Assembly (NCBI GenBank): GCA_964467655.1
Contig: CAYXSN010000001.1
Span: 6,323 to 70,322 of the forward strand
Reading direction: 5' to 3'
DNA from: an uncultured Candidatus Saccharimonadales bacterium
Lineage (GTDB): Bacteria > Patescibacteriota > Saccharimonadia > UBA4664
DNA length: 64,000 nucleotides
The notes beneath the pieces are model-generated. The model did not search any database. It had not been told where the DNA came from and was given only the letters and a program-made list of their open reading frames with translations. Below, in pieces: positions 1 to 64,000 of the stretch. Made by a program: the position numbers and the translations under genes. Position 1 is the first letter of the stretch. The number at the start of each line of letters is the position of its first letter.

Positions 1-388
1 ACTGAGGAGCCTTACGGGCCCGCTTGAGTCCTGGTTTTTTGCGTTCTTTGACACGGGGGTCGCGAGTCAGCAAGCCGGCTTTTTTGAGGGTTGGCCTCAG
101 GTCTTCGCTGAGCACGTTGAGTGCTCGAGCGATGGCTAGGCGGGCAGCTTCAGCCTGGCCGCGTTTGCCGCCGCCTGAGAGGTTGAGGCTAACACGCAGT
201 TTCTGCTCTTGGCCGGCCAGCTTGAGCGGCTGCTCAACAGTTGAAACGAGAGCCTGGTTGTTGAAATAGGTGGCGGCTGGTTGGTCGCCAACGACAATTT
301 CGCCTTTGCCACTATATAAGCGAACGGTGGCAATAGCGGCCTTGCGACGGCCTCTGGCGTAGTGGTAATGGTTTTCTGATTGAGCCAT
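1..388 (-). CDS. rpsI: 30S ribosomal protein S9, 3'-truncated at window edge
   Basis: Minus-strand translation from ATG at 386-388 gives MAQSENHYHYARGRRKAAIATVRLY...LTRDPRVKERKKPGLKRARKAPQ, the canonical S9 C-terminus. The last ~4 codons lie outside the window. Immediately follows rplM. Confidence 0.85.
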   Translation of the reverse strand, partial: MAQSENHYHYARGRRKAAIATVRLYSGKGEIVVGDQPAATYFNNQALVSTVEQPLKLAGQEQKLRVSLNLSGGGKRGQAEAARLAIARALNVLSEDLRPTLKKAGLLTRDPRVKERKKPGLKRARKAPQ

Positions 389-390
389 GG

Positions 391-822
391 TTATGACACC
401 TCCAAATTAGCGGGATTTTGGCCGGCGTGGGGGTGTTCTGGGCCCGCATACACCTTCAAACGGCGGAGTCTGTCGTCGTGGAGCCGGTTTTTGGGCAGCA
501 TGCCGGCAATGGCTTTCTCGACAGCCTTAGCAGGGTGGCGTTCGAGTAGTGTTTCCAAATTGGTTTCTTTAATACCGCCGGGGTAGCCTGAGTGGTGGTA
601 GTATTTTTTGTCGGCCAGTTTGTTGCCGGTGACACTGATGTGCGCGGCGTTAATTACTACTACGTTGTCGCCACCGTCGACGTGAGGCGCAAAGCTGGGC
701 TTGTGTTTGCCGAGCAGGCGGGTGGCCACCATGGTAGCGAGCCTACCCAAAGTCTGGCCTTTGGCATCAACGAGATACCATTCGTGATTGAGGTCTGCTG
801 GCTTGGGGCTAAATGTTTTCAT
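391..822 (-). CDS. rplM: 50S ribosomal protein L13
   Basis: 143-aa ORF with L13-like sequence (KPADLNHEWYLVDAKGQTLGRLAT...). rplM-rpsI pairing is conserved. Confidence 0.9.
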   Translation of the reverse strand: MKTFSPKPADLNHEWYLVDAKGQTLGRLATMVATRLLGKHKPSFAPHVDGGDNVVVINAAHISVTGNKLADKKYYHHSGYPGGIKETNLETLLERHPAKAVEKAIAGMLPKNRLHDDRLRRLKVYAGPEHPHAGQNPANLEVS

Positions 823-1292
823 GACTTGTCTCCTTCAGCTGCGGCTGTGATCTCAGCTTGGGCAGCTGGTTTTTGGGCCGCGGTTTTGGGCTTAGACTGA
901 GATGGAGTCTTGGCGGTTGTTGCAGCTACGGCATCGTCGAGGACAATACTTAAACGAACCATCGGGGCATTATCGCCGCGGCGATTAGCCAGTTTGATAA
1001 TCCTCGTGTAACCACCGTGCCGTTCTTTGAAAGTAGGGGTGATTTCCTGCAAGAGTTTTTGAACTGCGGCTTCAGTCAGTAATTCTGAGCGAAGCTTGCG
1101 CCCGCCCGCTAATGTGCCTTTTTTGGCGTGAGTGACGAGTCTTTCGAAGCGCGGAGCCACTTCTTTGGCTCTGGCTTCAGTGGTGGTGATGGCTTCGTGT
1201 AGAACTAGTGAAGTCATCTGGCCGCGCAGCAAGGCCCGCCGGGGTCCGGCGTCCAGTGATAGTTTGCGACCTTGGTAGGTGTGTCGATGCAT
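819..1292 (-). CDS. rplQ: 50S ribosomal protein L17 with Ala/Lys-rich C-terminal extension
   Basis: 157-aa ORF (MHRHTYQGRKLSLDAGPRRALLRGQ...). Follows rpoA as in the canonical alpha operon. 4-nt overlap with rplM. Confidence 0.9.
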   Translation of the reverse strand: MHRHTYQGRKLSLDAGPRRALLRGQMTSLVLHEAITTTEARAKEVAPRFERLVTHAKKGTLAGGRKLRSELLTEAAVQKLLQEITPTFKERHGGYTRIIKLANRRGDNAPMVRLSIVLDDAVAATTAKTPSQSKPKTAAQKPAAQAEITAAAEGDKS

Positions 1293-1295
1293 TTG

Positions 1296-2234
1296 TTACT
1301 CCTTGGACTCCTGGGTCGACAAACCAAGCTCTGACAATTTTTCTTTGACCTCTTCATATGCTTTGCTGCCAAAGCCTTTTAGGTCTCTGAGCTCAGTGTC
1401 CGTTAAGGCGACTAGGTCTTTCATGGTTTTGATGTCGTTGTTGATGAGGGCGTTGGTGGTTCGGGGAGACAAATTCACTTCCTCAACACTCATTTTGGTA
1501 GAAGCCAAGTCGGTGCCATCGTGGCCTCCGGCTACCGCGGTATCGGCTACCGGGTTACCTGCTACCACCTGGAAGTGTTCGACCAGAATTTCGCTGGCCT
1601 GAGCTATGGCTTCGTGCGGTGTGATGGTGCCGTCGGTCTCAATCTCCATGACGAGCCGGTCAAGGTCTGTCACCTGGCCGACACGGGTGTTTTCGACGGT
1701 GTAGCGTACGCGTTGAACTGGTGAGTAGAGGGCGTCAATGGCGATCATACCAACTTCAAGCCGCTCTGACTCGCGGTTTTCGACCGGTACGTAACCGCGG
1801 CCTTTCTCGACCTTGATTTCCATGCCCAGTTTGGCTTTGGCGCTGTCTAGTGTGGCAATCACTTGGTCGGGATTTACAATCTCGACGTCGGCAGTGGTTT
1901 TGATCTGGGAGCCCCTGACCGGACCGGTACCACTCGCAGCCAGTGTTAGGTACTGTGGCTCATCTGAGAATACGCGGAAGCGTAGTTTTTTCAAGTTGAG
2001 AATGATCTCGACGACATCTTCTTTGACGCCTTCGATAGTTGAAAATTCGTGGCTGACAGAGTCAATTTTGACGGCTGTGGCGGCGGCACCGCCCAGGCTT
2101 GAAAGGATTACGCGGCGCAGAGAGTTGCCGAGCGTCATGCCATAGCCGGAGTAAAGCGGTTCCACCACAAAGGTTGCCTTGTTGCCGTCCTGACTGGTCT
2201 GGCGGAGCTCCGGAAGTTGAATCGGATGTAACAC
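1296..2234 (-). CDS. rpoA: DNA-directed RNA polymerase alpha subunit
   Basis: 312-aa ORF with alpha N-terminal domain and alpha-CTD (VEEVNLSPRTTNALINNDIKTMKDLVALTDTELRDLKGFGSKAYEEV). Confidence 0.95.
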   Translation of the reverse strand: MLHPIQLPELRQTSQDGNKATFVVEPLYSGYGMTLGNSLRRVILSSLGGAAATAVKIDSVSHEFSTIEGVKEDVVEIILNLKKLRFRVFSDEPQYLTLAASGTGPVRGSQIKTTADVEIVNPDQVIATLDSAKAKLGMEIKVEKGRGYVPVENRESERLEVGMIAIDALYSPVQRVRYTVENTRVGQVTDLDRLVMEIETDGTITPHEAIAQASEILVEHFQVVAGNPVADTAVAGGHDGTDLASTKMSVEEVNLSPRTTNALINNDIKTMKDLVALTDTELRDLKGFGSKAYEEVKEKLSELGLSTQESKE

Positions 2235-2252
2235 GTTTGTCGTCCTTTCCTA

Positions 2253-2867
2253 TTACCTTGAGTAAAACTCAATAATTAGTTGTTCGTTAATTTCTTCGGT
2301 GACATCTTGACGGGTTGGTAAGCCAGTAACTTTGGCTGTCAGTTTTTTGGCATCAAACGTCAACCAGGAAAGGGCCTCTTTACTTATGCCGTCACTGGCC
2401 AGTTGCTTGAAATAGGCATTGGCGGCACTCTTCGGCCGAACCGAAAAGGTGTCACCGCTTTTGAGGCTAATGGAAGGGATGTCGACGCGACGGCCATTGA
2501 GCATGAAATGACCGTGGGTAACCAGCTGCCGCGCAGCCTGGCGGCTCGGAGCCAAACCTAAACGATACACCGCGTTGTCTAAGCGGCGTTCGAGCAACTC
2601 GATCATCACATCACCAGTGTTGCCAGTGCGGCGTTCGGCTTCTGTGATGAGTTTTGCAAATTGTTTTTCCAGGAGGCCGTACATGCGCTTGACCATCTGC
2701 TTTTGTCGCAGTTGGATAGCGTATTGGCTGGGCTTAGACCGGCCGGCGTTGGGGCCGTGCTGGCCTGGTTTGGTGGGGCGTTTGGTCAGGCCTTTGATAG
2801 CCTTGGGGTGCAGGGCCGTTTGTTCGCGGCGGCTGCGTTTCAGTATGGGGGTAAAATCGCGGGCCAT
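2253..2867 (-). CDS. rpsD: 30S ribosomal protein S4
   Basis: 204-aa ORF, MARDFTPILKRSRREQ... S4 N-terminus and S4 RNA-binding domain. Confidence 0.95.
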   Translation of the reverse strand: MARDFTPILKRSRREQTALHPKAIKGLTKRPTKPGQHGPNAGRSKPSQYAIQLRQKQMVKRMYGLLEKQFAKLITEAERRTGNTGDVMIELLERRLDNAVYRLGLAPSRQAARQLVTHGHFMLNGRRVDIPSISLKSGDTFSVRPKSAANAYFKQLASDGISKEALSWLTFDAKKLTAKVTGLPTRQDVTEEINEQLIIEFYSR

Positions 2868-2869
2868 GT

Positions 2870-3274
2870 TTAGACTCTCCTTGCTTTCCGGGGCCTGACA
2901 CCGCCGTGGGGGATGCCGGTAACGTCTTTGATGCTGCCAACGGCAATACCGAGAGTGCTGAGGGCACGGATGGCCGATTCTCGGCCTGAGCCGACGCCGT
3001 TGACTAAGACGTCAACACGGCTGAGGCCGTATTCTTTGGCACCGGCACCGGCTCTTTCGGCGGCGGTTTGAGCGGCAAACGGCGTACTTTTGCGTGAGCC
3101 CTTGAAGCCGGCTGAGCCAGCGCTGGCCCACGACAAGGCATTGCCGCGGTCATCGGTGAACGTAATGATGGTGTTGTTGAACGTGGCTTGCACGTGCATT
3201 TGGCCAGCGGCGACAGTCCGCCGGATCTTGCGGCGACGGGCAGAGCTGGTGCGAGTAGTGGTTTTAGTTGCCAT
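2870..3274 (-). CDS. rpsK: 30S ribosomal protein S11
   Basis: 134-aa ORF ending ...[19 protein letters not shown], the S11 signature. Confidence 0.95.
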
Positions 3275-3310
3275 GGGTGTGTTTGATATCCTCTTGATGC
3301 GTTGCTAGTT

Positions 3311-3700
3311 TTAAGTCTTAGCTGTGGCTTTCTTACGGCCGGAACCCATAGTAATTTTCTTACCGCGCTTGGTACGGGCATTGGTCTTGGTCCGCTGTCC
3401 TCGCACCGGCAAGTTGGCTTTGTGCCGTAAGCCTCGGTAAGAGTTAATTTCTTTGAGCCGTTTAATATTTAAGCTGACTTCACGCTGAAGGTCACCCTCA
3501 ACCCTGATAGTTTTATCAATGAAATCACGCAGTTTGCCGACCTCGGCTTCAGTGAGGTCTTTCACGCGGGTGTCTTTATTGACGCCCGTGGCGGCCAGAA
3601 TTTTCTGGCTCGTAGTGAGTCCAATGCCGAAGATGTAGGTGAGAGCGATCTCAACTCTCTTGGCTTCGGGGACGTTAACACCTGAAATACGTACTGCCAT
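3311..3700 (-). CDS. rpsM: 30S ribosomal protein S13
   Basis: 129-aa [30 protein letters not shown]... typical S13. Confidence 0.95.
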
Positions 3701-3703
3701 GAT

Positions 3704-3820
3704 TTATCCTTGCCTCTGCTTGTGACGAGGCTTGACTGGACAAATCACCCGCACTACACCTTCGCGGCGCACGATTTTGCATTTTTCGCATCGTTTCTTG
3801 ACGCTTGCGCTGACGGTCAT
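3704..3820 (-). CDS. rpmJ: 50S ribosomal protein L36
   Basis: Manually translated 38-aa minus-strand [41 protein letters not shown] with the C-x2-C...C...H zinc-ribbon pattern of L36. Below the 60-aa cutoff of the ORF track. Confidence 0.85.
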
Positions 3821-3850
3821 GACGTGGTGGTCCTTCTCGTACTGATTAGT

Positions 3851-4111
3851 TTATCTGTGACGGTATGTTATCCGACCTTTGGTCAGATCATACGGAGTCA
3901 TTTCGAGCACAACACGGTCTCCGGGAATGATGCGGATGTAGTGCATTCGCATCTTACCTGAGATGTGTCCCAACACAATATGGCCATTCTCGAGCTCCAC
4001 CCTAAACAGGGCGTTTGGAAGAGTCTCCAGGATGGTCCCTTCGAGTTCGATTACTTCCTTTGTGGTTTTTTTGCCGGTTTGTTCGGCTGTTCTACGACGT
4101 CGTGCTGGCAT
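3851..4111 (-). CDS. infA: Translation initiation factor IF-1 with ~14-aa basic N-terminal extension
   Basis: 86-aa ORF. Core ...[63 protein letters not shown] aligns with the IF-1 S1-like fold. Confidence 0.9.
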
Positions 4112-4165
4112 ATTAATGACTACAATTCCCCATTATAGATGCCAAACACTTGATTGTAAAGCTTT

Positions 4166-5479
4166 TTAGTACTGTTCATATGATGTGGTGATGGCTTGGG
4201 CTTCAAGTTGTTTGAGTGTTTCAAGTGCCACCGATACTACAATCAGCAAGCTGGTACCGCCAATGGTGAAAATCTGGCTGTTTGTGAGGTATCGGGCTAG
4301 AAATGGCAACACGGCTACAATCGCTAGTCCGGTGGCTCCAGCCAGTGTGATGCGGTTCATGACTCGCTGCAAGTAACCCATGGTTTGGTTTCCGGGCCTG
4401 ATTCCAGGAATGAAACCGCCCTGTTTTTGCAGGTTTTCGGCGATTTCTTTGGGATTGAAGACTACAGAGGTATAGAAGTAGGTAAAACCAATGACGAGCA
4501 CAAAGTACGATGCGGCGTAAATCCAGCCATTTGGCGAGAACCACTCAGATAGGTTGCGGGCGAGTCCGGCGACCCAGGGGGTAGTGGCATGGCTCAAAAC
4601 CTGACTGAGTAGGCCAGGGATCGACAAGAATGCCAGTGCAAAGATGATTGGAATGACACCGGCAGTGATCACCCTGATAGGCAGGTGGGTATCAACCCCA
4701 GCATATACGCGGTCGCTTCGGGTTCTTTTGGCGTATGAAACCGGAATATTGCGAGTGCCTTCATTGAGTACCACAATAAACGCAATTACGACTACAACGG
4801 CAATCAGAAAACCCACGGCCGTCACCATTTTAGCCGGATCGCCCGATACCAGACTTGAGAGCTGACCAGCGCTGGCTGGCAGACTGGCGATGATGCCACA
4901 GAAGATGATCAGGGAAATGCCGTTGCCCACGCCTTTTTCGGTAATAATTTCGCCCAGCCACATCAGTAGCAGTGAGCCGGCGGTGATGGTGGTAATGAGC
5001 ATGATCCAGCCGAGAAGGTTGGGTTTGCCGATGACATCGACTCCTTGCATGCTAAGTGAGGTTTGTTGGACCAAAAAGACCATGCCGAAGGCTTGAGCGA
5101 TGGCTAGTGGTAACGTCAGTAATCTGGTGTATTGGTTTAGTTTACGCCGACCCATCTCGCCTTCTTTTTTGAGCGACTCTAGTTGCGGTATGACTTGGCT
5201 GAGTAACTGGATGATAATAGAGGCGTTAATGTATGGCCCTAGGCCCATCATAATAATGGAAAAGTTCTGTAAGGCCCCGCCTGAGAAGATGTTGGCAAAG
5301 CCCAAAATGGCGTTGGAATTGAAGAGCGCTGTAAGGAACCTGGCCAAAGCAGCGTTGTCGGGAACTGGTACCGGCACATGCGAAAGCAATCTAAAAATCA
5401 CAAGCAAGGCTAGCACGGTCAAAATCCGGCGCCTGATTTCTGGTGACTTGTAAGCCTGTTTGAGATATGACAGATTCAC
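4166..5479 (-). CDS. secY: Preprotein translocase subunit SecY
   Basis: 437-aa polytopic membrane protein with SecY-like TM pattern and motifs. Canonical position after rplO. Confidence 0.95.
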   Translation of the reverse strand: MNLSYLKQAYKSPEIRRRILTVLALLVIFRLLSHVPVPVPDNAALARFLTALFNSNAILGFANIFSGGALQNFSIIMMGLGPYINASIIIQLLSQVIPQLESLKKEGEMGRRKLNQYTRLLTLPLAIAQAFGMVFLVQQTSLSMQGVDVIGKPNLLGWIMLITTITAGSLLLMWLGEIITEKGVGNGISLIIFCGIIASLPASAGQLSSLVSGDPAKMVTAVGFLIAVVVVIAFIVVLNEGTRNIPVSYAKRTRSDRVYAGVDTHLPIRVITAGVIPIIFALAFLSIPGLLSQVLSHATTPWVAGLARNLSEWFSPNGWIYAASYFVLVIGFTYFYTSVVFNPKEIAENLQKQGGFIPGIRPGNQTMGYLQRVMNRITLAGATGLAIVAVLPFLARYLTNSQIFTIGGTSLLIVVSVALETLKQLEAQAITTSYEQY

Positions 5480-5515
5480 GCTTATACTGGCCCTCCTCGC
5501 GGCGTGTAAATGGCT

Positions 5516-6001
5516 CTAGTTCTTGGTGGGACGGGTGGCTTTTTTGCTTGGTACCCTTACGGCTGGTACCAATTCAATTGTAGCACCAGCTTGTTTGGCC
5601 GCGGCTTGAGCACTAGCACTAGCAGCCTGAACCTGAATCGTCAGTTTCTTAGTGAGCTGACCTTCTGCTAGTAATTTAATCTTGTCAGTGGCGCTGGAGA
5701 CGAGGCCGGCGGCTTGTAGAGCGGCGGCGTCAACCGTCGCACCGTCATTGAAGCGCTCGAGTGTGCCGATATTGACTGGCTGGTAGATCGTGGGGTTGAG
5801 AGCGGTAAAACCACGTTTTTTGGGGAGTCGTTGGCTGATAGGATTTTGGCCACCCTCGAATCCTGGCCTGACACCGCCGCCAGTGCGGGCGTTTTGGCCC
5901 TTGGTACCGCGGCCGGCAGTTTTGCCATAACCTGAGCCAATACCGCGTCCCACTCGCTTGCGGTCAGGGCTTGATTTGAGGTCTAATTCGTGGATTTTCA
6001 T
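5516..6001 (-). CDS. rplO: 50S ribosomal protein L15
   Basis: 161-aa ORF, Gly/Arg-rich N-terminus (KTAGRGTKGQNARTGGGVRPGFEGGQ) typical of L15. Confidence 0.9.
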   Translation of the reverse strand: MKIHELDLKSSPDRKRVGRGIGSGYGKTAGRGTKGQNARTGGGVRPGFEGGQNPISQRLPKKRGFTALNPTIYQPVNIGTLERFNDGATVDAAALQAAGLVSSATDKIKLLAEGQLTKKLTIQVQAASASAQAAAKQAGATIELVPAVRVPSKKATRPTKN

Positions 6002-6465
6002 GAGGCTTTCCTTTCGGTGGAGCTTTTGAGCTGCGACAGGGCCATAGCAGTAGCATAGGCGTTGTTCACCTTGTTGCTTGAGCCCAAAGACTTGGTCAGC
6101 AGGTCGTGGATTCCAGCGATTTCGACGACGTTGCGGACGGCGCCACCAGCAATTACACCAGTACCGGCCGAGGCTGGTTTGAGGAGCACGCGGGCGCCGG
6201 CAAACCTGACCTCAACTTCGTGTGGGATGGTGGAGTCTTTCAGGGGAACGGTGATCATCTGGCTTTTGGCGGCAGCAACGGCTTTAGCGATGGAAGTCAT
6301 CACTTCGCCGCCTTTACCGACGCCGACACCAACCCGGCCTTTGCCGTCGCCAACGACGACAGTGGCCCGGAACCTGAATCGGCGGCCACCTTTGACCACG
6401 CGAGCAACCCGGTCGATGGCGATTACTTTTTCTTCAAATTCTTTCGGTTGTTGTTCGATGGCCAT
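5998..6465 (-). CDS. rpsE: 30S ribosomal protein S5
   Basis: 155-aa ORF with S5 dsRBD and C-terminal domain (VVKGGRRFRFRATVVVGDGKGRVGVGVGKG). ATGA overlap with rplO. Confidence 0.95.
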   Translation of the reverse strand: MAIEQQPKEFEEKVIAIDRVARVVKGGRRFRFRATVVVGDGKGRVGVGVGKGGEVMTSIAKAVAAAKSQMITVPLKDSTIPHEVEVRFAGARVLLKPASAGTGVIAGGAVRNVVEIAGIHDLLTKSLGSSNKVNNAYATAMALSQLKSSTERKAS

Positions 6466-6467
6466 GG

Positions 6468-6815
6468 TTAAAACTCCAATCCAGCTTTGCGGGCGGCGGT
6501 TGCCAGAGCATCCAACCGGCCATGATAGATGCGGCCATTTCGGTCGAAGACCACCTGCTTAATTTTGTGGGCTTTGGCCACCTGGGCGATTTGCTCGCCA
6601 GCCCAGGTGGCTTTGGCAGTGAGATTGCCTGTAGCAGTCGAGCGGACGGTTGTGGTATACGCCAGAGTCCGACCAGTGGTGTCATCGATCAGCTGGCATG
6701 TAATATGACGCAGGCTGATCTTGACCGACAGACGTGGCCGACTGGCGGTGCCGGAGATTCGGGCCCTGATGCGGGCGCGGCGGCGATTGAGTTGGGCAAT
6801 AGTGTGATTGATCAT
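6468..6815 (-). CDS. rplR: 50S ribosomal protein L18
   Basis: 115-aa ORF. RRARIRARISGTASRPRLSVKISLRHITCQLIDD matches the L18 N-terminus. Confidence 0.9.
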   Translation of the reverse strand: MINHTIAQLNRRRARIRARISGTASRPRLSVKISLRHITCQLIDDTTGRTLAYTTTVRSTATGNLTAKATWAGEQIAQVAKAHKIKQVVFDRNGRIYHGRLDALATAARKAGLEF

Positions 6816-6821
6816 CTTATT

Positions 6822-7361
6822 TTAACCTTTTGTTGCGGTCTTACCGGCTTTACGGCGGATCCGTTCCTCGACATACTTAATACCTTTGCCTTTGTAGGGT
6901 TCGGGTTTTTTCAAATCGCGTAGGTTGGCGGCAGCTTGGCCGACGAGTTGCTTATCGTGGCTTGACAGCGTAATAACATTCTTCTCAATTGTCGCGCTAA
7001 CACCGGCCGGCAAGTTGAAGACTACCGGATGGGAGAAGCCGAGGCTGAGGGTAATTGTGCTGCCGCTGACGGCCGCGCGGTAACCGACGCCGTTAATCTC
7101 AAGTGACCGGGTAAAACCTTGAGAGACGCCAATGACGAGGTTGCTAACTAACGTCCTCATCAAGCCATAGGCTGATTGGGTTTCTGCCGTTTCGACGGTT
7201 TTCGACAGTTTCAGAGTACCGTCGGCTTGTTCGAGGCTAATGCCCGTCAGTACATCAAGCTCTAGGCTGCCTTTAGGGCCGGTTACTTTGAGGTGCTGAC
7301 CGGTAATCTCGGCTTGCACGCCTGCGGGGATTGTAATGGGGGTACGTCCAATGCGGCTCAT
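6822..7361 (-). CDS. rplF: 50S ribosomal protein L6
   Basis: 179-aa ORF MSRIGRTPITIPAGVQAEITGQHLKVTGPKGSLE... two-domain L6. Confidence 0.95.
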   Translation of the reverse strand: MSRIGRTPITIPAGVQAEITGQHLKVTGPKGSLELDVLTGISLEQADGTLKLSKTVETAETQSAYGLMRTLVSNLVIGVSQGFTRSLEINGVGYRAAVSGSTITLSLGFSHPVVFNLPAGVSATIEKNVITLSSHDKQLVGQAAANLRDLKKPEPYKGKGIKYVEERIRRKAGKTATKG

Positions 7362-7362
7362 T

Positions 7363-7749
7363 TTACCATACCTTACAGATTAATTCACCACCCAGGCCGG
7401 CTTTGCGGGCTTCGCGGCCCGACATAATACCACCTGAAGTCGATACTATCACGATGCCGCGGCCACCTAGGATCAGTGGAATGTTCTTGGCTGTGGTATA
7501 TACCCGACGACCGGGCTTGGAAATGCGCACCAGTGAAGTGATAGTGTCTGGGTCTTCAGCCAAGGTAATCGCCAAGGTTTTGAAATTACCCTCTTTGGCT
7601 ACCTCAACGGCTGCAATGAAATGGTTGTTTTTGAGGATTTTGGCGACTTGCTCCTTGAGCTTGGAATGGGGCATGACGATAGACTTCAGTCCTGCCGTTT
7701 TGGCATTGCGCAAGCGGGTGAGCAGGTCAGCGATGGGATCGTTAAACAT
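7363..7749 (-). CDS. rpsH: 30S ribosomal protein S8
   Basis: 128-aa ORF MFNDPIADLLTRLRNA... S8 N-terminus. Confidence 0.95.
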   Translation of the reverse strand: MFNDPIADLLTRLRNAKTAGLKSIVMPHSKLKEQVAKILKNNHFIAAVEVAKEGNFKTLAITLAEDPDTITSLVRISKPGRRVYTTAKNIPLILGGRGIVIVSTSGGIMSGREARKAGLGGELICKVW

Positions 7750-7764
7750 CTTTTTGCTCCTTTC

Positions 7765-7950
7765 CTACCAGCTCGCCTTAGTGATACCAGGGATCTGACC
7801 CCGGGAAGCGTATTCCCTGAAGCAAACCCGGCAGAGGGCGAATTTACGAATATAACCGCGGGGCCGGCCACAAATCTGGCAGCGGCGGACAAGCCTTGTC
7901 GAAAACTTAGGTTTACGCTGGGCTTTGACTACGAGTGCGACGCGTGCCAT
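7765..7950 (-). CDS. rpsZ: 30S ribosomal protein S14 type Z (zinc-binding, 61 aa)
   Basis: 61-aa [64 protein letters not shown] with a CxxC...CxxC zinc ribbon. Confidence 0.9.
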
Positions 7951-8495
7951 TAGGCAGTCCTCCTAAAGGGAAATCCCATCAATTCAAGTAACCTCTTTGA
8001 TTGTTCGGGCGACTTAGTAGTGGTCACAATATTGACCTGCAAGCCATGAGTAGTGCCGATTTCTTCAAATGGTAATTGCGGAAAAATGCTGTGGTCAGGA
8101 ATGCCGAGGCTGTAATTACCAAAGGCGTCAAAGGCTGTGGCCGAAATACCCCGGAAATCCCTGATGCGGGGCAAAACGGCCGATACGAGAAGGTCGAGGA
8201 AGGCGTCGGCATTGTGGCCGCGCAGTGTCGTGGTGACACCGATCTTGTGACCTTCACGGACTTTAAACGACGCAATACTCTTACGCGCAATCGTAGTTAC
8301 AGGATGTTGTCCTGTAACTTTGGCGATGGTTTCGGCGGCCGTATCGAGATGCTTTGAGTCGGCCACAGCGCGACCAACACCAGCACTTACCACGACTTTG
8401 GTGATACGCGGGATTTGGTGGGGGTTGTCGAGCTTGAACTCTTTGGCCAGAGCCGGCGCGACTTCTTTATGATATTTTTCGCTGAAGCGATTCAT
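7950..8495 (-). CDS. rplE: 50S ribosomal protein L5
   Basis: 181-aa ORF with L5 motifs ([12 protein letters not shown]...GMDITIVTTT-like). Confidence 0.95.
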
Positions 8496-8497
8496 GC

Positions 8498-8878
8498 TTA
8501 CTTACCTTTTCCGGCAGTTTCCGTGTCGGCGGACTTACGCGGTTTAGTTGATTTAGCGGGTTTCTTGGCAGCGGTTTGGTTTGGGCTGACCTTGAAGACT
8601 CTTTCTTTGGTGCCATCAGCTGCAAACTGGTAACCGATGCGGGCGGGCAGTCCACTGGTGGGGTCGATGACCATCACCTTGGCGGCGTTTAAGGGCTTAG
8701 CAATCTCGAGGATGCCGCCACGAGGTACTTTACTACTGGGCTTAGTGTGACGTTTAGCGATATTGATGCCTTCGATGACAATCTGATTGGTACGAGGCAG
8801 GACGGTACTGATAGTGCCGGTTTTGCCTTTGTCGCGGCCAGCAATTACCATCACCTTGTCTCCTTTTGCGAGTTTCAT
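8498..8878 (-). CDS. rplX: 50S ribosomal protein L24 with Lys/Ala-rich C-terminal extension
   Basis: 126-aa ORF MKLAKGDKVMVIAGRDKGKTGTI... KOW motif. Confidence 0.9.
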   Translation of the reverse strand: MKLAKGDKVMVIAGRDKGKTGTISTVLPRTNQIVIEGINIAKRHTKPSSKVPRGGILEIAKPLNAAKVMVIDPTSGLPARIGYQFAADGTKERVFKVSPNQTAAKKPAKSTKPRKSADTETAGKGK

Positions 8879-8879
8879 C

Positions 8880-9248
8880 TTAGAGTACCTCCGGAGCGAG
8901 TGAAATAATCTTCATATATCCACCTTCGCGCAGTTCGCGGGCAATTGGGCCAAAAATACGGGTACCGCGGGGCTGGCCTTGCTTGTCGATCAAAACTGCA
9001 GCGTTTTCATCAAACCGAATACTTGAACCGTCTGGTCGTTTAGTTTCTTTGGTGGTGCGTACGACAACGGCTCGAACAACATCTTTTTTCTTGACGTTGG
9101 CGCCTGGCAAAGCGCTTTTGACGCTGGCCGTGATGATGTCGCCGACTGCGGCGTACCGACGGCGGGAGCCGCCGAGCACCTTGATGCACAAGAGCTCTTT
9201 GGCGCCGGAGTTGTCGGCGACACGCAATCGCGATTCTACCTGGATCAT
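8880..9248 (-). CDS. rplN: 50S ribosomal protein L14
   Basis: 122-aa [31 protein letters not shown]... canonical L14. Confidence 0.95.
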
Positions 9249-9502
9249 ACCTGGGCCTCCAGGTCTTTCGCCGTTAATTTGCGCGCTACTTTCCAGCGTT
9301 TTTGCGCACTGATAGGCCTGGTCTCGGTGATCTCAACGGCATCGCCCACATGGCAGGCATTGGCCTCGTCATGGGCTTTAAACTTGGTGGTTACTTTGTA
9401 CTTCTTGCGGTAGAGAGGGTGCTCCTTCACGAGCGCCACAGCTACCACGACGGTTTTGTCCATCTTATCGGAGACAACTGTCCCCCGGAGTGTGCGGATC
9501 AT
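9245..9502 (-). CDS. rpsQ: 30S ribosomal protein S17
   Basis: 85-aa [25 protein letters not shown]... S17 OB fold. Confidence 0.9.
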
Positions 9503-9711
9503 TTGGTGGCCTCCTCGGTGCTGGCAATTTCCCTCTCGCGGGCAATGGTGAGCGCCCGGGCGATGGTCTTCTTATGACCAGCGATGACCTTAACGTTTTT
9601 TACTTCTTTGGTGCGACTGTCGATGATGGCCGTGGCCAGGTTGGCCTGCTCTTTGGCGATCATGGTCTGCAATTCTTTGTCGGTTAATTTGGTGATTTCG
9701 GCAAGTTTCAT
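9499..9711 (-). CDS. rpmC: 50S ribosomal protein L29 (start trimmed to internal Met)
   Basis: The ORF-track version (to 9789) overlaps rplP. The internal start [25 protein letters not shown]... gives a ~70-aa L29-like helical protein abutting the rplP stop. Confidence 0.8.
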
Positions 9712-9715
9712 GGTG

Positions 9716-10147
9716 CTACTCCTTGGCCTCGCTTTGAGCTTCGTGCTTGGCGATAAACCTGGTTTGCACTGGCAGCTTGTGGGCTGCAAGCCTCATAGCT
9801 TCTTTGGCCACTTCTTCGGTGACGCCAGCCATTTCAAACATGACGCGTCCAGGTTTGACTTTGGCTGCATAATGATCGACAGAACCTTTACCCGAACCCA
9901 TGCGCACTTCGGCTGGCTTCTTGGTAATCGGCACATCAGGAAAGATACGGATCCAGATCTTACCACCACGCTTCACATAGCGTGTCATGGCTCGGCGGGC
10001 GGCTTCGATCTGGCGACTTGTGATTCGCTCACCGGTTTCCGCTTTGAGGCCAAATTCACCGAAAGAAATCTCGGTCCCACGCGAGGCCACACCATTCATG
10101 CGGCCTTTTTGGGCTTTGCGGTACTTAGTTTTCTTGGGCATTAACAT
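9716..10147 (-). CDS. rplP: 50S ribosomal protein L16
   Basis: 143-aa [22 protein letters not shown]... canonical L16. Confidence 0.95.
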
Positions 10148-10154
10148 AGCTTAC

Positions 10155-10793
10155 CTACTTTCGCTCCCCAAATTTGGTGCCTTTATGGACCCAAACCTTT
10201 ACGCCGATCACGCCATAGGTAGTTTTGGCTAAGGCATGGGCAAAGTCGATATCGGCTCTCAGGGTATGGAGTGGGATACTGCCTTGACTGACTGCCTCAC
10301 GGCGGGCCATTTCGGCACCGTTTAGGCGGCCAGCCACCATGACTTTGGCACCGAGCGCACCGTTTTTGAGGGCGTTTTCAACTGCCATTTTCATGGCTCG
10401 GCGGAAGGAAATACGGCGCTCAAGCTGGCCGGCAATGTTTTCAGCGACCAGTGTGGCATTGGTTTCGGGCTTTTTCACTTCTTCAATGGATACTTTGACG
10501 GGGCTGCCTACCAGCTTGGCGAGTGTAGCTTTGAGGTCTTCAGCGCCACTACCACCCCTACCAATCACAATGCCTGGTTTAGAGGTATGGATGGTAACGA
10601 TGATCTGTCCGGGAGACCTTTCAATATCGACCCGTGAAACACCGGCGCGCTTGCTGAGCTTGGCAGCCAATGTTTTCCTGATCTTGAGGTCTTGAATCAG
10701 GAAGGTTGCGTAATCGCGGTCGGCGTACCAGCGAGACTGCCAGTCGTGGTCGACCTGTAGGCGCATGTTGCGCGGATTTATCTTTTGACCCAT
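10155..10793 (-). CDS. rpsC: 30S ribosomal protein S3
   Basis: 212-aa ORF MGQKINPRNMRLQV... KH domain plus S3 C-terminal domain. Confidence 0.95.
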   Translation of the reverse strand: MGQKINPRNMRLQVDHDWQSRWYADRDYATFLIQDLKIRKTLAAKLSKRAGVSRVDIERSPGQIIVTIHTSKPGIVIGRGGSGAEDLKATLAKLVGSPVKVSIEEVKKPETNATLVAENIAGQLERRISFRRAMKMAVENALKNGALGAKVMVAGRLNGAEMARREAVSQGSIPLHTLRADIDFAHALAKTTYGVIGVKVWVHKGTKFGERK

Positions 10794-11143
10794 TATTTGG
10801 TCTCCTTGGTATCGACTGTTGCAACAACAACCGTAATATGGCTTGAGCGCTTGAGAATGCGGTTGGCCATGCCCTTTGAACGGGGTCTTGAACGTTTTAG
10901 GGATGGCCCCGGGCCAATCAAAACGCTCTCAATAACCAGTTCCGTCAGTCTGGCGCCGTGGTTGTTCTCGGCGTTCGCAATGGCCGAAGCCAGCACTTTG
11001 CCGACTGGACCAGCGGCGCGCTTGTCGGTGTTGATGAGGATGGTTTGGGCTTCGATGGCTCGGCGGCCGCGGATAAGCGAAGCAACCAACCCAGTTTTGC
11101 GGGCGGATGTACCAACGAATTTAGCTGTGGCTTGAGTTTTCAT
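10793..11143 (-). CDS. rplV: 50S ribosomal protein L22
   Basis: 116-aa ORF in canonical position with an L22-like beta-hairpin region. Confidence 0.9.
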   Translation of the reverse strand: MKTQATAKFVGTSARKTGLVASLIRGRRAIEAQTILINTDKRAAGPVGKVLASAIANAENNHGARLTELVIESVLIGPGPSLKRSRPRSKGMANRILKRSSHITVVVATVDTKETK

Positions 11144-11149
11144 ATCTGC

Positions 11150-11422
11150 CTACTTGCCTTTCGCCAATTTCCCGCCATGACCGCGGAATTTACGGGTGGG
11201 TGCAAATTCGCCTAGCTTGTGGCCGACCATGTTTTCGGAAACGAACACCGGAATGTGCATCCTGCCGTTATGAATAGCAATGTTGTGGCCCACCATCTCG
11301 GGGCTGATAGTTGAACTGCGGGCCCAGGTCTTGAGGACTGACTTATCACCGGCGGGTTGGTCTTGCACCCGCTTGAGTAGTCTTTCATCGACGTAGGGGC
11401 CTTTTTTGAGCGATCGGCTCAT
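11150..11422 (-). CDS. rpsS: 30S ribosomal protein S19 (start trimmed to [11 protein letters not shown])
   Basis: S19 signature N-terminus [19 protein letters not shown]. The longer ORF-track start would overlap rplB. Confidence 0.9.
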
Positions 11423-11423
11423 C

Positions 11424-12275
11424 TTAGCGCCTCCTTCCCTGGCCACGGCCACGGATTATCATTTGTGAAGTTGATTTACGCCGGCGGGTTTTCAGACCAA
11501 GGGCTGGTTTGCCCCATGGGGTCTTCTGGCCGTAGCGGTAAATTGAAGTTGCCTGGGCGCCTTCACCACCACCATGAGGGTGGTCAACCGGGTTCATGGC
11601 AGAGCCGCGGACGGCTGGGCGCCATCCCATCCGGCGTTTGCGGCCGGCTGTACCGTATTTGATGTTCTGGTGAGCCTCATTGCCCACAGTGCCAATAGTG
11701 GCTTGGCAATTTTCATTGACGAGCCGCAGCTCGCCTGAAGGCAGTTTAACCTGTACAAATCCTTCACGAGCAGATTCCTTTGACACCAGCGAGGCTTTGG
11801 CGCCAGCCGACCTGACGAGTTGACCACCACGACCCAGGACGAGCTCGATGTTGTAGATTTGGGTACCAGCCGGGATATCCTTGAGAGCTAAGCGGTTGCC
11901 TGATTTGATTTGGGCTTCTGTTCCAGAAGCCAGTTTGTCACCAACTTTCATGCCGCTGCCAGCGAGAATGTAAGCCAATTTACCACCCTCGAGCCTAACC
12001 AGGGCGATGTGAGCCGAGCGATTGGGATCGTATTCCAAAGCTTCTACAACGGCTGATTTGATATCTGTAAACCTAAAATCAACCAACCGGTAGTGCCGCT
12101 TAACGCCGCCACCGCGGTGCCTGACGGTAATTTTACCCTGATTGTTGCGGCCAGAGCCGGCCTTACTCGAGCTGAGCAGTTGTTTGGCGGGACGTTTTTT
12201 GGTCAAACCCTCAGTATCGGCTGTGGTCATACCGCGACGGCCGGGAGTCGTTGGTTTGTAAAGTTTGATGGCCAT
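11424..12275 (-). CDS. rplB: 50S ribosomal protein L2
   Basis: 283-aa [20 protein letters not shown]... canonical L2. Confidence 0.95.
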
Positions 12276-12553
12276 TATTTAGCTCCCTCGAACAATTCGA
12301 TTTTGCCAGACTTGAGTTTGACATATGCTTTTTTGGTATCGGTTTGACGGCCGAAAATTTGACGGTAGCGCTTGAGTTTACCTTTGGCAATCACCATATT
12401 AACGGCAGCAACCTTGACCTTAAAAGCTTTTTCGACTGCCTTAGCTACCTCAATTTTATTGGTGCTGGTGGGTACTTCGAATACGAAGATGCTTTGTTCG
12501 GCTAGTCCTATGGCTTTTTCGGAAATTTTCGGAGTGAGAGTGAGCTGACTCAT
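12275..12553 (-). CDS. rplW: 50S ribosomal protein L23 (start trimmed)
   Basis: Internal start MSQLTLTPKISEKAIG... gives ~92-aa L23. 4-nt overlap with rplD. Confidence 0.9.
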   Translation of the reverse strand: MSQLTLTPKISEKAIGLAEQSIFVFEVPTSTNKIEVAKAVEKAFKVKVAAVNMVIAKGKLKRYRQIFGRQTDTKKAYVKLKSGKIELFEGAK

Positions 12554-13203
12554 GACGCACCTTGATCTTTCTTTTCGCCAAGCCAATGGCCAACTTCAGC
12601 CAGGGCGGCGGAAGTGAAAACTAAGTGGTCGGCGTTCATAATGGTAAACACATTGAGGTAATTAGCCGAGACGAGTTTGAGGCCAGCGACATTGCGAGTA
12701 GCCCGCTCCAGTAAATCGGTTTTGGCAGGAACCACGATGACCACATTGCCTTCAAGGCCGAGCTTGGTTAAGAGCTGGGTAATGGGTTTGACCTTGCCTT
12801 CGGCTGAATCGATGTTTTCGATGACTTTGATAGCGCCAGCGGCGGCCTGCAGGCTGAGGGCATGACGCAAAGCTGTTCGCTTCATGCGCACAGGTAAGGC
12901 TAGCTTAAAATTCTGACTGCCGGTGGGTCCAAAGACCACCCCACCACCACGCCAGTTCGGCACTCGGATAGAGCCGACGCGGGCGCGGCCGGTGCCTTTT
13001 TGTTTCCAAGGTTTTTTACCGCCACCAGCGACTTCACCTCTTTTGAGTGTGACGGCTGAAGCAGATCGGCCGTTGGCTAGATAGGTACGGTAGGCCTGAC
13101 CAACGAGTTGCTCATTGGGGGTCTGGCTAAATATATACGTATCTAGTTTGGTCTTGACGTCCTTAGTGGCTCCTGTAGCAGAGAATGTAGTCACAGAATG
13201 CAT
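12550..13203 (-). CDS. rplD: 50S ribosomal protein L4
   Basis: 217-aa ORF with L4 fold motifs (ALPVRMKRTALRHALS...). Confidence 0.95.
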   Translation of the reverse strand: MHSVTTFSATGATKDVKTKLDTYIFSQTPNEQLVGQAYRTYLANGRSASAVTLKRGEVAGGGKKPWKQKGTGRARVGSIRVPNWRGGGVVFGPTGSQNFKLALPVRMKRTALRHALSLQAAAGAIKVIENIDSAEGKVKPITQLLTKLGLEGNVVIVVPAKTDLLERATRNVAGLKLVSANYLNVFTIMNADHLVFTSAALAEVGHWLGEKKDQGAS

Positions 13204-13862
13204 TAGATAACTCCTCTCACACTCACTAAGCCGCGCTTCGGCCCGGGCACTGCGCCGCTTACGCCGATAACACCGAGAGCCGCATCGATAACGGCGATTT
13301 TCAGACCTTTGACAGTTACTTGTTCGTGGCCCATGCGGCCGGCCATCTTCATGCCTTTGAATACGTGCTCCGGATATCCAGATCCGATAGATCCGGGTGC
13401 GCGGTAATTGTGAGAACCATGGGTTTTGGGCCCACGGCTGAAGTTGTGACGCTTAATGGTGCCGGCAAATCCTTTGCCCTTTGATACACCTGTGACCTCA
13501 ACGGCGTCGCCAACTTCAAAGGTGGTGACGTCAACTTTTTGGCCCACAGTCAGAGCTAGGGCAGCATCGGCTGCGGCAGTGTATTCTTTGACCCGCGGGT
13601 GCTTCGGGTCAATGGCATCAATCCTGAATTCTTTCATCACCTTGGCATTGCTACCTGAGGCTTTGAGATGGCCGGCCTGGGGTTTGGCCTGGTCTTTGGC
13701 CTCGCCAAAGCCCAGCTGGACGGCATTGTAGCCGTCACTTTCAAGCGTCTTAAGTTGAGTAACGGTGCAGGGGCCGGCCTGAATCAACGTTACACGCATA
13801 ACACTACCGTCTTGAGCAAACAGCTGTGTCATTCCGAGTTTGGTACCGAGCAATGCCTTCAA
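13203..13862 (-). CDS. rplC: 50S ribosomal protein L3
   Basis: 219-aa ORF MKALLGTKLGMTQLFAQDGSVMRVTLIQAGPCTVTQ... canonical L3. First gene of this r-protein run; there is no rpsJ upstream. Confidence 0.95.
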   Translation of the reverse strand: MKALLGTKLGMTQLFAQDGSVMRVTLIQAGPCTVTQLKTLESDGYNAVQLGFGEAKDQAKPQAGHLKASGSNAKVMKEFRIDAIDPKHPRVKEYTAAADAALALTVGQKVDVTTFEVGDAVEVTGVSKGKGFAGTIKRHNFSRGPKTHGSHNYRAPGSIGSGYPEHVFKGMKMAGRMGHEQVTVKGLKIAVIDAALGVIGVSGAVPGPKRGLVSVRGVI

Positions 13863-13982
13863 AGGAGTGGTCCTTTTACATAATTAATATCTAGCTCACG
13901 CCGGTTTCACTCATGTGCCGCGGTACTTGGCTTTACCACGTACATGCGTGACCTGGACATGCCTAGATGTAAATACCAGGAC

Positions 13983-14012
13983 ATCATAGCCTATCTGGGG
14001 CGTGCCTGTCAA
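13983..14012 (-). promoter_or_regulatory. Sigma70-like promoter upstream of rplC (TTGACA-18nt-TATGAT)
   Basis: Minus strand reads TTGACA (plus 14007-14012), an 18-nt spacer, then TATGAT (plus 13983-13988), about 115 nt upstream of the rplC ATG. Identified by eye only. Confidence 0.5.
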
Positions 14013-14037
14013 CCTTTTAGGGTTGTCTTTTTGGCCG

Positions 14038-14304
14038 TCAGCCCAAAAACGGCGGAAGGTTGACGAAGAAGCCGGCGCCCATAAGGCCGACTACGGCGGC
14101 CATGAGCATAACGGCGTACTCAACTTTGCGATCAATCGCAAAGTGGTCCTTTTGGGCAATCAATAGCCCGAGTACGAGTCCCAAGGGAAAAACAACGTAG
14201 CCGTTATATTTTACCCAAATCATACCCACTACTAGGTAGATGAGTAGCTTGAGAAAATAGGCGTCGTCGGTTTCACCGGGCTTGAATGATTTCTTATTTG
14301 CCAT
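14038..14304 (-). CDS. Small hypothetical membrane protein (2 predicted TM helices)
   Basis: 88-aa ORF with two hydrophobic stretches (LLIYLVVGMIWV, AVMLMAAVVGLMGAGFFV). No family recognised. Confidence 0.45.
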   Translation of the reverse strand: MANKKSFKPGETDDAYFLKLLIYLVVGMIWVKYNGYVVFPLGLVLGLLIAQKDHFAIDRKVEYAVMLMAAVVGLMGAGFFVNLPPFLG

Positions 14305-14349
14305 AGTACGTTTTAGTATAGACCGTAATCGAGCGTTAGCGCAAATTAC

Positions 14350-15606
14350 TTATGCTTTTTGCTGACGAGTGGTGCTTTTGCGGGCTGGTGGGTTATCTGA
14401 TGCCAAAAAGCTGTGACCAGCTAGTTCAGCGGGCAAAAAACCCTCTGGGTGTTGGTAGCCGGCCGCCCATTCGTAGCCTTCACCGTAGCCCAAATCTTTC
14501 ATGAGTTTCGTGCTGGCATTGCGCAAATGCAGCGGAACCTCGGCATTGGGCGCCTCAGCGAGCGCTTTTTCGGCCGCGCCAAGTGCATTGTAGACCCGAC
14601 GGTCTTTGGGGGCTTTGGCGAGCGCCACAGTGGCGTGGGCCAGCGTGATGCGGCCCTCGGGCAAGCCGATCCTCTCGATGGCTTGTGAAGTACTGACGGC
14701 TAATGTCAAAGCGCCCGAGCTAGCCAGGCCGATGTCCTCGGAGGCAAAAATAATGAGTCGGCGGGCAATGAATTTTGGGTCTTCACCGCCAGCCAGCATC
14801 CTGACTAAATAATAGAGCGCTGCATCGGCGTCGCTGCCACGCAATGATTTGATGTAGGCCGAAATGAGATTGTAATGGTACTCACCTTTTTTGTCGTATT
14901 TGACGCCTACCAGGCCTAGCGCTTGCTGGGCGTGAGTCCGCGTGATTTTGGTGGCGGTCAAACCGGCAGCAGTTTCCAGTGCGCCCAAGGCTACGCGGGC
15001 GTCGCCACCGGCTTGTTCGGCAATAAAGCCGGCCGCCTCGGCCTCCAGCAGCTTACTTCCCAGATGATCAGTGGCTTTTTGGAGGATTTTTTCAATATCC
15101 GAAGGCGTCAGCGCCGAAAGAGTCACCACCCGGGCTCTCGAGAGCAAGGGTCCGATAACCTCAAACGAGGGGTTCTCGGTGGTAGCGCCAATCAGGATAA
15201 TGGTGCCGTTTTCCAAGTGGGGCAAGAACGCGTCCTGCTGGGCCTTGTTGAATCTATGGATTTCGTCAACAAATAATAGGGTGGTTTCGCCCATGGACCG
15301 CCGTAAGTTGGCTTGTTCGATGACTTTTTTGACGTCAGGCAGGCCGCTTGTGACAGCTGACAGTTCGGTGAAAGCGGCCCCGGAGCGGCCGGCAATCAGG
15401 CGAGCCAAGGTGGTTTTACCGCTACCAGGTGGCCCCCAGAGGATGAGCGACGACAACGCCGAGCCATTGAGCATACCATGGACTACCGTACCCGGCCCGA
15501 CTGCTGCCTCTTGACCGATGTAGTCCTCTGGTGTTGCCGGCCTTAATCTGTCAGCCAGTGGCCTGGGTGCTTGGGCATCAAACAGTGTGGCGCCCTTAGA
15601 GGTCAT
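14350..15606 (-). CDS. rarA: Replication-associated recombination protein A (RarA/MgsA AAA+ ATPase)
   Basis: 418-aa ORF with Walker A (GPPGSGKTTLARLIA), Walker B (LFVDEIHRFNKAQQDAFLP) and the RarA/MgsA C-terminal helical region. Confidence 0.9.
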   Translation of the reverse strand: MTSKGATLFDAQAPRPLADRLRPATPEDYIGQEAAVGPGTVVHGMLNGSALSSLILWGPPGSGKTTLARLIAGRSGAAFTELSAVTSGLPDVKKVIEQANLRRSMGETTLLFVDEIHRFNKAQQDAFLPHLENGTIILIGATTENPSFEVIGPLLSRARVVTLSALTPSDIEKILQKATDHLGSKLLEAEAAGFIAEQAGGDARVALGALETAAGLTATKITRTHAQQALGLVGVKYDKKGEYHYNLISAYIKSLRGSDADAALYYLVRMLAGGEDPKFIARRLIIFASEDIGLASSGALTLAVSTSQAIERIGLPEGRITLAHATVALAKAPKDRRVYNALGAAEKALAEAPNAEVPLHLRNASTKLMKDLGYGEGYEWAAGYQHPEGFLPAELAGHSFLASDNPPARKSTTRQQKA

Positions 15607-16174
15607 ACACCTTGATGTCGTGGGGCGCCAGGTAGGCTAATTTCAGATGGGCGCCAATGACTGATGGCCAGCGCAAGCGGCTGGCGGTAAAGCACTCTTT
15701 GGCCAAAGTAGTCAGACCGGCTTTATCAAGGTGAGCGATATCACGGTCGGTGATCAGTTTTTGAGCCACCAGTTTATCTCCGGCGAGGGCCGCACCGGCG
15801 TCTAATGTCACCAGGTCAAAATTTGACTTGCTATCTAAATAATAAATCTTAGGTGCTGTGACGTGACGGAGTGGCTCGATACCGGCTATCATAATCTCAG
15901 TGTGCCCGACGTAACTGGCTATATTGGGGATAATTTTGATAGTCAGTTTAGCATGGATGTAATGCGCTACTGTTGTCGTATGCTCATGCTCGCCCAGGCT
16001 ATCAAGGTGAGAATCAAAAATGAGGCCCTCGATGGCGCTACGGTCTCCTACAATACTAATGACGGTTCGGTTGTGCAGGAGCTCAAAACGGGCTTTGGCA
16101 GTATTACCGTTTGGCCCCTGGTCGAGGCCGACAACCATCTCTTGTCCGTTACTGAATGCTAGTCCGAGAGGCAT
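15596..16174 (-). CDS. Hypothetical protein, tentative PNP/MTA-nucleosidase-family relative
   Basis: 192-aa ORF. N-terminus (LGLAFSNGQEM) and the segment GEHEHTTTVAHYIHAKLTIKIIPNIASYVG loosely resemble MTA/SAH nucleosidase motifs (IGIIGAMEEEV, VEMEATAIAHV...RAISDVAD), but the catalytic Asp position is substituted. Assignment is weak. 11-nt overlap with rarA. Confidence 0.35.
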   Translation of the reverse strand: MPLGLAFSNGQEMVVGLDQGPNGNTAKARFELLHNRTVISIVGDRSAIEGLIFDSHLDSLGEHEHTTTVAHYIHAKLTIKIIPNIASYVGHTEIMIAGIEPLRHVTAPKIYYLDSKSNFDLVTLDAGAALAGDKLVAQKLITDRDIAHLDKAGLTTLAKECFTASRLRWPSVIGAHLKLAYLAPHDIKVYDL

Positions 16175-16193
16175 AATGCCGTACGGTCCCTCC

Positions 16194-16841
16194 TTATCTA
16201 GCTGTATTGTAACGCGCCTTACCGACGGCGGCTAGTGCTCCATCGAGAGCTTTGGCGAGCGGATCATCAAGCAATCTGATTTCTGAGATTAGTTTGGCAG
16301 TCGTAAATTCGGGGTCAGCGGTTTGGCCTGAGTTTTTGGCGTTGTAGGCGAGTACCTCGAGGCGGTTGGCCTGATCAAGCCAATAATAGGCTAAGGCGAT
16401 TTGGTTGAGTTGAGCGGGATTGAGTAGGCCTGTAAGCTGACCTGTTCCCAGAGCTGCCGGCCAGTAGGCCATGACGTAGCCCAGGCGCGCGACCAGACCG
16501 GTACTACCGCGGCGCGAATCCAGTAGGGCTACGTTCTCCCTGAGTTCATTTTCGAGTTGGTCGAGGGCGGTGGTGGATGCGGCGGCTGATGGCACTGAGG
16601 CTGCTGGTGCTGTAGTTGGTTGGCTGTTGCGCCAGGCCACATACCAACTGATGAGCCAGAGTCCAAGTGTCAGAATGATCAGGGTTCCGAGCAGCCACCA
16701 CCAGGTAGTATTCAACCACACACCGTCGCGCCAACTGGTGATGTCGGCAAACCAGCCCAGCCGACCAGCCAGATAGCCGATGACCATAAGAATGGCTACG
16801 GTAATGGCGTACGGGATTGATGTACGAACTGTCTGATTCAT
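16194..16841 (-). CDS. Hypothetical membrane protein (2 N-terminal TM helices plus soluble domain)
   Basis: 215-aa ORF with hydrophobic N-terminal helices and Trp-rich juxtamembrane segments. No family recognised. Confidence 0.5.
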   Translation of the reverse strand: MNQTVRTSIPYAITVAILMVIGYLAGRLGWFADITSWRDGVWLNTTWWWLLGTLIILTLGLWLISWYVAWRNSQPTTAPAASVPSAAASTTALDQLENELRENVALLDSRRGSTGLVARLGYVMAYWPAALGTGQLTGLLNPAQLNQIALAYYWLDQANRLEVLAYNAKNSGQTADPEFTTAKLISEIRLLDDPLAKALDGALAAVGKARYNTAR

Positions 16842-16999
16842 CGCGCTATCTTACTGATAAACAGATGATTTGTACAGGATAAGTGGTTTATATTTGATAT
16901 TTATGTTTAACCGGCTTGTCGGATGTTGCTAATCTGAGATACACTTGAGCGAAGCATTTTGCCGGTACCTCCACAACCACTACCAGGAGCTGATTTTTT

Positions 17000-17860
17000 A
17001 TGTTCACCAAACTATGCCGACTGTTGGCCGTGCTTGTAGCGGCTGCGGTCTTTATCAGCGGTATGTTCATGACTTTGGCACTACCAAAAGCGGCGGCCGC
17101 CACCCAGATTCCCGTGAGTACTGGTATCTGGGGCGCCGTGTATTCGCAAGGTGGCTATGTGATGGCTACCGAAACTATCGACTACCACCGCCGTCACCAG
17201 GCCGGTAGTATCGGCTACATTGTGAGGAGTGAGGCCGCCTGGAACCATGCTGCGAATCAGCTGGTCCCCAAAGCTCAGCAGGTGGGCATGAGGGTCTCAC
17301 CGGTGATACTCCCCTATACCGAGGCGCCAACCCGTCAGCGGTGTCAGGCTACCAAGTACTTCGGTGGCAATCTCAACCGCGCCGTGACTAGATTGAGCCG
17401 CACTGCTGGTGTCGGCGACGTGGTCATAGATGACTTCATGGCAAATGTGACTCATTACTCACGTAAGAGCTGCAAGAGTATCAGTACTCAGCAATTTGGA
17501 GCTTGGGATAAGCAGGCGAAGCGCTATGGCAAAAGAGTTATGCCAACGCTTTATCCCCGTGATTTGAATTCAAAGAAGGCCAAGACTCTCAAAAGTCTCG
17601 ATGCCTATCGTCCCAAGGTGGTGTTCGCCTACAACAGTTTGCGCGATACTCGTAATCTGCCTAAGGCCGTACATGGTCTGCACAAACGAATGCCTCACGC
17701 ACAGGTCGTCATTATGGTGTACGCCGGTCCGTACCGGCATCAGTCAGCCAATAAAAAGGTAGTGGCGATTCAGCTGCGCCAAGCTATGGCACTCGACCGC
17801 AAATACCGGTGGGTTGTGGGTGTTTGGCAGTATAAGCCGCCGCTGCCCAAGCTCAAGTAA
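17000..17860 (+). CDS. Hypothetical secreted protein (signal-peptide-like N-terminus)
   Basis: 286-aa ORF. N-terminus MFTKLCRLLAVLVAAAVFISGMFMTLALPKAAAA looks like a signal peptide or anchor. AGGAG about 10 nt upstream of the ATG. Only plus-strand gene in this part of the window. Confidence 0.55.
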   Translation: MFTKLCRLLAVLVAAAVFISGMFMTLALPKAAAATQIPVSTGIWGAVYSQGGYVMATETIDYHRRHQAGSIGYIVRSEAAWNHAANQLVPKAQQVGMRVSPVILPYTEAPTRQRCQATKYFGGNLNRAVTRLSRTAGVGDVVIDDFMANVTHYSRKSCKSISTQQFGAWDKQAKRYGKRVMPTLYPRDLNSKKAKTLKSLDAYRPKVVFAYNSLRDTRNLPKAVHGLHKRMPHAQVVIMVYAGPYRHQSANKKVVAIQLRQAMALDRKYRWVVGVWQYKPPLPKLK

Positions 17861-17902
17861 CTCTCGCCCGCCCCTAGGACTCGTTCCTGGGGGCCATTAA
17901 CT

Positions 17903-18328
17903 TTATACCTGCGCACCTTCTCTGGCCTGATTGGCCCAGTGGTCGGCTAGTTCGTTGCCTTCGTCGTTGTTGTGTCCCCTCACCCATACCAATGTAGCAT
18001 TCGACTTTTGATACAACTCGTAGGCTTCTTGGACGATATCGAGGTTTTTGATGGGCCCGCCGGGTTTTTTCCAGCCCTTTTTCTCCCAGCCCGGCGCCCA
18101 TTTGGTGATGACATTGATCCAAAATTCGCTATCGGTATGAATGGCGCAAGCCCGGCCGGCGGCGTCTTGTAAGGCAGCAATCAGTGCCCTGCCTTCCATA
18201 CGGATATTGGTGGCGTTGGCGTCGCTACCTAAGATATGAGGTTTCATGTTTTTGATAACGGCAAAGCCTCCGGGTCCAGGGTTGGGTACGCAGCTGCCGT
18301 CGGTGTAATAGATGATGGATTCTGTCAT
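17903..18328 (-). CDS. rnhA: Ribonuclease HI
   Basis: 141-aa ORF MTESIIYYTDGSCVPNPGPGGFAVI...NNDEGNELADHWANQAREG with the RNase H DEDD catalytic pattern. No reverse-transcriptase domain attached. Confidence 0.9.
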   Translation of the reverse strand: MTESIIYYTDGSCVPNPGPGGFAVIKNMKPHILGSDANATNIRMEGRALIAALQDAAGRACAIHTDSEFWINVITKWAPGWEKKGWKKPGGPIKNLDIVQEAYELYQKSNATLVWVRGHNNDEGNELADHWANQAREGAQV

Positions 18329-18562
18329 GGTACTTATGATAGCAACTTTACGGATGAGGGTGTTACCACAAATTGCTATTATGTATTTTCGTTCAATATA
18401 TAATTCATGATTTCAGCAGAAAGATTGGAAAAGATTTAACGAGATTGTGGCTAATTGCTCGCAAAAACTGCCGATGCTACTGCGCAGCGAGGCATCTGAT
18501 TCGTTGTAAACGGGCATAATTACCAATGATTGGCTGAGCATTCATTGCGTTGATCATAACTT

Positions 18563-18582
18563 AAAACCCCCGTTTCCGGGGG
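18563..18582 (-). terminator. Rho-independent terminator downstream of rpsJ
   Basis: GC-rich hairpin CCCCCG-TTTC-CGGGGG (plus 18567-18582), followed on the minus strand by a T run. Confidence 0.55.
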
Positions 18583-18600
18583 CTTTGTCTGAGGACGAAA

Positions 18601-18933
18601 TTACATTTTGATTTCGATGTCGACGCCGGCGGGGAGGTTGAGATTCATGAGGGCGTCGATGGTTTTGGGGGTGGGCTCGGTGAGGTCGATGAGCCGCTTG
18701 TGAGTGCGCATTTCGAATTGCTCACGGGCATCTTTGTAGATGTGCGGGCTACGGAGCACTGTCAGGCTGTTCTTCTCGGTTGGGAGAGGAATCGGACCGG
18801 CGACATGAGCACCGGTTCGGGTAGCTGTGTCAATAATCTGCTTGGCGGATTGGTCAATGACCTTGGAGTCGTAAGCCTTGAGCCGGATGCGGATACGCTG
18901 CTTCTCGGGGGCTTTGGTTTCGGCGGTTGCCAT
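18601..18933 (-). CDS. rpsJ: 30S ribosomal protein S10
   Basis: 110-aa ORF ...[43 protein letters not shown]...[30 protein letters not shown], canonical S10. Separated from rplC by 4.7 kb. Confidence 0.95.
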
Positions 18934-19000
18934 GGGTAGGTACTATCTCTCGATAAATTAATATTGATGTGAGCCACACTCTTATCGTGGTTTCCTGCTG

Positions 19001-19030
19001 ATTTAAGCATAACTGTACCTGATTTGTCAA
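19001..19030 (-). promoter_or_regulatory. Candidate sigma70-like promoter for rpsJ (TTGACA-18nt-TTAAAT)
   Basis: Minus strand reads TTGACA (plus 19025-19030), 18 nt, then TTAAAT (plus 19001-19006), about 60 nt upstream of the rpsJ ATG. Confidence 0.4.
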
Positions 19031-19037
19031 ATATTTA

Positions 19038-19071
19038 GCCCCGCTCAGTAGGAGTTTTCACTGAGCGGGGC
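19038..19071 (-). terminator. Perfect 12-bp hairpin downstream of the low-GC ORF; possible terminator
   Basis: GCCCCGCTCAGT / ACTGAGCGGGGC inverted repeat with a 10-nt loop. The following minus-strand sequence is A/U-rich but has no clean U tract. Confidence 0.35.
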
Positions 19072-19124
19072 TGTGGGTCAATGGGTGGGCCGGGTTTGAC
19101 CCGCCACAAATGCTTTGATGCGCG

Positions 19125-20114
19125 TCATGGACTGTCCTTTGCTGGGTTTGTGGGTTCGATAATCGTTAGAATATAATCCAGAAATGTCTGCATATGACAA
19201 CTTAAATCCGATTCGACATCACCAGTATCGCATTTTGAAGCAATAGTCTTTGCCCTACGACTGAACGAGATGCCAATTTCGTCACTTGTAGATGTACAAA
19301 TAACAAAACTGCCGTAATCGTCAGAGTAATATTCGCCGAACGCGAATGTTAAACTGAAGTTGCTCGATAATCTACCGAAGATCGCTACAATTAGGCAAGG
19401 CTTGGGAGCTGAGGCTTTAAGTATAGTAATCTGTGTTATTGGTTCATTCGGATCCCAATCTAAAAGTGCAGCTTCCCATCCGTATATGTAGACCGCATTC
19501 AGAGACAACACCAACCTGTCTATTCTTGATTGATGCTCACTTAGACATTTCGAAAACGCATCGATTATACGTTGAACTTGCGTCGGCACAGTAGGTGCTG
19601 GATTGAGTTGTCTGATAATTATTTCGCCTGCCGAAATTAAGCCTTCGACGGCATTATTTTCTTGAAAGTGGTAGTCACTATATGATTGTTGCTGTGACCC
19701 GCTTAGATTAATCCTGACTTTGTCCCGTACATTTGCAACCAAGATATCAGTTACTTTTTGGCGCCTCCGACGTATCAGCATTACGGCTTGGAGGCTAAAT
19801 AGCCCCCGTTGAAAGCTGATGCAATATACTTTGATTGATCGCTGTGATGTAGTGGCCGGCACGAGCATATAGTACTGACCTTGGTGGTCATGTAGATTAC
19901 TGGCTAAATGGATTATGCCAGATTCGTTGACAACGCCAATTTGTTGATCTTCACGAACGAGTCCTTGGATAATTGACGCAAGTAGCTTACTGCTTCGATC
20001 GGCTGGATTCGCTATATCTGCAATGGATTCGGCTGCTGAGATAAATACATGGGCAAGCGAAGTCAGAGTCTCGTCTGGTAATGCGGTTGCCTCATTCATA
20101 TAACGTCCAATCAT
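19125..20114 (-). CDS. Hypothetical protein, low-GC ORFan inserted between tuf and rpsJ
   Basis: Long ORF (356 aa in the track; 329 aa from the first ATG downstream of the predicted promoter, MIGRYMNEATALPDE...). GC by eye is about 43-46 percent against about 57 percent in flanking genes. No recognisable domain. Flanked by a terminator (20197-20236) and a hairpin (19038-19071). Confidence 0.6.
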   Translation of the reverse strand: MIGRYMNEATALPDETLTSLAHVFISAAESIADIANPADRSSKLLASIIQGLVREDQQIGVVNESGIIHLASNLHDHQGQYYMLVPATTSQRSIKVYCISFQRGLFSLQAVMLIRRRRQKVTDILVANVRDKVRINLSGSQQQSYSDYHFQENNAVEGLISAGEIIIRQLNPAPTVPTQVQRIIDAFSKCLSEHQSRIDRLVLSLNAVYIYGWEAALLDWDPNEPITQITILKASAPKPCLIVAIFGRLSSNFSLTFAFGEYYSDDYGSFVICTSTSDEIGISFSRRAKTIASKCDTGDVESDLSCHMQTFLDYILTIIEPTNPAKDSP

Positions 20115-20151
20115 ATGGGCGGGCGACGGCAGTGTGTAAAGGTGCCGCCTG

Positions 20152-20180
20152 ATTATGCCGTAGTAATGGCAACTTGGCAA
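20152..20180 (-). promoter_or_regulatory. Candidate promoter for the low-GC ORF (TTGCCA-17nt-CATAAT)
   Basis: Minus strand reads TTGCCA (plus 20175-20180), 17 nt, then CATAAT (plus 20152-20157), about 40 nt upstream of the ATG at 20114. Confidence 0.35.
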
Positions 20181-20196
20181 TGATTTTGGACACAAC

Positions 20197-20236
20197 TAAA
20201 AACAGGCTCCGGTTGGGAGCCTGTTTTTAGTTTTTT
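20197..20236 (-). terminator. Bidirectional rho-independent terminator downstream of tuf
   Basis: 9-bp stem ACAGGCTCC-GGTTG-GGAGCCTGT, flanked by an A run upstream and TTTTTAGTTTTTT downstream. On the minus strand it sits 11 nt after the tuf stop. Confidence 0.6.
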
Positions 20237-20247
20237 GTAACGAGGCG

Positions 20248-21432
20248 TTACTTGATGACTTTAGTTACCACACCGGCGCCAACGGTTCGGCCACCTTCGC
20301 GGATAGCGAAGCGCAGGCCTTCTTCCATGGCGATCGGAGCGATCAACTCAACTTTCATCTTGATGTCGTCGCCAGGCATGACCATCTCAACGCCTTCAGG
20401 CAAGATGACAGCACCGGTTACATCGGTGGTGCGGACGTAGAACTGAGGCTTGTAGCCCTTGAAGAACGGAGTGTGACGGCCGCCCTCATCCTTGTTCAAG
20501 ACGTACACCTGGGCCTCAAACTCGGTGTGAGGAGTAACGGTACCGGGCTTAGCCAAAACCTGGCCGCGCTCGATGTCGGTACGTTCAACGCCGCGCAGCA
20601 AAGCTCCCACGTTGTCACCGGCCTGGGCGTCAGGCAGCAGTTTCTTGAACATTTCAACGCCGGTTACGACGGTTTTCTTGGTGGGGCGGATACCGACGAT
20701 TTCAACTTCGTCGTTGACCTTGAGGACACCCTGGTCGATGCGGCCGGTGGCAACAGTACCGCGGCCTTTGATCGAGAAGACGTCTTCAATAGCCATCAAA
20801 AACGGCTTGTCGACTTCGCGCTTGGGCTCAGGGAAGTAGTCGTCCATAGCTTTGACGAGGTCTAAAATGGACTGCTCGTTGTCGGCATCGCCTTCGAGAG
20901 CCTTGAGGGCAGAGCCCTTGATGATCGGGCAGTTCTCGTCGAACTCGTTCTTGGCGAGGAGCTCGCGGATTTCCATCTCGACCAATTCGGCCAGCTCTGG
21001 GTCGGCCATGTCCATTTTGTTCATGTAAACCAGAATGGAAGGCACACCCACCTGGCGGGCCAACAGAATGTGCTCGCGGGTCTGAGGCATGGGGCCATCG
21101 GCAGCAGATACCACGAGGATGGCACCATCAACCTGGGCGGCGCCGGTGATCATGTTTTTAACGTAGTCAGCGTGACCAGGCATGTCGACGTGGGCGTAGT
21201 GACGCTTCTCGGACTCATATTCCTGGTGGCTGGTAGCGATGGTAATACCACGCTGGCGCTCTTCGGGAGCGTTGTCAATCTGGTCGTAAGCGACCGGCTT
21301 GTTGATGTCTGAAGGCATCTTCTTTGCCAGTACCGAGGTAATGGCGGCGGTCAACGTGGTTTTACCGTGGTCGACGTGACCCATAGTGCCCACATTGAGG
21401 TGCGGTTTGTTGCGCTGGAATGTATCAGCCAT
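20248..21432 (-). CDS. tuf: Elongation factor Tu
   Basis: 394-aa [34 protein letters not shown]...[18 protein letters not shown], canonical EF-Tu G-domain motifs. AAGGAG 6 nt upstream of the ATG. Confidence 0.97.
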
Positions 21433-21527
21433 ACAATCTCCTTAAAAAAATTATGATTCGTCCCACGCCCCACTCAGGCGTGGGAATGCGGGTCAGCATA
21501 AAAATACTGCCCGCATTGGACGTAGGT

Positions 21528-21557
21528 ATTATAGGGGTTTTGAGCGCCTTTTGTAAA
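21528..21557 (-). promoter_or_regulatory. Candidate tuf promoter (TTTACA-18nt-TATAAT)
   Basis: Minus strand reads TTTACA (plus 21552-21557), 18 nt, then TATAAT (plus 21528-21533). Two hairpins lie in the roughly 90-nt leader. Confidence 0.45.
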
Positions 21558-21657
21558 GTAGTAGGTGCCGCCAGGGATTAACGGTTTGTCCTGTGTGGGT
21601 TACGTTCCCACTCCGGCCAATAATGGTGTTATGCCTGATAGTGACATTTTGGAGGGA

Positions 21658-22221
21658 TTATTTGATGTGGCCCAGATGGATGCCGGCTAGCATGAGCGCG
21701 GCGATGGTCTGGCCATTTGTAATTGTGCCGTCTTTGATGAGTTTGAGGGCGCTATTCCAAGTGACGAATTTGGTGGCTTCAGGGTTGTCTGATGTGTGTC
21801 GAATACCCGGAGCCAGCTTATGGAGGGTTTGAGCTATATATACTAACGAATACTCGGGTGTACGGCCGATGAACGGATATGTTTGATGCGGCAGGAGTTG
21901 CCAGTGCTCAGCCATATAGCCAGCTTCTTCGGCCAGCTCGCGTTGGGCCATGTCGAGCGGGTCTTGCCCATCGGTGGAACCACCCGGCAGCTCAAGGGAT
22001 GGAGCGTTAATTACGAACCGGTTTTGTTCGACGAGCGCCAACCGATGACGGTTATCAAGGGCCACCACCAAAACGCTGGGTGGGCTTTCGATCCAGGTGT
22101 AGACGCTTGCCTGGCCACTTGGTTCGATGACATTATCTTCGTGCAGGCTGAAGCGGCTGTTTTGGTAAACTGTGCGGCTACTAATGCGTTGCCATTGGCT
22201 CATGCCATTATTGTATAGCAT
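21658..22221 (-). CDS. Nudix hydrolase (ADP-ribose pyrophosphatase-like)
   Basis: 187-aa ORF with a Nudix box, LPGGSTDGQDPLDMAQRELAEEAGY. Confidence 0.75.
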   Translation of the reverse strand: MLYNNGMSQWQRISSRTVYQNSRFSLHEDNVIEPSGQASVYTWIESPPSVLVVALDNRHRLALVEQNRFVINAPSLELPGGSTDGQDPLDMAQRELAEEAGYMAEHWQLLPHQTYPFIGRTPEYSLVYIAQTLHKLAPGIRHTSDNPEATKFVTWNSALKLIKDGTITNGQTIAALMLAGIHLGHIK

Positions 22222-22272
22222 AAGCGGTCCAGTAGGTAGGTACCCGCTGGACCGCTGGCCGTTACGATTGGT

Positions 22273-22728
22273 TTAACGCTTACTGGACTGAGGCCGTTTG
22301 CGCCGGACTTTGTATGGTTGAGTCCCGGGTGGAGCGGGCGTTGGTCTATTTGTCTCCCGCTTGACGCGAATGTCGAGCTCGTGATCGACACCGGCGATAG
22401 CATTGATGACATTCGTGACAACATCAAGTGCGAATCGGCGGGCGACCCGAAATTTGTCTGGTGGTACTTCATAGACTGCCACACCTGGATGTTTGTGGTA
22501 TGTTCCGCGCAGCTCCACCCACTTTATTTGGCCGCCGAATTGCTTCATGACTGCCCTCACGCTTGAGTAGATACCGGTGTTTGGTTCGTTGACAGCCGGG
22601 TTTGGGGCAAACTCAAAGGTTCTTTGGGGCCAGCACCGCTGCAAGTCGGGCGGTAGCACGAGCAGTAGCGTGCCATGGCGAGGATCTTGGTGGATAAACT
22701 CTACGCTCACAACGATAGTTGTCGTCAT
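22273..22728 (-). CDS. Hypothetical protein (151 aa) co-oriented with the downstream Nudix gene
   Basis: Start trimmed to MTTTIVVSVEF... (GGAG 7 nt upstream), the first ATG after the predicted promoter. Basic Pro-rich C-terminal tail. No family recognised; a Tpt1/KptA resemblance was checked and rejected. Confidence 0.5.
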   Translation of the reverse strand: MTTTIVVSVEFIHQDPRHGTLLLVLPPDLQRCWPQRTFEFAPNPAVNEPNTGIYSSVRAVMKQFGGQIKWVELRGTYHKHPGVAVYEVPPDKFRVARRFALDVVTNVINAIAGVDHELDIRVKRETNRPTPAPPGTQPYKVRRKRPQSSKR

Positions 22729-22792
22729 TGTCACTCCACTAGGATTCGGGGTTGGATGAAGTATAAGGTGCTCTGGACCGGCGGGTACTTGT

Positions 22793-22821
22793 ATAATAGG
22801 CACCCACACCAGAGACGTCAA
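22793..22821 (-). promoter_or_regulatory. Strong sigma70-like promoter (TTGACG-17nt-TATTAT) for the hyp151-Nudix pair
   Basis: Minus strand reads TTGACG (plus 22816-22821), 17 nt, then TATTAT (plus 22793-22798), immediately after the fusA terminator. Confidence 0.5.
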
Positions 22822-22834
22822 ATCAAGACACATC

Positions 22835-22865
22835 AAAACGGCAGCTCATTATGAGCTACCGTTTT
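22835..22865 (-). terminator. Rho-independent terminator downstream of fusA
   Basis: Near-perfect palindrome AAAACGGCAGCTCAT-T-ATGAGCTACCGTTTT on plus, with one G-U wobble on the minus-strand RNA. It follows the fusA stop by about 20 nt. Confidence 0.55.
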
Positions 22866-22883
22866 GGATGACGCAGAGCGAAA

Positions 22884-24965
22884 CTAGTCTTTTTTTGCAC
22901 CTGATTTGGCCATAATCTCTTCGGCTACCTGGCGTGGCACTTCTTCGTAATGGTCGAATTCCATAGAGTTCGAAGCCCGACCTTGAGTCATTGACCTGAG
23001 AGTCGTGGTGTAGCCAAACATTTCGGCCAGCGGCACGAAGGCATCGATGATTTTGGCACCGGAGCGGTCTTCCATTTTCTCGATGCGTCCCCGCTTGGAG
23101 TTGAGGTCGCCGATGACGTCGCCCATGAACTCTTCTGGTACGGTCACTTCAACTTTCATAATTGGCTCGAGGATGATGGGCTCAGCCTTTTTGGCAGCTG
23201 CCTGGAAGGCCATGGAACCGGCCACCTTGAAGGCCATTTCATTGGAGTCGACATCGTGATATGAGCCGTCGTACAGTTTGGCTTTGATATCCACCATCGG
23301 GAAGCCGGCTGAAACGCCGTTTTGCATGGCTTCCTTCACGCCTTCTTCGGTTGGCTTGATGTACTCGCGAGGCACGACACCACCGACAATGGCGTTTTCA
23401 AACTCGAATCCGCCACCTGGTTCAAGTGGTGTCAGTTCAACCCAGACATCGCCGTACTGACCGCGACCACCTGATTGGCGGACGAATTTGCCTTGGGCCT
23501 GGGCGGTCTTCTTGATGGTTTCACGGTAAGCTACCTGAGGCTTGCCAACGTTGGCTTCTACCTTGAACTCACGTTTCATACGATCAACGAGGATATCGAG
23601 ATGGAGCTCACCCATGCCCTCGAGAATGGTTTGAGCAGTCTGCTCGTCGGTGTGCACACGGAAAGTGGGATCTTCTTCGGCTAAACGCTGAAGGGCATTA
23701 CCCATCTTCTCTTGGTCAGACTTGGTCTTGGGTTCTACGGCAATTGAGATGACCGGCTCGGGGAAGGTGATGCTCTCGAGAATCACTGGATGGTCAAGAT
23801 CGGTGAGAGTATGCCCGGTTGTGGTGCCCTTGAGGCCGACGGCGGCGGCAATTTCACCGGCGGATACTTCTTGGACTTCTTCGCGAGAGTTGGCGTGCAT
23901 GAGTACGAGGCGGCCGATGCGTTCTTTTTCGCCAGTTGAGGCGTTTAAGATATATGAACCGCTTTTGAGTACGCCTGAGTATACCCTGAAGAAAGCTAGC
24001 TTACCAATGAATGGGTCGGTGGCAATCTTGAAGGCCAGGGCGCTAAATGGCTCTTCGTCGGCTGGTTTGCGCTCAAGCTCTTCGCCAGATTTGGGATTGG
24101 TGCCCCAAACTGAACCAACGTCGAGCGGGTTGGGCAGGAAGTCGACCATGGCATCGAGCAATTTTTCCACGATGACTCCGCGACCATCGCCACCGGTTAC
24201 GGCAAAGAACTGACCCGAGAGCACGCTTTTGCGGATAGCGCTCTTGAGTTCATCGGTAGTCAGCTCGTGGCCTTCGAGGTACTTCTCCATAAGGGCGTCA
24301 TCGGCTTCCACGGCGGCTTCCACCAAATGTTGGCGGTAATTCTTGGCTTTTTCGAGCATGTCGGCTGGAATTTCGCCCTCAATCAGCTCGTGGTCGTGGT
24401 ATTCCTTGTAGGTGTAGGCTTTCATTTCGATAAGGTCGATTACGCCATTGATGGTCTGCTCGAAACCGATGGGCAGGTGGATGGCATAGGCACGCTTGCT
24501 TAAACGCTCATGGATTGATTCGAGCGACTTGTAGAAGTCGCCGCCGGTCTGGTTGATCTTATTGATGAAGCAGATGCGCGGCACGCCGTATTTGTCGGCC
24601 TGGCGCCAAACCGTTTCTGACTGCGGCTCTACGCCCATCTTACCGTCGAACACGGTGACGGCGCCGTCGAGCACGCGCAAGCTACGCTCCACTTCTACCG
24701 TGAAATCGATGTGACCAGGGGTATCAATGATGTTGATGCGTCGACCTTTCCAAAAGCAGGTAGTGGCTGCGGAGGTAATGGTAATGCCACGTTCGCGCTC
24801 TTGCTCCATCCAGTCCATGGTGGCTTCACCTTGGTGGACTTCACCGATCTTGTGGGTTTTACCGGTGCGGTACAAAATACCCTCGGTGGTCGTGGTTTTG
24901 CCAGCATCAATGTGGGCAATAATGCCGATGTTCCGGGTGTTTTCGAGCGAGTATTGACGGGCCAT
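22884..24965 (-). CDS. fusA: Elongation factor G (start trimmed to [25 protein letters not shown])
   Basis: Canonical EF-G G-domain ([20 protein letters not shown]) and domains II-V. The 34-codon N-terminal extension in the ORF track is unlikely to be translated. Confidence 0.97.
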
Positions 24966-25027
24966 GGGGGTAGTTAGAATCCTTTCATAATAATATGTCC
25001 TACACGAAAAAAGCGTGCCAGGCACAA

Positions 25028-25057
25028 ACTTATGGTTATTATACAAGCTAACTACTT
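25028..25057 (-). promoter_or_regulatory. Candidate fusA promoter (TTGATT-18nt-TATAAT, TG immediately upstream of -10)
   Basis: Minus strand reads TTGATT (plus 25052-25057), 18 nt, then TGTATAAT (plus 25028-25035), about 60 nt upstream of the trimmed fusA ATG. AT-rich region. Confidence 0.45.
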
Positions 25058-25074
25058 GGCTAATCAAGTGCTAT
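25046..25074 (+). promoter_or_regulatory. Divergent plus-strand promoter (TTGGCT-17nt-TATTAT), back to back with the fusA promoter
   Basis: Plus strand reads TTGGCT (25046-25051), 17 nt, then TATTAT (25069-25074). Its -35 abuts the -35 of the minus-strand fusA promoter. Confidence 0.4.
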
Positions 25075-25116
25075 ATGGTATTATTTTGTGCGTTCGGTAC
25101 CTACACAATCGAGACG

Positions 25117-25293
25117 ATGAAAGCAGGTAACATCATGAGTTGGCCCGGTCTTAAGCGTACGAACGGCACGGTTCCGTCTCCAGAGAAGCCTGACGTGATA
25201 AGGGGTAGGCGAAAGGCGCAAGAAGAGAAGGAAGAGCAAGAGCGCCTAGCGCGTCGTGGTAGGTGGATGCCAAGAGCCTTTAAGAAGAAGTAA
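25117..25293 (+). CDS. Small basic hypothetical protein (58 aa); coding status uncertain
   Basis: ATG at 25117 gives MKAGNIMSWPGLKRTNGTVPSPEKPDVIRGRRKAQEEKEEQERLARRGRWMPRAFKKK. It lies between the plus-strand promoter and a plus-strand intrinsic terminator. Weak SD. Confidence 0.3.
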   Translation: MKAGNIMSWPGLKRTNGTVPSPEKPDVIRGRRKAQEEKEEQERLARRGRWMPRAFKKK

Positions 25294-25432
25294 CGAGAGA
25301 ACACGCAGGATAGTCATAAGCCCGGAAAATGATCTGCCTGACTGGCATTCTTCCGAACTGATACCCCTAAGGAGCAAGCATGACTAACTACGATTCAGAA
25401 AATAGGCGCGGTGAGCGTACCTAAGCACCACC

Positions 25433-25470
25433 AGCCCGTTACGCGATCCTTGCGTAGCGGGCTTTTACTT
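25433..25470 (+). terminator. Plus-strand rho-independent terminator (12-bp stem plus T tract)
   Basis: AGCCCGTTACGC-GATCCTT-GCGTAGCGGGCT followed by TTTTACTT. The same hairpin sits right at the mpl stop on the minus strand but has no U tract there. Confidence 0.55.
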
Positions 25471-26847
25471 GGCGTTGAGGGACGTTGCTAATTCGTTGGC
25501 CAGATTGTCAAATCCTGAGACCGTCATGCATACCAAAACATCACCTGGCTGGATATGGGCCTTGAGGTGGGTCACGACTTCGGGTCGGTTTTCCAGATAT
25601 GTGGCCGTTTTCCCGGCAACTTTAGCGACATCGGCGCCCGAAACAGTATGGGAGAGGTGGGCTTCGCGAGCACCTTCGATCCCGGTAATAATGCTCATGT
25701 CGGCTTCGTTGAACGCATTTGCATAGTTTGCCAGTAGCGCGGCTGTGCGTGAATAGGTATGCGGTCTGAAGACGGCAATAATGCGACGATGGCGGTAATG
25801 CAGACGGGCGGCTTCTAGAGTGGCAGCTACCTCCGTTGGGTGGTGAGCGTAATCGTCGATGACCGTGACGGCATCATCACTGGTAGTCAGGCGGTTGAAC
25901 CGTCGGTATGAGCCTTTGAACTCTGTGGCGCCGTTGATAACTTGGCCGAGATCGAGACCTGCCTTGAGGACAGCCGCGATGGCGGACAGCGAATTGAGGA
26001 CATTGTGGCGACCAAACACCGGGAGGGCGACGCGTCCGAGCACATTGCCGTACGCCACCACATCAAATTCGATTCCCGCCGGTACATAGGCAATGTTGCG
26101 GGCTTGATAATCGCCCGTGTGCAGGCCATATGTGATGATGTCACAAGGAGCCACCCGGGCTGCCGCTAGGGCGTTGCTGTTTTCGGCGCAGACAATCAGG
26201 CGCCCGGACTTTGGCAAAGCGGCTATGATTTCTTCGAATCGGCTCATGACGGCAGCTTCATTGACAAAGAAATCGGGATGATCCATTTCGATGTTGGTAA
26301 CAATGAGCGTATCTGGGTGATAGTACTGGAGTTTGGACTTGTCCTCCAAAGGACTGGCTCGATACTCGTCACCTTCGACCACCATTGTCTTGGCACCAGA
26401 TAGACGCACCGATGAATCGAAGTTGAAAGGCTGGATGCCGATGACATAATCGGGGTGGCGGCCAGCGCTCTCGAGTAGCCAGGTGATTAGCGAGCTGGTG
26501 GTAGTCTTGCCGTGAGTGCCGGCCACTGCTATTACGTGAGCTTTGGCTGACAGTTCACCTACGAGCTGAGCCCAGGATTTGACAGATATATCATGCTTGG
26601 CAGCTTCAATGATGACGGGGGTATCTGGTGATACATGAGCTCCTGTGACAATGACGGCCTCAACGCCGTGCAGATCGGCTATCTGAAACTCCCGGCTCCA
26701 CGGTATGCCATGTTCATCCAACCAAGCGGCGCCAGGGTCAGCACCAGCAGGATCAAAGCCCGAAACTTTGTACCCAAGCTGGGTGCAGGCTTCGGCCAGC
26801 CCTCGCATGGTGTGGCCGGTAATGCCAACAAAAAACAGATGTTTCAT
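25465..26847 (-). CDS. mpl: Mur ligase family protein, Mpl-like (UDP-N-acetylmuramate:L-alanyl-gamma-D-glutamyl-meso-DAP ligase) or MurC-like
   Basis: 460-aa ORF with the Mur ligase P-loop (AVAGTHGKTTTSSL) and GDEYRASPLEDKSKLQYYHPD resembling the Mpl GDEYDxAFFDKRSKF motif. Confidence 0.75.
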   Translation of the reverse strand: MKHLFFVGITGHTMRGLAEACTQLGYKVSGFDPAGADPGAAWLDEHGIPWSREFQIADLHGVEAVIVTGAHVSPDTPVIIEAAKHDISVKSWAQLVGELSAKAHVIAVAGTHGKTTTSSLITWLLESAGRHPDYVIGIQPFNFDSSVRLSGAKTMVVEGDEYRASPLEDKSKLQYYHPDTLIVTNIEMDHPDFFVNEAAVMSRFEEIIAALPKSGRLIVCAENSNALAAARVAPCDIITYGLHTGDYQARNIAYVPAGIEFDVVAYGNVLGRVALPVFGRHNVLNSLSAIAAVLKAGLDLGQVINGATEFKGSYRRFNRLTTSDDAVTVIDDYAHHPTEVAATLEAARLHYRHRRIIAVFRPHTYSRTAALLANYANAFNEADMSIITGIEGAREAHLSHTVSGADVAKVAGKTATYLENRPEVVTHLKAHIQPGDVLVCMTVSGFDNLANELATSLNAK

Positions 26848-26882
26848 GGTGCCATTGTACCATCATGCTGATAGTGCAAGAG

Positions 26883-27089
26883 TTATTTACCATTCAGATG
26901 ATGTAAGTTCATGGATTCGGTAACAAATTCTTGCCACCACCATTCGTGAGGGTTGCTGTTTTTCATCGCCTGGGCAATTGCTTGGGCTGATTTGGTTCTC
27001 AAGTGTGGTACTCGATTGATAAAATCGTCATCAAACCATTTTTGGGCCAATTTGTTACCACGCCAACCCATGAGCCACTCGATGTACAT
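26883..27089 (-). CDS. Small Trp-rich hypothetical protein (68 aa)
   Basis: ORF between mpl and the Nudix gene on the same strand. No family recognised; could be spurious. Confidence 0.3.
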   Translation of the reverse strand: MYIEWLMGWRGNKLAQKWFDDDFINRVPHLRTKSAQAIAQAMKNSNPHEWWWQEFVTESMNLHHLNGK

Positions 27090-27158
27090 GTGACCGCGGC
27101 ATATCGATGAGCATGGCGGCTTGTTCTATGAAATGGAGCGATGAGATTGACGGTTGAG

Positions 27159-27785
27159 TCATTGACTTGCCATTCGGTTTTTGACGGTAGTTCTGGCTTG
27201 AACTGTCAGATCGGGTAGGTCCAGTAGTTTTTGAAATGAATTAAGGTGATACCAAAAACGCGCGGCCAGAAAATCGTACTCCTGAGATCTCGGACCGCTG
27301 GCATCAATCAGCGCTTTCGCCTGCTGTAGTGTCATTGGCTTCACTTCAATCTTTTCGCCATTGTCGAGCTGTGGTTGGGTGTATTGGGTGGGTGCCCAGG
27401 CCAGGAATGTGTAAACTAGGCGTTCAATCCGAAAATCTTTTTGGCGGCATTCAATGAGTCGCCAATTCGCAAATGACCACCCAGTTTCCTCTGTCACTTC
27501 TCTTTGTGCGGCTTCTAGCTCGGTTTCTAGTTCAATGTCATGGGCACCAGAGGGTAAATCATAGTAGAGTGCGGAACCGGGCTGCTGTTGGTGGAGAACC
27601 AGGAGTTTATCATCGACGAGACATAATACCTCCACCGTATCAGGGCGTTTGGCCATCTCAAACGTTGCGGTGCTGCCGTCGAACATGGTCTGAGGCCACT
27701 GATAGACATCAAACATCACCCCCTCGAAGACCCGCTTGGCTTGAGAAGGTATGGTTCTAGCATATGGCGGCAGATATTGACGCAT
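27159..27785 (-). CDS. Nudix hydrolase
   Basis: 208-aa ORF with a Nudix box, SGAHDIELETELEAAQREVTEETGW. Confidence 0.8.
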   Translation of the reverse strand: MRQYLPPYARTIPSQAKRVFEGVMFDVYQWPQTMFDGSTATFEMAKRPDTVEVLCLVDDKLLVLHQQQPGSALYYDLPSGAHDIELETELEAAQREVTEETGWSFANWRLIECRQKDFRIERLVYTFLAWAPTQYTQPQLDNGEKIEVKPMTLQQAKALIDASGPRSQEYDFLAARFWYHLNSFQKLLDLPDLTVQARTTVKNRMASQ

Positions 27786-27787
27786 GG

Positions 27788-29458
27788 TTATAGTTTAGCA
27801 GTCACAGGCTCCAGCTCAAACAGGTCACCGCCGACAGCAGCTGCAAAATAGCTGTCGTGAGAAATATAGAGAATAGCGCCTCGGTATTTCGTGAGCGCCC
27901 GCTCAAGCTCCTCAATACTTGGTAGATCGAGATGGTTGGTTGGTTCATCGAGTACCAGCAAATTGGGGTTAGCACACAACATTTTGATAAGTTGGAACCT
28001 GGCCTTTTGACCACCAGAGAGACGCTCGATGTCGAGGCGGCCGTCATTTTGGGGGTCGAAAAGATAATCGGCCAAAATTTGTCTGACTTTTTGGTCATTA
28101 ATTGGTATGCCAGCTTCATCGTAGACCCGCCTGATGGCCGGCCCTAGTGGCAACTTGAGGTAGCTCTCGGCGATTTCTTGCTCGTACACGCCGATGACAG
28201 TTTTGGCTCCTACGCCGATATCGCCGCTATAGACAGCACTTGGAATGCGCTGTCCGGCTGCTACCGCCAAGATGGCTTTGACGAGCGTTGATTTACCGAG
28301 TCCATTGCGGCCTTTTATCTGCAGCCTCTCCCCCACTGCCAGGTCGAAACTCACGGGATTAAATAATTGTGCATGGTAACCCAGACTGACTCCATCTACT
28401 GTAAACAGACTTCTGGCCCTATGTTCGCCGCCGGTGCGCAACCTAATATTGCGAGCTTTGTATTTATCGTATTTAGCCACTACTTTGTCTTGTTGTTTGT
28501 CGAGTGTTTCCTGATCGATCCAGAAATCGGGTTTTGTCATGGTGGCCTGCAACTCATCACGTTCTTTGGTGAGGCGCTTCTCCAGGAGCATGAAGGGGTT
28601 TGTTTTGTCAGCAGTGCCACTCCAGCCGGCTTTGCGGGCTTTGGCGTCGCGGATGGCTTTTTCGAGCTTAGTGAGTCGTTTTTGGGCGTTTTCGTACGAG
28701 TCAATAGCTTTGGCGGTGGCGGCGCCGTTTTGTTGCAGATAGGCGTCGTAATTACCAGGAAAACTGAGAACCTCCCTGGCTTTGATTTCGACAATTCTGT
28801 CGACGTGCGCCAGTACGTCGCGGTCGTGAGTGACCACTACTACTGCTTGCTTGGATTTGGCGAGCCAATCAATGAATATCTGCTTGGCTACATAGTCCAT
28901 ATGATTGGTAGGCTCGTCGATGAGCGCCAGATCAGCGTCTGACAGCGTCACTTTGACGAGTTCCACAAAGCGCTTTTGTCCACCCGACAAGTGACCAAAC
29001 GATCCATCGATGCGGTCCGGTGGTAATTGGAAGGTAGCGAGTTCAGTGCGCACGTCGGCCTCGGCGTCGTAATACCCTAGCTCGCCAAACCGGGTGAGGG
29101 CATCGGAATAAGCTTCAATTTTGGTCATATCCTCCCCCATTTCCAGCGGATACGTGTCGATAACGTGCTTCAGCCGCGCGTAATCTGGTAGGTTCTCCAG
29201 GATGTACTCAAGCACCGGTTTGTCGGCCAGTCCATGGTGCTCCTGGGTAGTGGAAGCAATTATGAGCCCGCGCCGAGCATCAACGGCGCCGCTGTAATCG
29301 TGATCGGTACCGGCCATGATACCAAGCAAGGTGGTTTTACCGATACCGTTACGACCGATCAGCCCTACCCGCTCGCCCGGCTGGATGGTGAGGTCGAGCC
29401 CAGTGTAGAGAGTTTTGACGCCAATGGTTTTGGTTATGTTTTGGAGGTTGAGCAACAT
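27788..29458 (-). CDS. ABC-F family ATPase (EttA/Uup/YheS-like, two ABC domains, no TMD)
   Basis: 556-aa ORF with two Walker A motifs (GRNGIGKTTLL; GRNGLGKSTLV), two ABC signature motifs (LSGGQK) and an inter-domain linker. Length matches EttA-like translation factors. Confidence 0.9.
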   Translation of the reverse strand: MLLNLQNITKTIGVKTLYTGLDLTIQPGERVGLIGRNGIGKTTLLGIMAGTDHDYSGAVDARRGLIIASTTQEHHGLADKPVLEYILENLPDYARLKHVIDTYPLEMGEDMTKIEAYSDALTRFGELGYYDAEADVRTELATFQLPPDRIDGSFGHLSGGQKRFVELVKVTLSDADLALIDEPTNHMDYVAKQIFIDWLAKSKQAVVVVTHDRDVLAHVDRIVEIKAREVLSFPGNYDAYLQQNGAATAKAIDSYENAQKRLTKLEKAIRDAKARKAGWSGTADKTNPFMLLEKRLTKERDELQATMTKPDFWIDQETLDKQQDKVVAKYDKYKARNIRLRTGGEHRARSLFTVDGVSLGYHAQLFNPVSFDLAVGERLQIKGRNGLGKSTLVKAILAVAAGQRIPSAVYSGDIGVGAKTVIGVYEQEIAESYLKLPLGPAIRRVYDEAGIPINDQKVRQILADYLFDPQNDGRLDIERLSGGQKARFQLIKMLCANPNLLVLDEPTNHLDLPSIEELERALTKYRGAILYISHDSYFAAAVGGDLFELEPVTAKL

Positions 29459-29482
29459 ATCTGGAGCATTATAGCACGCTCG

Positions 29483-29965
29483 CTAGAAATCCCAGACATT
29501 GAGCCCGATGGCGTCACTGTGGCTTTTGCTTAGTCTTGATGGGTAGGCCGTTAGGATGAGCTCGAGTGTGGCACTGCAAGCGCCCGCCATGAGGTGGCCC
29601 CCGAAACCACGCATTTGGTCATCGGCAATGGCAACATGAACGTGAACAGCTGGCTGGCCGTCTACGAGCGCGACATTCCCGGCGAGCGTGGTAATCTCAA
29701 ATACGCCGGGCAGTTCGCGCGTAGTGAATTGCTTGGTATGGATGGAGTAATGAGCCAGAGTTGGGTTTTCGATTGAACCCAGGCCCGCGATTGAGGCGTT
29801 GGTAATTGTTTGGCGGGTGCAAAAACCTGTGAGTTCGGCTAAAATGTCGTCGCCAGGGTCGAACCTGAGAGCGTAAGTGCGGGCATCAAGTGAAGCAAAT
29901 TTCATAATGCTTTCATTGTAGCAGTTTGTGAGGTTTGGCGTTGTCTCCCCATACCTGGATGGCAT
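29483..29965 (-). CDS. PPC (DUF296) domain protein
   Basis: Pattern ...LRFDPGDDILAELTGFC...ASIAGLGS...TLAHY...GVFEITTLAGNV...VHVHVAIAD..MRGFGGHLMAGACSATLEL matches the PPC/DUF296 fold. The ORF track uses a GTG at 29986; the trimmed ATG is used here. Confidence 0.65.
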   Translation of the reverse strand: MPSRYGETTPNLTNCYNESIMKFASLDARTYALRFDPGDDILAELTGFCTRQTITNASIAGLGSIENPTLAHYSIHTKQFTTRELPGVFEITTLAGNVALVDGQPAVHVHVAIADDQMRGFGGHLMAGACSATLELILTAYPSRLSKSHSDAIGLNVWDF

Positions 29966-29986
29966 GGGGAGACGTGGATGTAACAC

Positions 29987-30574
29987 TCAGCCGGATGGGG
30001 TTAGCATGCGCTCAAGTGCAGCTTGACGCCATTCGAGCCAACGGCCAACCTCTGTCATGTCGTCAGCAGTGCTGACTGGCAAGAGCAACGGCCAGACGGT
30101 TTGGCACTGGTGCAGAAGTTCACCAGTATTGTAGAGCTCATTTTGCAAATCGCAGCCGCTGTGCCAGCGAGACGTCAAACTGCTGATACCAATTGGTTGC
30201 TGATCTGCGTCGAGGGGCGGCTCATGCGACGTGTAGACGATGACCTTGATGAGGTACATATGATCTTCAATGTACCTCATAGCCGCGATCGCCAGGAGGT
30301 CGGCCAGAGCTGCATGGATCTCAGGCGTGCGGTTTGGATACCGAATGAGACCTGGCAGATGGATGCGCCACTCCTGTGGGTGAGAGGTTGCTAGACAGGT
30401 ATTGATAGTGACTGCTACCGCGCTTGCTGATCCAAGCGCGGCACCGGCAGCCTGCTGGAGATGTCTCATGAGCTGTGTGAGATCCTCCCATTCTTCAGCC
30501 TGCCTGCTCGTTTGATTCGTGACTGGTCTGCTTGTGACGTTTTCGACACTGACATGAGCCATGATTTTCGCCAA
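29987..30574 (-). CDS. Hypothetical protein (195 aa)
   Basis: ORF in codon-usage-consistent sequence. Its stop abuts the alternative GTG start of the PPC gene. No family recognised. Confidence 0.45.
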   Translation of the reverse strand: MAKIMAHVSVENVTSRPVTNQTSRQAEEWEDLTQLMRHLQQAAGAALGSASAVAVTINTCLATSHPQEWRIHLPGLIRYPNRTPEIHAALADLLAIAAMRYIEDHMYLIKVIVYTSHEPPLDADQQPIGISSLTSRWHSGCDLQNELYNTGELLHQCQTVWPLLLPVSTADDMTEVGRWLEWRQAALERMLTPSG

Positions 30575-30646
30575 TCCTTGAAGGTACGTTCGGACTTGCG
30601 TATTATGACACCCTTCTGGCAGTTTGGCGATTTATTTTGCACCATC

Positions 30647-30676
30647 AAAAAAACCGCCGGTAGCAGCGGTTTTTTT
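30647..30676 (-). terminator. Bidirectional rho-independent terminator downstream of rpsG
   Basis: AAAAAAA-ACCGC-CGGTAGCA-GCGGT-TTTTTT, a 5-bp GC-rich stem flanked by A and T runs, about 20 nt after the rpsG stop on the minus strand. Confidence 0.5.
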
Positions 30677-30695
30677 GATTAGTTTGAGTGTTTGT

Positions 30696-31172
30696 TTAGT
30701 AGCGGGCAAAGTGAGCGAATGCGCGGTTGGCATCAGCCATCCTGTGGGTATCTTCGCGCTTCTTGATGGCGTCGCCTGTGTTGTTGGCGGCGTTGAGTAG
30801 CTCGTCGGCCAGACGGCCATCAAAACCTTTACCTGATTTACCACGGGCAGCAGCCAGAATCCAGGTCATAGCCAAGTGGATTTTACGGTCGCCACGAACT
30901 TCCATTGGAACTTGATAGGTGGCGCCACCGACGCGCTTGGCTTTTACCTGTACGCTGGGTGCGACGTTTTTGATGGCGTTCTCAAAGATTTCCAGGGCTG
31001 GTTGTTTGCCTTTGGTTTCTGCTTGCTCAAGTGCTTTGTATAGCAAGGTTTCGGCCAGGCGTTTTTTGCCATTCCGCATGATCTTGTTAGTCATCTTGGT
31101 GACAAGCACACTCTGATATTTGAGATCGGGTGTGAGGTCACGCTTGAATGATTTGGTGGTTTTACGAGGCAT
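30696..31172 (-). CDS. rpsG: 30S ribosomal protein S7
   Basis: 158-aa ORF MPRKTTKSFKRDLTPDLKYQSVLVTKMTNKIMRNGKK... canonical S7. Confidence 0.95.
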   Translation of the reverse strand: MPRKTTKSFKRDLTPDLKYQSVLVTKMTNKIMRNGKKRLAETLLYKALEQAETKGKQPALEIFENAIKNVAPSVQVKAKRVGGATYQVPMEVRGDRKIHLAMTWILAAARGKSGKGFDGRLADELLNAANNTGDAIKKREDTHRMADANRAFAHFARY

Positions 31173-31253
31173 CTTAAACTATTTCTCCTTCTATGGGATA
31201 CTACCGCTGGTTCCAGATATACACTGGGCGGTGGATGCTAAAGTGGTTAATGG

Positions 31254-31691
31254 TTACTTTTTACCTTTGGCAGGTGCACTATCGGCGTCTTTTTTGGCGC
31301 CGTACAGCGAGCGGCCTTGCTTGCGCTTGGCGACACCGGCGGTGTCGAGGGCACCACGCACTACCGTGTAACGCACACCAGGCAAGTCTTTGGGGCCGCC
31401 GCCCTGCACCAGCACTACCGAGTGCTCTTGCAGGTTGTGGCCAATGCCGGGAATGTAGGCAGTGACTTCCATGCCGTTCGTTAGGCGAACACGGGCGATT
31501 TTACGCAAAGCCGAGTTTGGCTTACGAGGGGTGGTAGTCGAAACTTTAATACAAACGCCGCGCTTGAGTGGGCTGGGTTTGACGTAGCTTGAATTTTTAA
31601 GCGAGTTGGTCACACGCTGCAAGGCAACGGTGTCATACTTTTGCTTGGGATCTTTGCGCGGTTTGCGCAGCAGTTGGGAAATGGTTGGCAT
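31254..31691 (-). CDS. rpsL: 30S ribosomal protein S12
   Basis: 145-aa [21 protein letters not shown]...[10 protein letters not shown], canonical S12. Confidence 0.95.
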
Positions 31692-31720
31692 AGTGGTTTT
31701 ACAGGTTACGGTTGTTAATC

Positions 31721-34700
31721 TTACAGAGTTTCTTGGTCACTGTCAATCTCGGCGGGTTCAGGAGTACTATCAGCACTCACTTGTACCGTTTCATCCTTGA
31801 CGGCTTCAGCTAAATCGCCTGAGTCATCGGGCAGTGTGGCATGTTCAGCTGTTTCCAACTCGAGGCTGCGGCCGCTTTCGACATTAAAGCCGGTACCCAC
31901 AGGTATGAGGCGGCCGATGATGACGTTTTCTTTGAGACCACGAAGCTTATCGGTCTTGCCGCGGACAGCCGCTGCAATCAGGACGCGAGTGGTGTCTTGG
32001 AAACTGGCAGCCGAGAGGAACGAGTCGCTGGAGAGCGAAATCTTGGTGACTGGCAGCAGGAGCTGGATGAAGGTAGATGGTTGTTTACCTTCGGCTTCCA
32101 GGGCCGCATTGTCTTCCATGACAGCCTGGCGGGGCAGAATTTCGCCTGTCACGAAGAGTGAATCGCCCGGCTCTTCGATCTGCACGCGGCTGAACATCTG
32201 CCTGATGATGACCTCAATATGCTTGTCTGACACAATCTGGCCTTGAGAGGCGTAAATGGCTTGCACTTCAGCAATGATGTAGCGCTCGACAGTAGGCCGG
32301 CCCGACAGCGTGAGCATGTCCTGCAAGTTGATCGAGCCTTCGGTCAGCCTTTGGCCCGGTACAACGAGGTCGCCGGTTTTAACCTCAAGGTTCTGGAAGG
32401 CCGGGATGGCAAACTCGCGCTCAGAACCGGCCACGTGAGTGATGTCGATCGATTCTTTGTGTAGCTTGATGGTGCCTTCTTCTTTGGCTTTGAGCGGTTT
32501 CTTGCCACCATCAAGGGCAGCGATTACGTCGCCGGCTATCACCTTCTGGCCCGATTTGACGGCGGCGGTGCGCCCATCGAGCTGGTATGTAGAAACCTTC
32601 TCTTCACTCGGCTGGATTCTCACAAGTTGCTTGCCGCCGGCTTGCTTGACTGTCACCGATCCGGCTACATCTGCCAAGATGGCTTGAGCCTTGGGTGAAC
32701 GGGCTTCAAAGATCTCTTCGACACGGGGCAGACCTGTGGTGATGTCTTCGCCGGCAATACCACCCTTGTGGAAGGTTTTCATAGTGAGCTGAGTACCTGG
32801 TTCACCGATTGACTGGGCGGCAATGACGCCGACAGGTTCGCCCATAGTGACCAGATGGCCACGGGCGAGGTCGAGACCGTAGCACAAGCGGCAGATTCCC
32901 CAGCTGGAGCGGCAGCTCAGGACGCTCCTGATGACCACATCATCGATACCGGCTTCACCAATGGCCTGAGCCTGTTCACTGCCGATGAGGTCGCCAGCTG
33001 CAACGAGTGTTGTTGCGCCGTGCTTGATCGCTTGAGCAGCAACGCGGCCACTCAGGCGGTGGGCAAACGATTCACCAATGGCGGTGGAGTCACGCCGTGA
33101 CAACAAGGTGCCAGCCGTGTCGCCACAATCGTCTTCGGTGATAATGACGTCTTGAGAAACGTCGACCAAACGGCGAGTGAGGTAACCTGATTCAGCAGTC
33201 TTCAAGGCGGTATCGGTCAGACCTTTGCGGGCGCCGTGAGTAGAGTTGAAGTACTCAAGCACCGAGAAACCTTCTTTGTAGTTAGACTTGATCGGCAGCT
33301 CAATGGTGCGGCCTGAAGGGTCGACCACGAGTCCCAACATACCGGCAATCTGGTTTGCCTGGGCGGTGTCACCTTCGGCGCCTGAGTCGATGAAGATGGC
33401 TGTTGAAGTTTTGCCTTCTTTGAGCTTGTCGGCAACCAGTTTCATGATGGCATCATTAGCTTTCTTCCAGGTATCGACGGTGCGCTGGTACCTTTCGTCT
33501 TCGGTGATAAGGCCTTGGTCGTATTGGCTAGAGATTTGAGCAGCTTGCTTTTCGCCGTCAGCCAAGACGCCGGTTTTAGATTCGGGTACGAGGTAGTCGT
33601 CGAGCGATACCGAGACTCCCGAAGCCGTCGAGTACGTAAAGCCTAAATCTTTGACCAGATCGATAACGCTGGCAGTTTCTTCGCCACCGTAACGGACGAA
33701 TACTTCACCCATGAGGCGTTGCAGCACTTTTTTGGTCATGGTTTCATTTCTGAAGCCAAAGTCAGCAGGCAGGATTTCGTTAAAGAAGATCCGGCCGACA
33801 GTTGTTTCGATCAGGTGGCCTCCGACCGGTACCTTGATGAGTGTTTGCAGCTTAATGGCGCCGGTTTCGTACGCCAGGATGGCTTCGTTGCTGCTGGAGA
33901 AAATCTTCTGGGCTTTGGTCTCGCCAAATTTGAGGTGGGTCAGGTAGTAGTTACCCAGTACCATGTCTTTGGTGGCGTCTACGACTACTTCACCATCTGC
34001 CGGCTTGAGAAGGTTTTTGCTTGAAAGCATAATCTCGCGGGCTTCACGCTGGGCAGCTTCTGACAACGGCACGTGTACTGCCATCTGATCGCCATCGAAG
34101 TCAGCGTTAAAGGCCCGGCAAACCAGCGGATGCAGTTGGATGGCTTTGCCTTCGATCAGGACGGGCTTAAAAGCCTGGATGCCCAAACGGTGCAATGTGG
34201 GGGCGCGGTTTAATAGTACATACTTGTCGGCGATAATCTCTTCGAGCGTGTCCCAGACGACGCCAACGGCCCGCTCAATCATGCGTGAGGCGCTTTTGAC
34301 GTTGTGGGCGTGGCCTTGTTCGATAAGTGAGCCAATGACGAAGGGCTTGAATAGTTCAAGGGCCATCATCTTGGGTAAGCCGCACTGATGGATGCGTAGA
34401 GCTGGACCGGCCACAATGACCGAGCGACCAGAGTAGTCGACGCGCTTACCAAGCAGGTTCTGGCGGAACCGGCCTTGCTTGCCTTTTAGCATGTCACTCA
34501 AACTCTTGAGTTTGCGACGGGTGCCAGTGCTTGAGACGGCCCGTTCGCGACGGGCATTGTTGTCGATGAGGGCATCAACTGCCTCCTGGAGCATACGCTT
34601 TTCGTTGCGGCGGATGACTTCGGGGGCATCAAGCTCGATGAGACGTTTGAGACGGTTGTTGCGGTTAATCACGCGGCGGTAGAGGTCGTTGAGGTCTGAG

Positions 34701-35650
34701 GCAGCAAAACGGCCACCAGCCAGCTGCACCATAGGGCGCAAGTCCGGCGGGATGACGGGTAGCTCGGTGAGTACCATCCACTCAGGACGGATACCAGCTG
34801 CCTTCATGCCCTCGAGAGTTTTGAGGCGCTTGAGGGTTTTTTTGCGTTTTTGGCCTTGGGAATTTTCGGCCTCGGTGGTGAGCTCATCAACCAATTGATT
34901 GATGTCGATCTCGCCAAGCAAGTTGCGAATGGCTTCGGCGCCAATTTCGGCTCTGAAGACGTCGCCATACTTGAGATTGAGATCACGGTATTTAGCTTCA
35001 GGTAGCAGGGTCAGACGAGCTAGACCTTCGAGCTCGGCCTTGGCATTGGCCCGGGCAGCATCGAGCTCTTCGAGCTCGGCAGATTGTGCGGCTGCCAGCT
35101 CCTTGACGTCGACGCCTTCTTCGGTAGCGCGGGCTTCGTAACCTTTGATGACTTCATTGTGGCGGGCATTGAAGTCGGTCTCAAGGTCGGCCAAGCTTTG
35201 GGCTCGCTTATCTTCGTCGACGGAAGTCACAATGTAATTGGCGAAGTAAGCTACGCGTTCAAGATCGCGGATACTCATGTTGAGTACTAGACCGATTGAG
35301 CTAGGCGTGCCCCTTAAGAACCAGATGTGAGTCACGGGTACGGCCAAGCTGATGTGACCCATACGTTCACGGCGGACAATACTGCGAGTAACGCGCACGC
35401 CGCACTTGTCACAGACGACATCCTTATATCTGATACGTTTATATTTACCGCAGTAACATTCCCAGTCCTTTGTCGGACCAAAGATCTTTTCACAGAACAG
35501 GCCGTCTTTTTCGGGCTTCTGGGTGCGGTAGTTGATAGTTTCGGGTTTGGTGACCTCACCGTGTGACCAGCCAAGGATCATATCGGGAGACGCCAGCGAC
35601 AGCTTGACGCCATCGAAGTCGGTGGTGGCTTGGTTTTCGAGTAATTCCAT
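31721..35650 (-). CDS. rpoC: DNA-directed RNA polymerase beta' subunit
   Basis: 1309-aa ORF with zinc-finger Cys cluster ([23 protein letters not shown]), NADFDGD active site and trigger loop. Confidence 0.97.
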
Positions 35651-35652
35651 GA

Positions 35653-38600
35653 CTAGCCTTTCATTTCCAAGTTAGTGTCATCGTCGTCTTCTAAGCCGGT
35701 CGCTAAAACGAAATCTTGGTCAACTTCATCTTCGGCGGCTTGGTCGAGAGCTTCAAATTCGTCTTCACCGCCAGTGGTCGCCAAGTCGACCAGCGGCATA
35801 TCGGCCACAACGGCATCACCTTCAAGGATCTGGTCTGAACCGAGGTCAGTAATTTCGTCATCGAGACGTTGGGCGATCACGGTCTCGGCGTCAATTTGAC
35901 TGATCACAGCTGAACCACCTTGAGTCAGATCAACTGACAAACCGAGTGATTGTAGTTCTTTGACCAGTACGTTGAAGCTTTCAGGGATGCGCGGCCCGCG
36001 GATCTCTTCACTCTTGATAATTGACTCGTAGGCCTTAGAACGGCCGACCACGTCATCAGACTTAATGGTGAGGATTTCCTGCAGGGTGTTGGCGGCGCCA
36101 TAGGCCTCAAGGGCCCAGACTTCCATTTCACCGAAGCGCTGGCCGCCCATTTGAGCCTTACCACCCAGCGGCTGCTGAGTCACCATAGCGTAGGGGCCAG
36201 TTGAGCGGGCGTGAATCTTATCGTCAACCATGTGCTGCAATTTGAGCATGTACTTGTAACCAACAGTGGTGCGTTCTTGGAAGGGCTCGCCGGTTTGGCC
36301 GTCATACAACTGTGCCTTACCGTCTTCAGGGAGACCGGCTTTTTTGAGCTGAGCTTTGATTTCATCGACGCCTACCCCATCGAATACCGGTGAAGCTACA
36401 GTATAGCCAAGAGCATGGGCTGCCCAACCGAGATGAGTTTCAAAAATCTGGCCAATGTTCATGCGCTTGCCAACACCCAGCGGGTTTAGGATGATGTCGG
36501 CCGGGGTACCGTCTTCGAGGTACGGCATGTCTTCGACTGGCAGAATTCGGGCGATAACGCCCTTGTTGCCGTGGCGGCCGGCCATCTTGTCGCCCATAGT
36601 GATCTTGCGCATTTGGGCGACTGATACATGATATTGTTCAATGACACCAGCCTGGAGTTCGTCGCCGTTTTCCCGTGAGAAAACTTTTACGCCGACGACT
36701 TTGCCACGCTCGCCGTTGGGCAGGCGTAACGAAGTATCTTTGACGTCGCGGGCTTTCTCACCGAAGATGGCACGGAGTAGTTTTTCTTCTGAGGAAAGCT
36801 CTTGTTCACCCTTGGGAGTAATCTTACCGACGAGAATGTCTCCGGCCGTTACCTCGGCGCCAATGCGGACGATACCTTGCTCATCGAGGTCTTTGAGCGA
36901 GTCTTCAGAGACGTTGGCGATGTCACGGGTGACTTGCTCTGGTCCCAGTTTGGTATCACGAACATCAACCGTGTGTGTCTCAATGTGAATGCTCGTGTAA
37001 CGATCATCGGTCACGAGTCGCTGGCTTAAGACGATGGCATCTTCGAAGTTGTAGCCCTTCCAGTTCATGAAGGCGACGAGAACATTCTGTCCCAGGGCGA
37101 GTTCGCCGTGGTCTGTCGACATACCATCAACGAGGACATCGCCTTTTTTGATTTCTTCGCCAGCAGCCACTACACATTTCTGATGAATGGAGGTACCAAC
37201 GTTACTGCGGACAAAGTTGGTCAGCTCATAGGTCTTCGTTTCGCCGTTTTTATAGGTAACGGTTACGGCTGTGGCGGTGGCTGAGTCGACGATACCGTCA
37301 GCTTCAGCCAATACCACCTGATGAGAGTCGCGAGCGACAGTGCCTTCCATACCGGTACCAACGATCGGAGCCTGAGGTTTGATGAGGGCCACGGCTTGTT
37401 TTTGCATATTGGCGCCCATGAGCGCGCGCTTGGCATTGTCATGCTCGACAAATGGAATGAGCGACGCTGATACCGAAACGATCTGTTTGGACGAGACATC
37501 CATGTAGTCAACTGCTCCGGTGTCAACTTCTTCGGCCTCACCCTTGAGGCGGGCAGCCACACGCGGAGTAGTAAAGTAGCCGTTTTCATCAGTCTGGGCA
37601 CCATAGCCAGCAATCACCAATTGCTCTTCATCACTGGCGTCCAACCAGGCGACATTGTCGGTAACACGAGGCTTAACTGCAACTGTTTCAACGCCGGCTT
37701 TGGCCAGCTTTTTGGCGGCAGCTTCAGTAATTTTTTCGCCGGACTTTACAACCACTTCGGCGCCAATCTTGGCAGCGCCGCGGGCAATTTCGCCAGCCGA
37801 TTCGGCGGCCGGGACACCCTTTATCACAATGCGGTAAGGGGTTTCGATAAAGCCGTATTCGTTGACGCGAGCATAGGTCGACAAGTTTGATACTAAGCCG
37901 ATGTTTGGACCTTCTGGAGTTTCAATTGGGCAGAGGCGGCCATAGTGGCTCCGGTGGACGTCCCGGACTTCAAAGCCTGCCCGCTCACGGCTTAAACCAC
38001 CAGGTCCCATGGCATTGAGACGGCGCTTGTGCACGACCTCATCGAGAGGGTTAATCTGACTCATGAACTGAGACAATTGGGAACTGGCAAAGAATTCGCG
38101 GACGCTCGCTACAATTGGGCGCACGTTGACGAGCTGGCCGGGAGTAACTGTGGTGGTGTCATACACACTCATACGGTCTTTGACGATACGTTCCATCCGG
38201 GCCAGACCGATGCGGAACTTGGCCTGCATGAGCTCGCCAACCATCTTGAGGCGGCGGTTTGACAGCTGATCGATATCATCAGCAGTGCCGTGGCCGTTTT
38301 GAAGCTGAATGATCTCCGAGACAATAGCTACCAAATCTTCGCGCCTAAGGGTGCGATACTGGGCCGTATTGGGCACATCGAGCCCAAGACGCTTGTTGAT
38401 CTTGTAGCGGCCGACTTTCGAGAAATCATAGCGCTTGAAATCGAAAAACATACTCTCAATGAGGCTCTTGGAGTTTTCGACAGTAGCAAGGTCGCCCGGG
38501 CGGATGCGGCGATAGACCTCCATGAGCGCCTCGGACACGGTAGAGCTAGGATCTTTCTCGAGTGTTTCATGGATGTACTTGATGCCGCCGGTGTCGACGT

Positions 38601-39222
38601 CCTTGAAAAGCTCTTTGATATCTTTGTCTGAGCCGTAGCCGAAGGCCCGCAATAATGTGGTAATCGGGAGTTTACGCTTGCGGTCGATTTTTACTGATAT
38701 TACACCAGTGGCGGAAGTATCGAGCTCGAGCCAGGCACCGCGGCTCGGGATGACCTTGGCACCAAACAATTCGGTGCCGCCGGTGCGTTCTGATGTAAAG
38801 AAGACGCCCGGTGATCGGACGAGCTGTGATACCACCACCCGTTCGGCGCCGTTGATCACAAACGTACCACGGTCGGTCATCCACGGGTAATCGCCCAGGA
38901 AGATCTCTTGTTCGCGGACTTCGCCGGTTTGCTTATTGAGCAGTTCGGCTTTGGCCTTGAGGGGAACCTCAAAACTGGCGTTTTTGAGCTTGGCGGTTTT
39001 CTCGTTATACTTGGGCTCTTCAAAGTGGAAGTCTTTGAGGGACAGAGCCAAAGATGTACCCGTAAAATCCTCGATGGGGTTGATTTCGGCGAACAGTTCC
39101 GTCAGCCCTTCGGTGACAAACCACTCAAAGGATTTGAGTTGGATTTCAATCAAGTTAGGTAATGGTAAAACTTCGGTTGTGCTTTTGAGGTTTTTGCGGA
39201 TGCGCGCGCCTGAACGAGCCAA
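35653..39222 (-). CDS. rpoB: DNA-directed RNA polymerase beta subunit
   Basis: 1189-aa ORF with conserved beta-subunit regions (rifampicin cluster region, [13 protein letters not shown]). Confidence 0.97.
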
Positions 39223-39354
39223 TATCTAAGCTCTCCTATGGTTATAAATTTCTTACTTGATGTGGATGCGTTGGGCCCGAGGTTTTTCTAAACACATAAA
39301 ACTACGGCGCACAAAGTCCATAGTTTGGTAGATTTAAGCATCCTCTTAAACTAG

Positions 39355-39383
39355 ATTTTTGCAGATATACGTACTGTTGTCAA
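39355..39383 (-). promoter_or_regulatory. Weak candidate promoter upstream of rpoB (TTGACA-17nt-AAAAAT)
   Basis: Minus strand reads TTGACA (plus 39378-39383, overlapping the MFS stop codon), 17 nt, then AAAAAT. The -10 is poor. Confidence 0.25.
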
Positions 39384-40684
39384 GCCTGAAGCAACCGTTG
39401 CCGCCATAGATAAATAAACTGGGCAATACCAAAGCCTAGCAATAAAGCCCCCGTACCGGCAATAACAGCCGGAGGTGTGGTCAAATCTGCCAAAGCGCCC
39501 ACTACAAACACCGGGACAGTGGCTGCCAAGTTCATAAACAGGCCGAGTGCGCCAAATACCCGCCCCCTTTCGGCGTTTTCAGTATGTTCCTGCAGCATAG
39601 TTTGAGCAGTCACTGACACCACGGCATTACACAACCCGAGGCCGTACACCAATGCAGCAATCATGAGTCCCGTGGCATGGGCCAGAGTATGGCGCTCGGG
39701 ATTATCGGCTAAGTGAGCTCCGAGGAGGCCAATAGTCAGTAGCATTGTGGCAGCTACCGGCAAGCTGATGGCGATAATCTTGGTTTTACCTAATTGTGTG
39801 AGCCGGCCAGCCAAAATTACTCCCGTTACCAGTCCGGCACCGGCTGGCATAATTAAGTAATGTGAGCTGGCTGATAGTGGTAGACCAAGCAAACTCAGGG
39901 CTAAGGCCGGAGCCATTGCAATAATGACCGAGAGCACACCTTGGCCAAGTGTCAGCTGGGTAATCGGGAACCCTAAATGATGGCTAGTGCTAATGGCTCT
40001 CCAGTTGCGCCTCAATTCTTCTTGCGTGTAGTGCCACAACCGCCGCCAATGTAATTTTGCCGGTTGTTCTGCCCTAAGATCGGGTAGGCCGAGCGTGAGG
40101 AGGCCGGCTAGCAGCAACATCACGGAGGTCGCCAGATATGGACCAGCTGAACCAAACCATGAAATTATCGGGCCCGATGCCGAGTAGCCCACGATGAATG
40201 AGGCATACAGTGTAAAGACAAACAACGAATTTGCCCTCAGCAACTGTCGTTTGCCCACTAATGCCGGGATGGCAGCCGATTCAGCGGGTGCAAAGAACTG
40301 AGTGGCACTGGAGAACGCAAAACTGACAGTCAATACTAGCCACAAGTTAGTATCCACTAGCAAAAACAGCAGCGCAAGTAGCGCGCGGGCAAAGTTTATA
40401 ATCAACAAAACGTGTTTTTTGTTGAGATGATCGACATATACGCCGGCCGCGGCCGATAGTACCAGGGCGGGCAAGCCAAAACTGAGCACAAGTAATGCCA
40501 CCGAGATATTGGCGAATCTGGTGCCGGCTGCCAATTCGAACACTCTGATAATGAGGGCAAAATTCAGCAAATTGCTCGCAATTTGCGAAAGGATTTGTGA
40601 ACCCCAGAGAAGGTTGAAGCTGCGATTGCGTGCCACAGAGATTTCGTCATTGCTGACAGTCGCCGCAGTCACGCGCTTCTTCAA
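39380..40684 (-). CDS. MFS transporter
   Basis: 434-aa ORF with about 12 predicted TM helices and an MFS-like architecture. Confidence 0.75.
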   Translation of the reverse strand: MKKRVTAATVSNDEISVARNRSFNLLWGSQILSQIASNLLNFALIIRVFELAAGTRFANISVALLVLSFGLPALVLSAAAGVYVDHLNKKHVLLIINFARALLALLFLLVDTNLWLVLTVSFAFSSATQFFAPAESAAIPALVGKRQLLRANSLFVFTLYASFIVGYSASGPIISWFGSAGPYLATSVMLLLAGLLTLGLPDLRAEQPAKLHWRRLWHYTQEELRRNWRAISTSHHLGFPITQLTLGQGVLSVIIAMAPALALSLLGLPLSASSHYLIMPAGAGLVTGVILAGRLTQLGKTKIIAISLPVAATMLLTIGLLGAHLADNPERHTLAHATGLMIAALVYGLGLCNAVVSVTAQTMLQEHTENAERGRVFGALGLFMNLAATVPVFVVGALADLTTPPAVIAGTGALLLGFGIAQFIYLWRQRLLQA

Positions 40685-40695
40685 GCTCAGCCTCC

Positions 40696-41289
40696 TTACG
40701 AAATTAGTTCATCAATCAGGCCGTATGTTTTAGCCTCAGTAGCACCCATCCAACGGTCGCGGTCGATATCTTCATGGATCTGGTCCTGGGTGCGGCCGGT
40801 GTTATCGGCTAAAATTTGTTCGAGCCTCTCTCTGGACTGTAACACTTCGCGGGCTGTAATCTCAATATCCGATGGCGTGCCAGAGAATCCAGCCGACCCT
40901 TGGTGGATCATAATGCGGGAGTTGGGTAGGGCGAAGCGCTTACCTTTGGCGCCAGCCGATAACAGCACAGCGCCCATGCTGGCAGCCATGCCGACCACGA
41001 TGGTGCTCACATCGGGCTTGATGACGTTCATGGTATCGAGCATGGCGAGGCCGGCATACACGCTGCCACCCGGTGAGTTGATGTAAAGCTTGATGTCCTG
41101 GTCTTTGGACTGGCTTTCCAAGAAGAGTAGTTGCGCAATTACCAGATTGGCGACGGTTTCGTCGATCTCGGTGCCCAAAAAGATGATGCGATCCTTGAGC
41201 AACCTTGAGTAGATGTCGTAAGCCCGCTCTCCTTGGCTGGTTTTTTCGATGACAGTCGGAATGAGAATTGACGATGCCTTATGGTTCAT
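40696..41289 (-). CDS. clpP: ATP-dependent Clp protease proteolytic subunit
   Basis: 197-aa ORF with catalytic Ser (GMAASMGA), His and Asp motifs of ClpP. Confidence 0.95.
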
Positions 41290-41369
41290 AGTCTAAAGAA
41301 TCCTTATTTGGTCAGTAGTCGATTAGTACTACTATTCTAGCACTCATATACGGGGAGTGCCAAGTAGGG

Positions 41370-42659
41370 TTACTTTTCGGCGTATGCGAGCAATTTGGCG
41401 ATGACCTGGCTCGATTGCAAATGATTTTTGATTTCAGCTTGCGTGTCAGGATTGTCGAGCTCTTTTTGGGTGGCGCCATCGGGATATTGGCTCTTGAGCC
41501 GAGCAACTTCGGCGGCCACTTCTTCGGCGGATACCTCAATTTTTTCCTGATCAGCGACGGCTGTCATCAAGAGTGCCAGGGCCACCCGGCGCTCTGCCTG
41601 GGGCCTGAGGCCTTTTTCAAATTCTTCGGCCGACTGCTTCGTCATCTCAAGATAGCGTTCCAGATCGAGACCAGAATATGCTAGGTTCCGATCCATCTCG
41701 GCCTTGAGGCTGTCGAGTTGCTGACGCACGAGAGCCTCAGGGGCATGATAGGTACTTTTGACAATCAGTTCGTCGAGGACGGCCGTCTCAAAATCGCGGG
41801 CAGCGGTTTCGGCGGCATCGCTCGCCAGTCTGTCGGCAATGTCGGCCTTGAGTTCGGCAGCCGTCTTAAAAGGGCCAACGGTTGCAGCAAACGCATCGTC
41901 TACCTCGGGTAGCACTAGCTCGGTGATAGTGTGCAATGTAACCGTAAAAGTGACAACCTGACCGGCCAGTGATTGCTCGTGGTAATCCTTGGGGAAGGTA
42001 ATGTCGAAGGTTTTTTCAGCTTCAAGCGCCAGGCCAACGAGTTCGTCTTCGAAGCCCGGGATGAAATTACCTGATCCCAACGCCAGGGTTTGCTTTTTGG
42101 CTGATGCGCCGGGAACGGGCTGGCCATCCTTGATGCCAGCAAAATCGAAGACCACTTCGTCACCCAGTTTTGCTGGACGTTTAACCTCAAGCCTCGTGGC
42201 TTGCCGGCGGCGCAGGTCTTGCAGGACTGTTTCGGCTTTGCCCTCCGGCACAACGCTCTCAGGTTTCTTAATTTTGAACTTTTTGTAATCAGCTAGTTTG
42301 GGCGGGGCAAGTAGCTCAACTTGGACCTGATATTCCAGGGTGGTGTAGGGCACAAATTTGGCAATTGAGACCTGCGGCGGCGCCACTACTGCCAATTTTT
42401 CCTGGGTTACGGCTTCAGCATAGGTTTGTTGCAAGGCGTGATCTATCACCTCACTTTGGACAAGTGAGCTGCCGAGCGTCCTTTCGACCAGATTATCTGG
42501 CGCCTTGCCAGGCCGGAAACCGGGAGCCTTAGCTCGAGGTCTGAGCTCATCAAAGACATGGCTGCGGATGAGCTCCAGCCTGGCGGTTGGTACCGAGACG
42601 GTAAACTCGGCACTTGATTCTGAACGTTTGGTAAAGGTGAGGGTAAGTGGCGGTGTCAT
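41370..42659 (-). CDS. tig: Trigger factor
   Basis: 429-aa ORF with N-terminal ribosome-binding region (GFRPGKAP), central PPIase-like domain and C-terminal arm. Conserved tig-clpP order. Confidence 0.9.
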   Translation of the reverse strand: MTPPLTLTFTKRSESSAEFTVSVPTARLELIRSHVFDELRPRAKAPGFRPGKAPDNLVERTLGSSLVQSEVIDHALQQTYAEAVTQEKLAVVAPPQVSIAKFVPYTTLEYQVQVELLAPPKLADYKKFKIKKPESVVPEGKAETVLQDLRRRQATRLEVKRPAKLGDEVVFDFAGIKDGQPVPGASAKKQTLALGSGNFIPGFEDELVGLALEAEKTFDITFPKDYHEQSLAGQVVTFTVTLHTITELVLPEVDDAFAATVGPFKTAAELKADIADRLASDAAETAARDFETAVLDELIVKSTYHAPEALVRQQLDSLKAEMDRNLAYSGLDLERYLEMTKQSAEEFEKGLRPQAERRVALALLMTAVADQEKIEVSAEEVAAEVARLKSQYPDGATQKELDNPDTQAEIKNHLQSSQVIAKLLAYAEK

Positions 42660-42701
42660 ATCAAAAGCTACGTTACCACAGATACGGTCGCCAGTATAGG
42701 G

Positions 42702-43217
42702 CTACAAAATTGGCAGAACAGGTGCCGGCGTTGGTGTTGGATCGGGCGTCGGCACCGGAGTCGGAACAGGCGTTGGTACTGGTGTTGGCCCAGGAGTAGG
42801 AGCGGGAGTTGGACCTGGAGTCGGGGTGAATACCGGCGTAGGACTGGCCGATGGAAGAGGCGTAATGGAGGCACTTGGCGTAACGCCCAGTGAAATGATT
42901 GGCGTGTTGGTCGGCAACGTGCCAGTGACATTATTTGACTGGGCATTGGCGCCCAATGTCTGTCCGCGGGCTGCCGACAATATCAGCTCGGCTACCTTGC
43001 CAATGGCAGTAGATGGGGTGCTGGCGGGAGCGGCGTTAGGAGCCGCTTGGGGTTGGGCCGAGCCGATCAGTTTTAGTGATTCATCTGGCGCAATGGCAAT
43101 GGCGCCAATCGTCACGATCATGCCAATACCAAGAACCCGACGGGCCCAAGGCAAGCTTTTTGGTACATAGTTTTTGAGTTTTTTGGGCAAGCGCCTTTTT
43201 AACTGAGCCAGTTTCAT
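42702..43217 (-). CDS. Membrane-anchored Pro/Thr-rich low-complexity protein
   Basis: Start trimmed to [13 protein letters not shown].... One TM helix ([16 protein letters not shown]), an Ala/Pro/Ser-rich linker and a (TPxP)n C-terminal tail. Confidence 0.55.
42715..42826. repeat. Tandem hexanucleotide repeat (about 17 units of GGNGTN / ACNCCN) encoding the (TPxP)n tail
   Basis: Visible 6-nt periodicity: ggtgcc ggcgtt ggtgtt ggatcg ggcgtc ggcacc ggagtc ggaaca ggcgtt ... Confidence 0.7.
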
Positions 43218-43241
43218 GGGTGAACTCCTCATCACAACGGC

Positions 43242-44516
43242 GTGACTTGCGCCAATATTAAACCTAAAAACCACCAGATTGCAAGCGTTAGCCGTATCGA
43301 GCAACTGACTGGTATAATGCTGCCAATGCAGTCAAATATCACAAAACTCTACCTCAGCAATTTCCTGACCGGATTTGTCTTTTGGTACGGTATCGAAAAA
43401 CTGTTTATGCAAAGCATTGGCCTCGATGCTGCGGCTATCGGGGTGATTGCCGCTTTTGGCATTGGTATCGTGGCGTTTGGCGATATCCCGTCAGGCATTT
43501 TGGCCGATTCCTGGAGTCGCAAAGGCACGCTGATGCTGTCGGCTGCTTGTTTGGGCGGCAGTTCGCTTATCCTGGGGCTAAGCCACGGTTTTAACCAGTA
43601 CATATGCGGCTATTTATTCTATTCGCTTTACGTGGTGGCAACCAGCGGCACCTACCAAGCAATCATGTATGATACGCTCCATGAACTTGGCCGCAGTCAG
43701 CATTATAGCCAAGTCGCCGGGCGGTCCTATGCCTTGTTTTTGGCCGGTGCCGGGCTTGGCGACATCATCGGCGGGTTCGTGGGTCAGCACTTCGGCCTGG
43801 TCACTCCGTTTCTGGTATCGGTAATCCCCTGTCTACTCAATATTGTGGTAATGGCATCGCTTGTTGAACCAGTTTTTCATAAGGCCGAGCATAAAGAACG
43901 GCTACTCAAACAGCTAAACGGAGTGGTCAAAGAAATTGCAGCTGAGCCACTGCTTCGGGTATTAGCGATTGTTTTAAGCCTGTTTTGGGTGATTGAAATG
44001 TTTAAACTCGACTTTGGGCAGCTCTATCTCTTGAGATATGTCTCATCATTGCCGGTTATGGGTTCACTCTGGGCCTTGTACGCTTTTGTATGGGCTGGCG
44101 GGAGCCTGTTGGCTCATAGATTCAAACGGCACCTCACATGGCTGATTGTAGCCGCAACCGTGCCGATTGTGCTGATGGCCGCTGTCGACCACTGGGTGGC
44201 CATCGTCTTTTTATTCGTGCAGATTTTTGCCATGGGTGCCTTGCAAAACCAGATCGAGACCAAGGTGCAGGCAGCCACCCCTTCGGTAGTGAGAGCATCG
44301 GTACTGTCGGTGCTTTCGTTCATGGGCCGGTTTATCACGATTCCGGCGAGCATTGGCATGGGTTGGGTATTCCAGCACTACGGTGTAATGACGGCGGTAT
44401 CCCTCACGGCAACAGTGGCGGCCGGTATTTTGGTTTTTTGGTTCGTGAGTCGGCCGAAGCTAGCCGCCGTCAAACCAGAAGTAATCGTGGCTGTTACCAC
44501 CGGTACCGTGGAGTAA
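43242..44516 (+). CDS. MFS transporter (true start probably ATG at 43326)
   Basis: 424-aa ORF with 12 predicted TM helices. An extended -10 (TGgTATAAT, 43310-43318) lies inside the annotated 5' end, so the start is likely downstream and possibly leaderless. Confidence 0.75.
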
Positions 44517-44527
44517 AACTGCTGTTT

Positions 44528-45094
44528 TCATGATGTCTCCAATTTGCTGAGATGTTTGCGTATGGCGGCCTGTTTGCCGGCCGGGGTTTTGGCTGTTGTG
44601 ATGGCAAACGCAATGCTGTAGCGTTGGGCTTTGGTGAGCTTGGCGTAGGCCGCGGCCGCAATTGGACTGGCAGTCACGAGCTCAAGGAATTCAGCGGGCA
44701 TTTCCATAGTGGATTGACCCGCGTAAGCTGCAGACCAGCGTCCATCGGCTTGGGCTGCCTCAACATGTTTCAGACCAGCTGGCTGCATGAGACCTGCTTC
44801 AATGAGCTGACTAACCTTGGTGACGTTGACCTGAGACCAGATACTCTTGGGTCGGCGAGGCGTAAACTTCACGACGTATGAGTCTTCGTCGTATTTGTTG
44901 AGCAAACCGTCGATCCAACCCCAGCACAACGCCACTTCTACTGCTTCTGGGTGCTTGATGGTCGCCCGACCGCTGTGTTTCTTGTAATACCGTAGCCAAA
45001 AAGCGGTTTCAGTATCGTGGTGCGCACCAAGCCACTGGTAGAACTCAGCCTGGGTCACAAACGCATAAACTGGTAGGTCTTTGTACATCATCAA
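44528..45094 (-). CDS. YdeI/OmpD-associated family protein (DUF1801-like)
   Basis: 188-aa ORF with pattern F..QAEFYQWL..HH...WLRYYKK......EAVEVALCWGWIDG...........FTPRRPKSIWS..N, typical of the YdeI family. Confidence 0.6.
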   Translation of the reverse strand: MMMYKDLPVYAFVTQAEFYQWLGAHHDTETAFWLRYYKKHSGRATIKHPEAVEVALCWGWIDGLLNKYDEDSYVVKFTPRRPKSIWSQVNVTKVSQLIEAGLMQPAGLKHVEAAQADGRWSAAYAGQSTMEMPAEFLELVTASPIAAAAYAKLTKAQRYSIAFAITTAKTPAGKQAAIRKHLSKLETS

Positions 45095-45126
45095 GGCCTC
45101 TCGTATACAGGTTTATCTTATATGAA

Positions 45127-45160
45127 ACTCTCCAGCCTAGCGAATGCCAGGCTGGAGAGT
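45127..45160 (-). terminator. Perfect 12-bp hairpin downstream of the P-loop kinase gene; probable terminator
   Basis: ACTCTCCAGCCT-(10 nt loop)-AGGCTGGAGAGT, followed on the minus strand by TTTCATATAAG. Confidence 0.45.
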
Positions 45161-45190
45161 TGATTACGCTTTACTGCTTAAATTCTAGTG

Positions 45191-45230
45191 ATTATTGGTG
45201 CGGTTGAACGGCATCCATTCGAACACCTTT
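45191..45230. repeat. Degenerate duplicate of the tRNA-Leu 3' end (att-like direct repeat)
   Basis: ATTATTGGTGCGG (45191-45203) is identical to 45983-45995, which spans the tRNA CCA end plus 5 nt. The next ~27 nt (ttgaacggcatccattcgaacacc) align imperfectly with the tRNA T-arm (atgaaaggattcgaaccttc). Confidence 0.65.
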
Positions 45231-45273
45231 TGGGCTGGGTTGATCAATTGCGTTGCCCTTACGAGAGCGATTG

Positions 45274-45921
45274 CTAAATGTTTACGATCTTCATTTCAGG
45301 AATCACTGCCGCCTGTTGCTGTATCCGGTCCTCTGAGCTTTGCTTCGATTCCTTAGCGTATTTTGAAATCGAATCTCGCAATGAAGCACTCACCTCGCCG
45401 GTTTCGCAGAACCTTTTAAACTCGACCTTATCGACGAGCTTCCAGAATTGTGTCGGGAGGCCGGCGGAATGGTTTGGTGTCGCCAGCATAAATCGATTTG
45501 TGAGATTTCGTTCGTATACGTCGAGATTCGTCGGGTGAAAGTACAAAGTGACGACATCCGTGAGACTAGCCAACAGCTCTCTAAGAGTCTCAGGGTTCGC
45601 TATTGCGCCATCGATAATCACCTTGTGGCCTGCTTCGATGAGGCCACCTACTTGATTATCGGCAGCTTTGATAAACGCATTGATCCATTCGGGCTTATCC
45701 CGACGCTTGTAGACTTCATTAAATGCTTTCCCTTCGTCGGATATTTGGAATGGTTGAACGACGCTCTCGTGCACTACCTTATCAAGCTCAACCACATGAT
45801 ATTCGATACTGCGCTGGAGTTGGCTAGCAAACGTCGTCTTCCCAGTGGAGGTTTTGCCGCCAATGTATAAAATGTTGGGTTTTGTGTCTTTGACGAATTT
45901 TAGGGCTTCATCAAATGTCAT
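45274..45921 (-). CDS. P-loop kinase-like protein (AAA_33 / zeta-toxin-like NTPase)
   Basis: 215-aa ORF with Walker A GGKTSTGKTT near the N-terminus and a hydrophobic-Asp Walker B-like VIIDG. Low GC (about 45 percent). Sits between the tRNA 3'-end repeats. Confidence 0.65.
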   Translation of the reverse strand: MTFDEALKFVKDTKPNILYIGGKTSTGKTTFASQLQRSIEYHVVELDKVVHESVVQPFQISDEGKAFNEVYKRRDKPEWINAFIKAADNQVGGLIEAGHKVIIDGAIANPETLRELLASLTDVVTLYFHPTNLDVYERNLTNRFMLATPNHSAGLPTQFWKLVDKVEFKRFCETGEVSASLRDSISKYAKESKQSSEDRIQQQAAVIPEMKIVNI

Positions 45922-45987
45922 GATGATATTGTATCAAATGCTAGCGATTAATTTGACTGTTTGTTTTTATTATGTTCTAGAAATTAT

Positions 45988-46071
45988 TGGTGCGGATGAA
46001 AGGATTCGAACCTTCACGACTTGCGTCACTAGCTCCTAAGGCTAGCGTGTCTACCATTTCACCACATCCGC
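45988..46071 (-). tRNA. tRNA-Leu (anticodon TAG)
   Basis: Minus strand reads GCGGATGTGGTGAAATGGTAGACACGCTAGCCTTAGGAGCTAGTGACGCAAGTCGTGAAGGTTCGAATCCTTTCATCCGCACCA. 7-bp acceptor stem GCGGATG/CATCCGC; anticodon stem CTAGC/GCTAG with loop CTTAGGA (anticodon TAG); long variable arm; T-loop TTCGAAT; encoded CCA. Confidence 0.85.
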
Positions 46072-46118
46072 TCGCGCACATATGATATCATTTGAACAGA
46101 CAATAAGGAACTTTTTGA

Positions 46119-46451
46119 GTGTTTATTTGGCAAGGCTTGGGGTTTTTGGTTGTGGTCATTTTCTTTGCGGTATCGATCATCGTTGAACGGCTGGTTGGGC
46201 CACCGTATGCCGATAATCCAATCTTCGTGGGCGCGTCATTGACCTTAACAGCCATCATCGTGTACTTGTGGCAGCAGTGGTTAGCCAAACGGCCCAAGCA
46301 GCAACCTCGCCAGCTAGTGGACGCCAAGACGGGCCAGGCTGTGGTGATTAAGCCACGCCACTCGCTATTTTTTGTGTCAATTCAGTGGTGGCCGTACATC
46401 CTAGGTGTGCTCGCTCTGGCGACCGCTATCGCTCAGTTTATCAAGCAGTAA
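46119..46451 (+). CDS. Small hypothetical membrane protein (3 TM helices)
   Basis: 110-aa ORF with three hydrophobic helices. No family recognised. Its 3' end overlaps rsmD convergently by 19 nt. Confidence 0.5.
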   Translation: MFIWQGLGFLVVVIFFAVSIIVERLVGPPYADNPIFVGASLTLTAIIVYLWQQWLAKRPKQQPRQLVDAKTGQAVVIKPRHSLFFVSIQWWPYILGVLALATAIAQFIKQ

Positions 46452-46978
46452 AAGCTCACGGCAGTATCGCCGTAGGTTTTGGTCTTAACATGCCGAATGC
46501 CGGTTAGTTCTGGCGGCGCCAGCCGACTGGAGTGTGAGAGTGCGAGCACACCTTCGGGCGTCATGAAGGCTGCCAGTTTGCCGATAATATCTGGTTCGAT
46601 TTTGGCATAAGGTGGATCGGCGATGATCAGGCCGTACCGCGCCGCCGGGGGGTTTTGGCCGGGGCTGGCTAGCCATTTTTCAATGCTGACTGTGTGCAAT
46701 ATGTGGTTTGATGTAAAACCGAGACTGGCTTCGTTTTGGACGATCGTGCGGGCAGCTCGGGGATGGTTTTCGATGGCCTCCACGAGCAAGGCGCCCCGGG
46801 AGAGGGCTTCAAAACCGGCTGCTCCCGATCCAGCATAGGCATCCAGTACTACCGAGCCTGTTGGATCGCCCAGGACGTCAAAGAGGGCTGCTCGCACTTT
46901 TTCGGTAAGGGGTCTGGTGGTGCGCCCGGGCGGCTGGGCCATGGTGCGGCCTTTATGGGTTCCGGCAATAATAATCAT
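46433..46978 (-). CDS. rsmD: 16S rRNA (guanine966-N2)-methyltransferase RsmD
   Basis: 181-aa ORF with SAM-binding motif (VLDAYAGSGAAGFEALSRGA) and the DPPY motif of the RsmD family. Confidence 0.85.
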   Translation of the reverse strand: MIIIAGTHKGRTMAQPPGRTTRPLTEKVRAALFDVLGDPTGSVVLDAYAGSGAAGFEALSRGALLVEAIENHPRAARTIVQNEASLGFTSNHILHTVSIEKWLASPGQNPPAARYGLIIADPPYAKIEPDIIGKLAAFMTPEGVLALSHSSRLAPPELTGIRHVKTKTYGDTAVSFYCLIN

Positions 46979-46981
46979 AGT

Positions 46982-47797
46982 TTACCGACTGACTTCCATC
47001 TGGGCAGCCTCAATGCTGGCGAGCAACCAGATAATGCCAATGCTGCGACTAATGAGCGGCGCCAAATTATTTTTCACAATACTGGCTAGATCATTGGTCC
47101 AACCGTGCGCATAAAACTGTTGGTAGATTTTCAGATCTGATACCTGGCGGGCTACGCCCTTGAAATATTCAACAGGCCCTTGTTGGCTAGCTTGGGCGAC
47201 CTCGGCCTCACTCAAGCGGCCTTTGATCGGAAAAAACAACAAAGCCACGGCGATGCCTATTTCGAAATTGACGATATGGGTTGACAGATGCCCTTTTGGT
47301 CCCCAAATGGCCCAATTTTTCTTGACCTGGGCTGTAACCTTTGAACTGTCGCCGGCTGCCACCGTGAGCGCCGCACGCTCAACTTCAGCTGTAATCTTGG
47401 CCTCGAGCGGGAAATGGTGAGCCGGCGTCAGGCCGTCACACACATAATGAGCCAGCCAGGCAGCTTCAAAGGCTGATCTCACGTTATCTCTGGCTACCAA
47501 AGCCTCCACCAGCTGGCGGTAATGATTCGCGATGTGCATAGGCACTTCCCCTTCGTCTGTCACCGGGTCATACAAGTGGCTCGGGGCGTGATCGTGGGAG
47601 GTCTTATACTTGAGCCCTTGTTTGCTCTTGATGCCGTCAGGGCCGTTGTAGCCTTCGAACTTGAGGATGGTGGCTATCGTGGGAAATGATTGGTCGCCAA
47701 GATACGGCTCTATCATTTTGTAGGCCGCCATATCAAGGCGCTGGTGCACGCCCAGACGGCGAGAGGCATGTTTGGGTGAGATAAATCCGGCGTACAT
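46982..47797 (-). CDS. Zinc-dependent phospholipase C family protein (tentative)
   Basis: 271-aa ORF. SHLYDPVTDEG resembles the PLC SHFYDPDNG motif, and AHYVCDGLTPAHH resembles LHYLGDVNQPMH (zinc ligands). The N-terminal Trp-1 ligand was not confirmed. Confidence 0.45.
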   Translation of the reverse strand: MYAGFISPKHASRRLGVHQRLDMAAYKMIEPYLGDQSFPTIATILKFEGYNGPDGIKSKQGLKYKTSHDHAPSHLYDPVTDEGEVPMHIANHYRQLVEALVARDNVRSAFEAAWLAHYVCDGLTPAHHFPLEAKITAEVERAALTVAAGDSSKVTAQVKKNWAIWGPKGHLSTHIVNFEIGIAVALLFFPIKGRLSEAEVAQASQQGPVEYFKGVARQVSDLKIYQQFYAHGWTNDLASIVKNNLAPLISRSIGIIWLLASIEAAQMEVSR

Positions 47798-47813
47798 AGT
47801 TGGGTGGCAATAA

Positions 47814-49895
47814 CTAGTCGAGCGAGGTCAGGCTCTTGAGTTGGTTGATTTTGGCGAGGACCTGAGGATATTTTACCAGAGCTTGGGGGTCAGACAGGAA
47901 TTTTAGAGCACTTTGGCGCACTTTGGTGAGCGCCGCTACATCTGATAAATCGGCCTGGTCAAGCTCCAGTTGCCCATGCTGCAGGCGGCCATAAATCTGC
48001 CCGGGACCTCTTAGTTCGAGGTCTATCTGCGCGAGTCTGAAACCATCTGTGGATTTTTCGATGGCTTGCAAGCGCTTGAGCGTAGCTGGCGATTTCGTAT
48101 CGGCCAACAGATAGCAATATGACGCCTGATCACCCCGGCCGACCCGCCCCCTGAGTTGATGGAGGGCGGCCAGGCCAAAGGTTTCGGCGTTTTCGATGAG
48201 CATGACTGTGGCATTGGGCACATTAACGCCTACTTCGATGACCGTAGTGGTCACCAGAATATCGAGCTGGCCTGAGGCAAATTTTGTCATCACCTCGGCC
48301 TTTTCAGCCGCTGCCATTTTGCCATGTAGCAAGCCCACCCGGTATCTCGTAAACGGGCCCTGACGCAAACGGTCGTATTCACTGATGACCGATTTTACCT
48401 GGCGCACCGGCGAATCCTCGATCAGTGGACAGACTATAAACGCCTGGCGACCCGAGTTGAGCTCTTGGCGGACAAACTCGTAAACCTCTTCCCTTTTAGC
48501 ATTGTCAGCCAATTTGGTAGTGATGGGGGTGCGGCCCGGCGGCAGGGCACCAATGATTGATATATCGAGATCGCCGTAGACGGTTAACTGAAGTGTTCGT
48601 GGTATGGGTGTGGCGGTCATAGTCAACAGATGCGGCAAGCTGCCGGCTTTGGCCTTGAGAACCTGACGCTGATTGACGCCGAAGCGGTGTTGCTCATCGA
48701 CGATGACCAACCCGAGGCGGCCAAACTTGGTGGCGTCCGACAAGAGTGCCTGTGTGCCAATAATCAGCCGGGGTTCGGTGGACGCCACAGCGGCTCTGGC
48801 CGTCTTGGCCTCGGCCGCTTTTTGGCCACCAAGTACCAGCTTGACAGGGTATCCCAAGTTGGCAAACAATGGCTCGAGACTCGCGGCATGCTGACGGGCG
48901 AGCACCTCAGTTGGTACCATCAGGGCCGCTTGATAGCCTGCATGCATCACCATGGTGGCGGCCATGGCGGCCACCACTGTCTTGCCTGAACCAACATCGC
49001 CCTCAAGCAAGCGATTCATCGGCGTGGTTTTGCTGATGTCTTGGAGGATTTCCCAGGCAGCTTGCTTTTGGTGGGGGGTGAGCTCGAAGCCGAGCCGGCG
49101 TGTAAATTCCTGGGCCACTTCCACATCAAAACCGATGGCTGGTGCCGGCTCAGTCGCGATTTCGCTTTTGATCACCAGACTGGTGAGCATGAGATACCAG
49201 AGTTCATCAAAAGCCAAGCGCTCCTTGGCGGCAGCTAGCTGGCTTTGGGTGGCCGGAAAATGAATATGCTGGAGGGCAGTGGCCAGGTCCACTAGCTGAT
49301 TAGCCCGACGCACTTCATCGGGGAGGATATCCTGAGTCGTGGCAATCAGCGGTAGTAGCGGTAGTATCACTGCCCTGAGCTGTTTACTGGTGAGGCCCGC
49401 TGTTTCGCCGTAGACGGGTACGATGCGGGCTGTCGATTTGGTAGCCCGGCCAGCTTCGGTGCGTTCGATGGCCGGCGACTGCATTGCTAAATCATTGCGC
49501 AGGAATTTTAGTTCACCCGATACGAGCACTGGTGTCCCCTGAGGGTAGGATTTGGCGACGTATGATTGGTTAAACCAAACGGCCTTCACCGTGCCGGTAC
49601 CGTCCGAAATAATGGCTTCGGTGAGATGCAATTTGCGACCCCGCGCGTAGCGGCCGGCAATCCGTTCAATCTGGCCCTTAAACGTCACTTTACCTGGCCT
49701 CATCGATTTGATGGCAGTAACATGAGAAAAGTCATCGTAGCGCCGGGGATAGTGCCGAACCAGTTCACCGGCATTGTGGATACCAAGCCTAGCCAGTTTG
49801 TCGGCCAGAGCCGGACCGACACCTTTGAGTGATTCAACTGGCCGCTCTTGCCAGTGATGATCACTGGCCGCCGGTGTTTCGGCCATGTCGATCAT
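47814..49895 (-). CDS. recG: ATP-dependent DNA helicase RecG
   Basis: 693-aa ORF with wedge/OB N-terminal domain, helicase motif I (GDVGSGKT), motif II (DEQHRFG) and motif VI (QLRGRVGRG). Confidence 0.95.
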   Translation of the reverse strand: MIDMAETPAASDHHWQERPVESLKGVGPALADKLARLGIHNAGELVRHYPRRYDDFSHVTAIKSMRPGKVTFKGQIERIAGRYARGRKLHLTEAIISDGTGTVKAVWFNQSYVAKSYPQGTPVLVSGELKFLRNDLAMQSPAIERTEAGRATKSTARIVPVYGETAGLTSKQLRAVILPLLPLIATTQDILPDEVRRANQLVDLATALQHIHFPATQSQLAAAKERLAFDELWYLMLTSLVIKSEIATEPAPAIGFDVEVAQEFTRRLGFELTPHQKQAAWEILQDISKTTPMNRLLEGDVGSGKTVVAAMAATMVMHAGYQAALMVPTEVLARQHAASLEPLFANLGYPVKLVLGGQKAAEAKTARAAVASTEPRLIIGTQALLSDATKFGRLGLVIVDEQHRFGVNQRQVLKAKAGSLPHLLTMTATPIPRTLQLTVYGDLDISIIGALPPGRTPITTKLADNAKREEVYEFVRQELNSGRQAFIVCPLIEDSPVRQVKSVISEYDRLRQGPFTRYRVGLLHGKMAAAEKAEVMTKFASGQLDILVTTTVIEVGVNVPNATVMLIENAETFGLAALHQLRGRVGRGDQASYCYLLADTKSPATLKRLQAIEKSTDGFRLAQIDLELRGPGQIYGRLQHGQLELDQADLSDVAALTKVRQSALKFLSDPQALVKYPQVLAKINQLKSLTSLD

Positions 49896-51097
49896 GAGTT
49901 TTTGAGCTTGTAGAACTCGGCTTTGCCGATGTTGAGTTCGTCACCGGCCTTGACGGCCTGGTCAAGACTGGTGGCCGACTGGCCGTTAATTCTGATGCCG
50001 TTTTGTTCAATGAGTGTTCTGATTTGTGACCGAGATGCGCGCAAGCCGTGTTCCAGCAAAACTGCGGCCAGTGTGGCACCATGATTGTCGATGAGCAGTG
50101 GCTTGACCATACCAGCTGCCGGACCTTGGCGGTCGCGGAAGGTGGCGTTCCAGTCGGTTTCGGCCTTGCCGGCAGCCGCAGGAGAATGGTAGCGCGCCAC
50201 AATTTCGTGGGCGAGCGAGGCTTTGGTGTCGCGGGGGTTGGCACCAGCTGCCAGGGTTGTAACCAATTCGGCGATGGTCGTCAGTGGAATATCGGTACAC
50301 AGTTCATAGTACGGAGCAATCAGTTTATCTGGCAACGTCATGATTTTACCGTACATATCGATAGGCGCATCGGCGACACCAACGTAATTATCGAGGCTTT
50401 TAGACATTTTCTTGACTCCATCAAGACCAACTAGCAACTGGCAGGTAAACACAATTTGCGGCACTTGTCCCAATTTCTTTTGGAGGGCTCGACCTGCCAT
50501 GAGGTTAAATAATTGGTCGCTACCGCCAAATTCTACATCGGCTTCCAGAGCCACAGAGTCATAGGCCTGCATGAGTGGATAGAGCAACTCGTGCAGCGCT
50601 ATTTCTGAACCTGCCTGCAGGCGCTGTTTGAAATCTTCACGCTCAATCGTTTGGGCGACTGATACATTTGATGCCAGTTGGATGAGCTGGCCGAAGTTGA
50701 GAGCACCAAGCCATTCTGAGTTGTATCTGATTTCGGCCTTCTTAACATCAAGGAGTCTGCCGACTTGTTCGAGGTAGGTTTTGACGTTGGCCTGAATCTG
50801 GGCGTCAGACAGCATGGGTCGAGTCTGGTTGCGGCCGCTGGGATCGCCGATCTTGGTGGTATAATCACCTATCAAAAAAATTACCGTATGACCTAAGTCT
50901 TGGAATTGTCTGAGCTTCGATAAAACCACGGCATGACCGATGTGCAAGTCTGGCCTGGTAGGATCGACGCCAAACTTAATGCGCAGTTTTTTTGTCTGGG
51001 CACCAGCTGCCAAAGCCGCTTCTAATCTTGGCTGATCAATGACGGTATCGGTGCCCCGGACGAGCAGGTCGTGTAAATCTGGTTGGGTAGCTTTCAT
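49892..51097 (-). CDS. tyrS: Tyrosine--tRNA ligase (start trimmed to MKATQPD...)
   Basis: HIGH motif (PTRPDLHIGHAV), KMSKS motif and C-terminal S4 domain. The 452-aa ORF-track version would overlap the upstream gene. 4-nt overlap with recG. Confidence 0.9.
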   Translation of the reverse strand: MKATQPDLHDLLVRGTDTVIDQPRLEAALAAGAQTKKLRIKFGVDPTRPDLHIGHAVVLSKLRQFQDLGHTVIFLIGDYTTKIGDPSGRNQTRPMLSDAQIQANVKTYLEQVGRLLDVKKAEIRYNSEWLGALNFGQLIQLASNVSVAQTIEREDFKQRLQAGSEIALHELLYPLMQAYDSVALEADVEFGGSDQLFNLMAGRALQKKLGQVPQIVFTCQLLVGLDGVKKMSKSLDNYVGVADAPIDMYGKIMTLPDKLIAPYYELCTDIPLTTIAELVTTLAAGANPRDTKASLAHEIVARYHSPAAAGKAETDWNATFRDRQGPAAGMVKPLLIDNHGATLAAVLLEHGLRASRSQIRTLIEQNGIRINGQSATSLDQAVKAGDELNIGKAEFYKLKNS

Positions 51098-51120
51098 ATC
51101 AGGTAACAGTTTACCACGAC

Positions 51121-51624
51121 CTACCACCGACCCGAAAGCCACCACAAGAGTGTGGCCGCCCACAGGACTTCTATCACGAGTCCCCAAGGCCTTTCCCAAC
51201 GCTGGATCCCACCCAAAAATGCCAACATGGGCCGGTACCAAGCAAACCATTTTTCGACGCGTGGCCGACTAAATATCACTAACGGTATATAGGTGAGATC
51301 TGGCAGGGTGGCACCCAAGACGCCAGTGGCGATCGGCCAAGCAGCTGACGGCCAATGCGATATCGCTGTTACTGCCACCAACGTCGACAGGCTGAAATCG
51401 AGCGAGCCAACTATTAGAAAGAACCTGTCGCGGTAACTGTAATCCCGGTTGGGTGTGTGAGGCGCTCGGCGGGCTTTGGCTTCACTCGAGCGACGGTCAG
51501 GGCCATAGTGCGGTACCATATCCTGCAGTAAATGTGAAATCACGCCAATCGGGAGCGCGGCGGCCGGTTGCCCCGTGACCAAGCCGATGGCGGTACCGGT
51601 AAGTGTGTGATTTGTTAGAAGCAT
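51121..51624 (-). CDS. DUF457/YdjM-like membrane-bound metal-dependent hydrolase (tentative)
   Basis: 167-aa membrane protein. ISHLLQDMVPHYG resembles the YdjM LSHILADMLTPAG motif. N-terminal His and TM pattern fit. Confidence 0.45.
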   Translation of the reverse strand: MLLTNHTLTGTAIGLVTGQPAAALPIGVISHLLQDMVPHYGPDRRSSEAKARRAPHTPNRDYSYRDRFFLIVGSLDFSLSTLVAVTAISHWPSAAWPIATGVLGATLPDLTYIPLVIFSRPRVEKWFAWYRPMLAFLGGIQRWERPWGLVIEVLWAATLLWWLSGRW

Positions 51625-51656
51625 AAGCGTATTATACTCAATTCGTCGACAGTGAG

Positions 51657-51665
51657 TGCTATAAT
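51657..51665 (+). promoter_or_regulatory. Extended -10 promoter element (TGcTATAAT) upstream of the PBP gene
   Basis: TGCTATAAT at 51657-51665, 36 nt upstream of the ATG at 51702. No good -35, as is usual for extended -10 promoters. Confidence 0.4.
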
Positions 51666-51701
51666 GGGGTGGTTAATTGTAAGAATGAGTGTTATTTTAC
51701 T

Positions 51702-54638
51702 ATGCCCAAACGACATGTCATCAAACGTAAGCCGGCCAGCCCTCTAACCGATACTACCAGGGCTCATTCGGGCCGTTGGGCGCGGTTCCGACATGGTTTT
51801 ACACCAGCCGGTATCAAGGAATACTGGTTTAGTCGAGCCGGTTTGCGCCGCGTCGGATTGCTCGCCGGTGCCGGGTTGTTCCTGGTTTTTCTGGTGTTTT
51901 TATGGTACGCCAAGGATCTGCCAACGCCGGGCAAAATTAACGCCCGAGTAACTGCCCAGACCACTAAGTTTTATGATTCAAGCGAGCAGCATCTGATTTA
52001 TGAGGTCTACGGCGACCAAAATCGCAGCATCATTAGTTTTGATGAGATCCCGGCGGTTGCCAAGCAGGCGACTATTGCCATTGAAGATAAGGATTTCTAC
52101 ACCCATGGATCGTTTAGCGTGTGGGGCTACATCAGGGCTGCCTATGAAAACACCCGCAACGCCAACACCCGCCAAGGCGGTTCAACTATCACCCAGCAAT
52201 ATGTGAAGAATGCGTTACTTGACCCAACCGACCATAGTTATGGTCGCAAGATTAAGGAGTTGATGCTGTCGGTGTTGATCGGCCAGTTCTATTCCAAGAA
52301 CGACATTTTGGCCTTGTACTTAAATGAAATCCCCTACGGCAACCAGGCTTATGGCATCGAGAGTGCCTGCAAAACGTTCTTTCCTATGAATATCGATCAG
52401 CAGGACAAAGACAAGCGCTGCGCAAAGAACCTGAAACTTGACCAGTCGGCGCTGCTGGCGGCTATTTTGAACGGCCCCTCCTACTTTTCGCCCTATGGCA
52501 ACCACCCCCAAGAGCTGATCGACCGCCAGCACATTGTGTTGGGCCTGATGGTTGATCAGGGTTACATCTCACAAGCCGATGCCGATGCCGCCACATGGCA
52601 ATTAGCTGATCTGCGCAATAAAGACAAGATTAGTCAAGATCGTAATCTGTATGCCAACCTCGATTCCCGGTTTGCTCACTTCGTACTGTATGCTCAGGAA
52701 AAACTTGAGCAAAAGTATGGCACAGCCACGGTGACTGAGGGTGGCCTCAAGGTAGTAACCACACTTGATTACGATAAGCAGATTGCCGCCTACGAATCAA
52801 TCCAGGACAATATGGCTCACATCAAAGCCAACAAGGGGTCAAACTCCGCCATGGTAGTCACTGATCCCAAGACAGGCCACATACTGGCGATGATCGGCTC
52901 TCACGATTTCAACGACAGTGAAAACGGTCAGGTAAACGTTGCCAACAGTTTGCGTCAGCCAGGGTCAAGCTTTAAACCATTCGTGTATGCCACATTGTTT
53001 GCCAAAAACAAGGATGCAGTTTGCGCCAAGGATCGCACCTGTTCGACGTTTGGCCCCGGCAGCACGGTGTATGATATTCCAACGGTATTTACGCCAGAAA
53101 GACCTGAATGGCCTCAGAATTTTGGAAAGAAGACCTATGGTATCATAACCATGCGTCAAGCTCTGGCTGGGTCGCTCAATATTCCAGCAGTAAAGGCTCT
53201 GGCTATGGCTGGAATTGAAGATTCGCTACGGACTGCCCGAGGATTGGGCATCACGACACTTGGTGAACCTTCTAAATATGGCTTGTCATTGGTGCTCGGT
53301 AGTGGTGAAGTTAAACTTGTAGAGATGGCGAATGCTTATGAGTCGTTTGCTAATGGCGGCCAACACTTCGACCAAACTCCTATTCTCAAGCTCTATGACC
53401 AAAAAGGTGTGGTCTTGGAAGATAATTCAAAGCCCGACAAGCCAAAACAGGCACTTGATTCTCAGGTGGCTTATTTGATGGCTGATGTCTTGAGTGATAA
53501 CGACGCCAAGAAATACGTGTTTGCCAATGATCTGACTCTCAACAACATGTGTGGCAATAACAATGCCTCAGGCTGTGTACATGCCGGCGCCAAGACGGGT
53601 ACGACCGAGCACTTCAACGATGCCTGGACTATCGGTTTCACCAAAGATATTGTGGCGGCTGTATGGGTAGGTAATAATGACAATGCTCCCATGAATACAG
53701 CGGCGGCCGACATTGCCGCTCCGGTCTGGCGCAATTTCATGAATAAAATGACCGGCGGCAAGCCAAATGAAGCCTTTACTAAGGACAGTTCAGTTAAGAC
53801 TGTGACGCTCGATAAAAAGACCGGCCGGTCAAAGTCAAACGGTACAACCACAACCACCACCGATATCTTCCCCTCCTGGTATGTACCAATGAGCCCGTCG
53901 TCGGGTCGCAGCGCTGTCGTTGATAAGGTATCAGGCTTACTGGCCACTGAGTGTACTCCAGAGTTAGCCAAAGAAACCAAATATTCCAGCGCAATCCTGC
54001 CCGAGATAACCAAAACCGAAAACAGCTACCAGTATAGTTTGTGGCTAGCGGCGCTCAATAAGGCCGGATATGCATCAAGCGCTGATTTGCCGACCAATTC
54101 TGATAACGTTCACAGTTGTTCTGACAGCAAACCAGTCGCCAATATTACTGGCTTAGGGGGTGGGGGGCCTTATGCCTTCCAGGTACAGGTAACAGCCGGC
54201 ACGTTCACTCCCAACAAGCTCGAAGTCTTCTTTGATGACCAAATCGTGTCCACCCAAGTCATTAGCGGTAGCGGCACGTACGACGTGAATTTTAGCCCGA
54301 CATCAGCCGGCACTCACACCATCAAAGCTGTTGTCACCGACGACAAGCTCTACCAGAGCAGTGACAGCCAAACCGTTACCGTTACTAATGTTGGGGCACC
54401 ATTTAGCAATGAAGCGCCGACCAATGGCTCCCTGCAAGGTGTCGGCTCGGTAACATTTAGTTGGTCAGCTGAAAATGGTGCCGAGAGTTACTCGCTGTAT
54501 GTCGATGGTACCAAGCAAGGCGGCTCGACCGATGCAACCTCAAAAGCCGTTACCTTGGGGGCTGGTGCTCATACCTGGTACGTTAAGAGTAATAAGGGCA
54601 CTCAAACCAGCCCCTGGAGCGTCACGCTCACGCCGTAA
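51702..54638 (+). CDS. Class A penicillin-binding protein (PBP1A-type) with C-terminal Ig-like repeat region
   Basis: Start trimmed to MPKRHVIKRK.... TM anchor, GT51 motifs (IEDKDFYTHG, GGSTITQQYVKN), transpeptidase SxxK (SSFKPF), SxN and KTG (KTGTT), then an ~250-aa Thr/Ser/Gly-rich beta-rich C-terminal extension. Confidence 0.9.
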   Translation: MPKRHVIKRKPASPLTDTTRAHSGRWARFRHGFTPAGIKEYWFSRAGLRRVGLLAGAGLFLVFLVFLWYAKDLPTPGKINARVTAQTTKFYDSSEQHLIYEVYGDQNRSIISFDEIPAVAKQATIAIEDKDFYTHGSFSVWGYIRAAYENTRNANTRQGGSTITQQYVKNALLDPTDHSYGRKIKELMLSVLIGQFYSKNDILALYLNEIPYGNQAYGIESACKTFFPMNIDQQDKDKRCAKNLKLDQSALLAAILNGPSYFSPYGNHPQELIDRQHIVLGLMVDQGYISQADADAATWQLADLRNKDKISQDRNLYANLDSRFAHFVLYAQEKLEQKYGTATVTEGGLKVVTTLDYDKQIAAYESIQDNMAHIKANKGSNSAMVVTDPKTGHILAMIGSHDFNDSENGQVNVANSLRQPGSSFKPFVYATLFAKNKDAVCAKDRTCSTFGPGSTVYDIPTVFTPERPEWPQNFGKKTYGIITMRQALAGSLNIPAVKALAMAGIEDSLRTARGLGITTLGEPSKYGLSLVLGSGEVKLVEMANAYESFANGGQHFDQTPILKLYDQKGVVLEDNSKPDKPKQALDSQVAYLMADVLSDNDAKKYVFANDLTLNNMCGNNNASGCVHAGAKTGTTEHFNDAWTIGFTKDIVAAVWVGNNDNAPMNTAAADIAAPVWRNFMNKMTGGKPNEAFTKDSSVKTVTLDKKTGRSKSNGTTTTTTDIFPSWYVPMSPSSGRSAVVDKVSGLLATECTPELAKETKYSSAILPEITKTENSYQYSLWLAALNKAGYASSADLPTNSDNVHSCSDSKPVANITGLGGGGPYAFQVQVTAGTFTPNKLEVFFDDQIVSTQVISGSGTYDVNFSPTSAGTHTIKAVVTDDKLYQSSDSQTVTVTNVGAPFSNEAPTNGSLQGVGSVTFSWSAENGAESYSLYVDGTKQGGSTDATSKAVTLGAGAHTWYVKSNKGTQTSPWSVTLTP

Positions 54639-54668
54639 TCATCGGGCGACGGTAACAAAAGCTTCAAG

Positions 54669-55391
54669 CTATCGTTTAACTGGTGTCGCAAAAATCATTT
54701 TGCCAGCAGCGCTCTGGAAGGCTCTGGTGACTTCAGTTTGCACCGTTTGGCCAATCAACCCGGCGCCGTTTTCAACCACTATCATGGTACCGTCATCAAG
54801 ATAACCAACACCTTGGCCCTGGCCTTTGCCTTTTTGCACTACTGTAACAGTGAGGTTCTCGCCCGGTACGACGACAGGCCGCAAAGCGCCGGCGAGCTCA
54901 TTCACGTTTAAGATACGCAAGCCCTGGACGCTGGCGACCTGGCCAAGATTAAAATCGGTCGTCAGGAGTGCGCAATGCCATTTTTGAGCGAGTTTCACCA
55001 GCTTGGCATCCACTTCTTTGAGCCCGCTGACATCTTCATCTGATACCCTGAGACCTTTCGGCAGTTCCCGTAACCGCTGCAGCGTATCAAGGCCACGACG
55101 ACCACGCGCCCGGCGCAGGTCATCTTCGGAGTCAGCGATGTTTTGCAGCTCACTCAAGACAAATTTCGGCACCGTAATTTGACCTGGCACAAAACCGGCG
55201 GCGGCAATGTCGGCAATCCGGCCATCGATAATAACTGATGTATCGATGAGCACTGGCGGCAGCTGGGGCTTGGACGGTGTCGCCGGTACGGTAGCCGGCT
55301 TAGCCGGCTGCCTTTGACTAAGTCGCCATATGATGGCGCTGAGTAAAATTGTATTGGCTAGTACCAGCCAAAATGTAGCGTCCTGTAGCAT
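54669..55391 (-). CDS. PIN and TRAM domain protein (YacL-like)
   Basis: 240-aa ORF with N-terminal TM, PIN domain (VLIDTSVIIDGRI...D) and C-terminal TRAM-like beta domain. Immediately downstream of radA, as in Firmicutes. Confidence 0.75.
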   Translation of the reverse strand: MLQDATFWLVLANTILLSAIIWRLSQRQPAKPATVPATPSKPQLPPVLIDTSVIIDGRIADIAAAGFVPGQITVPKFVLSELQNIADSEDDLRRARGRRGLDTLQRLRELPKGLRVSDEDVSGLKEVDAKLVKLAQKWHCALLTTDFNLGQVASVQGLRILNVNELAGALRPVVVPGENLTVTVVQKGKGQGQGVGYLDDGTMIVVENGAGLIGQTVQTEVTRAFQSAAGKMIFATPVKR

Positions 55392-55403
55392 AACGATAAT
55401 TCC

Positions 55404-56783
55404 TCATTCATTTTTTATGTGGTTTGCGCGCGGCCGTTTGGTGGCGCCTATCTGCTGGATAGCCTCTTGAACGGAGCCGACGCCACGCACGCCCTTGGGT
55501 GCCTGGTAAGCAGGTCCGATGACGTACTGGTAGCCCAGACGCTTGGCTTCAGCCTGCCGGCGGCTGGCTTGAGGTACAGCTCTGACCTCACCGCTTAAAC
55601 CAACTTCGCCAAATACTGCTGTTTGGTCTGGCAGGGGCGTATCAGCTAAAGCTGAAGCTATGGCGCAAATAATTGCTAGGTCGGCCGCCGGTTCTGCCAC
55701 CTTGAGGCCACCCACGACGTTAACATAAATGTCAGACGAGCTCAAGTTTAGGCCGCCGCGCCGGCCTAGCACCGCCACCAGCAGGTTGAGGCGGTTCAAA
55801 TCAAATCCGGCGGCTGTCCGTTTGGGGTAGCCAAAAGGCGTCGGCGAAACGAGGGCTTGTACCTCCACCAGGAGCGGGCGGGTGCCCTCAACAGTGGCCA
55901 GCACCACTGAACCACTGGCAGGAGTTCTCTCGGCGAGCAGGGCGGCAGATGGGTTGGCAACGCCTACTAGCCCAGTTTCGGCCATCTCGAAAATGCCCGT
56001 TTCACTCGTCGAACCGAAACGGTTTTTGATGCCCCGCAGCGCCTTAAACGTGCCGTAGCGCTCACCTTCCAGATATAAGACCACGTCAACGAGGTGTTCC
56101 AAAATCTTGGGACCAGCGATGGTACCCTCCTTGGTGACATGTCCAATCACCAGCGTGGCAATGCCCAGCTTTTTGGCGGCGCCTTGGATGGTGTGAGTAG
56201 CCGCCGTGATTTGGCCAACTGTGCCCGCCGCGCCCGTGAGCGCAGCCGTCGCCATGGTTTGGATGGAGTCAATAATGACGAGGTGGTATTGGCCCGTTGC
56301 CATAGTAGCTACAACGACATCGATGTCAGTTTCGGCCAGGAGCTCAAGTGGTGCCTCGCCCAGACCTAGGCGGTCGGCTCGAAGCTTAATTTGTGCAGCC
56401 GATTCTTCGCCTGACACATACAGCACGTGTCGGCCCGACTGTGCCAAGTGCCCCGCAATCTGGAGTACTAACGTGCTTTTGCCGATGCCAGGATCGCCCG
56501 ACAGCAGCATGATCGAACCGGCAACAATTCCTCCGCCGAGTACCTGGTCGACTTCTGATAAGCCTGTGGGTATCCTCGGTTGCCTGGCGGTATCGACGGC
56601 AGCCAGAGCAACAGGAGTGGCAGCAGCGGCTACGCGGGTACGGCTGCCAGGACTGGCGGCCACTGTCGCCACTGCTTGTTCAACTAGGCTATTCCAGGAC
56701 CCGCATTGCTCGCACTTGCCCATCCAGCGGCTGAACATAGCGCCGCATTGAGCGCAGACGAACTGAGTGGTCGATTTAGCCAC
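55404..56783 (-). CDS. radA: DNA repair protein RadA/Sms
   Basis: 459-aa ORF with N-terminal zinc finger ([23 protein letters not shown]), RecA-like Walker A ([10 protein letters not shown]), KNRFG motif and Lon-like C-terminal domain. Confidence 0.95.
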
Positions 56784-59274
56784 GGCTCGTTACAGTGGCC
56801 GGCCGGTTGACGGCCCGCAGTAGCAGGCTGTCGCCGCGGCGGCTGATCGAAATGGTATCGCCCTCCTTGAAGGAACCGTCAAGCAAACCGGCGGCCAAGG
56901 GATCTTCAACTAAGCGCTGGATAGTCCGGCGCAATGGCCTGGCGCCTTGTTTGGCATCATAGCCCTTTTCGATGAGGAGCGCCCGGGCTGCTGGCAAAAA
57001 CTTTAGTCCCAGATGCTGTTTGGCGACGCGACGGCTCAGTTCTGCAAGTTGCAGACTCAAGATATCCCTCAGCGATAGCTGCGATAAGGCCTGGAAGACT
57101 ACAATAGAATCAACCCTATTGATAAACTCGGGCTTAAACTGTTGGCGCAAGGCTTCCATGACACTGGTTTTCACCCGCTCATGCTCGGCTTCGAGCGCTT
57201 TTTCGGCAGCCGCAGTCCGGGTACGAAAACCCAATGTGGCTTCCTGGAACATGTCAGCAGCGCCAACGTTTGACGTCATGATAATGACTGTGTTCCTGAA
57301 GTCGACTTTACGACCCTTGGCATCGCTAATATAGCCGTCTTCAAGGATTTGCAGTAGCATATTGAACACATCGGGATGGGCTTTTTCAATTTCGTCAAAC
57401 AGAATGAGACTGTAGGGGCGGCGTCTGACCATCTCGGTCAATTGGCCGCCGTCGTCATACCCGACATACCCGGCGGGCGCCCCTAGTAAGCGCGAGACAT
57501 TATGTTTTTCCATGAACTCGCTCATATCGACTTTGATGAGAGCATCGCGGTCGTGGAACATTTCTTCACTCAAAACGCGCGCTAATTCAGTTTTACCAAC
57601 GCCTGTCGGCCCGAGAAACATAAATGAGCCGATTGGCCGTCGGCTATCAGCCACACCAGCCCTTGAGCGCCTGATGGCCGCCGCTACGGCTGCCACCGCC
57701 TCATCCTGGCCAATGATGCGCCGGCGTAGATTGGTCTCCAACTGTGACAGATTTTGGGCTTCGGCCTGGGCGATACGAGTAGCCGGAATACCGGTCATGA
57801 GTGATACTACCTGAGCAATGTCTTCTGGCTCCACTTGCAGCTTGGGTTGGTCGCCTTCACGGCGCTCCAGAGCCTTTAACCGGCCCTGAATGACCGACTC
57901 CCTGGTTTTCAGACGGGCGGCCAGCTCAAAATCTTGATCAAAGACGGCATTCTCGATGTCATCTTTAATTTCGGCCAGGGTCTGGGTGAGCGTCCTCCGT
58001 GATTTGCTCGTTCCGCATTTTTGAATTCTCACCAAGCTGGCAGCTTCGTCTACCAGGTCGATGGCTTTGTCGGGCAGAAAACGGTCAGCCACGTACCGCT
58101 TGGCCATTTCGGCGGCGGCCACTAAGGCCTCGTCGGTAAGATGCAATTTGTGATGGGCTTCATAGCGCGATTTCAGGCCGCGTAGCACTGCATTGGTTTC
58201 TTCGAGTGTGGCTTCGGGTACCTGGATAGGCTGGAAACGCCTTTCGAGAGCTGAGTCTTTCTCAATGTGCTTGCGATATTCATCAAGTGTGGTGGCGCCA
58301 ATCACCTGGATCTGGCCGCGACTTAGAGCTGGTTTGAGGATATTGGCAGCATCGATAGCCCCTTCGGCGGCACCAGCTCCCACTACGGTGTGTAGTTCAT
58401 CGATAAATAGGATGATCGACGGGTTCGCTGTGGCTTCATCGAGAATTTTCTTGAGTCGTTCTTCAAATTCGCCGCGGTATTTCGTACCAGCCACCACTGA
58501 GGCTAGATCGAGCGCCACCAGTCGTTTGCCAAGTAGGTGCTCGGGCACGTCACCCGACGCGATACTCTGGGCTAAACCTTCGACGATAGCGGTTTTACCA
58601 ACGCCAGGCTCGCCGATAAGAACTGGATTATTCTTGGTGCGTCGGCCCAGTACCGACACCATACGACTCATTTGGCTTTGCCGCCCAACCATCGGATCAA
58701 GGTCGCCCTTGCTGGCCTTGACTGTCAGATCGTGGCCAAAATGGTCGATAGCAGGCGTGCCTGATTTGCTGCCGCCCTTGGGTGACCGAGCCGACATAGC
58801 CTGGGAATCTTCAGGAAAAGCCGGTTGCTGGTTGCTCAGGTAGTTTTCGACTTCATTGCGGATCCCTGTGGGATCGACCTGCAAGTCGTTGCGCAAGAGA
58901 CTTATAGCTCGGGCACTTTTTTCGCTTAAGATAGCATACAGGATATGCTCGGTACCACAGTACGGCTGGCCGAACTCCTTTGCGATCCGCAAACTGTAGG
59001 TAAGAGTACGTTTGGCGGTCTCAGAAGCACCTTTGTAGCCAGTGCCAACCATCTGTTGGCTGAAACTTAAGACTAACTGGGCCTTTTCAAAGGTGACTCC
59101 AGCTGAGCTCAGAATCTTGGCTCCTATCGACGTTTCTTGTTGTAGGACTCCGAGTAAAATGTGCTCGGTGCCCACATAGCTACTGCCCATCTGGGTAGCA
59201 ATCGTTTCGGCATTATGTAGACTACGTTTGGCGTTTTCGGTAAAACGGTCAAAATGGGCGCTCATGTCGGCCAT
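56776..59274 (-). CDS. clpC: ATP-dependent Clp protease ATP-binding subunit ClpC (start trimmed to [19 protein letters not shown])
   Basis: Two Clp-N repeats, AAA-1 ([15 protein letters not shown]), UVR-like linker and AAA-2 ([12 protein letters not shown]). 8-nt overlap with radA. Confidence 0.9.
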
Positions 59275-59395
59275 GGCGGGCTCCTTTCGCAAGAACAATA
59301 TGGACTGTAAGATCCAGTATAGCATCACTAGCACTCAATGCAAGCGAGTGCTAACTATTTGATGGAGCTATTGCTTCAGGCAGGGCCGCGGCTCG

Positions 59396-60589
59396 TTATT
59401 TGCCTTCTTCGGTGCCGGCGTTAATAGCATCGAGCAGTGAGTTCTCCAGGTCGCGGGGTGAGGCCGGGCGGGCCTTGGGTTCTGAGCTAGCGTCGGCGGC
59501 GTCGGCCGTGGCTTCAACCCTTGATTCATCGGCCGAGATAATGTCGATGTTCCAGCCTGTCAGCTTGGCGGCCAGCCTGACGTTTTGACCTTGCTTGCCA
59601 ATCGCGAGCGACAATTGGTCTTCGGGTACCCTGACGACAGCTTTTTTCTCGGTTTCATTCAGCGAAACACTGGTGACTTTGGTTGGCGATAAAGCATTGG
59701 CGATAAAAATCGACGGGTCCTCGGCGAACGGAATAATGTCAATTTTCTCCTCGCCTAAGTCGCCCATGACGGCCTGCACGCGTGAACCGCGGCCGCCCAC
59801 AAAAGTACCGACTGCATCTACACCTGGCGCATGGGATTCCACGGCTACCTTTGACCTGACCCCGGCTTCTCGGGCGATGGCCTTGATCTCGACGGTACCA
59901 CCCTCAATCTCCGGCACTTCGAGCTCAAACAAGTGGCGAACCATGTTGGCATGAGCTCGACTCAACACAATTTGGGGCCCACGTAGGGTTTGCTCGACTC
60001 GAACAACATAAACTTTGACCCTTTGACCGGTGTAATATCGCTCGCCGGGTATTTGCTCACCGCCAAACATCACACCAACGGCTTTACCGAGATCAACATA
60101 CACTTGGTTGCCTTCAACTCGCTGAACACTGCCATTGAGCACCAGCCCTTCTTTGTCCTTGTATTCGGAGAAAATGATCTCTCTTTCGGCCTCACGCAGG
60201 CGCTGGATTATGACCTGCTTTGCCGTTTGGGCGGCGACTCGACCAAAGTCATCGGGATGAGCTTCTATAGTAACCGTATATGGCTCAATTTCTTTTTCGG
60301 GATCGGCTTCCCGAACCACGGCTTGCTTATCGATTTTTTTAGCCTCAGTCAAGCCGATCTGCAGAAATTCATTTTCGACGGCATCATCGGGCACCACTAC
60401 TTTGGTCTCGAAGATGTGAGCTTCACCGGTAATTTCGTCAAGCTTGACCCTCACTTCTTGGTCGCGGTCGGTGTAATCTTTTTTGTAGGCCGCAGCCAAA
60501 GCCGCTTCGACAGTTTCAACGATAATGTCGCGGGGTAGGTTCTTTTCTTCGGCAATGGTGGTTATGGCGGTCATGAAATTGGCTTGCAT
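59396..60589 (-). CDS. nusA: Transcription termination/antitermination factor NusA
   Basis: 397-aa ORF with N-terminal RNAP-binding domain, S1 domain and two KH domains (GVDAVGTFVGGRGSRVQAV...GKQGQNVRLAAKLTGWNIDI). No rimP or infB nearby. Confidence 0.9.
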   Translation of the reverse strand: MQANFMTAITTIAEEKNLPRDIIVETVEAALAAAYKKDYTDRDQEVRVKLDEITGEAHIFETKVVVPDDAVENEFLQIGLTEAKKIDKQAVVREADPEKEIEPYTVTIEAHPDDFGRVAAQTAKQVIIQRLREAEREIIFSEYKDKEGLVLNGSVQRVEGNQVYVDLGKAVGVMFGGEQIPGERYYTGQRVKVYVVRVEQTLRGPQIVLSRAHANMVRHLFELEVPEIEGGTVEIKAIAREAGVRSKVAVESHAPGVDAVGTFVGGRGSRVQAVMGDLGEEKIDIIPFAEDPSIFIANALSPTKVTSVSLNETEKKAVVRVPEDQLSLAIGKQGQNVRLAAKLTGWNIDIISADESRVEATADAADASSEPKARPASPRDLENSLLDAINAGTEEGK

Positions 60590-60703
60590 ATTCAGTTGTC
60601 CTTGCTATGTAATTGTGACGTTATGAAAAAAGGCCCGACCACAACGGCCGGTTTATGAGGACTATTATAGCACGGGTTTGGTTCGGTGGCTATGGTAGCG
60701 GTT

Positions 60704-61156
60704 TTAGGATGACTGCTTGGCCGGTGCCAGCCGCGTGACACCAATCCTGACCATGAGCAGCGTGATAATAATGATTGATAACCCGGCAGCTTCGGATAGA
60801 CGAGGGTGCCGGAACCACAGACTAATGACTTCATTGAGCATGATGATGAGGATGGTGTCAACAATGTAGCGAACCTGAACATACCCGTCTTTGAGATACC
60901 CGAGGATGGTGATCGCAACTTCGGTAAGCGCTAAAATAAAGACGGCATCGAGCAAGACTAGTTGCAGGATGGTTTCCAGAGGCTGACCGAGATTGCGATA
61001 GAGGTCAATTCCGGCTTTGATGATACCGATAAACAAAGCCACACACGTGATAGCTAGCAATATATTTAAACCCAGTCTAATGAGCGTGGCATACCACAAG
61101 CTGACCCTGTCAAAATACTTTTCGTGTTCAGGCTCAAGCTCCATAGTTTGCTTCAT
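60704..61156 (-). CDS. Small polytopic membrane protein, PsiE-like (tentative)
   Basis: 150-aa ORF with 4 TM helices. Size, topology and the RYIVDTILIIMLNEV segment resemble PsiE (RYFVYIGITAIVRLIIVDH). Confidence 0.35.
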   Translation of the reverse strand: MKQTMELEPEHEKYFDRVSLWYATLIRLGLNILLAITCVALFIGIIKAGIDLYRNLGQPLETILQLVLLDAVFILALTEVAITILGYLKDGYVQVRYIVDTILIIMLNEVISLWFRHPRLSEAAGLSIIIITLLMVRIGVTRLAPAKQSS

Positions 61157-61197
61157 ATCTCATTCCAGTATACGCTATTTTCAATGATGAATGGAGC

Positions 61198-63795
61198 ATG
61201 CGAGTGGCAGTTGTCAGGTTAGTTGATACGGTTGTACCAGAGCATTATGCACTGGCCTTCACAATAGCCGACGACGTTTCTAGCTTTGGAGCGCGCGAAA
61301 CGATTGTCTTTACGATCAGTAGGGCCACGAAGAACCTCACATTTCATGCGGCAGGCTTAACGGTTACGGCTGCGAGTATCGGTGGAGTGCCGGTGGCAAA
61401 AATCAGCTACAACGAAGCCGACCAGACTATTAGCTTTGGCTTAGCCGACAAGTTGCCGGCTGGACGCCAGACATTGGCTGTGGAGTATGAAGGCACCATT
61501 CAGGATTCGCTCCATGGTTTTTACCGGGCGACCTATAACGAGGGTGGTACTGCTCACTGGTTTTTGATGACTCAGTTTGAAGCCATTCACGCCCGTGAGG
61601 CATTCATTTGTGTTGATGAACCCTCGGCCAAGGCTGTATTTGAACTCACACTCAATTTTGCCGACAAACCCGGGCTGGTGGCATTGGCGAATACTCCGGT
61701 CGCCAACGAGACGGTGGTAGCCGGACGGCGAACTATCGGTTTTGCGCCAACTCCCAAAATGAGCACATACCTCCTGGCCTGGGTGGTTAGTCGGCTCACC
61801 CACACCACTGCCCGCACCAGCAACGGCGTAGCTGTGGGGGTATATGCCACGCCCGCTCACGCCGATGGCCTCGACTACGCCCGTGACATAGCAATCAGGA
61901 TATTAGAGCATTACGAAGCCTATTTTGCCGTGCCATATCCACTACCCAAACTCGACTTGGTGGCATGTCCCAACTTTGCGGCCGGCGCCATGGAAAACTG
62001 GGGCCTGGTCACCTACCGCGAAACTGATTTGCTAGTTGATGCCGTCAATACCTCATTGGCGAACAAGCAACGAGTAACTGAGGTTATCGCTCATGAGTTG
62101 GCTCACCAGTGGTTTGGTGATCTTGTAACCATGAGCTGGTGGGAAGATTTGTGGCTCAATGAGAGCTTTGCCTCATGGGCCGAGACTATGACGGTTGACG
62201 CTCTCGAACCTGGGTGGCAATGGTGGACCGAGTACACGGCTGGACTGGGTGCCTATGCCCGGGAAATTGACAGCCTCATACATACCCATCCCATCTTGGT
62301 GGATGTGCCCGATCCCAAAGGTCTCGATGAAATTTTTGATGCCATATCATATTTCAAAGGCCAAGGATTAATCAGGATGCTCGAAGCGTTTCTGGGCGCC
62401 GAAGTCTTCAAACAGGGCTTGAGAACATATATCAAGCATCATGCCTACGGCAACGCAACGACAACTGATTTGTGGCAAGCTTTAGCTGAGGCTTCGGGAC
62501 AAGATGTGGCGACACTGATGAACACCTGGACCACCCAGCCAGGGTACCCACTCGTGAGCTACCCGAATGGTAGGATTGATGCCACCAGATTTATTGCTAG
62601 CCCCCGCGAAGCCTGGCAGGCTGCCGCCAACCTGCCCGTGGTAGCTTGGCAAATTCCATGGTCGGCCCTGGTATCCGATGCTTCAGGTGCCATATTCGCC
62701 ACCCAGCCAACCCTTTTGACCGGAACTTCGGCTAGCCGACCAGCGGCGCTCAAAGGTGTTGCCTGGTTTAAGCCGAATCCGGGCGAGCAAGGATTTTGGC
62801 GGTCATTGTACGACCAGCACCTACTCAAGCAGCTGAGACCGGCTCTTGAGAGTCAACTACTGCCGGCGGCCGACAGGTATGGTGTAATTTCAGACATGTG
62901 GGCAGTCGTGGCTGCGGGATACACCGATACAGCCGTTGCGCTGGAGATGGTGGCGACCCTACGATCGGAGCCTGACTATTTTGCCCTGGTCGCTCTCCTC
63001 AATGGATTTGGTGACATGCTCGCAATCGTCGAAGACGAAGCGCTGCGTGATCAGCTCAAGATCTTTGGCCGCTGGCTCGTTCGTGGGCATTATGAAAGGT
63101 TGGGCTGGCAAGCCAGAGCCACTGATAGCCATTTCGATATCCTCCTGCGAGCGGCTATTCTCATGGCAGCTGTCAAATTTGAAGTGACTGGCGCTAGCGA
63201 CGAGGCCCAACGACTATTCGTAGATTATGCCCACGGTGGATCCCTCGATGCTAATGTCAGGGCTGCGGTACTCTACGGAGTTGCTCACCGTGGCGGCGTG
63301 GCGGAGTATGAGCAGCTGCTTGCACTTTACCGGCGCGAGACGGCTCCTCAAGCGCGACAGGCCCAGCTCGTCAATTTGGGCCGCTTCCAAGACCCGGCAC
63401 TGGCTGCCCGCACATTAGATTGGTCACTCAGCAACGAGGTCAAGTCACAGGACTTAGTTTATGGACTGAGCGGTGTCTGGCGTACCCGCGCTCACCGTGA
63501 TCTGGCCTGGCAACACCTGCAGCAATCATGGCCGCAGTTGGTTGAGCGCTTTGGCGACGGTGGCCACATGCTTGATCGCTTTCCTGAGTTTGCCGGTAGC
63601 GCTTTTGCCACTCATGCCCAGGCCGATGACGTAGAGGCCTTTTTTGCCCGCAACCACCACGTCATGATTGACCGTCCTGCCGCCCAGGCGGTTGAGTCGA
63701 TCAGACTGAAAGCCGATTGGTATAACCGAGACAGGGCGTCAATTCAACGTTTTGCGCACGAGTGGCTTCAAGAGAACAAGGCATTTGCAATATAA
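61198..63795 (+). CDS. pepN: Aminopeptidase N (M1 family zinc metallopeptidase)
   Basis: 865-aa ORF with GAMEN exopeptidase motif (FAAGAMENWGL), zinc motif HELAHQWFGDLVTMSWWEDLWLNESFASW and C-terminal ERAP1-like helical domain. Confidence 0.9.
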   Translation: MRVAVVRLVDTVVPEHYALAFTIADDVSSFGARETIVFTISRATKNLTFHAAGLTVTAASIGGVPVAKISYNEADQTISFGLADKLPAGRQTLAVEYEGTIQDSLHGFYRATYNEGGTAHWFLMTQFEAIHAREAFICVDEPSAKAVFELTLNFADKPGLVALANTPVANETVVAGRRTIGFAPTPKMSTYLLAWVVSRLTHTTARTSNGVAVGVYATPAHADGLDYARDIAIRILEHYEAYFAVPYPLPKLDLVACPNFAAGAMENWGLVTYRETDLLVDAVNTSLANKQRVTEVIAHELAHQWFGDLVTMSWWEDLWLNESFASWAETMTVDALEPGWQWWTEYTAGLGAYAREIDSLIHTHPILVDVPDPKGLDEIFDAISYFKGQGLIRMLEAFLGAEVFKQGLRTYIKHHAYGNATTTDLWQALAEASGQDVATLMNTWTTQPGYPLVSYPNGRIDATRFIASPREAWQAAANLPVVAWQIPWSALVSDASGAIFATQPTLLTGTSASRPAALKGVAWFKPNPGEQGFWRSLYDQHLLKQLRPALESQLLPAADRYGVISDMWAVVAAGYTDTAVALEMVATLRSEPDYFALVALLNGFGDMLAIVEDEALRDQLKIFGRWLVRGHYERLGWQARATDSHFDILLRAAILMAAVKFEVTGASDEAQRLFVDYAHGGSLDANVRAAVLYGVAHRGGVAEYEQLLALYRRETAPQARQAQLVNLGRFQDPALAARTLDWSLSNEVKSQDLVYGLSGVWRTRAHRDLAWQHLQQSWPQLVERFGDGGHMLDRFPEFAGSAFATHAQADDVEAFFARNHHVMIDRPAAQAVESIRLKADWYNRDRASIQRFAHEWLQENKAFAI

Positions 63796-64000
63796 GTTAT
63801 CTCAGGCCCGTCGAGCGGGCCATCGATAGCCACTATGTCGATTTGCCAGGCACCAGTATACTGATGGGCTTGGCACCAGGCATTAGCTGCCCGGGCCAGT
63901 CTGTCGGCCTTGGCTGACAGAATATACTCGGTGGCGCTCCCCCATTGCTTTGAGGCCCGATATTTGACCTCAACTATGTGGATGACATTCTGGCGCCGCG
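63768..64000 (-). CDS. YraN/UPF0102 family putative endonuclease, 5'-truncated at window edge
   Basis: Manual minus-strand translation gives ...VIHIVEVKYRASKQWGSATEYILSAKADRLARAANAWCQAHQYTGAWQIDIVAIDGPLDGPEITYIANALFS*. The EVK.R and trailing hydrophobic motifs match the YraN family. Overlaps the pepN 3' end by about 28 nt. Confidence 0.5.
   Translation of the reverse strand, partial: RRQNVIHIVEVKYRASKQWGSATEYILSAKADRLARAANAWCQAHQYTGAWQIDIVAIDGPLDGPEITYIANALFS

Follow-up and report, generated by a model that had tools for sequence, protein, structure and literature searches.

A candidate gene for a small basic protein, hypervariable between strains, opposite murC and fusA in a few Saccharimonadia lineages

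Does the short spacer between murC and fusA in an uncultured member of the Saccharimonadia (TM7, Patescibacteria) carry a gene of its own on the opposite strand, or do a promoter match, an open reading frame, and a hairpin merely lie there in a suggestive order? The question was raised by an original prediction, made from the letters of the DNA, in which a self-contained plus-strand transcription unit was placed in this spacer and read as a small RNA, a small-protein gene, or a leader peptide with an attenuator-like element. Every element described there was found again, at or within a few bases of where it had been placed. In what follows, “the window” denotes the whole stretch of DNA analysed, 64,000 nucleotides in length. 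The reading favoured here, with a probability of about 0.68, is that of a real monocistronic gene for a small basic protein, present in only a few Saccharimonadia lineages and oriented opposite to its neighbours.

The murC-fusA spacer measures 499 bp, and the small unit sits inside it on the strand opposite to both genes. On the minus strand, the start of the elongation factor G gene, fusA (TIGR00484 match, 1106 bits), lies at 24965. The gene upstream of it, also on the minus strand, ends at 25465 with its stop codon at 25465-25467 and had been labelled mpl; this label was replaced by murC, the protein passing the NCBIfam cut-off for murC (344 vs 335 bits) and failing that for mpl (251 vs 389). 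The closest named relatives of the Mur ligase are proteins of ‘Candidatus Saccharimonadia’ MAGs. Between about 18 and 43 kb, it is the minus strand that carries the long ORFs, comprising rpoB, rpoC, rpsL, rpsG, several inserted genes, the Mur ligase, fusA, two small genes, and tuf. The ORF map agrees with the earlier remark that the plus strand is otherwise empty nearby, as the plus-strand ORFs at 17.9-43 kb overlap longer minus-strand ORFs, the identity of which was checked for some of them. Signs of decay were seen in neighbouring genes, an example being the HD_3 deletion. The features of the spacer on which the argument turns are as follows.

25038..25067, minus strand: divergent fusA promoter, TTGATT (25067-25062), an 18-nt spacer, and TATAAT (25043-25038), matching 10/12 consensus positions
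25056..25084, plus strand: sigma-70-like promoter of the small gene, TTGGCT (25056-25061), a 17-nt spacer, and TATTAT (25079-25084)
25091..25134, plus strand: predicted 5' UTR, with the block ACCTACACAATC at 25099-25110 and an SD-like AGCAGGT at 25122-25128
25128..25264, plus strand: hypervariable tract, holding 62 of the 73 differences from the sister strain L104 over 2.6 kb, with one more at 25116
25135..25293, plus strand: small basic ORF of 52 aa plus stop, MSWPGLKRTNGTVPSPEKPDVIRGRRKAQEEKEEQERLARRGRWMPRAFKKK, with the start chosen by gene callers in relatives
Tryptic peptide expected from the predicted small protein: TNGTVPSPEKPDVIR
25369..25424, plus strand: AAGGAG (25369-25374), 5 nt, and a short ORF from ATG 25380, MTNYDSENRRGERT, with its stop at 25422-25424
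25433..25470, plus strand: intrinsic terminator, a stem-loop at 25433-25463 followed by TTTTACTT, identified by folding and conservation

If these features act as predicted, RNA polymerase would start at about 25091 from a sigma-70-type promoter lying back-to-back with that of fusA, and a weak SD-like element in the short, unstructured leader would direct initiation at ATG 25135, possibly at 25117, yielding a protein of 52 (or 58) aa. Transcription would end at the hairpin and U run at 25433-25470, sparing murC from antisense polymerase, and the expected RNA would be about 375-380 nt long.

Conservation across genomes is central to the case, and the contigs of relatives were reached through murC homologues of 62-75% protein identity. 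Seven contigs with an identical murC protein proved to be 100% identical across the region and are uninformative for conservation, and in a contig scan with murC the motif VIDDYAHH, universal among Mur ligases, swamped the matches, leaving only relatives of 30-37% identity. The sister strain L104 has murC DNA 99.7% identical to that of the window. All relatives examined hold some opposite-strand ORF between murC and fusA, with mostly unrelated content, as listed below with the identity of their murC protein to that of the window.

L088: murC protein 75% identical; opposite-strand ORF of 49 aa, a homologue of the window ORF
L091 lineage (including L106): 74%; a homologous ORF of 53-54 aa, then an ORF of 85 aa
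L092: 69%; opposite-strand ORF of 232 aa and a partial ORF
L093: 67%; opposite-strand ORF of 75 aa
L094: 64%; opposite-strand ORF of 241 aa
L095: 62%; opposite-strand ORF of 145 aa
P0010 contig: 62%; opposite-strand ORF of 222 aa

Two further lineages of species rank, L088 and the L091 lineage, carry the small ORF, the promoter pair, and the terminator at the equivalent position, and the murC DNA across these lineages is only 68% identical. The tail of the partial ORF in L092 looks excisionase-like. The larger opposite-strand proteins of L092, L094, L095, and L093 were compared with the small ORF as possible sources of a fragment and showed no similarity to it, and that idea was discarded.

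The claim of back-to-back divergent promoters was borne out by a pattern scan, in which the two -35 hexamers abut. The plus-strand promoter matches the consensus at 9/12 positions and carries an extended -10 TG at 25076-25077; its predicted start is at about 25091, and the two predicted start sites are about 60 bp apart. Taken alone, the plus-strand match is not significant, 25 promoter-like sites having been found against 14.9 expected in a 20-kb scan. Nearly the same promoter sequence is present in L104/L105 and the L091 lineage, and that of L088 was found independently by the scan as TTGGCA-17-TATGGT with the TG, i.e., with different bases in the same arrangement. The divergent pair is kept in both L088 and the L091 lineage, and in L094 the equivalent of the fusA promoter is readable in the sequence as TTGATA-17-TAAAAT. 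The plus-strand -10 coincides with the place where the fusA promoter would have an AT-rich upstream element, so that part of its conservation may be due to fusA. A DNA-pattern scan of metagenomes for the promoter region gave eight matches, none of them BLAST-similar to window positions 22801-27000, and these were read as chance. Known back-to-back divergent sigma-70 promoters resemble the present predicted pair in having opposite-strand sites with adjacent -35 hexamers. With start sites so close together, expression of the small gene may be coupled to that of fusA through promoter competition.

The leader is predicted to lack a stable structure (fold z of +0.6 to +2.0 in the three lineages), and its block ACCTACACAATC is common to all three lineages by shared k-mers. 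The SD-like AGCAGGT is a partial match lying 6-7 nt upstream of ATG 25135, and it is kept in four lineages or strains. No usable SD precedes ATG 25117, which is itself conserved. Gene callers picked the start equivalent to 25135 in L104-L111. Of the 58-aa basic ORF originally proposed for 25117-25293, the presence and the basic character therefore stand, and the start is revised to the likelier ATG 25135, giving 52 aa; the in-frame upstream ATG 25117 is possibly an alternative start giving the 58-aa form. The 52-aa core has 16 lysine and arginine residues against 7 aspartate and glutamate residues. Its N-terminal part is rich in proline, tryptophan, and arginine, and a lysine- and arginine-rich helix comes next. 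The AlphaFold2 model, built with five alleles, reached a pLDDT of 60, a confidence below the usable level for a fold search, with the N-terminal 19 residues unstructured and a single helix at residues 20-42; the N-terminal part is probably disordered.

No matches were obtained for four alleles in Pfam, NCBIfam, PHROGs, and PADLOC, the sole match of the window allele among PDB sequences had an E-value of 4.4, and an exact-protein look-up gave no record of the 58-aa form. One gene caller left the small ORF uncalled on the long contig L001, and a literature search on small proteins of Saccharibacteria found nothing relevant.

The strong plus-strand terminator claimed at 25433-25470 was recovered as a stem of 14 pairs (including one G-U and 8 G-C) with a 3-nt loop and a T run, and its folding energy is -23.8 kcal/mol (z = -5.7 vs shuffles). 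The same segment folds less well on the minus strand (-19.2 kcal/mol), as the plus-strand G-U pair becomes a mismatch there. The hairpin is unique within the window and is the top terminator-like site in 20 kb. Its T run is short and interrupted (TTTTACTT), and it overlaps the stop codon of the convergent murC. In the window, L088, and the L091 lineage, the T-rich tail lies on the plus side only; fusA and tuf possess canonical minus-strand terminators with T runs, and assigning a strand from the T tail is therefore meaningful in this organism. Loss of the hairpin from related genomes had been named beforehand as a possible refutation, and it was found to be kept in L088 and the L091 lineage. 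The terminator is homologous in the three lineages, with 13 consensus pairs, two of which (in the upper stem) are changed on both sides in a compensatory manner and one of which is changed to G-U, a covariation signal that rests on three sequences. Intrinsic terminators between convergent genes are alike in their G+C-rich stem (13-14 pairs), short loop, T run, placement between convergent ends, and compensatory changes. Since a T run is missing on the murC strand, the hairpin lacks the symmetry of the two-way terminator at 20194-20232 in the same window.

Several lines of evidence suggest that the ORF codes for protein. Conservation of the 58-aa ORF in relatives had been proposed as a check, and the frame was found open in L104/L105, in L088, and in three alleles of the L091 lineage. 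The reading as a small-protein gene gained accordingly, with an ORF at the same place, its frame kept, together with promoter and terminator, in two lineages and the sister strain. The ORFs of the window and L088 share 48% identity over 31 aa (E = 3e-5), and their DNA within the ORF shares only one 9-mer. Across the lineages, the frame stays open through a nucleotide divergence of about 50%. The ORF frame was the best of the six (35.0 bits against 29.3 for the next, an antisense frame), a modest margin, and the overlapping antisense ORFs are not conserved in relatives. In the core, WPGLKRTNG in one and WPRGLARTNG in the other, eight of nine residues are kept despite eight nucleotide changes, and five of the eight kept codons differ synonymously. 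This pattern was reached in 1.25e-4 of random-substitution trials, for a segment chosen post hoc.

An exhaustive HMMER search of 1.84 billion representatives returned one relative, P0122 (58 aa, E = 4e-5), which is encoded at the same murC-fusA place in L104 and L105, and exact look-ups showed that three alleles of the L091-lineage ORF had been called by gene callers in several assemblies. Altogether, six distinct alleles are at hand, all open and 49-58 aa long, with seven invariant positions (M1, W3, R8, P14, P16, P19, and R25). The indels inside the ORF are in frame, with 18 nt in L104 and 3 nt in L109; since a 3-nt indel is also present in the non-coding leader, this counts as weak evidence. 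The alignment with the L088 protein contains a one-residue gap (R9) and a longer N-terminus, and no alignment could be made of the C-terminal halves across the three lineages. No member is known outside these lineages: a word-indexed protein search returned nothing besides the query for a 72-aa form and nothing besides the known alleles for a six-allele profile, and a family HMM, run on the window and all 111 loci translated in six frames, gave neither a paralogue nor a further member. P0125, a 617-aa cluster-mate of P0124, was considered as a relative and rejected; there is no alignment between the two, and the cluster is an artefact.

Divergence from the near-identical strain L104 is strongly localised. 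Once a contig-end artefact had been excluded, 63 differences between the window and L104 were counted at 25116-25264, against 10 (0.4%) in the other ~2.4 kb, and the ORF stays open throughout; the L104 tract includes the in-frame 18-nt insertion, a repeat expansion. For the small ORF, pN is 0.25 and pS 0.22 (pN/pS ~1), compared with 0.002 and 0.006 for murC. The suggested dN/dS-type check on the ORF thus gave no sign of purifying selection in this comparison. After codon 13, the differences comprise 11 nonsynonymous and 1 synonymous, a ratio that, by our own estimate, does not depart significantly from neutral expectation. Among strains of the L091 lineage, differences cluster in codons 2-15 and reach 6.8% in the ORF against 0.3% in fusA. 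In the comparison with L106, identity to the window is 87-92% for promoter and leader, a level of conservation matching that of fusA, and 42-57%, the lowest of the locus, for the ORF and the stretch after it.

By their N-terminal variants, the window goes with L088 (WPxGLxRTNG) and L104 with the L091 lineage (LWDNRxxRR), a grouping that conflicts with the murC relationships; synonymous differences are present within each group. The hypervariability calls for either recombination importing diverged alleles or local diversifying change. An N-terminus that changes or is exchanged so fast suggests a putative role in specificity or conflict rather than in housekeeping. A bolder account, and a distinctly doubtful one at present, would have a young gene, perhaps born from divergent transcription at the fusA promoter, at a site that acquires different opposite-strand ORFs in each related lineage, with at least two old N-terminal allele classes shared across species by balancing selection or interspecies recombination, and acting as a specificity or conflict factor of episymbiotic bacteria in host, phage, or kin interaction.

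Three other accounts of the locus have to be weighed against a protein-coding gene. One is that of a leader peptide with an attenuator, in which the ribosome finishing the short ORF downstream would tune read-through by masking the stem's 5' arm. That ORF does lie behind a perfect AAGGAG, as had been claimed, and its ATG follows at 5 nt; it has 14 codons and not the 13 counted originally. Its stop lies 8 nt before the terminator stem, so that a terminating ribosome would be expected to cover the 5' arm. The arrangement recalls the leader-peptide transcription attenuators trpL and pheL, in which a short ORF, likewise preceded by a strong SD, stops immediately ahead of an intrinsic terminator. 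However, no plus-strand gene follows for many kilobases, antisense murC coming next; the short ORF has no run of regulatory codons; and neither the MFE nor the centroid fold contains an antiterminator pairing that would compete, all of which sets the unit apart from trpL and pheL. Both the AAGGAG and the 14-codon ORF recur unchanged in L104/L105, but L088 and the L091 lineage, in which the terminator is conserved, have neither, so that the two are restricted to this species. The attenuator suggestion was accordingly given up as highly improbable, and a function for the short ORF appears unsupported. The idea that the short ORF was left by a deletion in the 85-aa ORF, which occupies its position in the L091 lineage, was also examined and rejected, the alignment score (36.5) not exceeding the shuffle mean (38.2).

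It is also conceivable, if unlikely, that the RNA itself or the act of transcription is what matters, the ORF being incidental: the product could be an sRNA of about 380 nt, or the unit could be a convergent ‘insulator’ whose polymerases collide with murC read-through before it arrives at the fusA promoter. Such a role would agree with the presence of an opposite-strand unit with unrelated content in every relative examined, with the lack of a minus-strand T run at the murC-side hairpin, which makes murC read-through plausible, and with conservation being highest in the promoter and 5' leader rather than in the body of the ORF. The small-RNA version fared poorly when the proposed Rfam scan was made, no family being found at the locus. 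At the gathering score, the whole window yielded one tRNA only (45991-46071), and relaxing the threshold to E up to 10 over 24900-25600 produced only two families, both eukaryotic and both scoring far too low to count. The predicted 382-nt transcript is no more stable in folding than its shuffles (z = -0.21), the leader is unstructured as well, the body of the transcript is the least conserved part of the locus, and a search of the window for complementary targets of the conserved 12-mer remained at chance level. Dual-function sRNAs that encode a peptide, such as SgrS/SgrT, RNAIII/hld, and SR1/SR1P, are similar in being short independent transcripts with their own promoter, terminator, and small ORF, but the present unit has no conserved RNA structure, Rfam match, or candidate base-pairing region. 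An ORF that is open in six alleles, with amino-acid similarity exceeding DNA similarity, likewise speaks against an incidental frame.

The third account is that there is no gene, the spacer (an old insertion, for example) decaying or drifting neutrally with a chance ORF in it, the hairpin serving only to end or stabilise the murC mRNA, and the promoter match being a by-product of the AT-rich region upstream of fusA. In its favour, 31% of spacer shuffles contain an ATG ORF of 52 aa or longer, pN/pS is ~1 between the window and L104, the C-terminal tails differ among lineages, the 14-codon ORF is not conserved, unrelated ORFs are present at the same place in other relatives, and nearby genes show decay, such as the HD_3 deletion. 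Against it, a divergence of about 25% in 140 nt flanked by 0.4% goes beyond neutral drift; the position, frame, and start of the ORF and seven of its residues are retained across lineages as distant as their murC DNA indicates; the conserved core has a synonymous-site bias; and the G-U pair and T tail of the hairpin favour the plus strand. Taken singly, the promoter match and the ORF both lack significance, and it is the conservation in relatives together with the hairpin that lifts the unit above chance. The absence of a gene is accordingly held to be improbable, and the small-protein gene is the reading carried forward.

What such a protein might do can be approached by comparison with known systems. 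Small basic ribosome-associated proteins exist, including Sra (RpsV) and RMF of E. coli and the mycobacterial bS22/bL37. These are alike in having about 50 residues, strong basicity, and a mostly unstructured chain with one helix, and proteins of the Sra/RMF type also resemble the present case in occupying their own small transcription unit beside translation genes and in being missed by some gene callers. As a best guess, the protein would bind nucleic acid or the ribosome through a basic and disordered chain. Unlike the Sra/RMF type, however, the protein described here shows no similarity to entries of Pfam, NCBIfam, or the PDB and has been seen in three lineages only, and unlike ribosomal components, its N-terminal part is hypervariable between near-identical strains. 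ComC and AgrD pherotypes are allelic peptide types that cut across strain phylogeny, and they offer a lead, nothing firmer, in that they too are very small genes whose variant classes do not follow genome relationships. The protein here differs from them in being hydrophilic and basic, with no secretion leader and no adjacent processing, export, or receptor genes. The small gene is best read as encoding an orphan bacterial small protein and not as a new kind of element, its strain-level hypervariability being the one feature that deserves follow-up.

Small proteins are under-annotated, above all in the reduced genomes of the Patescibacteria (CPR), whose lineage-specific biology is largely unexplained, and the locus provides a compact and bounded case in which promoter, ORF, and terminator lie within less than 420 bp. 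Should the gene be real, it would supply a cheap strain-typing marker and a candidate fast-evolving interaction factor; should expression prove negative, it would be an example of a convincing-looking mini-gene arising in a variable spacer. Base composition also counts for the gene, the plus strand being purine-rich at 25100-25400, opposite to the flanking sequence.

The spacer between murC and fusA, minus-strand genes that in the window flank a small basic plus-strand ORF (25135-25293, 52 aa; 58 aa if begun at 25117), appears to be a gene-gain hotspot. Unrelated opposite-strand ORFs of 75-241 aa, differing from one relative to the next, are found there in the Saccharimonadia relatives L092, L093, L094, L095, and the contig of P0010, whose murC proteins are 62-69% identical to that of the window.

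L092 6453-7456, opposite strand: spacer content
L093 1519-1746, opposite strand: spacer ORF
L094 1618-2343, opposite strand: spacer ORF
L095 3962-4399, opposite strand: spacer ORF

Each of these relatives possesses its own hairpin adjoining the murC stop. The spacer ORFs of L092-L095 gave no known-family matches when scanned, that of the P0010 contig has a faint precomputed match to HTH_17, and a partial ORF neighbouring the L092 spacer ORF appears to bear an excisionase-like tail.

Among the relatives that carry a homologue of the small ORF, the L091 lineage has a second ORF in the same plus-strand unit.

L106 4240-4497, plus-strand unit of the small ORF: second ORF of 85 aa, ahead of the shared terminator

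This ORF is also present in L091, L107, L108, and L110; no family match was found for it, and its cluster-mate P0132 corresponds to NCBI QQR52049.1, annotated as ‘hypothetical protein’.

The small ORF itself differs between the window and its sister strain L104 (murC DNA 99.7% identical), in which the motif GCGCGAGAR is repeated three times in frame to encode AREAREARE (L104 about 960-1000). The window holds a single copy, the L104 insertion corresponding to the site after window 25222, and the difference resembles slippage-type length variation. Measured against L104, the window also lacks some 104 internal codons of a gene close to murC.

26883-27160, minus strand: HD_3-domain gene flanked by NUDIX and murC

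The window keeps residues 1-31 and 136-205 alone, with an ORF of 68 aa left over, and the gene is likely a pseudogene. The end of the L104 contig (44-211) is 79% identical to window 24736-24569 in reverse orientation. This match probably arose as an artefact of assembly, and the segment was left out of the window-L104 divergence counts.

The fusA 5' leader contains a hairpin of its own, placed downstream of the predicted fusA promoter and upstream of the ribosome-binding site.

25007-25026, minus strand: short G+C hairpin GTGCCTGGCAC, then T6

Hairpins with different stem sequences and the same T5-6 run are likewise found in L088, L093, L094, L095, and L106, and the element could attenuate transcription in the leader, mark a pause site, or stabilise the EF-G mRNA at its 5' end. 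An AAGGA upstream of fusA is conserved in all six lineages aligned (alignment A6; window 24966-24985), 12-17 nt from the ATG, a distance exceeding the usual Shine-Dalgarno spacing.

A further hairpin lies beside tuf.

20194-20232, separating tuf from the next gene: perfectly palindromic hairpin, flanked on either side by A and T runs

It resembles a two-way terminator; the hairpin after murC, by contrast, is one-sided.
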